From positions 58,801-122,800 of the forward strand of contig CAVVXZ010000024.1 in the NCBI GenBank assembly GCA_963752175.1: a DNA stretch of 64,000 nucleotides. The letters are read 5' to 3'. Positions 1 through 64,000 of the stretch are shown here, piece by piece. Made by a program: the position numbers and the translations under genes. Origin of the DNA: an uncultured Acidobacteriaceae bacterium. GTDB taxonomy: Bacteria > Acidobacteriota > Terriglobia > Terriglobales > Acidobacteriaceae. How positions within the stretch are numbered: position 1 is the first letter of the stretch; the number at the start of each line of letters is the position of its first letter. A model generated the notes under the pieces. The model was not told the DNA's origin and made no database searches. It worked only from the letters and a program-made list of their open reading frames with translations.

Positions 1-1436
1 GCCTTATTCATCGACTCCTGAAATTCGCTTGCCGGGTCGGAATCCGCAACAATCCCCGCCCCCGCCTGCAGATAGGCCTTCTTGCCTTGCATCAACAGCG
101 TCCGGATGCCGATGCACGAATCCAGATTCCCCGCGAAGTCGGCATACAGCACCGACCCGCCGTAAATCCCGCGCCGCGTCGGCTCCAACTCCTCGATGAT
201 CTGCATCGCCCGCACCTTTGGAGCGCCGCTGAGCGTTCCCGCGGGAAAACACGCGGCGAAAGCGTCGAGCGCATCGAGATCCTTGCGCAGCGTACCTTCT
301 AACGCTGACACCAGATGCATCACGTGCGAGTAGCGCTCCACATACATCAAGTCCTTCACTTTGACCGAGCCATAATCGCTAACGCGTCCCAGGTCGTTGC
401 GCCCGAGGTCGACCAGCATCACGTGTTCTGCGCGCTCTTTTTCGTCGGTGCGCATCTTCTGTTCGAGCCGCAAATCTTCGGCTTCGTCGCGCCCACGCGG
501 ATGCGTGCCTGCGATTGGCCGGTACTCCAGCTTGCGTCCGGTGACTCGCACCAGCATTTCGGGAGACGATCCGAGAATGTGCGTTTCGCCGGACCGCAGA
601 AAATAAAGATAAGGCGACGGATTCACCTGCCGCAGCGCGCGGTACAAATCGAACGGCGCAACTTCAGGCGTAAAGTCGAGGCGCTGCGAGAGCACAACCT
701 GGAAGATGTCGCCCGCGGCAATATATTCTTTGCAGCGTTCCACTCCGCGCAGGAAGTTCTCGCGTCGCGTCCCTGCGTGCACCTTCAGTTTGCCCGCCTT
801 GGCCTTTGCTGGCTTGCGCCAAAACGCCGGGCTCAGTCCCGTGGCGAGTTTCCGCTCCAGCGCGGCGATGTCACGCAATGCGCGGTCATACGCGCGGCGC
901 GGACTCTCACGTTTAACGTCAGCGGCCGCCACAATGTGAATCTGATGCCGCAGGTGATCGAATGCCAGCAGGCGGTCAAAGAACATCAACTCAGCGTCCG
1001 GCAGCGCTAGATCATCCTTCGCGTGATCTCCAATTCTTTCCACTTGGCGAATGACGTCGTAAGCAAAATATCCGACAGCGCCCGCGGTAAACGGAGGCAG
1101 ACCCGGAACGCTGGCGGGGCGATGCTCCCGCAGCAATCTCTTCACGACCTGAAAAATATTGTCTTGCACCACTTCGCGCCGGCGTCCGTACTCAATTTCG
1201 ACATTCCCCTGCCGCGCAGTCACCCGCATGTAAGGCCGAGCGCCAAGAAACGTGTAGCGTCCAATCTGTTCGCCGCGCTCCACCGACTCCAGCAGGAACG
1301 CATGCGGTTCTTTATCGGCAATAGCGAGAAAAGCGGAGACCGGCGTGAGCAGGTCCGCACTCACGGATTTCACCACTGGAACGAGAGTAGCCTCTCTGGC
1401 CAACCGCGAGAACTCTTTGAAGTCGGGCTGCAGCAT
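1..1436 (-). CDS. trpE: anthranilate synthase component I; C-terminus runs off the left window edge
   Basis: Absent from the ORF track because no stop lies in the window. My minus-strand translation from the ATG (complement 1434-1436) gives MLQPDFKEFSRLAREATLVPV...LLESVERGEQIGRYTFLG...GTLSGAPKVRAMQIIEELEPTRRGIYGGSVLYADFAGNLDSCIGIRT...GGGIVADSDPASEFQESMNKA, the chorismate-binding TrpE signature. The plus-strand ORFs 315-1640 are antisense artefacts. Confidence 0.85.
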   Translation of the reverse strand, partial: MLQPDFKEFSRLAREATLVPVVKSVSADLLTPVSAFLAIADKEPHAFLLESVERGEQIGRYTFLGARPYMRVTARQGNVEIEYGRRREVVQDNIFQVVKRLLREHRPASVPGLPPFTAGAVGYFAYDVIRQVERIGDHAKDDLALPDAELMFFDRLLAFDHLRHQIHIVAAADVKRESPRRAYDRALRDIAALERKLATGLSPAFWRKPAKAKAGKLKVHAGTRRENFLRGVERCKEYIAAGDIFQVVLSQRLDFTPEVAPFDLYRALRQVNPSPYLYFLRSGETHILGSSPEMLVRVTGRKLEYRPIAGTHPRGRDEAEDLRLEQKMRTDEKERAEHVMLVDLGRNDLGRVSDYGSVKVKDLMYVERYSHVMHLVSALEGTLRKDLDALDAFAACFPAGTLSGAPKVRAMQIIEELEPTRRGIYGGSVLYADFAGNLDSCIGIRTLLMQGKKAYLQAGAGIVADSDPASEFQESMNK

Positions 1437-1512
1437 CGTTTGAAAGCCAATCGCCACTTCGGCGGGTTTTTTATTATAGGCGACGCGCGCGGGCTGCGAC
1501 GCCAGGACACAA

Positions 1513-1595
1513 ATCATCAACCACGAAGGATCACCAAGGAAATTCATGTGCGCGCATTTCCTTCGTGTACCTTCGTGTCCTTTGTGGTTGATGAT
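1513..1595. repeat. family A intergenic element (tandem CACGAAGGA-type sub-repeats folded as a hairpin)
   Basis: Left arm ATCATCAACCACGAAGGATCACCAAGGAAA and right arm TTTCCTTCGTGTACCTTCGTGTCCTTTGTGGTTGATGAT are reverse complements, apart from one extra sub-repeat. Related copies lie at 37934, 46641, 56049 and 57699. Confidence 0.8.
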
Positions 1596-1653
1596 TTTTC
1601 TCGTCGCGCCAAACTGATTGCGTGCGGCGGTCACCTGTGATGCAATCACTGCC

Positions 1654-3168
1654 ATGAATCGCCGAAGCTTTATTCGCCTCTCGGCCGCCGCTTCTGCCGC
1701 TGTTTTCTACAGACCCGCCAGTTTTGCGGAGACCGACCCCAGCCCGGCGATCCGGCTGACGCTTCGCGCCGACCGGCTCGGCATCAAGATCGGCGAAGAC
1801 TTCACCGGACTGAGCTACGAATCCGCGCAGCTCGGCAATCCCCATTTCTTCTCGGGCGCAAATACCGAACTGGTGGGCTTTATGCGGCGGTTGGGAACGT
1901 CCGGAGTTCTACGGATCGGCGGCAACACCAGCGAGTATTGCTATTGGACTCCGGATCCCACCAAGCAGACGAACCGGCAAAATACAGAAAGCATGCGGAC
2001 CGGCGACAAGGCAAATCCCGTCGCCTTTGGACTCGCGGTCGGTCCCGATACCGGCAAGAAGGCTCCTGCGCCCGTCAATATAACGCCCCAAGCGATCGGC
2101 AATTTACGCGAGTTTCTAGACGCCTGCGGCTGGAAGCTGATCTACGGCCTGAACATGGGCACCGGCACCGCGGAAGACGCCGCGGATGAGGCTGCCCGCG
2201 TGATGGATGCGGCCGGCTCGAAGCTGATCGCATTCCAACTCTGCAACGAACCTGATCTTTTCTTTCGCAACGGAATTCGTAAGGCCGACTACGATTTCAA
2301 ACAGTTTGCCCTCGAATGGCAGCATTTTTTCCAGACGATCCGCGCGCGTCTTCCAAGAGCACCCTTTGCCGGACCGGACACCGCATACAACAACGAGTGG
2401 CTCGTTCCCTTCGCAAAGCAGTTCAAGCATGAGGCTGTGTTTCTTTCGCAACACTATTACGCGGAGGGTCCGCCGACCGACCCCTCCATGACAATTGAGC
2501 GACTGCTCCGGCCAAATCCCAAGCTGCAAGACGAGCTCGAAGGCATGAAGGCCACCATGCAGGAATCGGGCCTGCCTTTCCGGCTGGCGGAAACGAACTC
2601 CTGCTACCAGGGAGGCAAGCAAGGGGTGAGCGACACTTTCGCCTCGGCTCTCTGGGGTGCCGACCTCATGTATCAGCTCGCCACAGCCGGTGGTACGGGC
2701 ATCAACTTTCACGGCGGCGGTTATGGCTGGTACACCCCGATTGCGGGCACGCAGGAAAATGGATTTCTGGCCAGGCCCATTTATTACGGCATGTTGCTGT
2801 TTGCGCAGGCTGGTGCAGGACTGTTAGTAGAAAGCCGACTCGATCATCCGGAACTAGCGCCCCTGCTAACGGCATACGGTCTCCGCAGCAATACAGGAGC
2901 AGTCAAGGTAGCGGCGTTTAACAAGAACCTGGACCGCAGCGTGCGCCTCACCATAGATCCAGGACAGCGAGCAAAGCGCGTAACCGCGCTGCGTCTGCAT
3001 GCTCCGCGAGTGGACGACACCACCGACACGACCTTCGGCGGAGCGCCAGTCGGCGCTGGCGGCGCATGGTCGGCTGCACGCGAAGAAACGCTGCCTCTTG
3101 AAAACGGAGCTGCGGCCCTCGACCTTCCGGCCGCGAGCGCGGCCTTGGTCACGTTCGAAAGCGAATGA
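1654..3168 (+). CDS. glycoside hydrolase family 79 (beta-glucuronidase/heparanase-like), Tat/Sec-exported
   Basis: ORF 1618-3168. The likely start is MNRRSFIRLSAAASAAV (twin-arginine-like signal). Motifs seen: LRIGGNTSEYCYW, CNEPDLF (acid/base Glu context) and AETNSCYQGG (nucleophile Glu context). Confidence 0.7.
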   Translation: MNRRSFIRLSAAASAAVFYRPASFAETDPSPAIRLTLRADRLGIKIGEDFTGLSYESAQLGNPHFFSGANTELVGFMRRLGTSGVLRIGGNTSEYCYWTPDPTKQTNRQNTESMRTGDKANPVAFGLAVGPDTGKKAPAPVNITPQAIGNLREFLDACGWKLIYGLNMGTGTAEDAADEAARVMDAAGSKLIAFQLCNEPDLFFRNGIRKADYDFKQFALEWQHFFQTIRARLPRAPFAGPDTAYNNEWLVPFAKQFKHEAVFLSQHYYAEGPPTDPSMTIERLLRPNPKLQDELEGMKATMQESGLPFRLAETNSCYQGGKQGVSDTFASALWGADLMYQLATAGGTGINFHGGGYGWYTPIAGTQENGFLARPIYYGMLLFAQAGAGLLVESRLDHPELAPLLTAYGLRSNTGAVKVAAFNKNLDRSVRLTIDPGQRAKRVTALRLHAPRVDDTTDTTFGGAPVGAGGAWSAAREETLPLENGAAALDLPAASAALVTFESE

Positions 3169-3301
3169 TGTCACCCTCGTCGTGTTCAGCGGGTTTCGGT
3201 AAATAGACGCATCATATGGCCAACGATTGCAGGGATCCATCGTCAATCAACTGGAATGAGCGAGTTCCCGTCGATGGGTACTCGGCACCTGGAGCAGAAT
3301 C

Positions 3302-4532
3302 ATGAGCGCGACCGTCGCCGTCACTCCCATCGCCGCTGAGACCGCCTCGAAATCCCGCATCGCATCCATCGACCTGATCCGTGGCGCGGTCATGATCCTG
3401 ATGGCCATCGATCACGTGCGCGTCTATTCCGGGATCCCAGCCGGCGGCCCCAGGGCCGGAGTCTTCTTCACTCGCTGGATCACCCACTTCTGCGCGCCCG
3501 CCTTCATCTTCCTGGCCGGCACCAGTATCTTCCTCTACGCCCGCAAGCACGACCATGTGTCACGGTATCTGCTGATCCGGGGCGCGTGGCTCATCCTGCT
3601 CGAATTCACATTTCTGCGCCTCGCCTGGACCTTCAATCTTCGACTTTCGCCATTACGAGATGGCCGGTGTCATCTGGGTGATTGGAATCGGCATGATTCT
3701 GATGGCTGGACTGATAAGACTGCCGCTGGCTGCGGTCGGAACGATTGGCGTGGTCATCATCGGCGCCCACAACCTGATGGATCCACACATGCGCGCACTC
3801 CTGGAAGGCCTCGATCAAAACCCGCTCTCGGGTCTTTGGAAAATCATGTACGTAGGATTCTTCGCCGGGCCGATCCAGTTTGGCTCCGATGGACCCAACC
3901 TGATCGTGCTGTATTCCATCATTCCGTGGATCGGCGTCATGGCGGCGGGTTACGCGTTTGGAAAAATCCTGACGTTCGAGCCCGCGCGCAGAAGGCAGCT
4001 GTGCCTGACGATCGGACTCACTGCCATCGGACTCTTTCTCGTCCTACGCGGATTCAACTGGTACGGAGATCCGCGCCCCTGGCATGCCGCCGTTGCAGGC
4101 CGGAACGGTCAACCGCCAATGCCAAGTTTGTTTGCCTTCCTGAACACTACCAAGTACCCGGCTTCCCTCGATTTTCTTTTGATGACGCTGGGCCCGATCA
4201 TCGCCCTGATCCCCTTACTCGAGAACCTCCGCGGAACCATATCCCGGGCAATTTCCCTCTTCGGGCGTGTTCCATTCTTCTTCTACATGCTTCACATCCC
4301 CCTGATCCACGCGATCGCTCTGGTTGTGTCGAAGGTTCGGCTCGGCTTTGTTAGCCCGTGGCTGTTCGCCAACCACCCCATGGGCAATCCCGAGCCACCC
4401 GACAGCTACATGTGGAGCCTTCCCCTTCTTTACCTGGTCTGGGCAATCACCATCGTGCTGCTCTATTTCGCGTGCCGCTGGTTTGCCGCCCTCAAACTGA
4501 GGAGGAACGACTGGTGGCTCCAATACCTGTAG
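3302..4532 (+). pseudogene. DUF1624 / heparan-alpha-glucosaminide N-acetyltransferase-like (HGSNAT-like) membrane acyltransferase, interrupted by a 1-nt frameshift near 3638
   Basis: ORF 3302-4354 has a good N-terminus (IDLIRGAVMILMAIDHVRVY...FLRLAWTFN) and then degenerates into Arg/Pro-rich nonsense. ORF 3660-4532 in the next frame carries the rest of the family (MAGVIWVIGIGMILMAG...FFFYMLHIPLIH...). Removing the C at 3638 joins them as WTFN-FDFRHYEMAGVIWV. This could be a real pseudogene or an assembly error. Confidence 0.65.
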
Positions 4533-4754
4533 CGCAATCGGCTTATTTCGCGCCCAGCCGCGAAACTTTAGTCACTTGTTACCCTCTGGACAATCGCTAG
4601 AATCGTGAGTATCCCGAGTATTATGAACATCTTGGGTCTCCGGCAAAATCGCGCGTTGCTCTCCGCTCGGAAAACCAACTGAGCGGACCAGCAATCGAAT
4701 TGACGGGAACACCCTTGCGGTCGAAGATTACGGACTAAGCGAACATCAGAGTTT

Positions 4755-5576
4755 ATGCGAGTTAAGTTTTGGGGCGTACGCGGTTCCACGCCCACTCCAC
4801 AGGCCGAGAATCTGCGCTACGGAGGCAACACCTCCTGCGTCGAAGTGCGCGTCGGAGATGAGATCTATATCTTCGACTGCGGCACCGGATTCCGCGTGCT
4901 GGGACACGAACTGAAGCGCGAGTTTGGCGACCGTCCCTTCGCCGCCCACGTTTTCGTTTCACACTTCCATTGGGACCACATCCAGGGCATGCCTTTTTTC
5001 CGCCCGCTCTACGAAAATCCCAATAGCCAGCTCGTCTTTCACTCGTCCAGCCGCACCCGCGGACTCGAGCAGGTGATGGCCGAGCAGATGGCGTCGCCTT
5101 ACTTTCCCGTCAACCTCGATCAGATGACCGGGAAGCGCGACTTTTGCAACATCGACAATGGATGCCTGCCCATGGCCGACGGCACGCGCATCAAGACCGC
5201 TTGGTTGAATCATCCGCAGGGATGCATGGGATTCCGCCTGGAGACCAAAGAAGGTGTAGTGGTTTACGCCACCGACAATGAGCCCGGCGATCCGAACTTC
5301 GATAAGGCAGTGCGCAAGCTCGCCGATGGCGCCGACATCCTTATCTACGATGCGCAGTATCTTCCAGAAGAATACGAAGCACGACGCCGCGGCTGGGGAC
5401 ACAGTCACTGGCGCGAGGCTGTCAATGTGGTCATGGAAAGCGGCGCCAAGGAATTGGTCCTCTACCATCACGACCCCGACCACACCGACTCCGTGATCGA
5501 CACTGTCGTCGCGAATGCCCGCGACTACTATCCCAAAGTGCGGGCCGCCGCCGAAGGCATGGAAATCGAGCTGTAG
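4755..5576 (+). CDS. MBL-fold metallo-hydrolase
   Basis: 273-aa ORF with a VSHFHWDHIQG metal-binding motif and a typical beta-lactamase-fold N-terminus (KFWGVRGSTPTP...GGNTSCV). Confidence 0.8.
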   Translation: MRVKFWGVRGSTPTPQAENLRYGGNTSCVEVRVGDEIYIFDCGTGFRVLGHELKREFGDRPFAAHVFVSHFHWDHIQGMPFFRPLYENPNSQLVFHSSSRTRGLEQVMAEQMASPYFPVNLDQMTGKRDFCNIDNGCLPMADGTRIKTAWLNHPQGCMGFRLETKEGVVVYATDNEPGDPNFDKAVRKLADGADILIYDAQYLPEEYEARRRGWGHSHWREAVNVVMESGAKELVLYHHDPDHTDSVIDTVVANARDYYPKVRAAAEGMEIEL

Positions 5577-5584
5577 CTGCCGGA

Positions 5585-6055
5585 CTATCCCTTTCCTAAG
5601 AATCTTCCGACCAAAGCTGCGCAAGCTTCGACAAATTCCCGCTCTGCGAGATCGAACGTATTGGCGAAGTAGCTCTCGATGTCGAGTTCTGCCGCCAGCT
5701 TTCCTTTCACGAAAATCGGCACCACGACTTCGCTGTTCACCATGGACGACCCCGCAAGATAGCGGGGATCTTTGCTGACATCCTGTACGACTACGGTCTG
5801 CCCGGTGGTGGCGGCCGCGCCGCAGAGTCCGGTGTTGAGCGGAATGCGCACGTTCGGCGTGAAGCTGCCCACGTACGGGCCCACCACCAGAAACCCGGCA
5901 TCCGCAGGATCGATCAGGTAGAACCCCACCCAGTTGTAGCGCGTCATTTTTTCATGCAGACGTTGCGCCATGTGATCCATCAGGGACTCCGCAGTGGCGG
6001 CGCTCTTGGCCGAGTTCCGGAATTCAACCAGAAGTTCTTCGTGCACAGGAGTCAT
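5585..6055 (-). CDS. GAF domain protein (free Met-R-sulfoxide reductase / YebR-like)
   Basis: ORF 5585-6232 trimmed to the internal MTPVHEELL start (cat at 6053-6055). Motifs: YNWVGFYL...LVVGPYVG...IPLNTGLCGAAA...VVVQDV...DPRYLA...SEVVVPI. Confidence 0.75.
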   Translation of the reverse strand: MTPVHEELLVEFRNSAKSAATAESLMDHMAQRLHEKMTRYNWVGFYLIDPADAGFLVVGPYVGSFTPNVRIPLNTGLCGAAATTGQTVVVQDVSKDPRYLAGSSMVNSEVVVPIFVKGKLAAELDIESYFANTFDLAEREFVEACAALVGRFLGKG

Positions 6056-6276
6056 GATTTTGGCTCTTTCATCCTTGCCCTCAGAATATGCCAGCCCCGT
6101 TGGCAAGTCGGGGGTTAATTCGGAAGTTGAACCATCAATGTACCGTCCCGCCAGCTTGCTTCCCGGCCTTCGGCCCTCATATACTCGGAACGTTTGCCCG
6201 CTCCGTGGGAATGCTCTCGGCGCCGGCGGCATTTATCTGCAGATCCCGACCTGCCCTCATTCCGGAGACCACTTCT

Positions 6277-7554
6277 ATGACGACGATAGCGACGCCCCCG
6301 CACGTGGATAAAGAAAGCAATCCCTGGGAATCCCAGCGGGCGCGTTTTGACTTGGCGGCCCAGAAGCTCAACCTTGATGAGGGCTTGTGGCGCGTTCTGC
6401 GCTATCCCAACCGGGAGCTCACCGTCTACATCCCCGTGCAAATGGACGACGGCCACCTCGAAGTCTTCACCGGCTTCCGCGTGCAGCATTCCATCGCGCG
6501 CGGACCGGCTAAGGGGGGCATTCGCTACGCGCCCGACGTCACCCTCGACGAAGTTCGCGCGCTGGCCAGCTGGATGACCTGGAAGTGCGCCGTGGTCAAC
6601 ATTCCCTTCGGCGGCGCCAAGGGCGGCGTGATCTGCGACCCGCACAAAATGTCGATGGGCGAGGTCGAGCGGATGACCCGCCGCTACACCTCGGAGCTGA
6701 TTGAATTCATCGGCCCTGAAAAAGACGTGCCCGCCCCTGACGTCAACACCAACGAACAAATCATGGCATGGATGATGGACACCTACTCCATGCATATGCG
6801 CCAGACGGTTACGGCCGTCGTCACCGGCAAGCCGATCAACATCGGTGGCTCCCGGGGACGCCGCGAAGCCACCGGCCGCGGCGTGATGATCGTGTGCGAT
6901 GAAGCCTGCCAGAAGCTTGGCCTGCCTCGCGAAAGCACACGCGTAATCGTGCAGGGCTTCGGCAATGTCGGCTCCAATGCCGCTCTGCTGATGCATCAGG
7001 CAGGGTACAAGGTGATCGGCATTGGCGAAGTCGGCGGCGGATTGCACAACCAGAACGGGATCGACCTGAAGGCTCTCGTTGACTTCCGCCAGAAGAACGG
7101 CACTATCCATGGATTCCCCGGCGCGGAAAAAGCCGAGACCTCCGATTTACTCGTCGAAGACTGCGAAATTCTGATTCCCGCAGCCACCGAGAACGTGATC
7201 ACCAGCCGCAATGCCGACCGCGTCAAGTGCCGCGTCTTGGCCGAGGGCGCGAACGGCCCAACAACCTCTGCCGCAGACGATATCCTCACGGACAAAGGCG
7301 TCTTCGTCATTCCCGACATCCTGGCCAACGCCGGCGGTGTCACCACTTCGTACTTCGAGTGGGTACAGGACCGCCAGGGCTACTTCTGGAAAGAATCCGT
7401 TGTCAACGAACAGCTCGACGCCATCATGAAGTCGTCGTTCGAAGATGTCGTCCGTTACGCCGAGACTCACCACGTCAACAATCGTATCGCCGCTTATATG
7501 CTGGCGATCGACCGCGTGGCCTACACCATCCGCCAGCGCGGCATTTATGCATAG
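6277..7554 (+). CDS. gdhA: NAD(P)-specific glutamate dehydrogenase
   Basis: ORF 6088-7554 trimmed to [10 protein letters not shown] (ATG at 6277). Motifs: [24 protein letters not shown]. Confidence 0.9.
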
Positions 7555-7568
7555 CCAAGTTCGTGACC

Positions 7569-7605
7569 AATGGCCTCCACTCCGGTGGAGGCCATTTTCA
7601 TTTTT
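7569..7605 (+). terminator. intrinsic terminator after gdhA
   Basis: Perfect 12-bp stem AATGGCCTCCAC/GTGGAGGCCATT with loop TCCG, followed by TTCATTTTT. Confidence 0.85.
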
Positions 7606-7748
7606 CGGCTTGACCATTCCGCCGAGGCTTGCCATCATGGCTCACCGCACGTGCTTTCGGGTCCCGGCGCACGCTCATGCGCCATTGGACATTCTGGCCA
7701 ACATCGCGAGGTCGTCAGCCTCGCACTACAACTCTTAGGAGAAACCCT

Positions 7749-8678
7749 GTGAAGAGACACATCGCACGATCCACGTGGTGCGTATCGTCGTGCCTTTTTC
7801 TGGCAGTCTGCATAACCACAAGTTGGGCACAGTCTCAGACCGGTTCCAGCAGCGATCAGCCTGCGACGACCACGACCAAGAAATCGACGAAGCCCAAGAA
7901 GACAAATGCTTCCGCGACCGACACTTCGGCAGCGTCTGCATCGACCAAGAGCACCTCGTCGGACAAGAGCGGCTCGACCAAGAGCACTTCGACCAAGAGT
8001 AAGAAGTCCGCGGCTGCCTCCGACACATCTTCAAGTCCAGCTGCCGCCGACGCTTCTACCGGCACGAAGTCGTCCAAGAAAACCAAGAAGGCCGACTCGA
8101 CCGCATCCGCCCCCGCCGCTGCATCTGCTCCCGCTGCAAGTTCAACGGCCGCGCCGGCCGCGGACGCTTCCGCGAGCAAGAAGACATCGTCGAAGAAAAG
8201 CAAGTCTGCGGAGGCCTCCGCTCCAGCCGCTGCACCTGCTCCCGCGGCAAGTTCAACGGCAGCGCCTGCCGCAGACGCTACTGCGAGCAAGAAGTCGTCA
8301 TCGAAGAAAAGCACGGCCGCAGCGGCGGCCGCTCCCGCCTCTGCACCTGCTTCTGCTCCCGCAAGTTCAACGGCGGCACCTGCGGCGGCTTCAACTCCGG
8401 CCGCAAAACCGGCACCCGCTGCGAGCCCGGCCGCCCCCGCATCCAGCGCGGCACCCGCCGCATCTCCTGCCAAGAAAACCGCCACTAGGGCCGCCCCGAC
8501 GGCCTCCGTTTCCGATGCAGACATTGCGGCTGCCAAGTCCTCGGGCAAAGTCTGGGTCAATACCGACAGCAAGGTCTACCACAAGAGTGGACGTTGGTAT
8601 GGCAAAACGAAGAGCGGCCAATTCATGACGGAAGACGAAGCCAAAGCCGCCGGATACAAGGCATCTCAGAGCGACTAA
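7749..8678 (+). CDS. secreted Ser/Ala/Thr/Lys-rich intrinsically disordered protein with a conserved basic C-terminal motif
   Basis: ORF 7629-8678. The likely start is the GTG at 7749, six nt after AGGAGA. Signal peptide KRHIARSTWCVSSCLFLAVCITTSWAQ is followed by about 250 aa of S/A/T/K/P low complexity. The C-terminus is VWVNTDSKVYHKSGRWYGKTKSGQFMTEDEAKAAGYKASQSD. Confidence 0.7.
   Translation: MKRHIARSTWCVSSCLFLAVCITTSWAQSQTGSSSDQPATTTTKKSTKPKKTNASATDTSAASASTKSTSSDKSGSTKSTSTKSKKSAAASDTSSSPAAADASTGTKSSKKTKKADSTASAPAAASAPAASSTAAPAADASASKKTSSKKSKSAEASAPAAAPAPAASSTAAPAADATASKKSSSKKSTAAAAAAPASAPASAPASSTAAPAAASTPAAKPAPAASPAAPASSAAPAASPAKKTATRAAPTASVSDADIAAAKSSGKVWVNTDSKVYHKSGRWYGKTKSGQFMTEDEAKAAGYKASQSD
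8115..8390 (+). repeat. about 111-nt (37-codon) tandem repeat, roughly 2.5 copies, inside the CDS
   Basis: GCCGCTGCATCTGCTCCCGCTGCAAGTTCAACGGCC...AGCAAGAAGACATCGTCGAAGAAAAGC starts at 8115. It recurs at 8226 as GCCGCTGCACCTGCTCCCGCGGCAAGTTCAACGGCA...AGCAAGAAGTCGTCATCGAAGAAAAGC, and partially from about 8343. Confidence 0.8.
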
Positions 8679-8702
8679 TTCAATCCTTAAGGAGAGAAAC
8701 CA

Positions 8703-9026
8703 ATGACTGGTAAGAATCGAATCACACGCATTCTCATTACAATAGTTGCCGTCACCCTGCTCAGTTCACTGAGCACAGCCCGGGCCGCCGCGCCGCAAGC
8801 GAGCACCAAGGCCCCAGCCGCAACGACTTCCACCGGCGACCTGCTCGACATCAACAGCGCTACTAAGGATCAACTCGACGCCCTACCCGGTATTGGCGCA
8901 GCCTACTCTCAGAAGATCATCGACGGCCGCCCCTATAAAGCCAAGACGGACCTGGTGAAGAAGAAGATTATTCCCCAGGCCACCTACAACAAAATCAAAG
9001 ACATGATCATCGCGAAGCAGAAGTAA
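8703..9026 (+). CDS. ComEA-like helix-hairpin-helix DNA-binding protein, exported
   Basis: 107 aa with an N-terminal signal/anchor, then [32 protein letters not shown] (HhH motif). GGAGAG lies upstream of the ATG. Confidence 0.8.
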
Positions 9027-9037
9027 CCTTCAATCGG

Positions 9038-9077
9038 GCTGGCGCCTGCAATGCCGGACGCCAGCCATTCTCTTTCC
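9038..9077 (+). terminator. possible intrinsic terminator after the ComEA-like gene
   Basis: Stem GCTGGCG/CGCCAGC with a 14-nt loop, then CATTCTCTTTCC. The tail is pyrimidine-rich but not a clean U-run. Confidence 0.4.
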
Positions 9078-9241
9078 CTCGATCAAAGACCGGCACGAAC
9101 CGATGAACTTCCGAGCTTTGCTGGACAACGACGTGACTCTAGTCTCTGTCCAACTTTCATTTCCGCCTTGATTGCGTTCCCTCTCTCGGTGGAGCATAAT
9201 CAAACTGGATTCCGACTGGCCTCCGGACCCAACCCAGTAGT

Positions 9242-9919
9242 GTGAACCTGCCCAACTCCATCACGCTGATCCGGATCTTCAGCATTCCTCTGCTGATGTG
9301 GATCTTATCGAGTGGCCGCTTCAGCAGCGTGACCGGCGAGAAGGAACTGCTGGCGTCGGCGTTATTCGTCGCCGCTTCCATGACCGACGGGATCGACGGC
9401 TACCTCGCCCGCAAACGCGGGCAGGTCACCACCATGGGAATCCTGCTTGACCCGCTGGCTGATAAGCTTCTCATCGCCGCGGCATTCGTTACCCTGGTGC
9501 AGTTCAATCCCATCCTGGTTCCCGCCTGGATTGCCGTGATCGTAATTGGACGCGAGTTTCTTGTCAGCGGCCTCCGTTCCATCGCCGCCTCCGAGGGTTT
9601 CACCATCGAAGCCAGCGATCTCGGCAAATTCAAGATGGTGGTGCAGATCGTCTCGGTGGTTGCTGTCATCCTCGACCACCGCTGGACCGAATGGCCCGTA
9701 TACCGCCAATATTTTTTCCCCATCCACACCATCGCACAGGTCGCGATCTGGTTCATGGTATGTGTCTCGCTGGCATCGGCCGTCGACTACTTTGTCGCCT
9801 TCTGGTCGAAGATCGATCAACGTGTAGTGAAACGCCGTCGTCGCGCCTTCATTCTCAGCCGGCGCAGAAAACCCGTTCCACCGCCCCAAGCCGACCGCGA
9901 TGTCGCTGCCTCGACCTAG
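9242..9919 (+). CDS. pgsA: CDP-diacylglycerol--glycerol-3-phosphate 3-phosphatidyltransferase
   Basis: GTG start. CDP-alcohol phosphatidyltransferase motif DGIDGYLARKRGQVTTMGILLDPLADK. Multi-TM protein. Confidence 0.85.
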   Translation: MNLPNSITLIRIFSIPLLMWILSSGRFSSVTGEKELLASALFVAASMTDGIDGYLARKRGQVTTMGILLDPLADKLLIAAAFVTLVQFNPILVPAWIAVIVIGREFLVSGLRSIAASEGFTIEASDLGKFKMVVQIVSVVAVILDHRWTEWPVYRQYFFPIHTIAQVAIWFMVCVSLASAVDYFVAFWSKIDQRVVKRRRRAFILSRRRKPVPPPQADRDVAAST

Positions 9920-10496
9920 TACCGCAGCTGTGGAGTCTGGCGAGTCCTTGCAGACTGAGTTCTCAAGAGACGAGCGCATTCTGCTGCTTCAATTGGCGCA
10001 CGACTCGATCCTTTCCGCGCTCGAACAGCGAGAGATCTCGCTCAATGCACCGACGCCTCATCTCTCCGAACCCCGCGGCGTGTTCACTTCTCTTTACCTG
10101 CACGGCGAACTACGCGGATGTGTGGGCTACGTCCTTCCCGTAAGCCCCGTGTACCGCGCCGTCGCCGACACCGCGCGCGCCGCCGCCTTCGAAGACATGC
10201 GCTTTCATCCCGTAACCCTGCCGGAAGCGCGCGATCTCGAAATCGAACTTAGCATTCTGTCGCCTCCGCAACCGATTTCCCCAGAAGCTGTTGAGATCGG
10301 CCGCCACGGCCTGCTCATCACCATGGTCGGACATCGCGGCCTGCTGCTGCCGCAAGTCCCCACGGAACACAACTGGGACCGCACGACATTCCTCGACCAA
10401 ACCTGCCGCAAAGCCGGCCTGCCTCCGAATGCCTGGCAACACGGCGCGACCATAGAGGCCTTCACCGCTGAAATTTTCGGGAAAAAACACTCATAA
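9900..10496 (+). CDS. AMMECR1 domain protein
   Basis: 198 aa with the LRGCVGY motif and GLLLPQV. Overlaps the pgsA 3' end by 20 nt, so the true start may be later. Confidence 0.8.
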   Translation: MSLPRPSTAAVESGESLQTEFSRDERILLLQLAHDSILSALEQREISLNAPTPHLSEPRGVFTSLYLHGELRGCVGYVLPVSPVYRAVADTARAAAFEDMRFHPVTLPEARDLEIELSILSPPQPISPEAVEIGRHGLLITMVGHRGLLLPQVPTEHNWDRTTFLDQTCRKAGLPPNAWQHGATIEAFTAEIFGKKHS

Positions 10497-10513
10497 CCGA
10501 ACTGCTTGGCCGC

Positions 10514-10930
10514 TCACACAACGGAGAATAACTGTAGGGGAAGTACCGCAGCGTAATTCGAAAAATCTGGATCAGTGCTGAATATCGGCCAGCCATGATG
10601 AAGGCTAACAGCGCAAATCAGCAAGTCAACTGGCGTGCTGGCGATTCCGGCCTCACGACATTCGTTACTCGCACGCGCCGCTTCTTCATAATCCTCCGTG
10701 CCCAAAACCGTATCGGGGAAGTCCCGCAAGTAGTCCCGCAGTCGGCGGAATTGAGCGTGCTCCCGAAGGCCTGAAAGCAATTCCTGACGGACGGGACCAA
10801 GTATCTGCGCCCTGCCTTCATCGACGATCTCGTGCAAGAGTTCCGTCACCCGGCGTTCGCTCGGTGCCAGATCACCGGCCTTCCGCCGCAAGGCCAAGGA
10901 CCAGACCGGCGTATCGATCAGAATCCTCAT
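10514..10930 (-). CDS. vapC: type II toxin, PIN-domain ribonuclease
   Basis: 138 aa. MRILIDTPVW (first acidic PIN residue) ... IFSTDPDF (C-terminal acidic residue). A 4-nt overlap with the upstream antitoxin gene. Confidence 0.8.
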   Translation of the reverse strand: MRILIDTPVWSLALRRKAGDLAPSERRVTELLHEIVDEGRAQILGPVRQELLSGLREHAQFRRLRDYLRDFPDTVLGTEDYEEAARASNECREAGIASTPVDLLICAVSLHHGWPIFSTDPDFSNYAAVLPLQLFSVV

Positions 10931-11133
10931 ATGCGCTTACGTCGTCGCTCACTTTTGTAATCGTAGGTCGGATCGAAATCAAACGTGCCAAAGGCAGCCA
11001 GGATTCGCCGTTGCTTGTGACGCTGGATATATTCCTGCAGAGCCGTCGTCACGGCTTCCTTCTTGGTCCGGTGCCCACCCGTCTTTCGAGCCTCCTCGAT
11101 CAGTTTGTCATCGATCGCAAGGTTCGTGGCCAC
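10927..11133 (-). CDS. vapB: type II antitoxin (VapB-like, DUF2191-type)
   Basis: ORF 10927-11304 trimmed to the GTG at complement 11131-11133. Product VATNLAIDDKLIEEARKTGGHRTKKEAVTTALQEYIQRHKQRRILAAFGTFDFDP..., 68 aa. The longer ORF would leave only a small gap (about 90 nt shorter) to the upstream META-domain gene, which ends at 11211. Confidence 0.7.
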   Translation of the reverse strand: MATNLAIDDKLIEEARKTGGHRTKKEAVTTALQEYIQRHKQRRILAAFGTFDFDPTYDYKSERRRKRI

Positions 11134-11210
11134 TTCGGAATGTGTAGAACAAGAACGGTCCACCGCTTCCGTGAACCTTATCGCAGAAATCGAATCGGCC
11201 GTGTTTTTCT

Positions 11211-11918
11211 TTACGGTGACGCCGGCTTTTCCGGCGTGGTTCGAGTGAACCGAAGGGGATTGTCGGTGCCCTTGCAGTAAATCAGCAGATACGGATCTTT
11301 CCACTCGAAGCGCTCGGCGGCCTGAAGTTCCTCAAGATATTTCGCCTCTTGATTCATGATTGCCTCAGGACAAGCCATTCGCGTTGAACCCATGGCTCCA
11401 AGCTTGATGGCGTCGCCATGGATCTCCGCTGTACCAAAGAAACGGTTGCACGAGCCGTTGCCCGCCACCTTTCCCGGCTCTGGGAAAGTGAGCGTCGCTC
11501 GCGCATGGTCGACCACACCATTGCCGCTCAGATCCTCTAGTAGCCATTCTGTGTTTGAAAGGCTGAAGGAAACTGGTCCCGCGGCTGCAGCTTTTATGGA
11601 AGAAACGTTGAGAACCGGCTGTTCCCCTGTCTCTACACCTTGTTGATGGGTCAGTGTGCCAGTCGCGGTCACATGCTGGTTTTGCAGTTTCTCAAGTCTT
11701 CCGGTTTTGCCATAACGAACTTGAATCGACGTAACTTGCTTTCCGTCGATCGTGGTTGCCGAATCGAGTTCAAGAGTCCAGCCTGTGGATTCTCCTCCAA
11801 TAGCCATGGCTCGAGTGAGTTTCCCCACAAGGGTGATTGGTTGTTGTGGTGACTGCGCCTGCAAATTAGGGCTCACAAGCGCCAGAATCAGGCTGATACT
11901 GAGTCGCGCGATGCGCAT
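11211..11918 (-). CDS. secreted META-domain (HslJ-like) protein with an extra N-terminal domain
   Basis: Signal peptide MRIARLSISLILALVSPNLQA. The C-terminal half (LSNTEWLLEDLSGNGVV...GNGSCNRFFGTAEIHGDAIKLGAMGSTRMACPEAIMNQEAKYLEEL) matches the META domain pattern. Confidence 0.7.
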   Translation of the reverse strand: MRIARLSISLILALVSPNLQAQSPQQPITLVGKLTRAMAIGGESTGWTLELDSATTIDGKQVTSIQVRYGKTGRLEKLQNQHVTATGTLTHQQGVETGEQPVLNVSSIKAAAAGPVSFSLSNTEWLLEDLSGNGVVDHARATLTFPEPGKVAGNGSCNRFFGTAEIHGDAIKLGAMGSTRMACPEAIMNQEAKYLEELQAAERFEWKDPYLLIYCKGTDNPLRFTRTTPEKPASP

Positions 11919-11997
11919 TTCACGCCTCCTCTGGTCGGCATGATTTTACGCCGTTGCTGACGATCCGAGGATACGGGATACAGCGAATCTCCGGCGC

Positions 11998-12030
11998 AAA
12001 ACAAAACCGGGGACGGTTTCTCGTCCCCGG
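11998..12030 (-). terminator. intrinsic terminator after the 12064-13017 gene
   Basis: The minus strand reads CCGGGGACGAGAAACCGTCCCCGG followed by TTTTGTTTTG, 34 nt past the stop. Confidence 0.8.
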
Positions 12031-12063
12031 CCCTGTGACTGTGTCAACCGCTTCCGTTTAACT

Positions 12064-13017
12064 CTACTGCACCTGATCGGCTTCTACTGCGTCTCCGGAA
12101 TGCACATCTTCCAACGCGAACACGATCATGCCCGTAGCCGTAGTGTTGGTCACACCGATGATCACGATCTCGCCCACCGCTCGACGCGGCAAATCGCGCA
12201 CGTGAATCACGGGACCGTTCCCCTTGGTGAACATCGCAGGATCCACCGAAGGTGTCTTCTTTTGTGTATCCTCAGCAATTGCTGCCTTGAACGACAGAGA
12301 ATCCACCGGATCTTTCAGATCTGCTTCATACGAGCGCGTCGCCCGGAAGAAGTCACCGATCTTCACGCCCTGGTTCGAGCCCACGTTGATGTAAACTTTT
12401 TGCCCAGTCCCCAGTTCAGAATCGAAGTCCTTCCCCATCACGATCCGGCCCGACGTCTTGCTGCTCGACGGCAGGAAGCGATCGAAACGGATCGGGGAAT
12501 GGAATGTCACTGCCTGCTTTTCGGCAAACGGAATCGCCGTATCGCCGGGGTTGATCCCGTCGCACGAGTACTCGATCTGTCCGATCGCCGTCTTGCTGCG
12601 CGTGTCGATAATCTTCACACGGCCGACTTCTTCATACGGCTGGCCGGTTTCTTTCAGCAGTTTCTTCTCCCCCGGATACACTTCATATTCGTTGATATCG
12701 CGCAGCGCGCGCACGATCTCATACTCCGCCCCAGCCGTGTAGCCGGTGCCCTGGAGATAGATCAGGTCGCCACGCGTAAACTTCGTCGTGGTCGGTGTTT
12801 GCAATCCACCCGCGATGAAATTGGCATCTGGCAGGATCTGTTTGCTGATAAATCCGGCGCAATACAAATCGGCGTAGGTAGGCGTTTGAACCCGCAGGGT
12901 CGGGAAGCTATTGGTGGTCGGCGCCGTCCCCTGAGGATCGGCGGGAGCATCGGCAGCACCACTCTGCGCCCAAGCCGCCGTAGCGAGCAACAACACGAAC
13001 AGTCCTGTTTTCTTCAT
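12064..13017 (-). CDS. secreted hypothetical protein
   Basis: 317 aa with signal peptide MKKTGLFVLLLATAAWAQ and GGAGG upstream. Repeated small-barrel-like GD..hy. segments. No family recognised. Confidence 0.6.
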   Translation of the reverse strand: MKKTGLFVLLLATAAWAQSGAADAPADPQGTAPTTNSFPTLRVQTPTYADLYCAGFISKQILPDANFIAGGLQTPTTTKFTRGDLIYLQGTGYTAGAEYEIVRALRDINEYEVYPGEKKLLKETGQPYEEVGRVKIIDTRSKTAIGQIEYSCDGINPGDTAIPFAEKQAVTFHSPIRFDRFLPSSSKTSGRIVMGKDFDSELGTGQKVYINVGSNQGVKIGDFFRATRSYEADLKDPVDSLSFKAAIAEDTQKKTPSVDPAMFTKGNGPVIHVRDLPRRAVGEIVIIGVTNTTATGMIVFALEDVHSGDAVEADQVQ

Positions 13018-13264
13018 GTTACCTCCGGGGAAGGACTCTTTAGTCCCCCGCCCCTAGTTAAATGCCACAAAAGAAAGGCTTCAGCCGGAAGGTAACAAGC
13101 AGGTAAGGGTGGGTCAAGGTTACGAGGGTGTTGGGCACCCTAGGGTAGAAGATTTTGGCTACGACGATGAATCGGTTGTTGCATAAGTAATTAAGGCCCT
13201 GTAATAATTCGCCGTCATTCAGTGTGCGCTCGGAATTGGGCACCTGAGCCCTGAACTTGGAACG

Positions 13265-14824
13265 ATGAATTCCGTTGCCCCTTACGCGCCCCGTCTTCTG
13301 CCCTTGCGATTGCCACGCGTCTGCGTGGCGGTTATCGGCTCCGACCCCAATGAAATGGCTGAAAAGGCCGAGCTTCTGGTTCGGGATAACCCCTTCCTGG
13401 AGTTCAGGTTGGACTACCTTTCCAAACCCGGACTGGCCCTCCCTCGAATCAAGCGCTTCATGGAGACTCACCCCGGAACCATGGTCATCGCCACCTGCCG
13501 CCGGGTGGCCAGCGGAGGAAAGTTTCGCGGTTCCATCGCCTCACAACTGGACGTTCTGGGTAAGGCGGCGGCCTCAGGCTGCCAGCTAATCGACGTTGAA
13601 CTGCAAAGTGCCAGCAAGTGCAAGCCCGAACAACTCCAAAAGCTTCGCACACGCGGCGCGCTGATCCTGTCGTTCCACGACTTTCGAGCGACCAAGAAGC
13701 TGGACGAAACCCTGGAAAAGATGCTCGCCTACCCGGCGGACTTCTACAAGATTGTCAGCACGGCCACCACCCTCGCCGACAACGTGACCATGATCAAGTT
13801 TCTGGCCCGGGAGGGCGACCGGCACTCCCTGGTGGGCATGTGCATGGGCGAGCAAGGCATCATCAGCCGCGTTCTGGGCGTGCGCGCTGGGAGCGTCTTC
13901 ACCTTCGCCTCCGCCATTGCCGGCGAAGAGACAGCCCCTGGACAGGTCACCGCCCAGGAATTGCGCAACGTCTATCGCATCGACCGGGTCGACGTAGCTA
14001 CGCGTGTCTACGGGGTTGTCGGCGATCCCATCGCGCACTCGCTGTCTCCTGCGATCATGAACGCGGCTTTCCGCCGCGAGAACGTGAATGCTGTCTACCT
14101 GGCACTTCACGCCAAGACTCTGAAGGACTTGCTGACCTGCGTGCGCGAGATTCCCATCCACGGCATCAGTGTCACCATGCCGTACAAGGAAGCCATCCTG
14201 CCGCACCTCGACAACACGGACTCCCACACCACCAAGATCGGAGCGTGCAATACGGTGGTCCGGGCCCAAGATGGCAAGCTCTACGGCTTCAACACGGATG
14301 CTTCGGGGATCGTTCGCCCCTTGGAACGCCGGCTAAATACGCTCGAAGGCGCCCGCATCCTCGTGATCGGCGCCGGCGGCGCCGCCCGCGCGGCCGTCTT
14401 TGGCCTCAAGGAACGAGCTTCCGAAGTGTACATTCTGAACCGCACTGCGGCCCCGGCCATGAAACTCGCTCACCAAGCCCGGGCTCGCATCATTAAGCGC
14501 CCCGATCTGAAGAAAATGGCATTCGACGTCATCATCAATGCCACCCCGGTGGGCATGGGCAATACTCGCGAAAGCCCGCTCCAAGAGAACGAGATCAACG
14601 CCCGCTATGTCTTTGATATGATTTACGATCCCCCTGAGACCCGCTTCCTGAAGTTGGGCAAGGAACGGGGTGCACAGATCGTTCCCGGCATCGAAATGTT
14701 CGCCCACCAGGCCGCCCGCCAGTTCGAAATCTGGACCGGCAAACCCGCACCCTGGGATGAGATGCTCCGTGTGGTTCTTCTCGCCCTGCAAGAGCGGACT
14801 AACCGCTCCATGGCCGCCAAATAA
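13265..14824 (+). CDS. bifunctional 3-dehydroquinate dehydratase (type I) / shikimate 5-dehydrogenase fusion
   Basis: The N-terminal half is AroD-like (VCVAVIG...LEFRLDYL...LILSFHDF...YKIV). The C-terminal half is AroE-like (VYGVVGDPIAHSLSPAIMNAAF...GISVTMPYKEA...GACNTVV...GFNTD...VIGAGGAARA). Confidence 0.85.
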   Translation: MNSVAPYAPRLLPLRLPRVCVAVIGSDPNEMAEKAELLVRDNPFLEFRLDYLSKPGLALPRIKRFMETHPGTMVIATCRRVASGGKFRGSIASQLDVLGKAAASGCQLIDVELQSASKCKPEQLQKLRTRGALILSFHDFRATKKLDETLEKMLAYPADFYKIVSTATTLADNVTMIKFLAREGDRHSLVGMCMGEQGIISRVLGVRAGSVFTFASAIAGEETAPGQVTAQELRNVYRIDRVDVATRVYGVVGDPIAHSLSPAIMNAAFRRENVNAVYLALHAKTLKDLLTCVREIPIHGISVTMPYKEAILPHLDNTDSHTTKIGACNTVVRAQDGKLYGFNTDASGIVRPLERRLNTLEGARILVIGAGGAARAAVFGLKERASEVYILNRTAAPAMKLAHQARARIIKRPDLKKMAFDVIINATPVGMGNTRESPLQENEINARYVFDMIYDPPETRFLKLGKERGAQIVPGIEMFAHQAARQFEIWTGKPAPWDEMLRVVLLALQERTNRSMAAK

Positions 14825-15038
14825 GCGCCTTTCGATGCCTCTCACCAAGATTTAGTTGCTTTTTACTACGTGCCCAAAGTAATATGCATGTAGGGAGTGT
14901 GACTGTAAACGCTTCCGGTGTTTTGTTTAGCCCAGTGCCGCCCGTTTCCTTACTTCCAAATCGCTGTACAAGCTTTGGCGAAAAACTCGACGTGAGAGGT
15001 GGCCCGGTCTGCCTCCATCCCGGTTCGGAGAGTTCAAC

Positions 15039-15785
15039 ATGGCGTGGTACGCGTACTGTCTTACCGAGCATCAAACCCTTCCCAATGGAACCCGCACTCG
15101 CCGCCCTTTCCTGCTAGAGGGCGTTCAAGGAGTGAACGGCGCTGCGGTTCTGAGCTATCCCAGTGGTGAATTCGCCGTCATTGTCAGCGAATACGACCAC
15201 TCGATAGGTGAGCTAGACCACAAATCAGCAATTGATCACGCTCGTGTAGTCAGCAACTGCTTTCGCAACTCCACCGTCCTTCCTTTCAAATTCGGCACGA
15301 TTTTCGACAGCGATGACGCCCTTCGCCAGGCCGTCCGGGTCAACCGGCGGGCTTTTGGCCTGAGCGTTGCCAAGCTGCGCGGAAAGTCCGAAATGCACAT
15401 CAAACTGGTCGTTCGCGATGGCTCTCTCCGCGAGGCCATGATCGACATCGAACTGCCCGACACGGTCGGTGGCGACTACCTCTCGAAGCTGAAGGTGAAG
15501 GCCTCCCGTGAGCGTGAGCGCCAGACCAAGGCGCGCGCCCTGTCGGTCCAGGTCCACAAGCTGTTCAACCCGCTCGAGGAAGAAGTCAGCTGCAAAAAGG
15601 TCGCACCCGAGGGCATGTTGATCGACATTGCCCACCTGATCGACTCCAAAAGCGTGGAAAAGTACCAGAACCGCTACACCACCGCCGCCAAGCAGTTGAA
15701 GAACTGCGAAGTGGCAATCAGCGGTCCGTGGCCCCCGTACCACTTCCTGCCGGGCAAGCTGCGCACCGTGGCAGGCAACAGCTAA
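15039..15785 (+). CDS. GvpL/GvpF family protein (gas-vesicle-protein homologue, orphan)
   Basis: 248 aa. AWYAYCL N-terminus, FAVIVSEY, HARVVSNCFRNSTVLPFKFGTIF, KSEMHIKL, a coiled central region and a C-terminal ISGPWPPYHF match the GvpL/F layout from memory. No HMM was run. Confidence 0.6.
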   Translation: MAWYAYCLTEHQTLPNGTRTRRPFLLEGVQGVNGAAVLSYPSGEFAVIVSEYDHSIGELDHKSAIDHARVVSNCFRNSTVLPFKFGTIFDSDDALRQAVRVNRRAFGLSVAKLRGKSEMHIKLVVRDGSLREAMIDIELPDTVGGDYLSKLKVKASRERERQTKARALSVQVHKLFNPLEEEVSCKKVAPEGMLIDIAHLIDSKSVEKYQNRYTTAAKQLKNCEVAISGPWPPYHFLPGKLRTVAGNS

Positions 15786-15812
15786 ATAAGCGAGATCAAA
15801 TCACGTTTACGA

Positions 15813-15850
15813 GAGCGCCGCGACGAACCGTCTCGGCGCTCATTTTCTTC
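15813..15850 (+). terminator. intrinsic terminator after the GvpL/F-like gene
   Basis: Stem GAGCGCCG/CGGCGCTC with a 13-nt loop, then ATTTTCTTCT. Confidence 0.6.
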
Positions 15851-15851
15851 T

Positions 15852-16178
15852 ATGCCTTTGCTGAGGCGTAAGTCGTTGCCGGATCTCTTCGTAATGGCCT
15901 TTTGGCTAATCTCTGGTTTCCTGGCAATGATCAAACAAAATGGGACCACCTGGCTCTTGTTCGCGACCGCAAACCTTTGCCTGTTTGGCTACATGAGTTG
16001 GTGTATTCGCGCAGCAAGAAGACGAGATACGCTGCCTCCAGATCCACCTCTCGGCCGGGGGCCTGACCCTTTTCTCTCGGGCAAGAGCCGTCATCAAACG
16101 TTCACTCTTCATGGGACAGAAAATCGGATCGACCGCGAGGAGACTCGAAATCCACTTGATAATTGTAGAGACCGTTAA
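15852..16178 (+). CDS. hypothetical small membrane protein (uncertain)
   Basis: 108-aa ORF. Two hydrophobic spans (LFVMAFWLISGFLAMI, WLLFATANLCLFGYMSWCI) are followed by a hydrophilic tail. Lies in a lower-GC patch and conflicts with minus-strand ORF 15906-16448. Confidence 0.3.
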   Translation: MPLLRRKSLPDLFVMAFWLISGFLAMIKQNGTTWLLFATANLCLFGYMSWCIRAARRRDTLPPDPPLGRGPDPFLSGKSRHQTFTLHGTENRIDREETRNPLDNCRDR

Positions 16179-16448
16179 ATCCCGAGCCCAAGGGCTGGCC
16201 AATACCCGCCATGGGCTTGGCGTTTGGGGTTGCTCGGTAGTGGCGTGCATTGAATATGCATTCTTCTGCACTTTGAATTCTCCAGGATTTTCCGCGAACC
16301 ACCGCCGCTTCCTCTCTGCCCGCTCATCTAACTCCTTGTTCGTCATTCGGTTATATGGTGGCGTGACGAGAATCACAGAGCTTTCCTGCTTTGGCGTGGC
16401 AAGTGCAGCTGTCATAGGCAATAAAGAGGCCGCAAACTCTAGCAACAT
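15906..16448 (-). CDS. hypothetical protein (uncertain; only the first ~85 codons look protein-like)
   Basis: 180-aa ORF. Signal-like MLLEFAASLLPMTAALA, then TPPYNRMTNKELDERAERKRRWFAENPGEFKVQKNAYSMH. The distal part overlaps ORF 15852-16178, and another minus frame (16102-16302) looks equally plausible. Confidence 0.25.
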   Translation of the reverse strand: MLLEFAASLLPMTAALATPKQESSVILVTPPYNRMTNKELDERAERKRRWFAENPGEFKVQKNAYSMHATTEQPQTPSPWRVLASPWARDLTVSTIIKWISSLLAVDPIFCPMKSERLMTALAREKRVRPPAERWIWRQRISSSCCANTPTHVAKQAKVCGREQEPGGPILFDHCQETRD

Positions 16449-16563
16449 GACCTACACTTTCTTCGATTCTCCGCGTCACTACCCGAACCGTTCCGGCTGC
16501 CGGAACGGAGTTTTGCATCGCCTTTCCTGACATTGCCCACCAAATCGTAGCCTCTTGAAAATG

Positions 16564-16589
16564 TGGCCCCAGTGATGGGGCCATTTTTT
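16564..16589. terminator. bidirectional intrinsic terminator (serves lctP on the minus strand)
   Basis: AAAA-TGTGGCCCC-AGTGAT-GGGGCCA-TTTTTT; stem TGGCCCC/GGGGCCA flanked by A-run and T-run, immediately downstream of the lctP stop at 16596. Confidence 0.8.
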
Positions 16590-16595
16590 ATTGTC

Positions 16596-18365
16596 CTATT
16601 TCACGAAAATCAGCCCATGCGGTACCGCGGAGCGGAACACATACGCATAGAGCAGTACGATGATTCCAACGATCGAACACAGCGCCACCGAGTGCCACGC
16701 CACAAACCGGAAAATGATTCCTTCGTTTCCCACCTGTTCGGTAGCCGACGTGGCAATCGTGATGGACTGTGCGTCGACCATCTTTCCCATCACCCCTCCG
16801 GCGCTGTTGGCGGCGCACATCAGTATCGGGTTGACGCCAAGCTGTTGAGAAGTAATCCTCTGCAGGCTGCCAAAGAGCGCATTGGAGGACGTGTCACTAC
16901 CGGTCAGCGCCACACCCAGCCATCCCAGGAACGTGCCGAAAAACGGATACAACCATCCCGTTCGCGTAAACGCCAGACCCAGCACCGCGTCCAGTCCTGA
17001 GTAGCGCGTCACGTAGCCCAGCCCCAGCATGAAGGAGATCGCAATCATCGCCAGTCGCATGCGCAACAGCGTTCTCCAGAAGATCTTCATCAATTGCAAC
17101 GGGCTCTGGCCAAGCAGCAACCCGGAGACGATCGCAGCCAGGAAACAGGCCGTCCCAGTCGCGGAGAGCCAGTTGAAGTCGTAGCGCGCAGCCTCAGGAG
17201 TCGGTTTCGTGACCACCGGCGCGGCGCGTAAGACCGCATTGTGAAGGATCGGCACGTCCCATCCCGGAGGTCCAGGACGGACTTTTCCATCCGATAACAT
17301 CACCCGAAATGCCGGTGTGGTCGCCTGGTTCATGGCCAGCTTTATCTTTGGCAATCCCCAGAGCAGCACAACCAGCGACAGAACCGCGAACGGCATCCAT
17401 GCCTTCAAGACTTGCCCGGCGGTGTAAGGGCGCACTTTGACGAATCCATCGAACTTCTCCGCCGCCCATTCGCCGCCAACCTGGTCGGTAATCTCCCCTG
17501 TTGGTGGAGGAAGCGCCGGCGCCTTTTCGTCGTAGTCGAAGCGCCAAATCTTCTTCGGCTTCCAGAATCGCAGGAAAATCAGCAGGGAGACAATCGACAC
17601 CACGCCACCCATAATGTCCACCAGATTGCCGTCCACATAATTCGACCAGATGAATTGCGTAAGCGCGAACGAGCCGCCGACCACCAGAATTGCTGGAAAC
17701 ACTTCAAAGGTTTCCCTCCAGCTGACCATGGTTCTCACCAGCCAGAATGGAACGATGATCGCGGCGAAAGGAAGAATGCGGCCGATCATTGCGTTGAGAT
17801 CGGACTCCGGCAAAGCCGTTACCGCAGCCAGCGTGTGCACCGGCGTGCCAATGGCTCCCCAAGCCACCGGCGCGGTGTTCGCGATCAGGTTCAACGCCGC
17901 TGCATGGAAGGGCTTGAAACCAAGCCCGATCATGAAAGCTCCCGCGATGGCGACTGGCGCACCGAAACCCGCCGCTCCCTCGATAAACGCGCCAAAACAA
18001 AAGGCAACCAGCAACACTTGGAGCCGCCGATCCGCCGTGATGCCCGCAACCGACTCCTTCATGATTTCGAACTGCCCAGTCTCGACGGAAATGTCGTAAA
18101 GATACACAGCCGCCAGAACGATCCAGGCAATCTTCAAAACACCGAACGCAACCCCGTATCCAAAGCTCAGGGCGGCAAGCGCTGGGGGCATTTTGAAGAA
18201 GAGGATCGCTACCGCCACGGCCGTTGACGCTCCAGCGATGGCGCACCAGTGTGGCTTCACCTTGAGGCCGGCCAGCAGCCCGAACAGGACCATGATCGGA
18301 AGCGCCGCAACCAGCGTGGACAGCCACCAATGCCCGAGTGGGTCGTACATCTGGGTCCACTGCAT
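16596..18365 (-). CDS. lctP: L-lactate (glycolate) permease
   Basis: 589-aa polytopic protein. MQWTQMYDPLGHWWLSTLVAALP..., GAFIEGAAGFGAPVAI and LIANTAPVAWGAIGTPV are characteristic of the LctP family. Confidence 0.9.
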   Translation of the reverse strand: MQWTQMYDPLGHWWLSTLVAALPIMVLFGLLAGLKVKPHWCAIAGASTAVAVAILFFKMPPALAALSFGYGVAFGVLKIAWIVLAAVYLYDISVETGQFEIMKESVAGITADRRLQVLLVAFCFGAFIEGAAGFGAPVAIAGAFMIGLGFKPFHAAALNLIANTAPVAWGAIGTPVHTLAAVTALPESDLNAMIGRILPFAAIIVPFWLVRTMVSWRETFEVFPAILVVGGSFALTQFIWSNYVDGNLVDIMGGVVSIVSLLIFLRFWKPKKIWRFDYDEKAPALPPPTGEITDQVGGEWAAEKFDGFVKVRPYTAGQVLKAWMPFAVLSLVVLLWGLPKIKLAMNQATTPAFRVMLSDGKVRPGPPGWDVPILHNAVLRAAPVVTKPTPEAARYDFNWLSATGTACFLAAIVSGLLLGQSPLQLMKIFWRTLLRMRLAMIAISFMLGLGYVTRYSGLDAVLGLAFTRTGWLYPFFGTFLGWLGVALTGSDTSSNALFGSLQRITSQQLGVNPILMCAANSAGGVMGKMVDAQSITIATSATEQVGNEGIIFRFVAWHSVALCSIVGIIVLLYAYVFRSAVPHGLIFVK

Positions 18366-18589
18366 GACAACCTCCTTGCGAACGGAGACGGCTGCATAAC
18401 GTCAGTCAGCTCGACACATTTGTCTCACTGTCGGGAGCATTTTGGTACAGGCCGCGATATCGTACCACTCGCCGCAACCGGCCAGTATGGGAAGTTTCGA
18501 ACCGGCCTGCGGCCCGCGTTTCCCTTACAACGAAGACAGCGGGACGTGTTTTGTTCTCACGCCGCTGTCAGATACACTGACCAACGACC

Positions 18590-20086
18590 ATGACCCGATC
18601 CCGTTCTGCCTCCCGACTCATTCCCACGAATTTGTGTCTCATCGTTCTCCTGGCTTTTTCGAGCGCCGCTCAAACCCAGAATCCGCAGCCCAAGAACGCG
18701 CCTGTCCCGTTCATGGCACAGCAGCAGGCGTCCCAGGCAGAGCAGGAGAACTTTCCTCCTCAATTGCTCGAAGAGTTGGCCGTAATCAAGGCCGCCGCCC
18801 TCTCCGACGACTACGCCTACCGACAGGTGTCCCATCTGACCGAGAACATCGGCCCGCGCATTAGCGGATCTCTACAAGCCAAGGCGGCCGTCGATTACGT
18901 CGCCGCCGAATTGCGCCAACTGGGACTCGAGGTCCACCTTGAGGAAGTCAAAGTTCCACACTGGGTGCGCGGCGTTGAAAGCGCTGAGCTGACGGAATAC
19001 CCGAGCCAGGCCGCCGGTACTACGCAGAAGATCGTTCTCACCGCGCTCGGCGGAAGTACTGCCACACCCTCCGAAGGCATCACGACCGACGTGGTCGTCG
19101 TCGATAATTTCGAGCAACTCAAAGCGCTCGGTCACGACAGAGTCGCCGGCAAGATCGTTCTCTTCAACGCACTCTTCGACAAGCAGAAGGCGGCCGCAGG
19201 TCTCTCATTCATTTCCTACGGCGAGGCCGTGCGCTATCGCGGAGCCGGCCCCAAGGCGGCGGCCGATTTGGGAGCAGTGGCTGCTTTAGTCCGCTCGGTC
19301 GGCAACGCCGACTACCGACTACCGCACACCGGCTTCAGCTTTCCTGCTGGAATCCCCGCCGGCGCCGTCACCGCCGAGGATGCCGACCTGATCGCCCATC
19401 TTTACGCGCAGGGTAAAGTGCGCATGCATCTGACTCTCACTCCGCAGAAGCTGCCCGACGCGACCAGCTACAACGTCATCGCAGATCTGAAGGGCAGCGA
19501 GCATCCCGAACAGTATGTCGTCGTCTCCGGACACCTCGACTCCTGGGACCTCGGCACGGGCGCCATTGACGACGGCGCCGGAGTCGTGGTCGCGATGGAA
19601 GCAGCCGAACTTTTGCAGAACCTGCACTTGCATCCCAAGCGCACGCTGCGCGTGATTGCATGGATGGACGAAGAAAGCGGAGGGGCGGGCAGCCAGGCCT
19701 ACACCAAGGATTATTCTGCCGAATTCATTCGCACCGTCGCCGCCATCGAGAGCGACTCCGGCGCCGCTCACCCACTGGGCTTCAGCGTCAAGATGACTCC
19801 ACGCGCAGAGGAGCTGCTGCGCCCCGTGCTGGGCGTCCTGCAAAGCTTCGGCGCCAACGCCGCGCAGCCCAGCAGCTATCCCCCGGGAGCCGATATCTCC
19901 GCCATGTCAGAAGCAGGCGTGCCCGCGCTCGGCCTCCTGCAAGACGGCCGCACTTACTTCAACTACCACCACACCGCCGCCGACACGCTCGATAAAGTTG
20001 TGCCCGGCGAGTTGCGCGAGAACGCCGCCGCCATGGCAGTCATGGGATACGCGTTGGCCAGCATGAAGGATCCACTGCCGAGATAG
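18590..20086 (+). CDS. secreted M28-family aminopeptidase with PA domain
   Basis: 498 aa with a signal peptide. SGHLDSWDLGTGAIDDGAGVVVAMEAA and YHHTAADTLDKV are zinc-ligand motifs of M28. Confidence 0.85.
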   Translation: MTRSRSASRLIPTNLCLIVLLAFSSAAQTQNPQPKNAPVPFMAQQQASQAEQENFPPQLLEELAVIKAAALSDDYAYRQVSHLTENIGPRISGSLQAKAAVDYVAAELRQLGLEVHLEEVKVPHWVRGVESAELTEYPSQAAGTTQKIVLTALGGSTATPSEGITTDVVVVDNFEQLKALGHDRVAGKIVLFNALFDKQKAAAGLSFISYGEAVRYRGAGPKAAADLGAVAALVRSVGNADYRLPHTGFSFPAGIPAGAVTAEDADLIAHLYAQGKVRMHLTLTPQKLPDATSYNVIADLKGSEHPEQYVVVSGHLDSWDLGTGAIDDGAGVVVAMEAAELLQNLHLHPKRTLRVIAWMDEESGGAGSQAYTKDYSAEFIRTVAAIESDSGAAHPLGFSVKMTPRAEELLRPVLGVLQSFGANAAQPSSYPPGADISAMSEAGVPALGLLQDGRTYFNYHHTAADTLDKVVPGELRENAAAMAVMGYALASMKDPLPR

Positions 20087-20336
20087 AAGGAAATTTCTCT
20101 GGCGGTGATTTCATTTCTGCCAATGTGTGATGCCCGTCACATCTCGGTGCGAATCGCTGCACCTACAATTTCAGGGCCTCTGCGATCATCTCGGCAGCGC
20201 CCAGGCCTGTTGACGCATCATAATTTGCGCGCTTATCATCGTCGTTTGGCCTTATGGCAAGGGACGCCTCCGGGATGGGGCGTCCTACGAGTTTGATCTT
20301 AAGATTTTTTTTGAGAGCCCAGAGTTAAAGTGACCT

Positions 20337-20705
20337 ATGGATAAGAAGAAGTTGGAAGCATTCAAAAAACGTTTAGAAACCCGGCAACAGGAATTGCGCC
20401 GCACCGTGAACCGCACGCAGGCTGACGGCCGCTCCGCCGATGAAGATACCGCCCAGGACATCGCCGACCGCGCCGCCAGTTCCTATACCAAGGAATTCCT
20501 GTTCAGCCAGAGCAACAACGACCGGCAAACCCTGCAGATGGTCGACAAGGCTCTCGCCCGCATCCGCGAAGGCAGCTTCGGCGAATGCATCCACTGCGGC
20601 AAAGAGATTAATGCCAAACGCCTCGAAGCCGTCCCCTGGACGCGCCACTGCATCGAGTGCCAGGAAAAGCTAGAGCAAGGATTGCTGGAAGAAGCCCCGC
20701 GCTAG
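20337..20705 (+). CDS. DksA/TraR-family C4 zinc-finger regulator
   Basis: 122 aa. Coiled-coil N-terminus, then CIHCGKEINAKRLEAVPWTRHCIECQ. Confidence 0.85.
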   Translation: MDKKKLEAFKKRLETRQQELRRTVNRTQADGRSADEDTAQDIADRAASSYTKEFLFSQSNNDRQTLQMVDKALARIREGSFGECIHCGKEINAKRLEAVPWTRHCIECQEKLEQGLLEEAPR

Positions 20706-20799
20706 ATCGGGTCGGTAGATCGGGTCAGAAGAGTTGAAGTGACAAAGCCGCCAAGAAATCGGCGGCCTTCCTGTTTGATGCTCTGTTTGGGGACACCCG

Positions 20800-20990
20800 C
20801 CTGATGCGAGGACAGCCCTCGTCCGTGCGTCACGTTTTATGTGGGGACGGCCGCCCCGGGCGTCCGCCGGGCGCAGCCCGGCGATTCTGGTGCATGCCCG
20901 GACTTCAGAGGCTAAGGGAAAACAAAACCGCGTGCACGACCGTGGAAGAGCTGCCTTTCAGGGCCGCGGTGAGTCCGCAAGAAAAATCGT
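20800..20990. repeat. composite GC-rich palindromic repeat block
   Basis: Hairpins CGAGGACAGCCCTCG, GGGACGGCCGCCCCGGGCGTCCGCCGGGCGCAGCCCGGCG and CTGCCTTTCAGGGCCGCGGTGAGTCCGC. I recognise these as dispersed elements that produce spurious ORFs in Acidobacteria. Only one copy lies in this window, so the repeat status is not verifiable here. Confidence 0.4.
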
Positions 20991-21013
20991 GGTCTTTAAG
21001 CCCCTGAGGCCCT

Positions 21014-23206
21014 CTACGCAGATTTCAACTGAAACGGCAGCTTCCGCAACCGCTGCCCCGACGCCGCAAAAATCGCATTCGCCACCGCCGGAGCAGCCGG
21101 CGGCAACCCCGGTTCCCCCATTCCGCCCGGGGCCTCGTGATTGATCACCAAATGCACCTCGATCGGCGGAGCTTCGCTGATCCGGATCGGATCGTACCCA
21201 TCAAAATTCGTCTGTTCGACCGCCCCGTTCTTGATCGTGATCTCATTCTTCAGCGCGGCGCTCAACCCGTAGATGATCGCTCCCTCCGTTTGCGAGCGCA
21301 CCGACTCCGGATTCACGATCTGCCCGCAATCCACCGCGGCGACGATGCGGTCGATCTTGAAGTCGTTTCCCTTCACCGTGACCTCTGCCACCTCGGCGAA
21401 GTAGCTGCCAAACGAACAGAACGCTGCAATCCCGCGGCCCCGGCCCTTCGGCAGCGGTGCGCCCCAGCCTGCCTTCTCGGCAGCGAGTTCCAACACCCCG
21501 CGCAGCCGCGCCGGATCCGGATCATCCTCGCTTTTTGCCTTCCAGTTCGCCGGCTTGACCAGCAGCGACTTGCGAAACTGCATCGGATCCTGCCCGGCCG
21601 CCGCCGCCAGTTCATCGATGAAGCTCTCCACCACAAATCCGTTGAATGAATTCTCCACCGACCGCCACCATGCGCGCGGCACCGCACTCGCCACCGGATT
21701 AAACTCCAGGCGCACATTCGAAATCGCGTACGGCATTTCCTTCGCGCCGCCAACTTCCTGGCTCTCCGGCGCGGCCTTCGGATCCCAATACCCCCGAATC
21801 GATGTCGACGCCATTGTGTGAAACCACGCCGCCGGACGTCCCTTCGCATCCACCGCGCCTTGCATCCGATGACACGTCGCAGGACGATAAAAATCATGCG
21901 TCATATCGTCCTCCCGCGTCCACACCAGTTGCACAGGCTTGCCCACGATCTTCGCAATCTGCGCCACCTCCGCGGGAAAGTCCGCCATGTAGCGCCGACC
22001 GAATCCTCCGCCCATCAGCGTGGTATGCACCACCACCTTGTCCGGCTTGATCCCCAACACCTGCGCCACCGTTCCCTGCACCCAGTCCGGCGATTGCGTC
22101 GGCGCCCACACTTCGGCCTCGCCTCCACGCACGTGCGCCGTGATGTTCATCGGCTCCATCGTCGCGTGCGCCAGCAGCGGCATTTCGTACACCGCTTCTA
22201 TTTTCTTCGCTCCGTTCGCCAAGACCGCATCCACATCGCCGTCATTACGCACACGCTTGCCCGGCTTCGCCGCCGCCTCGCGCAACGCCGCACGCATCCC
22301 CTCGCTCGACTCCGACGAAGCCGCACCTGGTTCCCATGTGATATCGAGCGCATCACGCCCTTTCATCGCGGCCCACGTGGAGTCCGCGACGACCACCACA
22401 CCTCCGGCAGTGAACTTGTCCGCGCCGAATGCAGGAATCTCAAACACATCGCGTACTCCCGCCACACCCTTCGCCTTCGTGGCATCGAAGTGCGCCGGCT
22501 TGCCCCCAAACGTCGGACACCGCGCCACCACCGCAAACACCATCTCGGGTACTCGCACATCAATCCCAAATTGCGCGCTGCCATTCACCTTCGACGGCAC
22601 ATCCACCCGCGCCGTCGGATGCCCGATCAATTCAAACTTCGCTTCATCCTTGAGTTGCACCTTCTCCTGATCCGGCAGCGGCAGTTTCTCCGCCGCCTCC
22701 ACCAGTTCTCCGTACCCGGCCTTGCGCGCCGATTTCGCGTGCAGCACCGTTCCCTTCTTCGCCTCGCACTCGGACGCCAGCACGTTCCACTTCGCTGCCG
22801 CCGCGGCAATCATCAAATCTCGCACGGTCGCTCCCGCCCGACGCAGAGGCGTGAAATTCTCCATCGTGCTCCCGCTTCCGCCCGTGCCCAGGTGCGCATA
22901 AAGATCCGGCCGCGTCTCGGCCTGCTCTACTTTCACCGAAGCGAAATCAACCTCGGCCTCTTCCGCCAGGACCATCGCCAGCCCAGTCTTGATTCCCTGC
23001 CCCATCTCCGACTTCGCCACGATCAGCGAAATCTGCCCGTCTGGCTTCACGTGCACGTAAGCGACAAACGGATTCGGCGCCTTCTGCTTCGCTCCCGGGT
23101 CCGACTCCTGCGCTCGAACCAGCGATCCCGAGTACCGCACGCCAATCAGCACTCCCGCCCCGGCGACCACTCCCGTCACCACGAATTGTCTGCGGCTGAT
23201 GGTCAT
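21014..23206 (-). CDS. molybdopterin-binding large subunit of an IorB/aldehyde-oxidoreductase-type hydroxylase, Tat-exported
   Basis: ORF 21014-23317 trimmed to [22 protein letters not shown] (Tat signal, cat at 23204-23206). Xanthine dehydrogenase family a/b-hammerhead and MoCo-binding regions ([14 protein letters not shown]). Paralogue of 30849-32966. Confidence 0.85.
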
Positions 23207-23208
23207 GG

Positions 23209-23712
23209 CTACGCTCCTTTCCCCGCGCCGGAACTGCTCGCACCACTTCCGCTCGCGCCAGATCCACTCGCACGTTGAATGGCCTGGCGAATCCGCTGAT
23301 ACATGCCGCACCGGCACAAATTCCCCGCCATCGCAGACTCAATCTGCTGGTCGCTCGGATGCGGAGTTTTCGCCAGCAACGCCGCTGCCGACATTATCTG
23401 CCCAGGCTGGCAGTATCCGCATTGCGGCACCTGCTCGGCGATCCACGCCACCTGCACAGGATGCGAGTTGCCCGCCGACAGCCCCTCGATCGTCGTAATC
23501 CTCTTCGCGCCCACAGATGACACCGCAGTCTGGCACGCGCGCACCGCCTCGCCGTCCAGATGCACCGTGCACGCTCCGCACAGCCCCACCCCACAGCCGT
23601 ACTTTGTGCCGGTCAAATTAATTCTGTCGCGCAGAACCCACAATAGAGGGGTGTCAGGTGCGATCTCAATATCGTGCGGACTATTGTTGATCACCAGATG
23701 AATCGCAGCCAT
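23209..23712 (-). CDS. (2Fe-2S)-binding small subunit (IorA-like)
   Basis: ORF trimmed to [10 protein letters not shown]. Motifs [23 protein letters not shown] and NLCRCGMY. Unusual Gly/Ser/Ala C-terminal tail [20 protein letters not shown] 2-nt gap to the large-subunit start. Confidence 0.9.
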
Positions 23713-23800
23713 GGAAGAACTCCAGAGTGGAGGTTGCAACGTTAGACGAGGCTACCGCAACAAGGTTTGCCCGCGCAAATACAGATCTAAAGATCAAACT

Positions 23801-23877
23801 GTCATCCTGAGCAAAGCGAAGGATCTATGCAGTTTGTCGGCGAACTACCATAGGTCCTTCGCTTCGCTCAGGATGAC
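23801..23877. repeat. family B palindromic element (GTCATCCTGAGC[GA]AAGCGAAGGATC ... GGTCCTTCGCTTCGCTCAGGATGAC)
   Basis: Both arms are present around a 27-nt centre. Related copies lie at 33019-33099 (full), 40021-40060 (half) and 50646-50684 (degenerate). Confidence 0.85.
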
Positions 23878-23892
23878 AATCAGTAATGCGCG

Positions 23893-25677
23893 CTAAATCC
23901 CCGGCTTCTTTGCTTCCTCTGCCGCCGCCTCAACTCCGGGCATCACATTCTTCAGCGGCGCTTTCCTCTGCTCCTCGAGTTCCGGATGCGGCAGCGGCTT
24001 TCGCGGCAGCATTTGATCGCGCATCGCCGTGTTGTACACAAAGATCGCCTCCACCACCGCTGCCTGTGCCAGATCGTCGGGCTGTAGCCGCTCGTATGTG
24101 TCCATGTTGGAATGGTGTGTGCGCGACCCGTAGTCAAGAGTGTCCTGAATAAATTGGAATCCCGGCACGCCTACCGAATCAAACGCCTCGTGATCGGTGC
24201 CGCCCGTATTCCTCATCGTAATCGTGCTTACCCCCAGGTCCTGCAACGGCGCGATCCACTGCTGGAAAATCGGTGCTATCGATGCATTCTCCTGCAGATA
24301 AATTCCGCGAATCTTCCCCGAACCATTGTCCACATTGAAGTATCCCGAAATCTTCGTCTGCTCCGGCTTCAACTGCACCGGACCCGCCGGCTTTCGCAGA
24401 AAGTCCGGCAACTTCACCTGATCGGGCGCAGTCGACAGCGGCACAAATCCGAAGTGCTGTTTGACGTAGCCGTACGATCCAAACTCTCCTTGCTCTTCCC
24501 CGGTCCACAGCCCTACGCGGATGGTGCGCCGCGGCTGTACATGCAACGCGTTCAGGATGCGCATCACTTCCATCGCGACCACAGTCCCCGCGCCATTGTC
24601 GGTCGCACCGGTCGCAGACGCCCACGAGTCCAGATGCCCACCGACCATCACCACTTCATCTTTCAGTTTTGGATCGGTCCCCGGAATTTCAGCAATCGTG
24701 TCGAACCCGTGCTCGTGATCGCCCGTGAATTCCGTCTCCACATCCATCTCGATGCTGACCGGTACGTTCGCCTTCAGCAACCTGTACACGCGTCCGTAGC
24801 TTTCAATGGCCATCACCACGATCGGAAGCGGCTCGGCATGTTCGCGCTGGTAAGTGAACCAACCCATTCCGCTACCGCCGTCGTCAAAGATCGTCCCACC
24901 CGATCCGCCATTGTTTCGCCCATCGCGGCTCGGAACCACGGTTCCTGCAGCATGCTCAGCGGCGAAGAACTGTCCCGCCTTTTCGCGGAATTCCAACCGC
25001 TTGATGAACGTCGCGAAAAAGTCCTCCTGCTGACCAACATGCACCGGATATTCCGCGGTGGTCTTGAGATTGACATCATCTCGCCGCTCGAACAGCGGCT
25101 TGTCAACCGGCTTCACCTCGCGCATCTCGCCAAAGAAAACGATCTTGCCCGTCAGCTTGCCCTTGTACTTCTCCAAATCCTTCTCGTCCTTCGCATCGAC
25201 CCAAACCGCGCTCCCGCTCACAGCCCCGTGGCTCGACGGAGACCAGGGCAGCGCCTGCGCAATGAACACCGCCGTATCCGGCGCCGACATGCGCACCCAG
25301 GCATTCAACTGCCGCCAGCCCATGCCGAACTCGCCCCAATCCTCGAGGTGCGCATTGCTGCATCCCATGGCGGTGAGCTGATCGCGCGTCCATTCATTAG
25401 CCCGCTTCAGGTTTGGAGACCCTGTCAGCCTGGGCCCAATCCCATCCATCAGCCCGGACGCAAACTCCATCACGTGCGAGTGCGAAAGGCCTTCCTCCCG
25501 GATGCGCTGGTACATTGTGTAATCCAGATTCTCGGTCGCAGGCTGCGCGAGTTCGTAGGAAGGCTTGCTGGCCTCTTCGGTCTTCGTATCTTTTGATTTC
25601 TTCTCAGCCGCCGACACCGAAAAGCAAAAACACAGTACGACTGCAACAGCTGAAACCATTGCCTTGCGTGATGGCAT
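23893..25677 (-). CDS. secreted M28-family peptidase with PA domain
   Basis: ORF 23893-25728 trimmed to MPSRKAMVSAVAVVLCFCFSVSA. Motifs GGHLDSWASATGATDNGAGTVVAMEVMR and HHSNMDTYE. Confidence 0.85.
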   Translation of the reverse strand: MPSRKAMVSAVAVVLCFCFSVSAAEKKSKDTKTEEASKPSYELAQPATENLDYTMYQRIREEGLSHSHVMEFASGLMDGIGPRLTGSPNLKRANEWTRDQLTAMGCSNAHLEDWGEFGMGWRQLNAWVRMSAPDTAVFIAQALPWSPSSHGAVSGSAVWVDAKDEKDLEKYKGKLTGKIVFFGEMREVKPVDKPLFERRDDVNLKTTAEYPVHVGQQEDFFATFIKRLEFREKAGQFFAAEHAAGTVVPSRDGRNNGGSGGTIFDDGGSGMGWFTYQREHAEPLPIVVMAIESYGRVYRLLKANVPVSIEMDVETEFTGDHEHGFDTIAEIPGTDPKLKDEVVMVGGHLDSWASATGATDNGAGTVVAMEVMRILNALHVQPRRTIRVGLWTGEEQGEFGSYGYVKQHFGFVPLSTAPDQVKLPDFLRKPAGPVQLKPEQTKISGYFNVDNGSGKIRGIYLQENASIAPIFQQWIAPLQDLGVSTITMRNTGGTDHEAFDSVGVPGFQFIQDTLDYGSRTHHSNMDTYERLQPDDLAQAAVVEAIFVYNTAMRDQMLPRKPLPHPELEEQRKAPLKNVMPGVEAAAEEAKKPGI

Positions 25678-25795
25678 TGTGCTGGCTCCTCCGCGAAAAC
25701 GGAAACCGCAGAGTAGCAGATACCCCACTCAATTGTGAATGACAGACGGCAAAGATGGGTGGGATGGGCGCACGAAACAGATTGTTGACTACTGT

Positions 25796-26170
25796 CTAGT
25801 TGCCCGCCGAGACGTTTCTCAACGACGCAATCAGATGCGCTGATACCCCGTCGGACTTGGACAGCACTTCCTTGATCCCGGCGGCCTGCGCCTCCTCGAT
25901 CAAGAGAAGGTTTTCGTGGAGCGTAATCATCAGCAGGGTCGCCAGCGGAGCAATGCGACTGATTTCCCTCGCCGCCTCGAGCCCATTCATGACGGGCATC
26001 TGCCAGTCCAGCGTGACCACGTCCGGACGCAACTGCCTGACTTTCTCAATCGCCACCTTGCCATTCTCGGCCTCGCCACACACCTCCCAGTCCGTGTTGT
26101 GCTCAATACAAATGCGGATCGAGTGGCGAATGATTGCGCTGTCATCGACGATCAGAATCCGATGCGACAT
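25796..26170 (-). CDS. single-domain response regulator (CheY-like receiver)
   Basis: ORF trimmed to MSHRILIVDDS, preceded by AGGAGGTTGC. Contains DVVTLDWQMPVMNG (phospho-Asp context). No output domain. Confidence 0.85.
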   Translation of the reverse strand: MSHRILIVDDSAIIRHSIRICIEHNTDWEVCGEAENGKVAIEKVRQLRPDVVTLDWQMPVMNGLEAAREISRIAPLATLLMITLHENLLLIEEAQAAGIKEVLSKSDGVSAHLIASLRNVSAGN

Positions 26171-26297
26171 GCAACCTCCTCGATGCCTTGGCAGGTTGCG
26201 CGCCGGGCCAATTCGTGCGATACGACGACAGCCACAAGGAAAGGCAACTGTCCTCACCCTAGTCTTCGCCTTCTGCGATACAAATACAGCGAATAAC

Positions 26298-26311
26298 GTA
26301 CGCTAGCGTAC
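26298..26311. promoter_or_regulatory. perfect 14-bp palindrome GTACGCTAGCGTAC in the divergent response-regulator/kinase intergenic region (candidate operator)
   Basis: The self-complementarity is read directly from the sequence. The function is conjecture. Confidence 0.25.
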
Positions 26312-26547
26312 TTTATCTGACTGGATCCAATTGGGACGTTCCGCCTCGATTGGGGAGTGCCGCAAATCATTCCCTCCGTGACAGTTGCCACTTCGTGAAG
26401 AGCGGCAAGGGTTGGCCCGAAAATACCTTTACGGACTTCTCCCGATGCGGCTGATTTGTTATGATCGCTTCACTGGCTGGCAATTTTTCTCGCGTTCTGC
26501 CGCTTCGCCATCTTGCCCCCCGGGGCGCCAAAGTTGAGGCTGAGTTG

Positions 26548-27681
26548 ATGGGGACCACATTTCTGGCGCGGATTCGCAGAGACAATCTCCGCCGCTACGT
26601 ACTGGCGTTGGCCGCCGTAGCCGCCGCGTTTCTGGTGAATAGCGCGCTGCATCCCCTGGTCGGCGACCGCGTCGGTTACGTCCTGCTGTTCCCCGCTGTA
26701 GCCTTCTCGGCCTGGTATTGCGGCATCGGACCCTCCATTGTCGCAACCGTGGTCGCCCTCCTAGGCACAACTTACGGATTCATTCCGCCCATCCAGCCAT
26801 TTCGTATTTTCACCCTCACAGAGATCGTCCGGGCCCTGGTGTTTCTCTCGTGCTCCGCCGCCATCGTCGCTATGGGCGAATCACGTCGCCGTGAAAATGA
26901 GCGCCTCCGCACCGAGCAAGGCGAACTCGAAAAGCGCGTTCGGGACCGCACGGCGGATCTCGACACCGCCAACGACAACCTCCGCGAACTCTCCGCCCGC
27001 CTGCTCCAGTTGCAGGACGACGAGCGCCGCCGTATCGCCCGCGAACTCCACGACAGCGTGGGACAGACTCTGGCCGCTCTCGCCATGAATCTCTCTGCCG
27101 TACGCTTAGACTTCGAGCGCATCGCCCAGACCGCCAGCGCCCTCGTCGACAGCGAAAATCTTGTCCGCGACATGAGCACCGAAGTCCGCACCATTTCGCA
27201 TCTGCTTCATCCCCCTTTGCTCGATGAAGCCGGCCTGTCGTCCGCCTTGCGCTGGTATGTCGAGGGATTCGCGGTCCGAAGCAAAATCAAAGTTGATCTG
27301 GATCTGCCGGAAGACTTCGGTCGCTTGCCCCGCGAGTCAGAGACGGCCATCTTCCGCGTGGTGCAGGAGTGCCTGACCAACATTCACCGCCATTCGGGAA
27401 GTCCGGTTGCGAAAATTCGCCTTCGTCACCGCGACCATGAGGTGCTGGTCGAGATCGCCGACAAGGGCAAGGGCATCCCGCCGGAAAAGCAAGAGCACCT
27501 GTCTTCCGCGGGCGCACCCGGCGTTGGAATCCGTGGAATGAGAGAGCGCGTGAGACAGCTCGGCGGCACACTCGAAATCAACTCGAACGGAACCGGCACC
27601 GTCGTGATCGTGAAGTTGCCGGTCCCCGACTCTTCCTCGCCCGAGAAAGCGCTTGCGTCCCCCTCGGCCGCAGCGGCCTAG
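26548..27681 (+). CDS. sensor histidine kinase (DUF4118-like membrane module + HisKA_3 + HATPase_c)
   Basis: ORF 26461-27681; the start is probably MGTTFLARI at 26548. Three or four TM spans and a coiled coil. H-box ARELHDSVGQTLAAL, N-box ECLTNIHRHS, G-box DKGKGIP...GVGIRGMRER. Confidence 0.85.
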   Translation: MGTTFLARIRRDNLRRYVLALAAVAAAFLVNSALHPLVGDRVGYVLLFPAVAFSAWYCGIGPSIVATVVALLGTTYGFIPPIQPFRIFTLTEIVRALVFLSCSAAIVAMGESRRRENERLRTEQGELEKRVRDRTADLDTANDNLRELSARLLQLQDDERRRIARELHDSVGQTLAALAMNLSAVRLDFERIAQTASALVDSENLVRDMSTEVRTISHLLHPPLLDEAGLSSALRWYVEGFAVRSKIKVDLDLPEDFGRLPRESETAIFRVVQECLTNIHRHSGSPVAKIRLRHRDHEVLVEIADKGKGIPPEKQEHLSSAGAPGVGIRGMRERVRQLGGTLEINSNGTGTVVIVKLPVPDSSSPEKALASPSAAAA

Positions 27682-27845
27682 ACCGCTGCATCACCACAGA
27701 AAAGGCTGCCCCAGCTTTCGCGATTTTCGAAGGCTGGGAGCCACGGATCTCGACGCCATGAGCCAGACTCACGCATAGAATCATGGAACTTCTCGGAGTG
27801 CCGTCCGTACTTCCCGATGACAACTCGTTCAGGATGGAAAAGCTA

Positions 27846-29342
27846 ATGAGGCTATTCTCGTTCGCTTCAATCTTGCTGTCTTCAATGCTTGCCTTTGCCG
27901 GTTCCGGCTCAGATCAGCCGCCGAGCCGGCTCTGGATCACCGACGTCTTCATCGTCTCCCCCGAGAACCTCGATCACCTTGAGAAGGCCAGCGTGCTCAT
28001 CGAAGACGGACGCATCGCAAAGGTCGAGCGCGCTCATCCGGGCAAGACGCCGGCGGGTGCAACGGTCGTCTCCGGACACGGTCAATACCTGATTCCCGGA
28101 CTGATTGACTCGCACGTTCACTTGGCGGCCGTTCCGGGGATGTCGTTTGACTTGAGTGACGGCAAGCAGCAGCCGATGGTCCAGCAATACTTCAAGCAGC
28201 TTCCTCGCTCCTACCTTTACTTCGGCTACACCACACTCGTCGATCTGGCCGTGGTTCGCCCGCAAGTGTTGGACGACTTCCGGCAGGCTCCGCTGCATCC
28301 GGACTTGTATGACTGCGGCGGGTCGCTCCCCTTCGCCAATGGATACCCCATGTCCTTCGCACCTCCGGCCGGGCGCTTCAAACCCTTCCCAAATTTCATC
28401 TATGACCCTAAGCACGCGGACCGCATTCCGCCGGAATATAAGCCCGAGGATCACACTCCTGCCGCCGACGTCGCCCGCGTGAAAAGCTCCGGCGCGATTT
28501 GCATAAAAACCTACTTCGAGCGCGGTTTTGCCGACGACAAGAATCTGCCCGTCATGGGCCCGGATGTTCTGGCCGAGATCCGTAGCGAGGCAACCAAAGA
28601 CGGCCTGGTGCTCATGATCCACGCCAACGGATTTGAAGCGCAGGAATTTGCTGCCGATGGAAACGTCGACGTCATCGCGCACGGAATGTGGCACTGGGGC
28701 GATCTCGACAAAAAGACGGAACTGCCCGGCGAGATCAAGCGCGTACTCGATGAGATCGTGGAAAAGAAGATTGGCTATCAGCCCACCATCCAGGTCTTGT
28801 ACGGTGAGACCGCCTATTTCGACCCTGCATATCTCAAGATAGACGCCATTGCCAGGGTCACGCCGAAAGACCTGCTGGCGTGGTTCCAATCTCCGGAAGG
28901 CCAGTGGTTCGGAAAAGAAGTGAATGAAGACCACGAACCCAACGACGTGGTTGTCAAGGGCTACGAGCAAGGTCCGATTCGGCGCGTCCGGCAGGTCGTC
29001 GCATACCTCGCCAGCAAAGATGCCAACTTTGTCTTTGGCACCGACACCCCGTCGAGCCCGACTTACGGAAACTTGCCCGGTCTGAACGGCTATCTGGAGA
29101 TGAAGCAACTCCAAAAGGCAGGAATGTCTCTCGCACAGATCTTCCGGGCCGCCACAATCAACAACGCCCGCGAATTCAAAATGGAGTCGCAACTCGGAAC
29201 CATCGAACCGGGGAAGATAGCCAATCTGGTCCTGATGAAGAAATCGCCGCTGGAAACTGTGGATGCCTATGACAGCATCAGCACCGTCTGGCTGCACGGC
29301 AAGGCAGTCCCCCGCGACAGTCTAGCGGCCAATTCAAAGTAG
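27846..29342 (+). CDS. secreted amidohydrolase-family metallo-hydrolase
   Basis: ORF 27783-29342 trimmed to MRLFSFASILLSSMLAFA. PGLIDSHVHL metal motif, internal HANG and FGTDTP motifs. Confidence 0.75.
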   Translation: MRLFSFASILLSSMLAFAGSGSDQPPSRLWITDVFIVSPENLDHLEKASVLIEDGRIAKVERAHPGKTPAGATVVSGHGQYLIPGLIDSHVHLAAVPGMSFDLSDGKQQPMVQQYFKQLPRSYLYFGYTTLVDLAVVRPQVLDDFRQAPLHPDLYDCGGSLPFANGYPMSFAPPAGRFKPFPNFIYDPKHADRIPPEYKPEDHTPAADVARVKSSGAICIKTYFERGFADDKNLPVMGPDVLAEIRSEATKDGLVLMIHANGFEAQEFAADGNVDVIAHGMWHWGDLDKKTELPGEIKRVLDEIVEKKIGYQPTIQVLYGETAYFDPAYLKIDAIARVTPKDLLAWFQSPEGQWFGKEVNEDHEPNDVVVKGYEQGPIRRVRQVVAYLASKDANFVFGTDTPSSPTYGNLPGLNGYLEMKQLQKAGMSLAQIFRAATINNAREFKMESQLGTIEPGKIANLVLMKKSPLETVDAYDSISTVWLHGKAVPRDSLAANSK

Positions 29343-29440
29343 ATCCGCCCGAGTACCGGTGCCCCATTTCTCGCGCGTCCTTTGCCCGAGAAAGCCTGCC
29401 CTGAGCGGAGTCGAAGGGTGGGGATTTCAACAGTACAGGA
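29343..29440. repeat. GC-rich dispersed-repeat-like hairpin block
   Basis: GGTGCCCCATTTCTCGCGCGTCCTTTGCCCGAGAAAGCCTGCCCTGAGCGGAGTCGAAGGGTGGGGATTTC. I recognise this as a common acidobacterial intergenic element. Only one copy lies in this window. Confidence 0.35.
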
Positions 29441-29537
29441 TCGATCCTTATTTTGACGCCCCCTTTTCCCCCTGTTAAACTTGTTATTTGTCATAACTAA
29501 TCAGACAGCCCACCGTTTATAACCAGAAGGGAAATCC

Positions 29538-30263
29538 GTGCGCGCAGAAACCCGCCATCAATTGAAGCAGGACGCGTTCAGCCGTGTCACCATCGACGCC
29601 GCCGAGAAAACCGCCCATTGGACGGTAGAACACCGTTCGACCCTGCTCGTCTCCGCCGTCGCCGCCGTCATCGTCCTCGCCGCCGTGATTGGCGGCTACT
29701 TCTACTTGAGCGCCCAGGACGAAAAAGCAAGCTTCGATCTTTCCAAGGCAGTTCGCACCATGGAGACGCCTCTGCGTCCCGCCGGTACGCCGGAACAGCC
29801 CGACTTCCCAACGTACACTTCCGCCAAAGACCGCGCTCAGGCCGCCCAGAAACAGTTTCAAGCGATCGTCGACCAATATCCCCACACTCGCACCGCCGAC
29901 ATGGCTCATTATTTTCTGGGAGTCACTGCTTCTACGTTGGGTGACAATGCCGCTGCCGAGCGCAATTTCAAGGAAGTCATTTCCGCTGGCAACCGCGAAG
30001 TCTCCGCCGTCGCCAAGTCTGCGCTGGCTTCGCTCTACGGCCAGACGAGCCGCGTGAAAGAAGCAGTCGCTCTCTATCAGGAACTGATCAGCAAGCCGAC
30101 CACCTCGGTCAGCAAGGTCTCGGCGCAATTGCAGTTGGCCGAACTCTATCAAGATTCCAACCAGCCACTTGAAGCCAAGCGCATCTACGAGCAGGTCAAG
30201 AAAGAGAATCCGGGAGCGGAAGCCGGACAACTCGCCACGCAGAAATTGACCGAGTTGAAATGA
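29538..30263 (+). CDS. membrane-anchored tetratricopeptide-repeat (TPR) protein (YfgM-like)
   Basis: GTG start, one TM span (LLVSAVAAVIVLAAVIGGYFYL), then TPR-like helices. The opposite-strand ORF 29517-30230 is rejected. Confidence 0.7.
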   Translation: MRAETRHQLKQDAFSRVTIDAAEKTAHWTVEHRSTLLVSAVAAVIVLAAVIGGYFYLSAQDEKASFDLSKAVRTMETPLRPAGTPEQPDFPTYTSAKDRAQAAQKQFQAIVDQYPHTRTADMAHYFLGVTASTLGDNAAAERNFKEVISAGNREVSAVAKSALASLYGQTSRVKEAVALYQELISKPTTSVSKVSAQLQLAELYQDSNQPLEAKRIYEQVKKENPGAEAGQLATQKLTELK

Positions 30264-30384
30264 GGTCCACTAGTTCCCGTTCCAGTCCACCTGTTGACTT
30301 CTTCCGGCATTCGCCCGCCATTCCCCTTTTCCCGCCGGTTGAGTACTATGTTCTGCAGTTCCAAAAATCAACCACTGGATACCC

Positions 30385-30852
30385 ATGGCCGATCTCACAC
30401 TCCGCGTCAACGGCAGTGAAAAGAAAGTCAGCGTCTCTCCTGAAACTCCACTCCTTTGGGTTCTTCGCGACACCCTGGAACTCACCGGGACCAAGTTCGG
30501 ATGCGGCGCTGGATTATGCGGCGCCTGCACCGTTCACGTCGACGGCAACCCGATCCGCTCCTGCTCAACTCCCGTCTCTCAAGTGGCAGGCAAAAGCGTG
30601 CTGACGATTGAAGGCCTCGGAGCCAACGGACTTCACGTGCTGCAGCAGGCCTGGATCGCCGAAGAAGTTCCGCAATGCGGCTACTGCCAGACAGGGCAAA
30701 TCATGTCCGCCGCAGCGTTGCTGGCGAAAACGCCGAACCCGACCGACGAACAGATCACCGCGGCCTTGAACGGCAACCTCTGCCGCTGCGGAACCTACGA
30801 GCGCATTCGCAAAGCCGTGCATCGCGCCGCCGGCAACGGAGGCTCGCAATGA
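30385..30852 (+). CDS. (2Fe-2S)-binding small subunit (IorA-like), second copy
   Basis: Motifs [23 protein letters not shown] and [12 protein letters not shown] overlap with the following gene. Confidence 0.9.
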
Positions 30853-32966
30853 GCCCACTTTCCCGCCGTGAATTCGTCGCCGCCGGAGTCGCCGCCGGCG
30901 CTGGTCTCGTGATCGGATTCTACCTGCCGCACAAATCCGGCTCACAAGAATCGTTCTTTTCGCCGAATGCCTATCTGCGCATCACCCCCGACAACAAGGT
31001 CACCATCGTGGTCGCACGCTCCGAGATGGGCCAAGGCGTGCGCACCGCGCTGCCCATGATCCTCGCCGAAGAGCTCGAGGCCGACTGGAAGCAGATCGAA
31101 ATCGAGCAAGCCGGAGCCAGCACGCTCTACGGCGATCAGACCACCGGAGGCAGCGCCAGCATCCGCACCACATGGGATCCCATGCGCAAAGCCGGAGCCT
31201 CCGCGCGTGAGATGCTGATCTCCGCAGCCGCGTTGACTTGGAACGTTCCGCGCTCGACTTGCGCCGCTGAGAACAGCCGCATCAAGCACGCTGCCACGAA
31301 TCGCAGTCTGAGCTATGGAGAACTCGTCAGCAAAGCCGCGACGCTGCCGATTCCGACTGACGTCACGTTGAAGCAGAGCAAAGACTACAAGATCGTCGGG
31401 CGGCGTCTGCCGCGCGTCGATTCGCCCGCCAAGGTCAAGGGCGAAGCGGTTTTTGGCATCGACTTCCGCGTGCCTGACATGAAGTTCGCGGTGCTTTCGC
31501 GCTGTCCCACGATCGGCGGAAAAGTGTCCGCATTCGACGACAAGGAATCGAAGAAAATCCCCGGCGTGAATTACGTCGGCAAAGTCGGCGATTCGGCCGT
31601 AGCCGTCGTCGCCGACAGCGTTTGGAGCGCGATGGAAGGCCGCCGCGTCCTCAACGTCACGTGGGACGATGGCCCAAACAAAGATCTGACCACCACTGCG
31701 GTGATGGCGTCGCTGAAGCAGGCTGCATCCAAAACACCGGCAAACTTGTTCCTGACTGGTGATCCCACCAAAACAGCGGGACGGAAGATCTCCGCCGAGT
31801 ACACACTCCCCTTCATGGCGCACGCTCCCATGGAACCCGGCAATTGCACCGCGCACTATCAGGGCACGAAATGCGAATTGTGGGCGCCGACGCAGGTTCC
31901 GCAGGATTGTCGCGACTCGGTCGCAACCGCCATCGGCCTCGATCCTGATCAAGTCAAAGTGAATGTCACCCTGATGGGCGGAGGCTTTGGCCGCCGCCTC
32001 GAGCACGACTATGCCGTCGAAGCCGCGCTGGTATCGAAGGCGATCAGCGCTCCGGTGAAAGTGATCTGGACGCGCGAAGATGACATGCGCTTCTCCACGT
32101 ACCGTCCGGCGAGCCTGCATCAGCTCAGCGCCACGCTCGATGTATCGGGAATGCCTGTCGCTCTGACACATCGCCTCATCGCTGGCTCCATCAGCGGACA
32201 AAAGGGTCAGCCGACCCCGAATGGAGTCGATCCCGATCTGCCCGATGAAGCGGGCCCCGTGTACGGAATCCCGAACTATTCCGTCGACTACATGATGGCC
32301 GAGACGCCCGTGCCTTTGGGCTGGATGCGCTCGGTCTACGCCCTGCAAGCGGCGTTTGCGCTCGAGAGTTTCATCGACGAACTCGCGGTCGCAGCCGGCA
32401 AAGACCCGTTGCAGTATCGTCTGAAGCTGCTGGCTAAAGATTCTGACCTCACCTATTTCACGACCACATGGCACACGGCCCGCATGCGCGGAGTGCTGCA
32501 ACTCGCCGCCGAGAAATCGGGATGGGACAAGCCTCTTGCCGCCGGCCACTATCGCGGCGTCGCCTGCTTCGGCTGCTTCGCTTCGTACATGGCGGAAGTC
32601 GTCGAGATCACCATGGAGAACGATCAGCCGCGCGTGCATCGCGTGGTGGCGGTGGTCGACTGCGGACAGGTCGTGAATCCCGCCATTCTCGAGCAGCAGA
32701 TTCAGGGTGGAATCGTGTACGGCCTCGGCAATGCGCTGCGCGCCAAGATCACGATCGAGAAAGGCCGCGTCGTGCAGGGTAACTTCGACGACTACGCCCC
32801 GCTGCGCATGGAAGAAACGCCCGCAGTCGAGGTCTACGCCGTTCCGAGCGTGGAAGTCCCAACCGGAATCGGAGAGCCCTCGGTTCCGCCGGTCGCGCCT
32901 GCGTTATGCAACGCAATCTACGCGGCCACGAAGAAGCGAATCAGAGCGCTGCCAATCCTCGGCTAG
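30849..32966 (+). CDS. molybdopterin-binding large subunit (IorB-like), Tat-exported, second copy
   Basis: ORF 30675-32966 trimmed to [30 protein letters not shown] and GGGFGRR motifs. Collinear with 21014-23206. Confidence 0.85.
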
Positions 32967-33018
32967 GCCGGCACTAGCGAGCGAAGGCACCACGAAAGTT
33001 CGCTCCCTAAAAAGCCTT

Positions 33019-33099
33019 GTCGTCCTGAGCGAAGGATCTATCTGCCGGCGCCAGCAAAATGCAGAGTCCTTCGCGGCAAAGAACGCCGCTCAGGATGAC
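33019..33099. repeat. family B palindromic element, full copy
   Basis: GTCGTCCTGAGCGAAGGATC...GAGTCCTTCGCGGCAAAGAACGCCGCTCAGGATGAC. Confidence 0.8.
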
Positions 33100-33165
33100 A
33101 AAATGAGCTCAAACCCGGCATTCACCGAGGTATCAGGCTCAGACCCGTAACCTGAAGGAGTGTCC

Positions 33166-34311
33166 ATGATCCGCAAGAGGATCGCTGTCCTCATATTTCT
33201 CGCTTCCCTACCATTCGCGTTCGCTCAAACTGCCCCGACATCCTCCGTTCCCGCCGCGCGCCTGGCGCACATTCGCCACGGTGTGAATCTCAGCGGATGG
33301 TTCGCGCAGGTCTACGATCCCAAGGGATACACAAAAGAACACCTTCAGGCCTGGACCACAGCCTCCGACATCGCGCTGATCAAGTCGGCCGGATTCGATC
33401 ATGTGCGCTTAAGCGTGAATCCTCAGCCTTTCATGGACGCCGCACGCCATCGCGACGTCAGCGCAGAATTATTCGGCCTTCTCGACGCCGCGATCAAGAT
33501 GATTCTCGACGCTGGCCTCGCCGTCGAAATCGACATGCATCCCGACTCCGACTTCAAGGCGCGCCTTGCGAAAGAAGACGAATTCGTCGAGCGCTTTTCC
33601 GATTTCTGGAGCATGGTGGCCAAGCGCTATGCGCCGTTCGATCCAGATCGTGTCTTCTTCGAAATCCTGAATGAACCCGAAATGCGCGACGCCTACCGCT
33701 GGTATGGAGTGGAAGCGAAGTTGGCCGCGGCCATTCGCCGCAGTGCACCGTCGAACACCATCATCGCAGCCGGCGCACGCTGGGACGACGACGACGACCT
33801 GGTCTTTCTCGAGCCTCTGCCCGATACCAACGTCGTCTACGTTTTCCATTTCTACGAGCCGCACATCTTCACCCATCAGGGCGCGACGTGGGGAGCGTAT
33901 TACTGGCACTGGCTCAAAGGCCTGCACTATCCGTCATCGCCGGAGAATGCGGCGCAAGTCGCAACGTTGCTTCCCGAGGCCCGCGACCGCATGCAGGTCA
34001 TTCGTTACGGACAGGATCATTGGGATGCAGCTCGAATTGATGCCGAGATCACTCAGGTAGCCGACTGGGCCAAGCAGCGCGGAGTGCCGCTGATCTGCAA
34101 TGAGTTCGGCGTGTTCCGCGATTTCTCCGAGCCCCAAGACCGCAACGCGTGGATCAAAGACGTCCGCACGTCCCTGGAACGCCACAACATCGGCTGGACC
34201 ATGTGGGACTACTCCGGCAACTTCGGCGTGGTCACCCAGAAAGACGGCAAGGCCACGCTCGATGAAATGTCGGTACGCGCCCTCGGGTTTCGGATGCCAT
34301 CGCCACGATGA
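33166..34311 (+). CDS. secreted glycoside hydrolase family 5 (cellulase-type)
   Basis: AAGGAG lies 5 nt before ATG 33166. Signal peptide, GVNLSGWF, HVRLSV, FEILNEPE (acid/base) and ICNEFGV (nucleophile). Confidence 0.8.
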   Translation: MIRKRIAVLIFLASLPFAFAQTAPTSSVPAARLAHIRHGVNLSGWFAQVYDPKGYTKEHLQAWTTASDIALIKSAGFDHVRLSVNPQPFMDAARHRDVSAELFGLLDAAIKMILDAGLAVEIDMHPDSDFKARLAKEDEFVERFSDFWSMVAKRYAPFDPDRVFFEILNEPEMRDAYRWYGVEAKLAAAIRRSAPSNTIIAAGARWDDDDDLVFLEPLPDTNVVYVFHFYEPHIFTHQGATWGAYYWHWLKGLHYPSSPENAAQVATLLPEARDRMQVIRYGQDHWDAARIDAEITQVADWAKQRGVPLICNEFGVFRDFSEPQDRNAWIKDVRTSLERHNIGWTMWDYSGNFGVVTQKDGKATLDEMSVRALGFRMPSPR

Positions 34312-34318
34312 CACACAC

Positions 34319-35275
34319 TCACTTCGTCTGTGAGGCCATGTCCTGGGCGAAATTCTGAAAGGCCGCCAGGTCCTCAGCCGGAGCGGGATGGAGATCGTTC
34401 TTCCTTCTGAGCGCATCGCGGGCGGCTTCTTCCGCAGTCCAGTATTTGAGAAAAACACCTTCGCGCAGATACCTGATCTCCTGCAGTGTCGAATCGGAAG
34501 CGCCTGCATACTTGTCCACCTGCTGCAGAAAGAAATCAAAAAGCGGCGAAGGCAGTTCGGAACTATCCGCCGCGTCGCGGCGCGTGTACTCGAAGATCGT
34601 CTTCTGATGCCACGGATTGAATTTCTTTGTCCCGAACGAATCGGTGACGTCCAGAAATATCTGCGAAGTGGGCACAACGACTCGAATTTAAGAACCGTTC
34701 GCCGGGTGAAGCACCCACGCTGCGACCGTGTGATTGGGGTAGGGCCAGAATAGTCCGACGCTTCGCACTCCTGCACGCTCGACCAGGAAGGCGAACAGGG
34801 CAGAAAGTTCGTCGCATTCCGCAGAGGCTGTCGGGGTTAACGACGATACGTTCTTGACGACCTTCCACTGACTCCAAACCCGGTCGGAGTTCGGAGGCAT
34901 GTTCGTAATGGTCCAATGCATGTTCCAGAAGCCCGCGTCGCGTGTAGCCTCATAAAGAAGCCGGACGATGACAAAATCGGAATAATTGACGCCTCCGGGA
35001 GCAATCTTATAGGCCGAAAGAAAGGATTGAAAACTGCTGTGCATCCCCGAACTCTGCTCGAGAATCTTCGCCTTGGCGCGCACTGCTCTCACCAGACTCG
35101 CCACGCTCGATTCCGAAGAGTGTGAGGCTGCTGCTTGAGTCTTGGAATCGATCGCCCCCGAACTGAGGGGCATCAAGGCGAGAAAAGCACACAACCATTG
35201 AAGCGGGCATCGGCGTCGCACCAACAAATCATATCTTCCGTGCGCCCGAATGCCAGCTGAATCGAGGCTCCTCAC
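34319..35275 (-). pseudogene. hypothetical secreted protein split by one in-frame TAA (complement 34688-34690)
   Basis: ORFs 34688-35275 and 34319-34675 share a frame, and only the TAA separates ...WVLHPANGS from IRVVVPTSQIFLDV... The Cys...His arrangement (ASAECDELSALFAFLVERAGV...NHTVAAWV) is reminiscent of transglutaminase-like/papain-fold cores; this is a weak inference. Confidence 0.5.
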
Positions 35276-35389
35276 ACGCTTTTTTCGCGGAACCTATCTC
35301 AAGCATTCGGTGTCTAATTCGGAATTGCCAATGGTCTCTTGACGTTCTACTCTCGAGTCGCCGCCACGTCTTGCCTCGCGAGGTGACCC

Positions 35390-36160
35390 ATGCTCGAAGC
35401 CGTGCACTTGACCAAGCGCTACGCGTCACTGCCGGCAGTGCAGGATCTGTCTTTCTCGTTGCGTCCCGGACAGGTACTCGGTTGTCTCGGCCCCAACGGT
35501 TCGGGCAAGAGCACCACGGTGAAAATGCTCACCGGACTGTTGCAACCGACCCGCGGCGTGGTTCGATTCGACGGTCACAACATCCAGGAAGACCTGACCG
35601 CCTACCGCAAGCTTCTCGGCTACGTTCCGGAAGAGCCCCTTCTTTATCCGTATCTGACGGGCTGGGAATATCTGGAGTTGATCGGTACTCTGCGTGGTAT
35701 GGAGCGCCGCGATCTTGCCAAGAAGATCGAGTCCCTGCTCGAACTGTTCTCGCTGCATCCCAACCGGCACACCAGCATTGGTTCGTACTCGAAGGGCATG
35801 CGGCAGCGCATTCTGCTCATTGCAGCGATCATGGACGATCCGGAAATCTTCATCTTCGATGAACCGCTCTCCGGACTCGACGTCACCTCCGCGCTGATCT
35901 TCAAGAACTTGGTGCAGACGCTCGGGCGACAGGGCAAGCTCGTCTTCTATTGTTCGCATGTACTGGAGGTAGTCGAGAAAGTCTGCTCCGACGTGCTGAT
36001 TCTGCGCAAAGGTGTCGTTATAGCGCAAGACTCGGTAACGAACATCGGCCAGATTATCGGACAATCGCTGGAGAACACATTCCTGCACCTAGTTGATGAC
36101 GTCGACACAATGACTGTAGCGCGCGACATCGTCAACGTCATGAAAACGAAGGCCGCATGA
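35390..36160 (+). CDS. ABC transporter ATP-binding protein
   Basis: Walker A GPNGSGKST, signature YSKGMRQR, Walker B IFIFDEP. Confidence 0.9.
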   Translation: MLEAVHLTKRYASLPAVQDLSFSLRPGQVLGCLGPNGSGKSTTVKMLTGLLQPTRGVVRFDGHNIQEDLTAYRKLLGYVPEEPLLYPYLTGWEYLELIGTLRGMERRDLAKKIESLLELFSLHPNRHTSIGSYSKGMRQRILLIAAIMDDPEIFIFDEPLSGLDVTSALIFKNLVQTLGRQGKLVFYCSHVLEVVEKVCSDVLILRKGVVIAQDSVTNIGQIIGQSLENTFLHLVDDVDTMTVARDIVNVMKTKAA

Positions 36161-37914
36161 TTGCCGAAGCGCTCGACAAGGTATGGAACAAGTGGGACGA
36201 GCGCCGCCAGCGTCCCTTCTGGCGGATGGTGTACCTCTTCGCGGCCCGCGTCTTCCGCGGCGGCGGAGACTCCGACGCGGAAGGCCTCGATCTTGGTATC
36301 GGCCTCGTGCTCACGCTGCTCGCCATGCCCGGCGGCTTCGTCTCGCTCCTGTTATTGAACAAGTATGGAACGTTCCTGCAATGGCTGCGCGGTGCCACCA
36401 ACGTTGATCCGCTTCTGGTCGCGCTTCCCGATGAATACTTCTTTATCGTCCTCTCGATGACTGTAACGGGAGCCGTGGCCGTCTGGCGATGGGATGCCAT
36501 CTTTCCCGACCGCCGCGACTACATGAATCTCGTCCCGCTTCCCATTTCCACGCAGACCATTTTCTTCGCCAATTTGGTCGCGGTGCTGTTTCTGGTTGGA
36601 CTGGTTGCGTTCGACGTGAACGCCGCGTCGTGCATTCTCTTCCCCATGGTTGTCGGCGCGACCCAGAGCAAGTTTCTGTTCTTCATAAAGTTTGCTGTGA
36701 TTCATGCAGTCGGCGTTCTGCTGGCCAGCGCTTTCGCCTTTTTTGCCGTCTTCTCAGTGATTGGACTCCTGATGGCGTTCCTGTCGCCTCGAGCTTTTCG
36801 ACGATTCTCCGCCTACTTCCGCAGCATTGTTGTCGTTTGCCTGGTCGCTCTCTTGTGCACTAGCTTCGCGGTGCCGCAGCTGCTGCATCGCGCCTTCGCA
36901 CCTCGATGGATGACTCTGATTCCTTCGTGCTGGTTTCTCGGCCTGTGCCAGTCGTTGCGGGGCCGCGCCGGTCCCGTGCTCACGGAGCTGTCCAGACTTG
37001 CCCTCCCCGGACTCGCGACCGTCGCGTTGGTTGCGCTGTGTACCTACGTGATCGGTTACCGGCGTCATTTCGTACGTATCGCAGAGATTGCAGACGCATC
37101 TGCGGGTGCCCGCACACCGAGTATGTGGCGCATTGGCCTTCTGTTAGATCGCATGGCGCTGCGCACTCCCTTCCAAAAAGCCGGTTTTCAGTTTGTGGGA
37201 AAAACGCTGCTCCGCAGCGAAGCTCATCGCCTCGTTCTGACCGCGGTGGGCGGGCTCGCTCTGGTCCTGGCTTCGCAGGCCCTGATGGATGCGTTTGATG
37301 GCGGCAAGTCGTTGCGCCAGGCAGCGCTCACGCCTGACGCTCTCTCGATTCCTTTCATTCTCAGCTTCCTGCTCATCATCGGCCTACGCGTCGTATTCGA
37401 AATTCCGGCAGAGTTACGCTCTAACTGGATCTTCCAGCTGATGACCGATCCAGACGGACAAGAGTGTACGGGCCTGGCGAGACGGGTGATTCTGATCCTG
37501 GTGCTGCCTTGGCTCTTCGTCATAGCATTTCCCGTCTACGTTTATCTGGAAGGCTGGACGGTCGCATCCCTGCATACGCTGCTGGTCGTGACGTGGGCAC
37601 TGCTGTTGACGAACATCATGCTGATTCGTTTTCGCAAGATTCCATTTACCTGCACACTTCCGCTCTTCAAACAACACTCCTTCGTGACCCTGCTATCCGG
37701 CTGCTTCGGATTTCTGATCTATGCCGTTTCGACGCCAGAGTTCGAGTCCTCGGCACTGGCAGAGCCGTTGCGGATGCTGAGTCTTGCCCCCTTGGCGCTG
37801 GTGCTCTGGTATGTTCCTCATTATCTTGGCAAGAACAGCACCGAACTGGAGCGGCGGCTGATCTTCGAGGAATCCCCCACCCAGACAATCGAAGCCCTTC
37901 GGCTAGGCGACTAG
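36157..37914 (+). CDS. large polytopic membrane protein, putative ABC-exporter permease partner
   Basis: 585 aa, at least 10 hydrophobic spans, ATGA overlap with the ATPase gene. The resemblance to the Pfam 'putative ABC exporter' family is from memory only. Confidence 0.6.
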   Translation: MIAEALDKVWNKWDERRQRPFWRMVYLFAARVFRGGGDSDAEGLDLGIGLVLTLLAMPGGFVSLLLLNKYGTFLQWLRGATNVDPLLVALPDEYFFIVLSMTVTGAVAVWRWDAIFPDRRDYMNLVPLPISTQTIFFANLVAVLFLVGLVAFDVNAASCILFPMVVGATQSKFLFFIKFAVIHAVGVLLASAFAFFAVFSVIGLLMAFLSPRAFRRFSAYFRSIVVVCLVALLCTSFAVPQLLHRAFAPRWMTLIPSCWFLGLCQSLRGRAGPVLTELSRLALPGLATVALVALCTYVIGYRRHFVRIAEIADASAGARTPSMWRIGLLLDRMALRTPFQKAGFQFVGKTLLRSEAHRLVLTAVGGLALVLASQALMDAFDGGKSLRQAALTPDALSIPFILSFLLIIGLRVVFEIPAELRSNWIFQLMTDPDGQECTGLARRVILILVLPWLFVIAFPVYVYLEGWTVASLHTLLVVTWALLLTNIMLIRFRKIPFTCTLPLFKQHSFVTLLSGCFGFLIYAVSTPEFESSALAEPLRMLSLAPLALVLWYVPHYLGKNSTELERRLIFEESPTQTIEALRLGD

Positions 37915-37933
37915 CCGGTCGCCAACACCCTGA

Positions 37934-38000
37934 ACCACGAAGGACACGAAGTATCACGAAGGTCTTCTATTCGCCGATTTCCTTCGTGGTCCTTAGTGGT
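37934..38000. repeat. family A intergenic element (hairpin form)
   Basis: AACCACGAAGGACACGAAGTATCACGAAGG ... TTCCTTCGTGGTCCTTAGTGGT. Confidence 0.8.
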
Positions 38001-38175
38001 GAAAGGGTTCCTTTCCGTTACCTGGCTCACCACAGTCTGCCCCGCTTTCTTGACACATCGCCGCTCCCCCAATTATCCTAAGTCTTGCTCCTTGCGGTAC
38101 TTACGCCTCTTGGCGTGCTTCCGCGGGCCTGGGTTACCCATACTGGGTTGGCGACGTTGACGCGGAGGTTTCGCA

Positions 38176-38727
38176 ATGTTCCTGGACATCCATGAATTGG
38201 AACGCCATCCTCTCGATTTTGAGGAGGTGTTTCAGCCCGGAGTCATCGACTTGGGAGGCGAAGTCCGGCAGCGCACACCGCTCCAGGCCTCAGGACACGC
38301 CGAAATCGTCGAGGAGCATCACAGCAAGCATGAGGTCATCACCGACATACGCCTGCGGGGGCGCTTGTCGGCTGGCCTCGAATTGCAGTGCGCCCGCTGC
38401 CTGGAGCCGGTATTGCAGGACGTCACGCGCGAGTTCGAATTGCTTTACCGTCCGCTTGGAGCCGATGCCGGACGCGACGAGCTCTCGGTGACCGACGCGG
38501 AAGCCGAGATCGGCTATTATCAGGGTAACGGCCTTTTGCTCGAAGACGTTTTGCGCGAGCAGGTGCTGCTGGCGTTGCCGTTGAAAGTCACGTGCCGCGA
38601 AGATTGCCGGGGTTTGTGCCCCCACTGCGGCCAGAATTTGAATGAAGGACAGTGTTCTTGCACAACTGCGATCGAAGACCCGCGATGGACGGCCTTGCGA
38701 GAAATTCGCAGCAAGCTGGAACACTAG
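38176..38727 (+). CDS. yceD: YceD/DUF177 family protein (large-subunit rRNA accumulation protein)
   Basis: 183 aa with CARCLEP...CREDCRGLCPHCGQNLN. Sits in the conserved position upstream of rpmF. Confidence 0.8.
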   Translation: MFLDIHELERHPLDFEEVFQPGVIDLGGEVRQRTPLQASGHAEIVEEHHSKHEVITDIRLRGRLSAGLELQCARCLEPVLQDVTREFELLYRPLGADAGRDELSVTDAEAEIGYYQGNGLLLEDVLREQVLLALPLKVTCREDCRGLCPHCGQNLNEGQCSCTTAIEDPRWTALREIRSKLEH

Positions 38728-38791
38728 CTCACAGCTTTTAGATCGATTTCCGCGGCTGGCCCTGAGGCCCCGCAAGAAGGAATTCAATACC

Positions 38792-38977
38792 ATGCCTAAT
38801 CCAAAACGGCGGCACTCACAAAAGCGCACTTCTACCCGGCGAGCCCACGACTCCCTGAAGGCCCACAGTCTGGCGGAGTGTCCCAACTGTCACGAGAAGA
38901 AGATGCCGCACCGCGCCTGCCCCAAGTGCGGTTACTATAAGGGACGCGAAGTCCTCGAAGTCAAAGAAGCCAGCTAA
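38792..38977 (+). CDS. rpmF: 50S ribosomal protein L32
   Basis: MPNPKRRHSQKRTSTRRAHDSLKAHSLAECPNCHEKKMPHRACPKCGYYKGREV. ORF 38642-38977 trimmed to the internal ATG. Confidence 0.95.
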   Translation: MPNPKRRHSQKRTSTRRAHDSLKAHSLAECPNCHEKKMPHRACPKCGYYKGREVLEVKEAS

Positions 38978-38989
38978 CGACAAAACACC

Positions 38990-40030
38990 ATGCCTAGCGT
39001 GATCGCGCTGGATGCGATGGGTTCCGATCGTGCTCCCAAGCCTGAGATTGAGGGCGCCATTCTTGCGGCGCGTCAATTCGGGATGCGGGTGCGCCTGGTC
39101 GGCCCGGAGAATGTGGTCAGGGCAGAACTGGATCGCCACTCGGCGGCCGCGCGCTTGCCCATCGAAATCGTCCACGCCAGCGAATTCATTACCATGGAAG
39201 ACAAGGTGGAGGCCATCCGCGCCAAGCGCGACTCTTCCATGCGGGTCGGCCTGCGCATGGTGCGCGAGGGACAGGCCGCCGGCTTCGTCACCGCCGGCAA
39301 CACGGGCGCAGCCATGGCAACCGCGAAAGTCGTGCTGGGTGCGGTTCCGGGCGTGGATCGTCCCGCGCTGGCAGCGGTTTTTCCGACCGCACCGGGAAAT
39401 CCGGCGATGCTGCTGGACGTCGGCGCAAACGTCGACTGCACGGCGCAGAATCTCGAACAGTTTGCCGTAATGGGCGACATTTATTTTCGCGCCATGTTCG
39501 GAAAGCGGCCCGGAACATCGGGGCCACGCGTCGGATTGCTCTCCATCGGCGAAGAAGAAAGCAAGGGCAACGACCTCACGCGCGAATCATTCCAGCTACT
39601 CAAACAACTCTCATTGAACTTTGTAGGAAACGTGGAAGGGCGCGACCTTTATAACGGCAAGGTCGATGTCATTGTGGCCGACGGGTTCGTGGGCAACGTC
39701 GCGCTCAAGATTTCTGAGGGCGTGGCGAACCTCGTCCGTACCGCGCTGAAAGAATCCCTGAAGGCGACGATCACCCGGCAAGTGGGAGCGCTGCTCTCGC
39801 GCAGCGCCTTCACTGACTTCAAGAAGCGGCTCGACCATACCGAATACGGCGGCGCACCGCTGCTGGGCGTGAAGGGCGCGTGCATCATCACGCATGGTTC
39901 GTCGAATGCCAACGCCATCAAGAATGCCGTGCGCGTGGCGGCAGAGTTTTCCGAGCGCGGGATTAACGGATCGATCGAGCGCGGCCTGGCCGCAGTACGG
40001 CCGGCCCCAGTCGGTGCCTTGTCATCCTGA
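38990..40030 (+). CDS. plsX: phosphate acyltransferase PlsX
   Basis: 346 aa with [22 protein letters not shown] and GFVGNVALK. The stop codon lies inside a family B repeat. Confidence 0.9.
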
Positions 40031-40060
40031 CCGAAGCGAAGGACCTATGCAATTTGTCGT
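40021..40060. repeat. family B element, half copy overlapping the plsX stop
   Basis: GTCATCCTGACCGAAGCGAAGGACCTATGCAATTTGTCGT matches the left half of the 23801 copy. The TGA of plsX is the TGA of GTCATCCTGA. Confidence 0.75.
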
Positions 40061-40140
40061 CAGTGGATACGCCCGTTCCGTCTAGGCATCCTTTCGAGCA
40101 AATTGCACGCGCGGATAATAATAAAGCTCTAGATAACCTC

Positions 40141-41091
40141 ATGACTGAAAGCACAATCGCATTGCTCTTCCCCGGCCAGGGCTCACAGTCCGTCGGCATG
40201 GGCAAGGACCTGGCCGAAAAGTATCCGGTCGCCAGGAAAACCTTTGACGAGGCTGACGAGGCCCTCGGCTACAAGCTCTCCACCGTTTGCTTCGAAGGCC
40301 CCGAAGATCAGTTGCGTCTCACCGAGATCACGCAGCCCGCGATTCTTACCGTCTCGATCGCGGCTCTACGCGTGTTAGAAACGCGCGTCCCCAAGCCAAG
40401 CTACGTCGCTGGCCACAGCCTCGGCGAATATTCCGCGCACGTCGCATCCGGAACCTTCAGCTTTGCCGATGCCCTTCGCACCGTCCGCAATCGCGGCAAG
40501 TACATGCAGGAGGCCGTCCCCGTAGGAGTAGGCGCAATGGCCGCAATCCTCGGCATGGACGCCCCGAAAGTCACTGCTGTCTGCCACGACGCGGCACAAG
40601 GCGAAGTCTGCGAACCGGCCAACATCAACTCGCCGGAGCAGATCGTCATCTCCGGCAACACGGCAGCCGTCGAGCGCGCCGCGAAACTAGCCGACGAACG
40701 CGGCGCCAAGCGCGCCAAGCTCTTGCCCGTCAGCGCACCCTTCCATTGCTCGCTGATGAAGCCGGCTCAGGATCGGCTGGAAAAAGATCTTGACGCTCTC
40801 AAGCTGCAGAAGCCCGTCTACCCCATCGCCTGCAACGTAGAAGCCGCGCTTGTGACCGACGATCTCCGCGCCCGCGACACACTCGTTCGCCAAGTCACCG
40901 GATCAGTAAAGTGGGAACAGTGCATGCACCTTTTGATTGCGCAGGGCGTGCTGACATTCATCGAAGTCGGGCCAGGAAAAGTTCTCTGCGGGCTGATGCG
41001 GCAGATTGACCGCTCAAAATCCTGTGTCAATGTCAGCGATGACGCGTCGCTCACCAAGGCGCTGGAATCGCTGGCGAAGACACCCGTTTAA
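40141..41091 (+). CDS. fabD: malonyl CoA-ACP transacylase
   Basis: ORF 40054-41091 trimmed to MTESTIALLFPGQGSQSVGMG. Active-site motif GHSLGEYSA. Confidence 0.9.
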   Translation: MTESTIALLFPGQGSQSVGMGKDLAEKYPVARKTFDEADEALGYKLSTVCFEGPEDQLRLTEITQPAILTVSIAALRVLETRVPKPSYVAGHSLGEYSAHVASGTFSFADALRTVRNRGKYMQEAVPVGVGAMAAILGMDAPKVTAVCHDAAQGEVCEPANINSPEQIVISGNTAAVERAAKLADERGAKRAKLLPVSAPFHCSLMKPAQDRLEKDLDALKLQKPVYPIACNVEAALVTDDLRARDTLVRQVTGSVKWEQCMHLLIAQGVLTFIEVGPGKVLCGLMRQIDRSKSCVNVSDDASLTKALESLAKTPV

Positions 41092-41100
41092 ACGCCCCCT

Positions 41101-41559
41101 TCAGCGGAAGAGCAATTCACAAGGCGGATAACTCAACGTCTTGTCAGACTTCTCCACCCACACCTGCGCATGCTGCGTGCGGTCATTCACGATCACATCG
41201 ACAACCACGCCGGTGCCGCCGCCCGGGCAGGTGCTCGCAGCGTACACTTTTTGGGTCTTGATGAGTCCCCATTCTCCGCCAGGGCCCCAGTCGCGATAGA
41301 ACTCGTTGAACGGATATTTCGCATGCTGGTCAGGATGCTGTTCCCACTGCGGATCGTGCATCCAGATGCCATAGGCCGTCTTGTAATCCTGCCGCTGCAG
41401 AGCATCAAAAAAGTGTCCCACGATGCGTTCCTGTGGATAGTAGCGGAGCCACCATCCGAGGCCGAGCACAATCAACATGATCACGATCGCCGAGATGATC
41501 CGCCGCTTGCGTTTGCGCCCTTTTTCCGGGTCGTACTCTTGCGCGTCCAGAAGTGTCAT
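41101..41559 (-). CDS. hypothetical membrane-anchored protein
   Basis: 152 aa. Basic N-terminus, one TM span (IISAIVIMLIVLGLGWWL), then a Trp/His-rich soluble domain. No family recognised. Confidence 0.55.
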   Translation of the reverse strand: MTLLDAQEYDPEKGRKRKRRIISAIVIMLIVLGLGWWLRYYPQERIVGHFFDALQRQDYKTAYGIWMHDPQWEQHPDQHAKYPFNEFYRDWGPGGEWGLIKTQKVYAASTCPGGGTGVVVDVIVNDRTQHAQVWVEKSDKTLSYPPCELLFR

Positions 41560-41653
41560 ACTCCTCTAGCATAACGGACACGGTGGACAAGTCAAAAGTT
41601 CCCGGGTAATGTACGGCCTAAATGTGCCTCGAAAGACCGCATCGGAAAGCAAA

Positions 41654-42055
41654 ATGGAGTACGTGATCGGATTGGCACTCGCGTTGGCTGTGGCAGGAGC
41701 GGCCACTATGATTGGCCTTGACCGCGAGCGATCCTTCTATCCCACCGTTCTCATAGTCATTGCCTCGTATTACGTGTTGTTTGCCGTGATGGGCGGGTCC
41801 GGGCAGACGCTCGCAATTGAAATCCTGGTTGCCTGCGGATTCTCATTGCTTGCCATGCTCGGCTTCAAGAAAAACCTCTGGCTTGTAGCCGCCGCCATGG
41901 TTGGACATGGCGCCTTTGACCTCGTTCACCACTTCTTGATTGAAAATCCCGGTGTCCCGCATTGGTGGCCCGGATTCTGCCTGGCATTCGATGCAGTGGC
42001 CGGAGGCTGGTTCGCAGCGCGCCTCATCATGCGCAAGCGCACAGGCGCCACCTAG
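41654..42055 (+). CDS. hypothetical 4-TM membrane protein
   Basis: ORF 41609-42055 trimmed to MEYVIGLALALAVAG. Four hydrophobic spans. Confidence 0.55.
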   Translation: MEYVIGLALALAVAGAATMIGLDRERSFYPTVLIVIASYYVLFAVMGGSGQTLAIEILVACGFSLLAMLGFKKNLWLVAAAMVGHGAFDLVHHFLIENPGVPHWWPGFCLAFDAVAGGWFAARLIMRKRTGAT

Positions 42056-42072
42056 CGCACTGCAGCCTTCGC

Positions 42073-43185
42073 CTACAAGGTTCGCTTGAACAACGGGATC
42101 GCAACCCCCAGCGTGACCGCCGCGAAGACGGAGAGAAACAGCATGTCTCCCCAAACGGCGGAAAGGGACGTCTCCTTAAGCAGCAGGCATTTAAATCCAT
42201 CAACCGCATAAGTAAACGGATCGCACTTCGCAATCGCCCGCAGCCACGGCGGAAACGCCTGGATGGGATAGACCGAACCGCTGGGAAAGAACAGAAGCGT
42301 ATTGAGAATACCGAACATGGCGCGCGGTACCAGCGGATCTTCGATGCGCACCATCAGCAGGAACATCATCGTATTGAAGGCCAGCGAGGTCAGCACGATC
42401 ATGATTAGCAGCCCGAACATGGTCACGGGATTGAAAATCGTTCCCACCCCCGCCATCATGGATCCGATTCCCACAATAATCACGCCGGTCATGACGGCCT
42501 TGATCGCACCCGCAAGGTTCAGCCCCAGCACCAGTTCGAGCTTCGTGATCGGCGTTACCAGGTAACCCTCGTGCACACCGCGCGCCTTGTCGTCGATATA
42601 AAGCATGCCCCCGCCGATCATCACCGACACGAACATCGCCAGCACCAGCGACCCCGGCAGCAAGTACTTCATATACTCGATGTAGGGGTAGAGTTCGACG
42701 ATATCGAGCGCCGTCTGCTGCAAAATGCGCGGCGAGACCGTGGGCTGATTGAGCGAGTTGGTCAGGTCCGACAACTCGGCTTCGACCGCGGAACTCATGA
42801 AGTTGTCGCTGTTGTCGACGACCAGGGCGATGCGCGGATGGTTCTCCTCATACACGCGGCGCGAGAACTGCGGCGGAATGATGACCGCGCCTTCCAGCTT
42901 ACCGTTGCGCACATCTTCCATGGCCTGCCGGTCGCTATCGTAGGAGATCGGAACAAAGGTGCGAATGTTGGCGCGGACGGAATCGAAGGCCTCGCGGACT
43001 CGCAACGCCTGAGGCCCGCCATCCTGGTCGACGATGGCGACGCGAGCATCGCGAATCTTTCCTCCGAACGCGTTGCCCAGAATGATCAACTGCACGAGCG
43101 GAAAAATCATCGACGCCAGCATCAGCGCCGGCGAGCGGAAGAACTTGCGCATCTCGCGCTCGACAATCGCCATCATTCGATTCAT
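42073..43185 (-). CDS. ABC-2 type transporter permease
   Basis: 370 aa. MNRMMAIVEREMRKFFRSPALMLASMIFPLVQL, a large periplasmic loop, then five C-terminal TM spans. Confidence 0.85.
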   Translation of the reverse strand: MNRMMAIVEREMRKFFRSPALMLASMIFPLVQLIILGNAFGGKIRDARVAIVDQDGGPQALRVREAFDSVRANIRTFVPISYDSDRQAMEDVRNGKLEGAVIIPPQFSRRVYEENHPRIALVVDNSDNFMSSAVEAELSDLTNSLNQPTVSPRILQQTALDIVELYPYIEYMKYLLPGSLVLAMFVSVMIGGGMLYIDDKARGVHEGYLVTPITKLELVLGLNLAGAIKAVMTGVIIVGIGSMMAGVGTIFNPVTMFGLLIMIVLTSLAFNTMMFLLMVRIEDPLVPRAMFGILNTLLFFPSGSVYPIQAFPPWLRAIAKCDPFTYAVDGFKCLLLKETSLSAVWGDMLFLSVFAAVTLGVAIPLFKRTL

Positions 43186-43186
43186 A

Positions 43187-43647
43187 AGTCAGTCCTGAGT
43201 CCCAAGTCCTGAGTCGCGAGTTCGTTCCTGCTCCTTCAAAGAGTTGATCAGCCCGCTCAATGTGCGCCCTAGTTCATCGGTCTTTGAGAGAGTTGGGTCG
43301 TAGTTTCCGCCGGCAGATACTGGCGCTGCTGAGCAATCAGAACCTGCGTTTCGATCTCTGCAAGAGATCCGCGGGCATGGCGCAGAAATCTCACAAAGTC
43401 ACGATTGGAGTAGTGAGCCTTGCCCTCAGCAATGTTGCTGGGAACCGAGACAGCCGCACGTCGGAGTTGGCTGGTAAGGCCGAACTGTTCATGCGATGGA
43501 AACCGTTCTGAAGAGTCGTAGACCATCGCCACGAGTTCCACGCCCTTCCGCCATGCAATTAAGTCCTTGTAACTATTCTGACTCATAGAGGCTTTCAACT
43601 ACGCCACCCCTACCTCTCGCGGCTCGGGACTCAGGACTCACGACTCT
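43187..43647. mobile_element. inverted-repeat-bounded cassette carrying a four-helix-bundle gene, inserted between the ABC ATPase and permease genes
   Basis: The left end AGTCAGTCCTGAGTCCCAAGTCCTGAGTCGCGAG (43187-43220) and the reverse complement of the right end GAGTCGTGAGTCCTGAGTCCCGAGCCGCGAG (43616-43647) share AGTCCTGAGTCCC.AG...CGCGAG. The cassette fills exactly the gap between stop 43648 and start 43185. Mobility is inferred, not shown. Confidence 0.45.
43269..43598 (-). CDS. four-helix-bundle protein (23S rRNA intervening-sequence protein / Avd-like family)
   Basis: 109 aa. SYKDLIAWRKGVELVAMVY...FPSHEQFGLTSQLRRAAVSVPSNIAEGKAHYSNRDFVRFLRHARGSLAEIETQVLIA is the classic pattern of this family. 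Confidence 0.8.
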   Translation of the reverse strand: MKASMSQNSYKDLIAWRKGVELVAMVYDSSERFPSHEQFGLTSQLRRAAVSVPSNIAEGKAHYSNRDFVRFLRHARGSLAEIETQVLIAQQRQYLPAETTTQLSQRPMN

Positions 43648-44733
43648 TCATGGCTGCAATCCCGGCCGCTGCGGCATCACGAACGCATACGCCTTCTGCA
43701 ACTCGTCCCGAAGCTGCCGCCCCGTATAGTGCACGAAAACGTCGTCAAGCGTGGTGTTCTGCACCGAAAGCGACTTCACCGGAACCTTGCTCTGCACGGC
43801 CATCTCAACCAACTGGGTCGTGGTAAGCGAACCATTGCCAGTCAATACGCGATACATCCCCGCGCCTTCGTGCTGTACCGAGGTGACTTCACTGAGCTCG
43901 TGCAGCCGCTGTTCCCAGTCAGTGGGAGGGTTCTCGAACTGCGCTTCAATCACGTTCGATCCCGGCACGCTCGCCTTCAGCGCCGCCGGGGCGTCGAGCG
44001 CAACCAACTTGCCATGATCGACAATCGCAATGCGGTCGCACAAACGGTCGGCTTCGTCCATGTAGTGCGTCGTGATGAGAATAGTCAACTGCCGGTGCTC
44101 CTTGATGTTTCCCAACATCTCCCACACCGCGACGCGAGATACCGGATCGAGTCCTGTGGTCGGCTCGTCCAGGAAAAAGATCCGCGGATGGTGCACCAGG
44201 CCGCGCGCAATTTCCAGCCGCCGCCGCATGCCACCGGAGAGTGTCTTGGTGGCCGCATCGCGCCACTTCGTCAGGTCGACCAGTTCCAGCAGTTCGTCAA
44301 TCGATTTCTTGCGCTCCTTCGCCGGAACGTCGTAGAGCTTGGCATAAATATTCATGTTCTCCTCGACGGTCAAGTCAAGGTCGCTGGTCAGGGCCTGCGG
44401 AATCACGCCAATCATGCGCCGCGCGGCATTCGGCTCTTTGGCGACGTCGTGCCCGGCGATGCGCGCTTTGCCCGAAGTGATGGGGATCAGCGTCGTCATC
44501 ATGCGGATCAGCGTCGACTTACCTGCCCCGTTCGGGCCGAGCAGTCCGAAGATCTCTCCCTCCGTCACCTTGAATGAAACATCATCGACCGCGGTGAAGT
44601 CTCCGTACTTCTTGACGATGTGGTCGACCTCAATCGCGGATGGCGCCGTGGGATCGTAGACAGGCTTCTCCAGCGTGACCGCTGTGCTGGCAGGAGCCTC
44701 GTCATTCGGTTTGGGAGTGAACTCCGCCATCAT
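43648..44733 (-). CDS. ABC transporter ATP-binding protein (DrrA/ABC-2 type)
   Basis: Walker A GPNGAGKST, signature LSGGMRRR, Walker B IFFLDEPTTGLD. A 4-nt overlap with the hlyD-like gene. Confidence 0.9.
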   Translation of the reverse strand: MMAEFTPKPNDEAPASTAVTLEKPVYDPTAPSAIEVDHIVKKYGDFTAVDDVSFKVTEGEIFGLLGPNGAGKSTLIRMMTTLIPITSGKARIAGHDVAKEPNAARRMIGVIPQALTSDLDLTVEENMNIYAKLYDVPAKERKKSIDELLELVDLTKWRDAATKTLSGGMRRRLEIARGLVHHPRIFFLDEPTTGLDPVSRVAVWEMLGNIKEHRQLTILITTHYMDEADRLCDRIAIVDHGKLVALDAPAALKASVPGSNVIEAQFENPPTDWEQRLHELSEVTSVQHEGAGMYRVLTGNGSLTTTQLVEMAVQSKVPVKSLSVQNTTLDDVFVHYTGRQLRDELQKAYAFVMPQRPGLQP

Positions 44734-45827
44734 CGCTGCTCCGCGGCTGCCGCACTCTGCGTACCGCCGGCCTTCAATTGCTCGGGCGAGACCAACACCT
44801 CCGCAGTCATACCGGGAACGAACGCGCCCTTCGGATTCTCCAGGCGGACTTTCAGCACGATGGTCCTGATGTCACGCTTGCGCCGGCTCACATCGCGTTG
44901 CGTGGCGAAGTCCCCTTCGACGCCTTTGAAGAAAACTTTGCCGTTCACGACGGTTCCCCCTGGCAGACGCACGCGCAGCACGTCGCCGTAGCCGATGTGG
45001 TCCGCATAGGTTTCGGGAATCGCGGCCCGCGCCCATGTGTCATTCAAATCGACGATGGTCACGATGGGTGCGCCGATGTTGACCACTTCTCCCTGGCGTG
45101 CGGCGCGCACCGACACCGTTCCGTCGACAGGAGCGTAGACATTCGTGTAGCCTAGGCGGACCGCCGCCTGATTCTTCTGCGCGATGGCGCTCTTCACATC
45201 CGCTTCGGTCGAGGCCACCGTGCTCTTCGCCGCATTCGCCTGCTGGGTGCGCGCAATGGCCGCATTCAAATCAGCCTCGGCGGCCCGAACCAGTTCCTGC
45301 TGCGCCTGCACGATGGCCTGAGCCGCCTGCAAGTTCGTTTCGGCCTGCACGCGCTCCTGGTCCGATGCGATCCCCGCTTTCGCCAACTCGATGGCACGGC
45401 GGCTGTCGCTCGAGGTGCGGTCCAACTGGGCCTTCGCCTGCATCAGTTGCGCCTTGGCTGACGACAACTTCGCCTGCGCGTTCGCTACATCGCTCGAAGT
45501 CGACCCCTGGGTCGACTGTTCGGTGTGCTGCATCTCCGCCACCTTGTGCTGCAGGCTGGAGATCGTTGCTGTTGCTGCAGCCTCTTGCGCTTGCAGCTCC
45601 GACGGATCGAGCACCGCAATCAGGTCTCCGGCTTTCACCGGCGTGCCTTCATCCACAAGTAGTTTCTGGATGCGGCCGCTGACCTGGGCGCTCACAATTA
45701 CCTGGTTGGCGTCGACCGTGCCAATCAGCACCAGGTCGCGTGAATGGTCGGTGGAGAAATAGTAGTAGGTCGCGGCCATCGCGAAGATGATTCCGAGAAG
45801 AACGAAAAACTTGTTACGCGCGCTCAT
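44730..45827 (-). CDS. HlyD-family membrane fusion protein
   Basis: The 621-aa ORF 44730-46595 is trimmed to MSARNKFFVLLGIIFAMAATYYYF (cat at 45825-45827). Lipoyl-like VSGRIQKLLVDEGTPVKAGDLIAVLD, a long coiled coil and a beta-barrel tail. Confidence 0.85.
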   Translation of the reverse strand: MSARNKFFVLLGIIFAMAATYYYFSTDHSRDLVLIGTVDANQVIVSAQVSGRIQKLLVDEGTPVKAGDLIAVLDPSELQAQEAAATATISSLQHKVAEMQHTEQSTQGSTSSDVANAQAKLSSAKAQLMQAKAQLDRTSSDSRRAIELAKAGIASDQERVQAETNLQAAQAIVQAQQELVRAAEADLNAAIARTQQANAAKSTVASTEADVKSAIAQKNQAAVRLGYTNVYAPVDGTVSVRAARQGEVVNIGAPIVTIVDLNDTWARAAIPETYADHIGYGDVLRVRLPGGTVVNGKVFFKGVEGDFATQRDVSRRKRDIRTIVLKVRLENPKGAFVPGMTAEVLVSPEQLKAGGTQSAAAAEQR

Positions 45828-46522
45828 GAGCGTGCTCCTTGCGTGGCGTTCGGTTTTGGGCGGAACAACGCGGCCGAAATGAAATCCAGCACGGCGGCGC
45901 GGCGTTCCGCGATCCGCTCCGGGGTCATCGGATTGAAGCCAACAATTCTCTGCATCATGGGCGCGCTGCTGAAATAAAACACAATCATCGCGACCATCGA
46001 TGGCACAAAATGTACAGGGCTTACCGGACGAAATTCGCCATCCGCGGTTCCTTTGCGGATCAGGTCGGCGACCCGGGCAAAAATCGGCTGAATATAGGTC
46101 TTGACGACTTTGTCGATGTGCGGCGACTGCCCTTCGCGAGCCCGCATCATCTCGCGCTGCATCAGCCGCGGATAGAGCTGGTTCGAGGCAATGAAATCGA
46201 AGTAAGCGCCGGCATAGGCCATGATCTTCTCGCGGGGAGGCAGGTCGCCGTCGAGCACGCGAAAAACGGTATTCTTCAAGCCAGAAAACGCGTCGTCGAG
46301 CACGGCGCCATAGAGCGTTTCTTTGTCCTTGAAGTAGTAATACAGAAGCGCCTTGTTGACGCGGGCTTCGCGCGCGATGGCGTCCGTCCGGGCCCCTGCA
46401 ATGCCGTGCTCGGCGAACTCCTGCGCGGCGGCCTGCAGGATCGCTGCACGGCTCTCCTCCGGCTGGCCGCGGGAGCCCATGCGGCGGTGCAGAACATGAC
46501 GGTGATGAAAGAGTCGAGCCAT
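45824..46522 (-). CDS. TetR/AcrR family transcriptional regulator
   Basis: HTH region ILQAAAQEFAEHGIAGARTDAIAREARVNKALLYYYF. Its stop overlaps the hlyD-like start (ATGA). Confidence 0.85.
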   Translation of the reverse strand: MARLFHHRHVLHRRMGSRGQPEESRAAILQAAAQEFAEHGIAGARTDAIAREARVNKALLYYYFKDKETLYGAVLDDAFSGLKNTVFRVLDGDLPPREKIMAYAGAYFDFIASNQLYPRLMQREMMRAREGQSPHIDKVVKTYIQPIFARVADLIRKGTADGEFRPVSPVHFVPSMVAMIVFYFSSAPMMQRIVGFNPMTPERIAERRAAVLDFISAALFRPKPNATQGARS

Positions 46523-46526
46523 TAAT

Positions 46527-46540
46527 TAACCAGTTAGTTA
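46527..46540. promoter_or_regulatory. imperfect palindrome TAACCAGTTAGTTA next to TTAATTAA, candidate TetR operator
   Basis: An AT-rich patch immediately upstream of the tetR start. 5 of 7 positions are palindromic. Function is inferred. Confidence 0.2.
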
Positions 46541-46640
46541 GATTATACACCACCCTGTCAAGATCCGAAATCTCCCGATTCCACCGTTCTTCCATCCTCC
46601 TCTCATGTTCTAATACCCCTGCGAAGCACTTCGCATTGGG

Positions 46641-46674
46641 CTTCCTTCGTGAACCTTCGTGTCCTTAGTGGTTT
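46641..46674. repeat. family A element, single arm (reverse orientation)
   Basis: CTTCCTTCGTGAACCTTCGTGTCCTTAGTGGTTT. Confidence 0.75.
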
Positions 46675-46708
46675 TTCGCTCTTCGATCATGCTCAAGGGG
46701 ACCATTCC

Positions 46709-47701
46709 ATGAAACGGCTGCCGATGTTACTCGCACTTCTCTGCACAATCAGCATTGTCCCTGTCTCAGCGAATTCCCAAACCCCGCAAAAACCTGATCG
46801 CCAGGTTGCCATCACCATTGACGATCTTCCTGCCGGAATGGCCGACCGCTTGCCCGCGGCCGACATCACCGCAATGACCACAAAGTTGCTGGGCACGTTG
46901 CGCGACCAGAAGATCCCTGTGGTCGGTTTCGTCAACGAAAAGAAGCTCTATAAGGCGGGCGAGGTCGACGCGCGCATCAAGGCTCTCCAGATGTGGCTTG
47001 ACTACGGCTTCGAACTGGGGAACCACACCTTCAGCCACGCGTCGCTAAACCAAGTTGGATTGAAGGCCTGGGAAGACGAGGTGATTCAGGGCGAGAGTGT
47101 GACCCGCATGCTGCTCGCGCCACGCAAGATGAAGCTGCGCTATTTCCGGCATCCATATCTCGACACCGGACGCGACCTGCAGACGCGGCGCGAAGCGGAA
47201 GCGTTTCTGGTGGAGCGCGGGTACCGCATTGCTCCCATCACGCTCGACGGATGGGATTGGATGTTCGCCGGACTCTACGAAGACGCCAAGCAGCGCAACG
47301 ACACCGCGCTCCAGCAGCAGATCGTAAAGGAGTATCTCGCATATCATGACGCGGCCATCGCCTATGCCGAGCAGCTCTCGAAACAAGTTATCGGCTACGA
47401 ACCGAAGCAGATCCTGCTGCTGCACGCCAGCAACTTGGAAGCCGACCACATCGGAGAACTGCTCGACGTTCTGCGCAAGCGAGGCTACCGCTTCATCACC
47501 CTGGAAGACGCGCTCGGCGACCAAGCCTACAGTCTGCCCGACACCTATGTTGGAGAAGAAGGTACAAGTTGGATCGATCACTGGGCGATTACCCAGGGCA
47601 AGATTCCCCAGGGTGCTCCGCCATTTCCGCAGTGGGTGATCGAGCGGACGAAGCAACTGCATCTTTCGACCGGACAAGTATCGGCGGAGCCAGCTCCCTG
47701 A
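46709..47701 (+). CDS. secreted polysaccharide deacetylase (NodB homology) family protein
   Basis: ORF 46649-47701 trimmed to MKRLPMLLALLCTISIVPVSA. Motifs VAITIDDLP, GNHTFSH and FRHPYLD. Confidence 0.8.
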   Translation: MKRLPMLLALLCTISIVPVSANSQTPQKPDRQVAITIDDLPAGMADRLPAADITAMTTKLLGTLRDQKIPVVGFVNEKKLYKAGEVDARIKALQMWLDYGFELGNHTFSHASLNQVGLKAWEDEVIQGESVTRMLLAPRKMKLRYFRHPYLDTGRDLQTRREAEAFLVERGYRIAPITLDGWDWMFAGLYEDAKQRNDTALQQQIVKEYLAYHDAAIAYAEQLSKQVIGYEPKQILLLHASNLEADHIGELLDVLRKRGYRFITLEDALGDQAYSLPDTYVGEEGTSWIDHWAITQGKIPQGAPPFPQWVIERTKQLHLSTGQVSAEPAP

Positions 47702-47709
47702 GCGGACTC

Positions 47710-48696
47710 TTACCGGTCCGCCGGCGCTTGCAGAACCGCTTCCACGTTCTGAAGCTCTTTGCGCGCGGCTTCGGCCCGCGGACCCGGTGGCTCCTCTTTG
47801 AGGAATAACTCCAGCTGCGCGATCGCGTTCGCGCCGTCGTTTTTCTTCTCGAACGCACGCGCCGCCACGCGATGCACAAAGGCGTGCGGCTTCTCCAGCA
47901 CATGCGCCTTCCGGCAAGTCGCGATCGCTGCGTCGAAATGCTGGTCCTCGTACTCCGCATACGAAAGCAGGATCAGCGCCATTGTGTCGGTAGGATCGAA
48001 GGCGGAGGCTTTGTCCAGCAAGGCTTCTGCGGCTGGATAGTCGCCGGCGTGAATGTGCATTCTGCCCAGATTGACGTAGGCCAACGCAAAATGATCGTTC
48101 ACCCTGATCGCCTTCTCCAGGGCTTCGGCCTCTCGGCGCTGGTCTCCGAGGTACGAATAGAGCACGCCCAGGTTGTTGTAAGCGATGGCGTAGGCAGGAT
48201 CGATCGAGACTGCCTGATTGAGCTCGTGAATGGCCTGCTCCCATTTCTGCTTGCCGATCAACTCATTCGCCTTGTCGAGCTCTTTGCGCGCACGGCTCGG
48301 CACGCTGAGATCGGAGGCGGAAATGAGTGCATTGCCGGGGATGCCGTCGTTGCGGTACACCTCCTTCGGCCGCTTCACCTCAACCTCAAACTCGGCCGGA
48401 CCGCCAGACATCACCGTGATGTCCCCTGCTTCAGCACGCGCAACATGATCGCCTGACACCGTCAAGCGGTAATCTCCTTCCGCCACATTGAGGAAGTCCA
48501 CTACGCACTGATCATTCACCGTGCCTTCGGCAACCGGACCACTGTGTCCCATCAACGTAACTTGAGCCGATCGCTCACAGCCTCCGTTCTCAAACTCAAC
48601 CCGCACCCGTACCCGGCGGACTATCGTGTCGGCACCCAGTTGTGCCGCGACCGAACCTGCCAATAGAAGGAAAACAACACCCAAGCGACTCTTCAT
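47710..48696 (-). CDS. secreted TPR-repeat protein with N-terminal carboxypeptidase-regulatory-like beta domain
   Basis: Signal peptide MKSRLGVVFLLLAGSVAA. TPR consensus runs (AYNNLGVLY, ALAYVNLGRMH). Confidence 0.65.
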   Translation of the reverse strand: MKSRLGVVFLLLAGSVAAQLGADTIVRRVRVRVEFENGGCERSAQVTLMGHSGPVAEGTVNDQCVVDFLNVAEGDYRLTVSGDHVARAEAGDITVMSGGPAEFEVEVKRPKEVYRNDGIPGNALISASDLSVPSRARKELDKANELIGKQKWEQAIHELNQAVSIDPAYAIAYNNLGVLYSYLGDQRREAEALEKAIRVNDHFALAYVNLGRMHIHAGDYPAAEALLDKASAFDPTDTMALILLSYAEYEDQHFDAAIATCRKAHVLEKPHAFVHRVAARAFEKKNDGANAIAQLELFLKEEPPGPRAEAARKELQNVEAVLQAPADR

Positions 48697-48951
48697 GACA
48701 TGCTCCTGAGCTGTTGTCAGGAACCCAATCGTTGCCTGTCACCGAAAGCACGAAGGCTCGTGTCCACAACTTGGGGAGTGAGACGCGCGTGCGGAACATT
48801 CGGTAGCGACGGATCGCAATGTGCGTACGACTTTGTGCGGATTCTTTTTTGGCGTGAAACATCACGCCGAGCTACGAGCGTGTGAGCGCGAAGTGTTGCG
48901 ATGTTGATTGCAATCGAAGAACTTCTAGCGTGAGATTCCAACAAAGACAGC

Positions 48952-48984
48952 ACGCAAATAACAAAGGCCGCTGCGAGAGCGGCC
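48952..48984 (-). terminator. intrinsic terminator after the MoaD/ThiS-like gene
   Basis: The minus strand reads GGCCGCTCTCGCAGCGGCC followed by TTTGTTATTTG, about 40 nt past the stop at 49026. Confidence 0.7.
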
Positions 48985-49025
48985 TGAATCGTTATGTTCG
49001 AAACAGATTGTTGGTGCAACGCGGG

Positions 49026-49307
49026 CTAGTTCGCGCCACCCGCGATCGAGGGCACGAGCAGGACTTCGTCGCCTTCCTGGAAGGCGTAGGTTTGTCCGCC
49101 GAGGAAGCGGATGTCTTCTTCGTTCACATAAATGTTCAAGAAGCGGCGGACCTGCCCTTTGTCATCGCGCAAGTGTGGCTTCAAATCGGGGAACTTTTCG
49201 TCGAGCACGGAGAAGAGTTCTCCGAGATTCGAGGCGGCGCAGGTGATCGATCCCACGCCTTCAGTATGGCGCCGGAGTGCAGTCGGGATTTGTACTGTGA
49301 TCGGCAT
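49026..49307 (-). CDS. MoaD/ThiS-family beta-grasp sulfur-carrier-like protein
   Basis: 93 aa. MPITVQIPTALRRHTEG...NIYVNEEDIRF...GDEVLLVPSIAGGAN, with a di-Gly two residues from the C-terminus. The start lies 1 nt after the upstream stop (TAAcATG). Confidence 0.75.
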   Translation of the reverse strand: MPITVQIPTALRRHTEGVGSITCAASNLGELFSVLDEKFPDLKPHLRDDKGQVRRFLNIYVNEEDIRFLGGQTYAFQEGDEVLLVPSIAGGAN

Positions 49308-49308
49308 G

Positions 49309-50604
49309 TTACGCTCCCACGCCCGTGGCCTCGGCGATAACTCCAGGAATCTCGGAGAGGCTCAGCGTCTGCTGCAGGTAGTGTTCGAACTCCGTCAGCT
49401 TCGGCGCGATCGGCCGCTCCGTCTCGTATACGCCAGCGAGCACATCGGTCGTCTTCAGGCCGTTGCCGGTAATGCAGAGCACGGTCGTCTCTTCCGGTAG
49501 GATCCGGTCTTGACGATACAGCTTGCCCGCTGTCCCGACGGTCACGCCGCCAGCAGTCTCAGTGAAGATGCCTTCCGTTTCCGCCAGCAGCTTGATCGAA
49601 TTGATCACTTCCGGATCGCTGACGTCTTCGCTCCATCCGCCGCTGTTCTTGATGACTTTGATCGCATAGTGTCCGTCAGCAGGATTGCCGATGGCCAGCG
49701 AGCGCGCGATGGTCGTCGGCTTCTGCGGCTCGATCTCAGAGCTTCCTGTCTTCACCGCAGTCGAGATTGGAGAGCAGCCTGTCGCCTGCGCTCCGAAGAA
49801 CTTCACTTCCTTCGCCTCAACCAGGCCGAGCTTGATCAGTTCGTCAAACGCCTTCTTGATCTTCACAATCAGCGATCCGCCCGCCATGGGGCAGACCACG
49901 TTGTCCGGCAGCCGCCATCCCAGTTGCTCGGCAATTTCGAATCCGACCGTCTTCGATCCCTCGGCATAATAAGGACGCAGGTTGACGTTGACGAATCCCC
50001 AGCGATGCTCGTCGGCGATCTGCGAGCAAAGACGGTTGACCTGGTCATAGTTCCCGGCGATGCGCACGACTTTCGCGCCGAAGACGTTGGTCCCAAGAAT
50101 CTTCGCAGGCTCGAGGTCGGAAGGAATAAAGATCCACGCTTTCAGTCCTTCGCGGGCAGCGTGGGCGGCGACGGCGTTGGCCAGGTTTCCAGTCGACGAA
50201 CACGAAACGGTGTCGAAGCCGAACGCCTTCGCCTGCGAGATCGCCACCGCGACGACGCGGTCTTTGAAGCTCAGCGTGGGCAGGCAAACTGCGTCGTTCT
50301 TAAGGTAGACATTCCCCGCGGCGGCGGCCGTTCCCGTCAACTGTTTCGCCAGGCGTGGAGCCTGGAACAGTGGAGTGAAGCCGACCGGCAGCCGCGGTTC
50401 ATAGCCTGGGGGGAGGGGCAACAGTTCGGAGTAGCGCCACATGTTCGGCGGCCGCTGGGCGATCTGCTCCCGACTGATGGATCCTCGGAGGGCGTCGTAG
50501 TCGTAAGCAACTTCCAGGGGGGAGAAACAATCGTCGCAGATGGAGCGGGGCTGGTTTCCCCATGTCCGTCCGCATTCGCGGCACCGCAGTTCGTAGTGAG
50601 ACAT
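49309..50604 (-). CDS. threonine-synthase-family (fold-type II PLP) enzyme with N-terminal Cys4 ribbon; candidate carrier-dependent homocysteine synthase
   Basis: 431 aa. CRECG...CDDC ribbon, the PLP-lysine context PTLSFKDRV, and SSTGNLANA. The family call is confident. The specific function is inferred from the riboswitch and the neighbouring gene. Confidence 0.8.
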   Translation of the reverse strand: MSHYELRCRECGRTWGNQPRSICDDCFSPLEVAYDYDALRGSISREQIAQRPPNMWRYSELLPLPPGYEPRLPVGFTPLFQAPRLAKQLTGTAAAAGNVYLKNDAVCLPTLSFKDRVVAVAISQAKAFGFDTVSCSSTGNLANAVAAHAAREGLKAWIFIPSDLEPAKILGTNVFGAKVVRIAGNYDQVNRLCSQIADEHRWGFVNVNLRPYYAEGSKTVGFEIAEQLGWRLPDNVVCPMAGGSLIVKIKKAFDELIKLGLVEAKEVKFFGAQATGCSPISTAVKTGSSEIEPQKPTTIARSLAIGNPADGHYAIKVIKNSGGWSEDVSDPEVINSIKLLAETEGIFTETAGGVTVGTAGKLYRQDRILPEETTVLCITGNGLKTTDVLAGVYETERPIAPKLTEFEHYLQQTLSLSEIPGVIAEATGVGA

Positions 50605-50645
50605 GTTGCTACTCGCTTTCCTATTCCGAAAACTCGGAATCAGTT

Positions 50646-50684
50646 GTCATCCTGAGCGAGACGGTTTTTGTCTCGCGAAGGACC
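50646..50684. repeat. family B element, degenerate copy in the 5' UTR of the ThrC-like gene
   Basis: GTCATCCTGAGCGAGACGGTTTTTGTCTCGCGAAGGACC. Confidence 0.65.
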
Positions 50685-50794
50685 TGGGCGCGCCGCGCGA
50701 TCAATTTCGCGTTCTTTGCGAAATTGCAAAATCGTGCGTTCGGCGCGCTTCCCTACTAGCGAGTAGCCGGGGACGAGCCTCGAAAAAGTGGCCT

Positions 50795-50836
50795 AAAAAG
50801 CAAATGGCCTCTTTTTCCAGGAAAAGGAAAAGAGGC
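50795..50836 (-). terminator. riboswitch expression-platform terminator
   Basis: The minus strand reads GCCTCTTTTCCTTTTCCTGGAAAAAGAGGC followed by CATTTGCTTTTT. Confidence 0.8.
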
Positions 50837-50874
50837 TATCGGAATGCGGGACTAAATATTGCGCGCGTTCCGAA

Positions 50875-50986
50875 TCCCATGTTCCCTGTTTCCAGGAGAG
50901 AGTTGGCACCAAGCACCCGGGATATATGATCCCGGATCGGTTGCCGTGGCGTCACAGGGCTCGTCCCTCAGCCACTCTGCATGAAA
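50875..50986 (-). promoter_or_regulatory. SAM-I (S-box) riboswitch aptamer
   Basis: Minus-strand RNA: UUUCAUGCAGAGUGGCUGAGGGACGAGCCCUGUGACGCCACGGCAACCGAUCCGGGAUCAUAUAUCCCGGGUGCUUGGUGCCAACUCUCUCCUGGAAACAGGGAACAUGGGA. Conserved blocks AGAG, GGC.GAGGGA, GCCC..UGA.GCC, GGCAACC and GGUGCCAA are present. P3 (CCGGGAU/AUCCCGG) and P4 (UCCUG/CAGGGA) hairpins form, and P1 pairs UUUCAUG with CAUGGGA. Confidence 0.85.
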
Positions 50987-51112
50987 TTCAGGTCCACTTC
51001 CCAATCAAAATTGAAAAATGAACTTGTTCCGACGATAGTACAAAATGCCGGGAGAGGCGTCAAGAGGGAACTGGCTCACTGATTCTGGCAGTGATCCCAG
51101 CCGCGGAGCGGC

Positions 51113-51153
51113 GGCGGGTGGCCCACTCAAGCCCGGTTTTGGCTTGAGTGGGG
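51113..51153. repeat. REP hairpin, left flank of the RAYT gene
   Basis: GGCGGGTGGCCCACTCAAGCCCGGTTTTGGCTTGAGTGGGG. It is the reverse complement (two mismatches) of the element at 51726-51766. Confidence 0.85.
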
Positions 51154-51203
51154 ATGTTCACACGTCACAGACTTAATCCTGCGCACACAACTAAACTGTC
51201 CTC

Positions 51204-51720
51204 ATGCCTTCGGGACTGACACGCTTTCACCAGACTGGTCAAAGTCATTTCGTCACATTCTGCTATTACCACCGCCGTAGTTTGCTTACCACTGACGAAA
51301 ACCGCCGAATCTTCGAGTCAGCCTTGGAGCGCGTGCGGCGACGCTTCAGACTTCAGGTTTACGGCTACGTAGTCATGCCGGAGCACGTTCACCTCCTGCT
51401 CAGCGAACCACAACAGGATACGTTGGCCGAGGCGCTGAAGTCGTTGAAGCAAGGAGTATCGCGGCATTTGATTGGCGAGGCGGCGCATTTCTGGCAAGAG
51501 GGGTACTACGATCTCAACATCCGAAATTACCCGCAGTTTGTGGAAAAGCTGCGCTAGATTCATCGTAATCCGGTGAAGGCAGGGGTTGTGCGAACGTCCG
51601 GAGGACTGGGAGTCGAGCAGCTTTCGCCACTACGCAAATGGCTGTAAGAGACGGGTAGAGATCGAGTCCGAATGGACGGCGCGAAAAAGCGAGCGGCAGG
51701 CAGACTCTGTCCAGCGGTAG
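51204..51720 (+). pseudogene. REP-associated tyrosine transposase (RAYT, IS200/Y1 family), inactivated by a TAG and a frameshift
   Basis: ORF 51204-51557 has the HUH motif PEHVHLLL and ends KLR-TAG. Directly after the TAG comes IHRNPVKAG (normally Y-IHRNPV). At about 51589 the homology continues in the +1 frame: CERPEDWESSSFRHYANG... to the stop at 51718-51720. Confidence 0.8.
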
Positions 51721-51725
51721 AACTG

Positions 51726-51766
51726 CCCCACTCAAACCAAAACCGGGCTTGAGTGGGCCACCCGCC
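51726..51766. repeat. REP hairpin, right flank of the RAYT gene (inverted relative to the left one)
   Basis: CCCCACTCAAACCAAAACCGGGCTTGAGTGGGCCACCCGCC. Confidence 0.85.
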
Positions 51767-52003
51767 GAGGACAGACAGGACGTTCCGCGCTTTTGTCGGT
51801 TACTTCGATAACCACCCCTCAGAGCCATTTCCACCCAATCCAAGCCGTGTTTAACTAGCACTCATCGGCCCCGTCCGCAGCTGGATCGGCAGCCGATCTG
51901 CTTCTGGCTCGAACGGCGAAATCCGAACGGCCAGACTTACACGGACGCATCAGGAACACGATTTCTCTTCTAGTAATTAGGAGAATCAGGAATCAGGAAC
52001 GCG

Positions 52004-52276
52004 ATGCCGAGAACCCGCCTTTACGTGGAATGTCCAAGTTGCCGCATGCAGTACCTGGTGAAGGAATTTAGCCTCACCTACAGCAATGGAGCCTACATCG
52101 AGAACGTTGCCGGTTCGCCGGAATGGCAACGGTTGTTTTGTCCCTGCCAGCCTCGGAGTCCGTATAAGTTCAAATTGAAAGAGAAAGCCCGGGTCCACGT
52201 TCTAAACGAGCCCGAGAGCGAGCAAACCCACTTCTCGCTGAAAGCAATCAAGCCAACAACATCTTTGTCAGCTTAA
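52004..52276 (+). CDS. hypothetical small Cys-containing protein (uncertain)
   Basis: 90 aa with CPSC...CPC spacing, AGGAG upstream (aggagaatcagg...) and a weak hairpin/T-tail downstream. No family recognised. Confidence 0.35.
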   Translation: MPRTRLYVECPSCRMQYLVKEFSLTYSNGAYIENVAGSPEWQRLFCPCQPRSPYKFKLKEKARVHVLNEPESEQTHFSLKAIKPTTSLSA

Positions 52277-52306
52277 GCAAGGCGGGAAAGGAAAGCTACA
52301 AAGTCC

Positions 52307-52340
52307 GGGACGCACGAGACGGCGTCCCATCGCGTCTTTT
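52307..52340 (+). terminator. possible terminator after ORF 52004-52276
   Basis: Stem GGGACGC/GCGTCCC, then ATCGCGTCTTTTCC. Confidence 0.35.
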
Positions 52341-52641
52341 CCACAGCCATCCACAACTAAAAAGTCACTTCGTGTGACGAACGACCTTTACTGAGGGTTT
52401 CAAAAAGAGCAAGCTCGCTACATGGGCGAGAACTCAGCCAGACAGCTCGCGACGACCGATCCCGTCAACGGCCCCTCAGCCCGACGCTAAGTCCTTATTT
52501 CAGAATATTTTACCTATAAGTCCTTGCAGCTCAAGTTTTTGCCCGGATCCACTCCCATCTCCACCGCGCAAGTCATTAAGAATGAATATTTTGCGAACAG
52601 GCCGAAAAAAATGTGGGGGCACTCTCCCGACGATGTCTAGC

Positions 52642-54225
52642 TTAGTGCGGTGGCGGTGGAATAGTCCGTGGCGGGTTCTGGGCGTTCTTATCCATCAGAT
52701 CAAGGCCGAACGACGGCTTATCGTAGGTTCCGGAAATCCGCACCGGTAGAACTTCCCCCTTTTTTCGTTTCTTGAAAAATGGGTCCATGATTTTCAGGAG
52801 AAGCGCTTTGGGGCCGCTGGTCGTGTTGGAGATCTTTGTCTGCACCCGCATCTGCCCGCGCAAATCGACCTTCTCATCGATCAGGCCGTATGTGCCGTGC
52901 ATGCGGGCATGCGCCCCGGGAATGCCGAAGGAAAGATCGACAAAGTGCGCGATGCCGTTATCAAGATCAACTCCTCCAGTGAGGTCGGTCAGCGCCGTCT
53001 CGGAATCGTCGGTACTCTTCTCGCCCAGCGCGCCGGCGCTCAGTTGGTTCACGCCTTGTTGGGTCGAAGGCTCAGCGAATGCTCCGCCGCCAATTCCGAA
53101 GGTGCCGCGGAGCTTCACTTTTCTCAGAAACGGCGTCGGTCCGGAAGGAATCTCCACCTTGGCCTGTGACGAGACCAACCCGGACATAGGCGGCCGGTCT
53201 TTGACGAAGAGTCCAAGCAGATCCTCGATTCGGCCGTTGCGGGCGCTGAGGCGAAGGAGCGCAACCTTTCCTTTTCTGGTGGCAGATCCAGCAATGCTGC
53301 CATCGGCGACTACGTGCGTACTCCGGAAGTGCGCGTCCACTCGGTTCAAGAAGGTGTCGCCGTGCATGGCGTCAACGAACGCGTTGAATTCTGTTTTCAA
53401 ATGGACCGCATGGCCGCTGGATTTCACTTCGAAGTCGGGAGTGTCGGTAGTGCCGGAGATGCTGATGTGACTGAGATTGCCGTCATACTTCCCGACTGAG
53501 GAAAGCAACCCGGAGATGCCTTGGTAGACGCTCAGGTCGGCTTGTTCGAACTTGTAGTCGCCGGAGATCGGCGTCCCCGCCGGATCGTTCTCGTTCCACA
53601 GGCCAAATTTTCCCGTGGTGATGACTTCGCCCGGAGGTTCCGGATTGTGCACCTTCAGGCGGTAAGTGAACGGACCGTTCCATCCCACATCGCGCAGCGA
53701 CGCTTCCCGAATATCGAACCGCAAGGGCGGAACGCCCGGCTGGTGCGATGCGAACTCAAGCGTCGCCCCGTTAGCCACCATCTCACCGACCGTGATGGTA
53801 GAACGCTCGCTGTGAAAGTGCTGCCCGCTACCGAAAGCAGGAATGAAAATGTGCAGGCCCTCTGCCTGGATGAGGCTCACCTGGCGCCGCAGAGTCCCCC
53901 AATACGTTCCGCGGATCGTCAACGTCTCGACGGTCATCAGCGGCGCGGAACCGTCCTGGTGCTGGAAGACGACGCCCTCCAAAATGCATCCGGGATAGGG
54001 GAAGTAAGTTTGGCGAAACGTCCGGACCTTGACCTGGCTGTCGGCCGTCTCTTGCAGATTCTCGATCACGGACTTCTGCTGAAAAGGCCACAAGGGGCTG
54101 TGGAGGAAAACAACGCCGCACACCACCGCCAACAGAAGAAGTATGAAAACCATTTTGCCCAGAAACGGGGCACGGCTCTCCCTCGGACTTATCTTCGCAG
54201 GTGGTGGGACCGTGCCGGCAACCAT
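52642..54225 (-). CDS. AsmA-like outer-membrane biogenesis family protein
   Basis: 527 aa. N-terminal anchor MVFILLLLAVVCGVVFL (alternative start at 54153) and a long beta-rich body. The C-terminal G.Y..P.F..D pattern (VRISGTYDKPSFGLDL) is typical of AsmA-like C-termini. Confidence 0.5.
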   Translation of the reverse strand: MVAGTVPPPAKISPRESRAPFLGKMVFILLLLAVVCGVVFLHSPLWPFQQKSVIENLQETADSQVKVRTFRQTYFPYPGCILEGVVFQHQDGSAPLMTVETLTIRGTYWGTLRRQVSLIQAEGLHIFIPAFGSGQHFHSERSTITVGEMVANGATLEFASHQPGVPPLRFDIREASLRDVGWNGPFTYRLKVHNPEPPGEVITTGKFGLWNENDPAGTPISGDYKFEQADLSVYQGISGLLSSVGKYDGNLSHISISGTTDTPDFEVKSSGHAVHLKTEFNAFVDAMHGDTFLNRVDAHFRSTHVVADGSIAGSATRKGKVALLRLSARNGRIEDLLGLFVKDRPPMSGLVSSQAKVEIPSGPTPFLRKVKLRGTFGIGGGAFAEPSTQQGVNQLSAGALGEKSTDDSETALTDLTGGVDLDNGIAHFVDLSFGIPGAHARMHGTYGLIDEKVDLRGQMRVQTKISNTTSGPKALLLKIMDPFFKKRKKGEVLPVRISGTYDKPSFGLDLMDKNAQNPPRTIPPPPH

Positions 54226-54374
54226 GGGACTTGGACTCCGAACAACGCAGCCTGGTTGCTTGGCAATTCACCGGCGAAGCCGGCGCCCGCAGACCGATGC
54301 GCTCGGCGGCTGCGGTGTACAATTCCTGCCACTCGCCCTGTCCAGGAAATCTGGTCGATTAGACCCTTTGTGGA

Positions 54375-56048
54375 ATGGAGCCTATGAAGCGATTTTCCCG
54401 GATGTTCGCCAACGTGATTCTTAGTTTCGCTGCAATCGCTGTTATTCCATTTGCTGCAAGTTCGTCCGCGCAACAAGCGGAGCCCTCCAAAGCCCCCGCT
54501 GCGAAGAAACCAGCGGCCACTGTGTCGCCCGAAAAGCCGCCCGAGCCCGCGATCAAGCCTGAGGCGCCTCCGGAACAAAGACCAGCGCCTCGTGAAAGTT
54601 CGGGCGACAAAGAAAAGGACAAAGAAGAACGTTACGACATGACGGAGGTGGCGCCGGTGGTGACGCATCATCAGATCACCGTCGACGGCAAATTGCTGAA
54701 GTACACCGCAACCACTGGGCGCCTTCCGATCAAGCGCGGCGACGGGCGGATTGAAGCGCAGATGTTTTATGTCGCTTATACGCTCGACGCGCAGGACGCG
54801 GCCAAGCGTCCGCTGACGTTCGCGTTCAACGGCGGTCCGGGATCGGCCTCCGTCTGGCTGCACATGGGGGCGCTGGGGCCTCGCAAAGTTGTGCTGCAGC
54901 CGGATGGCTTTATGCCTCCCGCGCCTTATCGCATCGAAGACAACGCGTCGACCCTGCTCGACAAGAGCGACCTGGTTCTCATCGACGCGATCGGCACCGG
55001 ATTCAGCCGCGCCGCGGATGCTGAGCTGTTCAAGAAATTCTGGGGCGTCAAGGGAGACATTGAAGCTTTCAGCGAATTCATACGGCTCTACATCACGCGC
55101 AACGATCGCTGGACCTCGCCCCTGTTCCTCTTCGGAGAAAGCTACGGTACGACGCGCTCCGCAGGCATCGCGGGATACCTCGCGGATCGCGGAATTTCGT
55201 TCAACGGGATCACCTTGCTTTCGACCGTGCTGAACTTCGAGACGCTGGAAGATAACAACACCAACGATCAGCCTTACATTTTTCTGATTCCATCGTTCAC
55301 CATGATCGCGGGCTATCACCACAAGCTACCGCCAGATCTGGCGCAGGATATGAACAAGGCGAGGCAGGAATCGGAGCAGTGGGCTTCGACCGAGTACGCG
55401 CAGGCGCTGGCGAAGGGAGACTCTCTTACTCCGCAGGAGCGGCAGAAGGTCATCGATCAACTGGCGCGCTTTACTGGCTTGAGTAAAGAGGTGATTGACG
55501 AGGCCAACCTGCGGATCAACGTTCAGAAGTTTACGCATTATCTGCTGATTGATCAGAAACTGCGCATCGGCCGGCTCGACGGGCGCTATACCGGTCCCGA
55601 TCCGAATGGACTGCTCGACACTCCGTTTTACGATCCGACGGGCTCGGCCACACAACCGCCCTTCACCTCGGTGTTCAACAATTACCTGCGGACGGAGCTA
55701 GGCTACAAGGTTGACATGCCGTATAACGTGCGGGCGTCGCGAGGCCCAAACGACAACTGGGATTGGGGATCGGCGATCCAGGGATTTCCTGACACCGCTT
55801 CAGCGATGCGGCAGGCAATCGTGAAGAACCCTTACCTGAAGATTCTGGTGATGGAAGGGTATTACGATTTGGCGACGCCGTATTACGCCGCGAATTACAC
55901 GGTGGATCATCTCAACCTGCCGCAGAAATATCGAGACAACATTTCGTTTGCCACCTACGATTCGGGACACATGGTGTACTTGCCGGTAGACGGGCTGAAG
56001 AAGTTGAAGGCGGATCAGGCGGCGTTTATGGGGAAGGCGAATCCTTAA
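54375..56048 (+). CDS. secreted S10-family serine carboxypeptidase
   Basis: Signal peptide, a Pro/Lys/Glu-rich linker, NGGPGSAS and the catalytic-Ser motif GESYGTT. A His context lies near the C-terminus (YDSGHMVY). Confidence 0.8.
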
Positions 56049-56073
56049 GCACAGAGGACACGAAGGACAATGG
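56049..56073. repeat. family A element, short copy
   Basis: GCACAGAGGACACGAAGGACAATGG, directly after the S10 peptidase stop. Confidence 0.6.
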
Positions 56074-56095
56074 CTGTCGGGGCTTACGAAAGGTT

Positions 56096-57691
56096 ATGCA
56101 AACCAAACATCTTTTGTTGACGGCTTCCTTTTTTGTTTCTAGTGTCCTCGCATTCGGGGATGATTCCTGCGCGAAGCTCGCTGCGCTGAAAATTCCGGAT
56201 GCGACCATCACGCTCGCGCAGACTGTCGCGGCGGGAACGTTTGCCGGTCCTCCGGCCCCATTCAGTGGGATGGATGTATCCGCGTTCTACAAGAGCTTGC
56301 CTGCGTTTTGCCGCGTGGTAGCGGAAGCGAAGCCGACATCGGATTCCGACATCAAGCTCGAAGTGTGGTTGCCGGCGACGGGCTGGAATGGCAAGTTGCA
56401 AGGCCTTGGTAACGGGGGATTCGCGGGACAGATCGATTACCCGCAACTTGGGTTCGCCATGAGCAAGGGGTACGCAGCCACTGCAACCGACACCGGACAT
56501 ACAGGATCGCCCGTCGATGCGGCCTGGGCGATGGGGCATCCAGAGAAAGTCGTGGACTTCGGACATCGCGGAATCCACGAGATGACGCGCGTCGCCAAGG
56601 ATGTGGTGCACGCGTTCTATGGAAAGACTGCACAGCACTCGTACTTTGCGGGATGTTCCGACGGCGGACGTGAAGCGCTGATGGAAGCGCAGCGCTATCC
56701 CGCGGACTACGACGGAATTCTGGCGGGGGCTCCGGCCAACTACTGGACCGCGCTGCTATCGACAGCGGCGGCGGATACGCAAGCGCTGACGGTTGATCCC
56801 GCCAGTTTTATTCCGCAGGCGAAGATTCCGACGATCGCGGCAGCGGTGAATGCGGCTTGCGATGAACTCGACGGCGTGCGCGATGGGATTCTCAACGATC
56901 CCACGCAGTGTCGCTTCGATCCGGCGACAATTCAGTGCAAGGCGGGCGAGGACAACGACAAGTGCCTGACCGAGGCGCAGGCCGTTGCGCTGAAGAAGGT
57001 CTACGCGGGTCTGCATGATTCGCATGGACGTGAGATCTTTCCCGGCTTCTTGCCTGGCGCGGAGTCTGGGCAGGGCGGATGGGGCATCTGGATCACCGGT
57101 CCGGCTCCTGCCAAGAGCCTGATGGCATTCTTTGGCATCGGGTACTTTTCGAATATGGTGTACGAAAAGTCCGACTGGGATTACAAGACATTCGCGACCG
57201 ACGCCGGCTTGAAATTAGCCGAGGAAAAAACCGCGAGCGCGCTGAACGCGACCGACGCGGATCTGAAGGCGTTCAAGGCCAGGGGCGGGAAACTGATTCT
57301 GTATCACGGGTGGGACGATCCGGCGATCTCGGCGCTCAACACGGTCCACTATTACGACAGGGTTCTCGCGAAGACGGGAGTGAAGGATGCAGATTCATTC
57401 GTGCGGCTGTATATGGTGCCGGGTATGCAGCACTGCGGCAATGGTCCGGGCACAGACTCGTTCGGACAAGTGGGCCATCTGACGTTCGACGATCCTACGC
57501 ACAGTGTGGATGCCGCGCTGGAGCAGTGGGTGGAGAAGGGCGTGGCTCCGGCGACGATCATCGCTTCGAAATATGCGGGCGAGGACAAGGAGCACGCGAA
57601 GATGACGCGGCCGCTGTGTACGTATCCTCTGTCTGCAAGATACAAGGGTGGCGACACGAATGATGCGGCGAACTTTGTGTGCGCGAAATAA
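56096..57691 (+). CDS. secreted tannase/feruloyl-esterase family alpha/beta hydrolase
   Basis: Signal peptide. GCSDGGREALM (GCSxGGR nucleophile motif), PGMQHCGNG and a Cys-rich lid. Confidence 0.8.
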   Translation: MQTKHLLLTASFFVSSVLAFGDDSCAKLAALKIPDATITLAQTVAAGTFAGPPAPFSGMDVSAFYKSLPAFCRVVAEAKPTSDSDIKLEVWLPATGWNGKLQGLGNGGFAGQIDYPQLGFAMSKGYAATATDTGHTGSPVDAAWAMGHPEKVVDFGHRGIHEMTRVAKDVVHAFYGKTAQHSYFAGCSDGGREALMEAQRYPADYDGILAGAPANYWTALLSTAAADTQALTVDPASFIPQAKIPTIAAAVNAACDELDGVRDGILNDPTQCRFDPATIQCKAGEDNDKCLTEAQAVALKKVYAGLHDSHGREIFPGFLPGAESGQGGWGIWITGPAPAKSLMAFFGIGYFSNMVYEKSDWDYKTFATDAGLKLAEEKTASALNATDADLKAFKARGGKLILYHGWDDPAISALNTVHYYDRVLAKTGVKDADSFVRLYMVPGMQHCGNGPGTDSFGQVGHLTFDDPTHSVDAALEQWVEKGVAPATIIASKYAGEDKEHAKMTRPLCTYPLSARYKGGDTNDAANFVCAK

Positions 57692-57698
57692 AGGCGCT

Positions 57699-57733
57699 AA
57701 CCACGAAGGACACTAAGGATCACGAAGGAAAAC
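57699..57733. repeat. family A element, single arm
   Basis: AACCACGAAGGACACTAAGGATCACGAAGGAAAAC, between convergent genes. Confidence 0.75.
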
Positions 57734-57740
57734 AACTTCG

Positions 57741-58931
57741 CTAACGACTGTACTGATTCTTCTTTTTGTCTTCGTGGCGTTCGATGCCAAGTTGAATCAG
57801 GCGGTCGATCAGGTCAGCATAGGCCAGTCCAGACGCGGCCCACAGCTTGGGATACATGCTGATGGCGGTGAATCCGGGCATGGTATTGATCTCGTTCAGA
57901 AAGATCTTTCCGGTCTTCGGATCCATCAGGAAATCCACGCGGGCGAGGCCAGAACAGTCCACTGCTTGAAATGCCTTGACCGCGAGTTCCTGAACCCTTT
58001 TTGTTTCCGCCTTGGTGAGTTTGGCGGGGATGATAAGTTGCGATCCTTCGTCGACGTACTTCGCAGTGTAGTCGTAAAACTCTTTGCCGGGAACGATCTC
58101 TCCGGGAACAGATGCGACGGGCTCGTCGTTGCCCAGCACCGAGCACTCGATCTCACGGGCTTTTTCTTTCTTTCCGCCAACGCCTTGTTCGATGACGATC
58201 TTGCGATCGAACTTCGCCGCTTCTTCAATCGCGGGGCCGAGTTCCCTTCGGTTGTGCGCTTTGCTAATGCCTACCGACGATCCAAGGTTTGCAGGTTTCA
58301 CGAAGACCGGGTAGGTCAGTTTGCTCTCTACCAACTTCTGAACCTTCTTCGGATCTTTTTCCCAGGCGCCACGAAGGATGGTGACGTGCTTCACAATGGG
58401 GATGCCGGCGGCGATGAACAATGACTTCATGATGTCCTTGTCCATACCAGCGGCCGAGCCCAGGACGCCAGCGCCAACATAGGGAATGTCGGCGAGTTCG
58501 AGTAGGCCTTGGATTGTGCCGTCCTCGCCGAAGGTGCCGTGGAGCACGGGGAAAATCACATCCACGTTGACGGCACGATCGCTGGCGCGGCGCATCAATC
58601 CGGCGTCGGTTTGAAATGGTACCAATCCGCTGTGCCGATGAACGGGCTCGGGCGGAACGACGACAGCTTCGCCGCGCGCGAGCACGGCGGCCGGGGAAGT
58701 GGTTTCGGGATCGCCGGCGCGAAGGTTGCGCGGCTCGAGCACGAGCTTGCCGGTCAACAGACTTTCGGCGTGCTCTGCCGTGAGCCAGCGGCCGTCTTTG
58801 GTGATGCCTATGGGGACGACTTCGTACCTCTCTTTATCGATTGCGTTGAGGACCGATGCGGCCGAGAGCAGTGAAACTTCGTGCTCCCCGCTGCGCCCGC
58901 CGAATAAGATGCCGACTCGAAGCTTTTCCAT
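57741..58931 (-). CDS. ddl: D-alanine--D-alanine ligase
   Basis: [24 protein letters not shown]..., ATP-grasp motifs and a C-terminal [11 protein letters not shown]. Confidence 0.9.
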
Positions 58932-58996
58932 GACCTTCCAGTGTGGACGCGAGTTGAGTCGCGCGTCAATCGCAGGGTTGCTACGAGCGATACATC

Positions 58997-59076
58997 AGCC
59001 ACGGATCAACACGGATTTGCCAGGGTATTTCCATTTTCTTTTCTTGATCCGCTTAAATCCGCGAAAATCCGTGGCT
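58997..59076. repeat. long imperfect hairpin built from ATCCGTG/ATCCGC sub-repeats
   Basis: AGCCACGGATCAACACGGATTT ... GATCCGCTTAAATCCGCGAAAATCCGTGGCT. The outer 10 nt are perfectly complementary. The right end overlaps the arginase stop codon (59075-59077). Confidence 0.6.
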
Positions 59077-60022
59077 ACAAAATCTTCTTCCCGAACGCCG
59101 AGAGCGCCAGTTCTACGGCAAGATCGGCAGTGCGGTTGTGCTCGTCGATTACGGGATTGACCTCGACGATTTCGAAGCTCAGCATGCGGCCGTGGTCTGC
59201 GATGATTTCCATGGCGAGGTGCGCCTCCCGATACGTTGCCCCGCCGCGCACGGGAGTGCCGACGCCGGGCGCGTCTTCGGGATCAACCCAGTCCATGTCG
59301 AGTGAGATGTGGTAGCCGGCGGTACCGCGTGCGGCAATGCGCAGGGCTTCTTCCATCACCGTGCGCATGCCGCGCTCGTCGATGTCCCGCATGGTAAAGA
59401 CGCCGATGCCGGCGCGGACCACGTTTTCTTTTTCCACGGCGTCGATGTCTCGCACGCCCACCAGCACGCAGTTCTGCGGCTTCACTTTGGGAGAGAAGTC
59501 GAAAATGTTTCCCAGTTCCGAGGGCCACAGTCCCATAATCGCGGCGAGCGGCATGCCGTGAACGTTGCCGCTGGGCGAGGAGTCAGGCGTATTGATGTCG
59601 GTGTGGGCGTCGATCCAGATAAGGCCGACGTGCTGGTTCTGACGGCGGTAGTATTCGGCCACACCTGAGACCGTTCCGGCGGCCATTGAATGATCTCCGC
59701 CGAGAGCGAGGGGGACTTTGCCCGCTTCGAGCGTCTTGATCACAAGCTCGGCATGTTTGGTGCAGGTGGCGGTGATCTCCTTCAAATATTTTGCGTGGGT
59801 GTCACCTTCTTTTTTCTGCTCGGGGATGGCGACGGGGACGTTGCCGCCGTCTTCCACCTCGTGGCCTAGAGCTTCGAGGCGGGCTTCGAGGCCGGCCACG
59901 CGAACGGCGGATGGTCCCATGTCGACGCCACGGCGGGACTGACCGAGGTCAAGGGGAACACCGATGACGCGGATTTTTCGGGGAGTGATGTTGGAGGAAC
60001 TTGCAGTTGTCGTCATAGTCAA
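59075..60022 (-). CDS. rocF: arginase
   Basis: Ureohydrolase motifs [18 protein letters not shown] and [10 protein letters not shown]. Confidence 0.85.
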
Positions 60023-60067
60023 TCAACAGGGATTGAGGAATATGCAATCAAGTGATTCGCAAATCGG

Positions 60068-61393
60068 TTACGGATATAAACGGTATAGCATTCTGGGGAA
60101 CGGGATGGTTTCGCGGACGTGCTCGAGGCCGCAGATCCAGGCTACGACGCGCTCGATGCCCATGCCGAAGCCGCCGTGGGGCACGCTGCCAAACTTGCGC
60201 AGGTCGAGATACCACTTGAACGCTTCTTCCGGCAAGTTATGTTCGTGAATCCTCTGCAGGAGGAGTTCATATGAGGCCATGCGCTGCGAGCCGCCGATGA
60301 TTTCTCCGTAACCTTCGGGGGCAAGCACGTCGACGCAGAGAGCCAGGTCGGGACGCTGCGGGTCGGGCTCCATGTAAAACGCTTTTACTTTCGCCGGGTA
60401 ACGATGCACCATGACTGGCTTGTCGAACTGCGCGGACAAGTAGGTCTCGTCGGGCGAGCCGAGGTCTCCGCCCCACTCGAACTTGGATTCGAGCGCACCC
60501 TTGGCGTGTCCTTCCTGCAGATTCTTGACTGCGTCGTCGTAGCTGATGCGCGGGAATGGGGCCTCAATTTTTTCGAGCTTGGAAATATCGCGACCGATAG
60601 TCTGCAGATCAACACGGCGCTTTTCGAGGCAACGTTTCACAATAAACGTGATGAGGCCCTCGGCGAGTTCCATGACGTCGTCGAGTTCGGCGTAAGCGAC
60701 TTCGGGTTCGACCATCCAGAACTCGGTGAGATGGCGGCGCGTCTTTGATTTTTCGGCGCGAAACGTAGGACCGAACGAATACACCTTTCCCAACGCCATC
60801 GCCGTGGCTTCAACATAGAGTTGGCCAGACTGCGTGAGGAATGCCGGCTCGTCGAAATAGTCGACTGGAAACAGCGTGCTGGTGCCTTCACACGCTGCCG
60901 GAGTGATGATCGGAGGATCGGTCAGTGTGAAGCCACGTTCGTCGAAGAAATCGCGCGCCGCCTTGATGATCTCAGCACGAACGCGCAGGATCGCCGCCTG
61001 CCGCTGCGAGCGTATCCAGAGATGGCGGTGCTCCATGAGGAAGTCGGTGCCGTGCTCCTTGGGAGTAATCGGATACGGCGTAGCCTCGGGCACGCGCTGC
61101 ACGACCTGCACGTTAGCGACGTCGAGTTCGTAGCCGCCGTGGGCGCGCTTGTCGGCGCGGATTTTGCCCTCGACGATGACGCTCGACTCCTGCGTCAGCG
61201 TTTTGATGGCGTCGAACACTTCCGGCGGGACGGCGTTCTTGGGCACGACACCTTGAATGATCCCCGAGCCATCACGAAACTGCGGGAACAGCAACTTCCC
61301 GCTCTCGCGCAGGTTGTAGAGCCAGCCGCGGATAGTGACCGACTGGCCCTCATGTTTACCGATTTCGGCGATGGTGGTGACGGGTGAAGACAT
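60068..61393 (-). CDS. asnS: asparagine--tRNA ligase
   Basis: ORF 60068-61408 starts at a TTG; the ATG at 61393 ([11 protein letters not shown]) is more likely. Class II motifs [21 protein letters not shown] and GGFGMGIER. Confidence 0.9.
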
Positions 61394-61400
61394 AATTTCA

Positions 61401-61486
61401 GGTTTCAAAGTTTCAGAGTTTTAGGGTTTCAAGGTCCGCGCGTGGCGAGTTTCCTTGAAACTTTGAAACTATGAAACCTTGAAACC
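61401..61486. repeat. 34-nt-armed palindrome made of GTTTCAA(A/G)-type heptamers
   Basis: Left arm GGTTTCAAAGTTTCAGAGTTTTAGGGTTTCAAGG. The right arm CCTTGAAACTTTGAAACTATGAAACCTTGAAACC has reverse complement GGTTTCAAGGTTTCATAGTTTCAAAGTTTCAAGG. The palindrome fills the spacer between stop 61486 and the asnS start. Confidence 0.8.
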
Positions 61487-62307
61487 TAGGCTCCTTCCAG
61501 CTTGTCGAATGTTCCGCCCAGCTTTTCCAGCGCATTCACCTTCTCATCTTCCCCGAGTTCCAGCAGCAGAGGCGGGGTTTGGGGAGCGGAACGCAGGAGG
61601 TCCATTGCTTGCTTCCAGTCGATGGTTCCCTGCCCTGGCCACAGGTGAGAATCCTTCATCTTGTCGTTGTCGTGCACGTGGGTGGAGCAAATGTGAGTCC
61701 GCAGAATCTCAAAGCCCTCGCTGACGGAACTCATCATGTGGGCGTGGCCGAAATCGAAGCAAACGCCCACGTCGTCAAAGTGCGCGCTGCGGATCATTTC
61801 TACCAGCCGGTCGGGCGTCGAAAGTTCGTTCGGAATATTCTCCAGCAGAATGCGGACTCCCAGCGGCTTGGCAAAGGCGCGCAGGTGTTCGATGGAGGTC
61901 ATGGCCGCCTCGAACTTCTTGTCGCTGAAATCTTCGTTGGGTGCGCCCAGATGCTGCACCAGGAAGCGGAATGGAATCTGCTCGGCAATTTCGAGAGCGC
62001 GCTTGATCTCGTCCATGGCCTCGATGCGACCTGCGCGGTCGGTGGAGGCAATGTTCACCGGCGGCGCTCCTGCTCGGCCCCACTCGTAGTCGGCGTAGAG
62101 AGGCGAGTGCACGGAGTTCAGGGGAATCCCGCTGCCGCGGAACCAGTCGGCGATTTCCTTAACGTGCGCTTTGCGGTTGGCATAATCCAGGTGCTGGCGC
62201 GCCGCGAAAATCTCGACCGTCTGTATGCCGCTGCGGCTCAGCCCATCCAGAATGCCCGGATGCAGCCGCTCTTTCACGAATAGATACGTGGAAACCGCTC
62301 TTAGCAT
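61486..62307 (-). CDS. sugar phosphate isomerase/epimerase (xylose-isomerase-like TIM barrel)
   Basis: 273 aa with the typical LLENIP, FDFGHAHM and THVHDN metal-ligand contexts. Confidence 0.75.
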   Translation of the reverse strand: MLRAVSTYLFVKERLHPGILDGLSRSGIQTVEIFAARQHLDYANRKAHVKEIADWFRGSGIPLNSVHSPLYADYEWGRAGAPPVNIASTDRAGRIEAMDEIKRALEIAEQIPFRFLVQHLGAPNEDFSDKKFEAAMTSIEHLRAFAKPLGVRILLENIPNELSTPDRLVEMIRSAHFDDVGVCFDFGHAHMMSSVSEGFEILRTHICSTHVHDNDKMKDSHLWPGQGTIDWKQAMDLLRSAPQTPPLLLELGEDEKVNALEKLGGTFDKLEGA

Positions 62308-64000
62308 CAGTAGCCTAGTGCCTTTCCGGGGCCTCGACCGTCACTGGCGCCCAACCGGTCGCCGGTTTTGGCGTCGACGGCGATGCACTCCGCGTCGCTC
62401 CAGTAGAAGTCCACATCCCCGCCATAGTGCAGCCCAACCTCAATGTTGTAACCCATGTGACGGAGCAGGCCCAACGTATCGGGTGAGAACCAAGGTTCCA
62501 CACTCAGCACGTCGGGCATCCACTGATTATGAAAACGGGGCGCGTTCACCGCTTCCTGAATGTTCATGCCGTAGTCCACCACACCCATTAGAACATTGGC
62601 GACGGTGGTAATGATCTTGGAACTGCCCGGCGAACCCAGCACCATCACGGTCTTGCCATCGTGGACCACAATCGTTGGAGTCATTGACGAGAGCGGACGC
62701 TTGCCGGGCCCAATGGCGTTCACATCACTCTGAAGCAATCCATCGGAATTGGGCACTCCGGGTTTGGCCGAGAAATCATCCATCTCGTCGTTCATCAGGA
62801 AGCCGAGGCCGTCGGCGGTGACGCGCGATCCGAACCAGTCGTTGATAGTCGTGGTCACGGCGACGGCGTTGCCGTCGGCGTCCATCACGGAGTAATGCGT
62901 CGTGTGGTTGGACTCGGGCGGCGCCATCGGCGGATGTATGGCCGCATACTGTTCGAGCTCGTTGAACACAGCCGGGCGCTTTAGTTCTTTGCTGGGACTC
63001 GCATGCGCCGGATCAATCGTGTCTTCCCAGGCCGCAGCATATCGTTTGTCAATCAGCTGCGCCACTGGGATCTTGGCGAAATCGGGATCGCCCAGAAACT
63101 CGGCGCGATCGAAGAAGGCGCGCCGGAACGCCTCCGTGGTGTAGTGGATCGACTGGGCCGACCGGTCGCCCATCTTGGCGAGGTCGTAGCCTTCCAGAAT
63201 ATTCAGAGATTCAATGAGCACGGTTCCACCTGAGGACGGCGGGGGAGCGCTGATCACCTCGTATCCCCGGTAAGTTCCGCGCACTGGCTCGCGCTCTTTG
63301 ACTTCGTAGCGGGCGAGATCGTCCGCGGTAATGAGGCCTCCACCCTTTTGCATGGCGGCAGCTAGATCCCGGGCGAGGGAGCCGTGATAGAAGTCGTCGG
63401 GCTTCTCGGAAATTCGTTCCAGCGTACGGACCAGGTCGGGCTGGCGGAAAATTTCTCCCGGCTTGTAGTAGTCGCCATTGCGCTGAAATACGCGGCGCGA
63501 TTCGGGAAACTCGGCGAGGTGTTTGTCCGTCTGGAAGTCGTGCGCCTCTCCCCAAGTCAGCGCGTAGCCCTCGCGCGCGAGCTTGATGGCTGGGGCCATG
63601 ACTTGCTTGAGCGTCAGCTTCCCGTATTTTTGCTCGGCATAAACCAGGCCGGCCACCGATCCGGGCACGCCGATCGACTTGTAGCCGATCTCGCTGGCGT
63701 TCTTGATCACGTTGCCCTGCGGGTCGAGAAACATGTCGCGAGTCGCCGCCGCTGGAGCCTTCTCGCGGTAGTCGAGGAAGTGCGTCTTGCCGTCGGCCAT
63801 ACGAATCAGCATGAATCCCCCGCCACCAATGTTTCCGGCCGGAGGGTGCACCACAGCCAGCGCGAACCCGGTGGCCACCGCCGCATCGATGGCATTGCCG
63901 CCTGCCTGCATGATGTCGACGCCGACCTGGGACGCCAGTTCGTGCACGCTGACCACGATTGCGTGCTGAGCATGAACCGGATGTACGGAAGCTTGAGCCG
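62307..64000 (-). CDS. ggt: gamma-glutamyltransferase; N-terminus runs off the right window edge
   Basis: ORF 62307-63956 continues open to position 64000 (upstream reads ...AQASVHPVHAQHAIVVSVHELASQ). Autoprocessing/nucleophile context NHTTHYSVMDADGNAV and GSPGSSKII. TGATG overlap with the downstream gene. Confidence 0.9.
   Translation of the reverse strand, partial: AQASVHPVHAQHAIVVSVHELASQVGVDIMQAGGNAIDAAVATGFALAVVHPPAGNIGGGGFMLIRMADGKTHFLDYREKAPAAATRDMFLDPQGNVIKNASEIGYKSIGVPGSVAGLVYAEQKYGKLTLKQVMAPAIKLAREGYALTWGEAHDFQTDKHLAEFPESRRVFQRNGDYYKPGEIFRQPDLVRTLERISEKPDDFYHGSLARDLAAAMQKGGGLITADDLARYEVKEREPVRGTYRGYEVISAPPPSSGGTVLIESLNILEGYDLAKMGDRSAQSIHYTTEAFRRAFFDRAEFLGDPDFAKIPVAQLIDKRYAAAWEDTIDPAHASPSKELKRPAVFNELEQYAAIHPPMAPPESNHTTHYSVMDADGNAVAVTTTINDWFGSRVTADGLGFLMNDEMDDFSAKPGVPNSDGLLQSDVNAIGPGKRPLSSMTPTIVVHDGKTVMVLGSPGSSKIITTVANVLMGVVDYGMNIQEAVNAPRFHNQWMPDVLSVEPWFSPDTLGLLRHMGYNIEVGLHYGGDVDFYWSDAECIAVDAKTGDRLGASDGRGPGKALGY

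Follow-up and report, generated by a model that had tools for sequence, protein, structure and literature searches.

A predicted SAM-I riboswitch-controlled metM–metO operon for homocysteine synthesis in an Acidobacteriaceae bacterium

The 64-kb stretch of acidobacterial DNA analyzed here (the window) very probably carries a two-gene methionine operon, metM–metO, placed under the control of a SAM-I OFF riboswitch, and the enzyme encoded by the first gene is a predicted homocysteine synthase that depends on the thiocarboxylate of the carrier protein MetO. Such a SAM-regulated pair had been proposed from an inspection of the DNA without database searches (the sequence-only reading). That reading also judged the genome to be acidobacterium-like, which agrees with the naming of the closest relatives as Candidatus Sulfotelmatobacter or Acidobacteriaceae. 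The features of the locus are listed in Table 1.

A search of the whole window against Rfam returned a single match, to the SAM-I family (RF00162). This match scores 68.1 bits (E = 9.1e-14), above the gathering score of 44.4, and it spans positions 1 to 108 of the 108-position model without truncation. The sequence-only reading had placed the aptamer at 50875 to 50986 of the minus strand, and every conserved block that it quoted is found in the sequence. Likewise, the P1 to P4 pairings that it regarded as drawable are those of the minimum free energy (MFE) structure of the isolated aptamer, a four-way junction of −46.7 kcal/mol. When 18 homologous aptamers are aligned, compensatory double changes occur at 12 of the 26 predicted base pairs. 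We predict that the leader RNA binds SAM and represses the downstream genes as a SAM-I OFF switch.

Table 1. Features of the predicted metM–metO locus, in window coordinates.
Feature	Position	Strand	Basis
Sigma-70-like promoter candidate, TTGACG-17 nt-TACTAT, with TG upstream of the −10 element	51035..51063	-	Consensus scan
SAM-I (S-box) riboswitch aptamer, helices P1–P4	50874..50987	-	RF00162, fold, covariation
Antiterminator alternative, 3′ half of P4 and 3′ strand of P1	50820..50893	-	Folding
Intrinsic terminator, hairpin 50847–50800 and U5 at 50799–50795	50795..50847	-	Folding, homologous leaders
Inverted repeat GCUACUCGCU (50767–50758) / AGCGAGUAGC (50617–50608)	50608..50767	-	Leader alignment
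metM-like gene, 431-aa ThrC-fold PLP enzyme with N-terminal Cys4 ribbon	49309..50604	-	PALP, clade placement
metO-like gene, 93-aa beta-grasp ThiS/MoaD/CysO-type sulfur carrier	49026..49307	-	Pfam, PDB match
Terminator-like hairpin after metO	48965..48985	-	8-bp stem with 6 GC pairs, then TTGTTATTTG

About 45 nt separate the candidate promoter from the aptamer downstream of it, and an alignment of leaders reveals that TTGAC and TGTAC(T/C)AT blocks are kept in four related acidobacterial sequences. On the other side of the aptamer, a hairpin and U-run had been noticed at 50795 to 50836. Indeed, the core stem of the terminator (GCCUCUUUUCC/GGAAAAAGAGGC) starts at 50836 and is part of an extended 48-nt hairpin of −16.1 kcal/mol that is followed directly by UUUUU. 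Terminators of the GCCUCUUUUCC type, with compensatory changes in the stem, recur in many homologous leaders. The alternative pairing joins nucleotides 50893 to 50877 of the aptamer to the 5′ arm of the terminator (50835–50820). When the leader is folded without constraint, its MFE structure (−74.9 kcal/mol) includes this antiterminator, whereas enforcing the aptamer yields a fold of −73.6 kcal/mol that includes the terminator. By these computed folds, the two structures are mutually exclusive and nearly isoenergetic. In the absence of SAM, the 3′ part of the aptamer would sequester the 5′ arm of the terminator by base pairing, and transcription would read through; folding of the aptamer would instead let the terminator hairpin and its U5 tract form about 25 to 80 nt downstream.

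The leader also includes a conserved inverted repeat (GCUACUCGCU/AGCGAGUAGC) that flanks a variable insert, ends 4 nt before the ATG, and corresponds to a start-proximal hairpin. At one homologous locus (L032), the two arms of this repeat pair tightly around an AAAG loop to make a hairpin. The helix is defined by this locus together with aligned close relatives, as start codons are mis-assigned at many other loci. A crude terminator scan detected no terminator in leaders of an Acidobacteriaceae/Granulicella-like subgroup (L024, L025, L027, L031, L033, L034, and L042), which may rely on translational control. At the distal end of the locus, the terminator-like hairpin after metO would mark the end of the bicistronic operon.

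Both protein-coding genes conform to the description given in the sequence-only reading, which had recognized a threonine synthase-family enzyme with a Cys4 ribbon and a small beta-grasp protein ending in AGGAN. The enzyme matches Pfam PALP (215 bits), and its ribbon has the arrangement CxxC-x11-CxxC (C8, C11, C23, and C26), wherein the cysteines are kept in 76 to 79 of the 80 members of its clade. The lysine predicted to form the Schiff base with PLP (K114, in the motif SFKDR) is invariant. A sequence search of the PDB identified ThrC structures as the best relatives (top match 1e-46) and no MetM-type structure. The carrier matches Pfam ThiS (42.4 bits), and its best solved relative is CysO of Mycobacterium tuberculosis (3dwg_C, E = 7.9e-20). 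Its C terminus reads SIAGGAN, wherein the two glycines are residues 90 and 91 and are followed by Ala-Asn. As had been noted, the metO start codon is separated from the metM stop codon by 1 nt.

To place the pair in context, we compared the 80 closest loci obtained from a scan of genome contigs, a set that includes no Streptomyces. A metO-like gene lies directly downstream of metM in 69 of these loci, and a SAM-I riboswitch is present directly upstream and on the same strand in 41. The riboswitch-associated loci represent at least six phyla: 32 are from Acidobacteriota, and the others are from Chloroflexota, Verrucomicrobiota, Planctomycetota, Deltaproteobacteria, Zetaproteobacteria, and one unclassified bacterium. 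In other phyla, a ThiF/MoeB-type E1 gene adjoins the pair at nine loci. One locus (L062) presents, in order, SAM-I, metM, a metO::NIL fusion, two CysK/M-like genes, a JAB peptidase gene, and MoeB/MoeZ. Another (L022) carries SAM-I, metM, a metO::thrB fusion, ask, and asd. Elsewhere, metM is followed by thrB (L030 and L040) or by a MetY-like gene (L044 and L046), and in Nitrospirota the order is metM, metO, canonical thrC, HomK (TIGR02535, 567 bits), and ask. The thrB fusion and the HomK, ask, asd, and MetY neighbors point to homoserine chemistry for the pair.

These same loci bear on whether the carrier is needed at all. The enzyme might instead act as a MetM-like direct sulfhydrylase that converts O-phosphohomoserine and free sulfide to homocysteine, with MetO being dispensable or serving another acceptor. 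Related PLP enzymes, CysM among them, also accept sulfide. Moreover, 11 of the 80 loci have no adjacent metO, and these include loci under SAM-I control in which thrB or a metY-like gene comes next after metM; the carrier may therefore not be required in every member of the clade. However, the close coupling of metO to metM in the window, its retention in most loci, and the clustering of E1 and JAB genes with the pair in other phyla argue against a sulfide-only reaction, which we consider improbable.

We judge it less probable still that the enzyme is a genuine threonine synthase that came under SAM control by chance, with a small neighboring protein unrelated to catalysis. The annotation evidence favors this possibility. 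The threonine synthase model TIGR00260 assigns the window enzyme 260.6 bits against a cut-off of 167.1, a result that counts against the MetM assignment, and JGI and NCBI label the relatives as threonine synthase. However, a true ThrC encoded alongside metM in Nitrospirota scores 328.5 bits on the same model. Because both proteins exceed the cut-off, TIGR00260 fails to separate MetM-like enzymes from ThrC. A cyanobacterial member of the clade (from Microcystis) is also reported to deaminate threonine and, weakly, to form it, with no clear MetM function in vivo.

Phylogenetic placement argues otherwise. In a neighbor-joining tree, the window enzyme does not nest among canonical ThrC proteins, represented by five references (PDB 1uim and 2zsj and three Nitrospirota paralogues), but resides deep within a clade that excludes them (bootstrap 85 of 100, compared to 98 of 100 for the canonical clade). 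The enzyme shares with ThrC (TIGR00260; PDB 1uim, 2zsj, 6cgq, and 2d1f) its fold, the SFKDR PLP-lysine motif, and the presumed substrate O-phosphohomoserine, but differs in its additional N-terminal Cys4 ribbon and its separate clade, and is only 32 to 36% identical to canonical ThrC. Furthermore, residues that are invariant in the five ThrC references are replaced in all 80 clade members. These are L141 for T, N208 for S, R210 for N, and Y213 for R in window numbering, which correspond to T88L, S155N, N157R, and R160Y in Thermus thermophilus numbering. These positions may belong to the phosphate pocket of ThrC, but a literature search on the roles of T88, S155, and R160 in the T. thermophilus enzyme found nothing, and we attach no mechanism to the substitutions.

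The genomic setting likewise disfavors a threonine synthase. Canonical thrC genes co-occur with metM in the Nitrospirota operons and in the actinomycete Nonomuraea, where the separate ThrC is 60.5% identical to that of T. thermophilus; the window itself includes no canonical thrC. In addition, a SAM OFF switch would be expected to starve cells of threonine when methionine is plentiful, contrary to the known logic of the pathway. Given the proposed MetM–MetO role, the window protein would not be a housekeeping threonine synthase, despite the annotation models. The suspicion of misannotation voiced in the sequence-only reading is well founded.

The remaining possibility, a CysM/CysO-like cysteine synthase using O-phosphoserine and the carrier thiocarboxylate, is very unlikely even though the carrier's closest solved relative is CysO, CysK/M-like genes occur near the pair in several loci, and S-box riboswitches control some cysteine genes too, because the enzyme has a ThrC rather than a CysK/M fold and is scored weakly by cysKM models, the CysK/M-like genes are always separate where present, and the neighborhood points to homoserine chemistry. 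The M. tuberculosis CysM–CysO–Mec–MoeZ system (PDB 3dwg/3dwm) does resemble the window pair in that its PLP enzyme obtains sulfur from a protein thiocarboxylate. CysM, however, adopts the CysK fold and converts O-phosphoserine to cysteine, whereas the window enzyme combines a ThrC fold with a Cys4 ribbon in a context that points to O-phosphohomoserine. A protein-thiocarboxylate-dependent synthesis of homocysteine is also said to have been described by Krishnamoorthy and Begley in 2011 for HcyS/HcyD/HcyF/MetY of Wolinella succinogenes, where a metalloprotease reportedly cuts off a C-terminal extension of the carrier. The Wolinella PLP enzyme is MetY, which has the O-acetylhomoserine sulfhydrylase fold, whereas the window enzyme is a ThrC homologue.

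The closest precedent for the MetM–MetO assignment is from Streptomyces albulus, wherein the ThrC-like MetM and the sulfur carrier MetO are reported to form homocysteine from O-phosphohomoserine (Hasebe et al. 2024, Appl Environ Microbiol 90:e01247-24). The sequence-only reading had described this route correctly. A SAM riboswitch is reported to precede S. albulus metM. The two systems have in common a ThrC-homologous PLP enzyme, a neighboring ThiS/MoaD-type carrier, a SAM riboswitch ahead of the enzyme gene, and the misleading label of threonine synthase. The 33% identity reported between Bacillus subtilis ThrC and MetM matches the divergence of the window enzyme from canonical ThrC. The window pair differs in its acidobacterial origin, the GG-Ala-Asn tail of its carrier, and the absence of E1 and JAB peptidase genes nearby.

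Orthology to S. albulus MetM is supported indirectly, by shared architecture and by a Nonomuraea intermediate. The Nonomuraea locus, from a chromosome filed as a plasmid in a plasmid collection that yielded no Streptomyces metM, has a riboswitch–metM–metO layout identical to that of the window. Its enzyme carries the same signature motifs, is 51.6% identical to the window enzyme, and belongs to the same monophyletic group (85 of 100). Since the MetM/MetO system and its SAM riboswitch have been published for S. albulus, and since GapMind 2026 already includes the MetM/MetO/Mec/MoeZ pathway and remarks that MetM is misannotated as ThrC, we regard the window pair as an Acidobacteriota instance of a known system that reveals no new mechanism.

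By analogy with the Streptomyces system and from gene context, a JAB/Mec-type peptidase would trim the C-terminal Ala-Asn of MetO to expose Gly-Gly, and a MoeZ/MoeB-type E1 would adenylate MetO for conversion to the thiocarboxylate. MetM would then use MetO-COSH and O-phospho-L-homoserine in a gamma-replacement reaction to yield homocysteine, and high SAM would turn the operon off. Genes for an E1, a JAB peptidase, and ThrB/HomK, like further methionine genes, are absent both from the window and from the 10 kb on either side of the metM-like gene on the source contig. These partners are assumed to be encoded elsewhere in the genome.

A more far-reaching proposal, which we offer as speculation and consider rather unlikely, is that Sulfotelmatobacter-like Acidobacteriota make homocysteine mainly or solely through the SAM-repressed MetM–MetO pair. 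An unlinked JAB peptidase would cut a variable two-residue pro-tail (GG-AN here), and the start-codon hairpin would add control of translation or stability to that of the riboswitch. The clade would also include undescribed carriers, namely MetO with a Cys-rich tail, MetO::ThrB, and MetO::NIL.

The comparisons support the view that the threonine synthase label on this clade is a systematic misannotation. Thousands of the proteins so named in Acidobacteriota and other phyla probably synthesize homocysteine instead. For soil bacteria that are abundant and mostly uncultured, this mislabeling distorts both the reconstruction of metabolism and the prediction of auxotrophies. With SAM-I and synteny support from at least six phyla, the route to methionine from O-phosphohomoserine and a protein thiocarboxylate would extend well beyond Streptomyces.

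Across the entire 64-kb window, the sole Rfam match is to the SAM-I riboswitch model (RF00162), which is covered in full and scores 68.1 bits (E 9.1e-14; gathering score 44.4). The sequence-only reading had drawn this aptamer from conserved sequence blocks, with a hairpin and U-run downstream, and all of these elements are present, the hairpin in an extended form. The isolated aptamer folds into the canonical four-way junction (-46.7 kcal/mol), and 12 of its 26 predicted pairs retain pairing via double changes when 18 homologous aptamers from several phyla are aligned. With the aptamer enforced, the leader folds as aptamer plus terminator (-73.6 kcal/mol), whereas the unconstrained fold (-74.9 kcal/mol) pairs nucleotides 50893-50877, on the 3' side of P4/P1, with 50835-50820 of the terminator 5' arm. 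The predicted layout is that of a classic S-box OFF switch, wherein terminator and antiterminator are mutually exclusive. The candidate promoter is kept in related leaders.

A conserved 10-nt inverted repeat also lies between the riboswitch terminator and metM. At one related locus (L032), its arms pair as a tight hairpin whose loop is AAAG; unrelated inserts enlarge the loop in L005, L006, and the window, which has about 125-140 nt more than L004. This start-proximal repeat may be a second control or stability element.

Features of the window and of loci (L-numbers) carrying relatives of its metM
Record	Feature	Position	Strand	Detail
Window	Sigma-70-like promoter candidate	51063-51035	-	TTGACG-17 nt-TACTAT; 5' of aptamer
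Window	SAM-I aptamer (RF00162)	50874-50987	-	
Window	Terminator hairpin, extended form	50847-50800	-	-16.1 kcal/mol
Window	Terminator core stem		-	GCCUCUUUUCC/GGAAAAAGAGGC; 3' of aptamer
Window	U-run	50799-50795	-	UUUUU; directly 3' of extended hairpin
Window	Inverted repeat	50767-50758, 50617-50608	-	GCUACUCGCU / AGCGAGUAGC; ends 4 nt from metM ATG
Window	metM-like ORF	49309-50604	-	431 aa
Window	metO-like ORF	49026-49307	-	93 aa; starts 1 nt past metM stop; C-terminus ...SIAGGAN
Window	Terminator-like hairpin	48985-48965	-	3' of metO-like gene
Window	Y1_Tnp (IS200/RAYT-like) transposase gene	51204-51557	+	117 aa; divergent from riboswitch promoter
Window	GvpL/GvpF gas-vesicle protein homologue	15039-15785	+	158 bits; unrelated to operon
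Window	Large molybdopterin-binding (xanthine-dehydrogenase-type) subunits	21014-23317; 30675-32966	-; +	Unrelated to operon
L062 (deltaproteobacterial)	SAM-I, metM, metO::NIL domain, two CysK/M-like genes, Prok-JAB peptidase, MoeB/MoeZ-like E1	3797-9014		
L022 (Limnocylindrales, Chloroflexota MAG)	SAM-I, metM, metO::thrB fusion, aspartate kinase, aspartate-semialdehyde dehydrogenase			
L022	MetO::ThrB (homoserine kinase) fusion ORF	5270-6583		TIGR00191, 215 bits
L058, L064, L075 (Nitrospirota)	metM, metO, canonical thrC, HomK, aspartate kinase	3968-9206 (L058)		
L044, L046	SAM-I-controlled metM, no adjoining metO, then MetY-like O-acetylhomoserine sulfhydrylase gene	3' of about 5220		
L030, L040	SAM-I-controlled metM, no adjoining metO, then thrB	3' of about 5220		
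L081	NirA/sulfite-reductase-like neighbor gene			
L084 (Nonomuraea gerenzanensis, NZ_LT559118.1, 11.85 Mb)	SAM-I-metM-metO	11.81 Mb		
L084	Canonical thrC	2.50 Mb		

The two ORFs of the sequence-only reading, 431 aa and then 93 aa ending AGGAN with 1-nt spacing, are as described and constitute a stand-alone bicistron, flanked by a divergent Y1-transposase gene on one side and a TPR-protein gene on the other. The transposase gene also occurs on identical metagenome contigs. No second thrC-like gene lies within the 64-kb window, and Pfam scans of its larger ORFs revealed no E1, JAB peptidase, or other methionine-pathway genes.

For comparison, one genome per GTDB species was scanned with a diverse alignment, and neighbors of the 80 closest loci were assigned by NCBIfam and Pfam. 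These loci span Acidobacteriota, Chloroflexota, Nitrospinota, Nitrospirota, Cyanobacteria, Verrucomicrobiota, Planctomycetota, Delta-/Zetaproteobacteria, and others. A metO homologue is immediately 3' of metM at 69 of them; the 11 without adjacent metO are consistent with an enzyme that uses sulfide directly and for which the carrier is dispensable, an explanation we consider unlikely. RF00162 is found immediately 5' of metM on the same strand at 41 of the 80 (32 Acidobacteriota and nine from other phyla), and a ThiF/MoeB E1 gene is near metM at nine. The deltaproteobacterial locus L062 holds the entire predicted system in a single row. None of the cyanobacterial loci among the 80 has RF00162 upstream of metM, which agrees with a published remark on Microcystis. 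Other matches include a cyanobacterial heterocyst sRNA (RF02596) just 3' of metO at two Nostoc loci (L067 5815-5870; L079 6329-6384) and a group II intron domain (L037 497-724). In an Acidobacteriota MAG lacking SAM-I (L080), a borderline SAM_alpha match (RF00521, 2737-2810; 37.5 bits, gathering score 36) lies 1.2 kb 5' of metM and precedes a 256-aa ORF (3125-3895) resembling a short-chain dehydrogenase.

The 431-aa ORF encodes a PALP-fold enzyme that passes the NCBI thrC equivalog TIGR00260 (260.6 bits; cut-off 167.1). Its very numerous 87-93% identical relatives come from soil and peat metagenomes and Candidatus Sulfotelmatobacter/Acidobacteriaceae MAGs, and those that are named always carry the label "threonine synthase". 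Its best solved relatives are canonical ThrCs (only 32-36% identity, E 1e-46 to 1e-39); by sequence, the PDB holds no MetM-type structure. A true ThrC under SAM regulation is nevertheless very unlikely. In rough distance (NJ) trees, the window protein sits deep inside the metO-linked clade, and canonical ThrCs, with the co-resident Nitrospirota paralogues among them, form a clade of their own (bootstrap 98/100 for ThrC, 85/100 for the MetM-like clade with Nonomuraea). Residues L141, N208, R210, and Y213 (window numbering) are invariant in 80/80 clade sequences, versus T, S, N, and R in 5/5 canonical ThrCs. In T. thermophilus ThrC, the corresponding positions presumably line the phosphate pocket, a role for which we found no literature support. 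At the three Nitrospirota loci, the two ThrC-fold paralogues stand close together in one operon, without a SAM riboswitch (canonical thrC, TIGR00260 328 bits; HomK, "proposed homoserine kinase", TIGR02535 567 bits). Regulatory logic likewise contradicts a SAM-regulated ThrC. In its favor, a homologue from Microcystis, with 51.6% identity to MetM, shows weak threonine formation besides threonine deaminase activity in vitro, with no clear MetM role in vivo (mSystems 2025). That gene, like the window's, adjoins a metO-like gene but lacks the riboswitch.

The actinomycete Nonomuraea gerenzanensis has a SAM-I aptamer (68.7 bits) and a metM-like gene whose product shares the signature motifs and is 51.6% identical to the window protein. 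Its metO product ends AGG and is 36% identical to the window carrier. At another site it has a canonical thrC as a separate gene, with 60.5% identity to T. thermophilus ThrC. The chromosome-sized record is filed in PLSDB as "Nonomuraea gerenzanensis plasmid I" and is nearly unannotated (10 features).

The 93-aa ORF encodes a ThiS/MoaD beta-grasp carrier. Among solved structures it is closest to M. tuberculosis CysO (3dwg_C, E 7.9e-20) and next to a ThiS/MoaD family protein (4n6e). A CysM/CysO-like cysteine synthase is highly improbable, being contradicted by the fold of the enzyme and by homoserine-pathway neighbors. After GG, relatives of the carrier end in AE, RR, SR, AS, C, CC, and others; cyanobacterial relatives have no tail. 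In one Acidobacteriaceae subgroup (L024 5217-5621, L027, L031, L034, L035, L036), the Gly-Gly is followed by ~30 additional Cys-rich residues (...CCSYCGQEECxCGD); Pfam and NCBIfam recognize the ThiS domain only.

Computation places the window enzyme outside ThrC, in a clade linked to the carrier and regulated by SAM, and identifies a coupled enzyme-carrier operon preceded by a SAM-I aptamer whose terminator and antiterminator exclude each other. In the MetM/MetO route, a JAB/Mec peptidase would remove the variable MetO tail (AN in the window), an E1 would make MetO-COSH, and MetM would carry out gamma-replacement on O-phosphohomoserine to give homocysteine, with SAM feeding back through transcription termination. 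MetM and MetO were reportedly described by Hasebe et al. in 2024.

A SAM riboswitch also lies upstream of S. albulus metM (mSystems 2025), as in the window. MetM is 33% identical to B. subtilis ThrC (2026 preprint), and GapMind 2026, which includes MetO, Mec, MoeZ, and MetM, describes MetM as frequently misannotated as threonine synthase. The claim of a MetM/MetO-like pair under SAM feedback is supported in silico by the clade and by the metO and RF00162 counts, as a predicted acidobacterial system of an already known kind, its SAM-riboswitch control included. The mechanism is not new; the value lies in correcting the annotation and in the breadth of the route's distribution.
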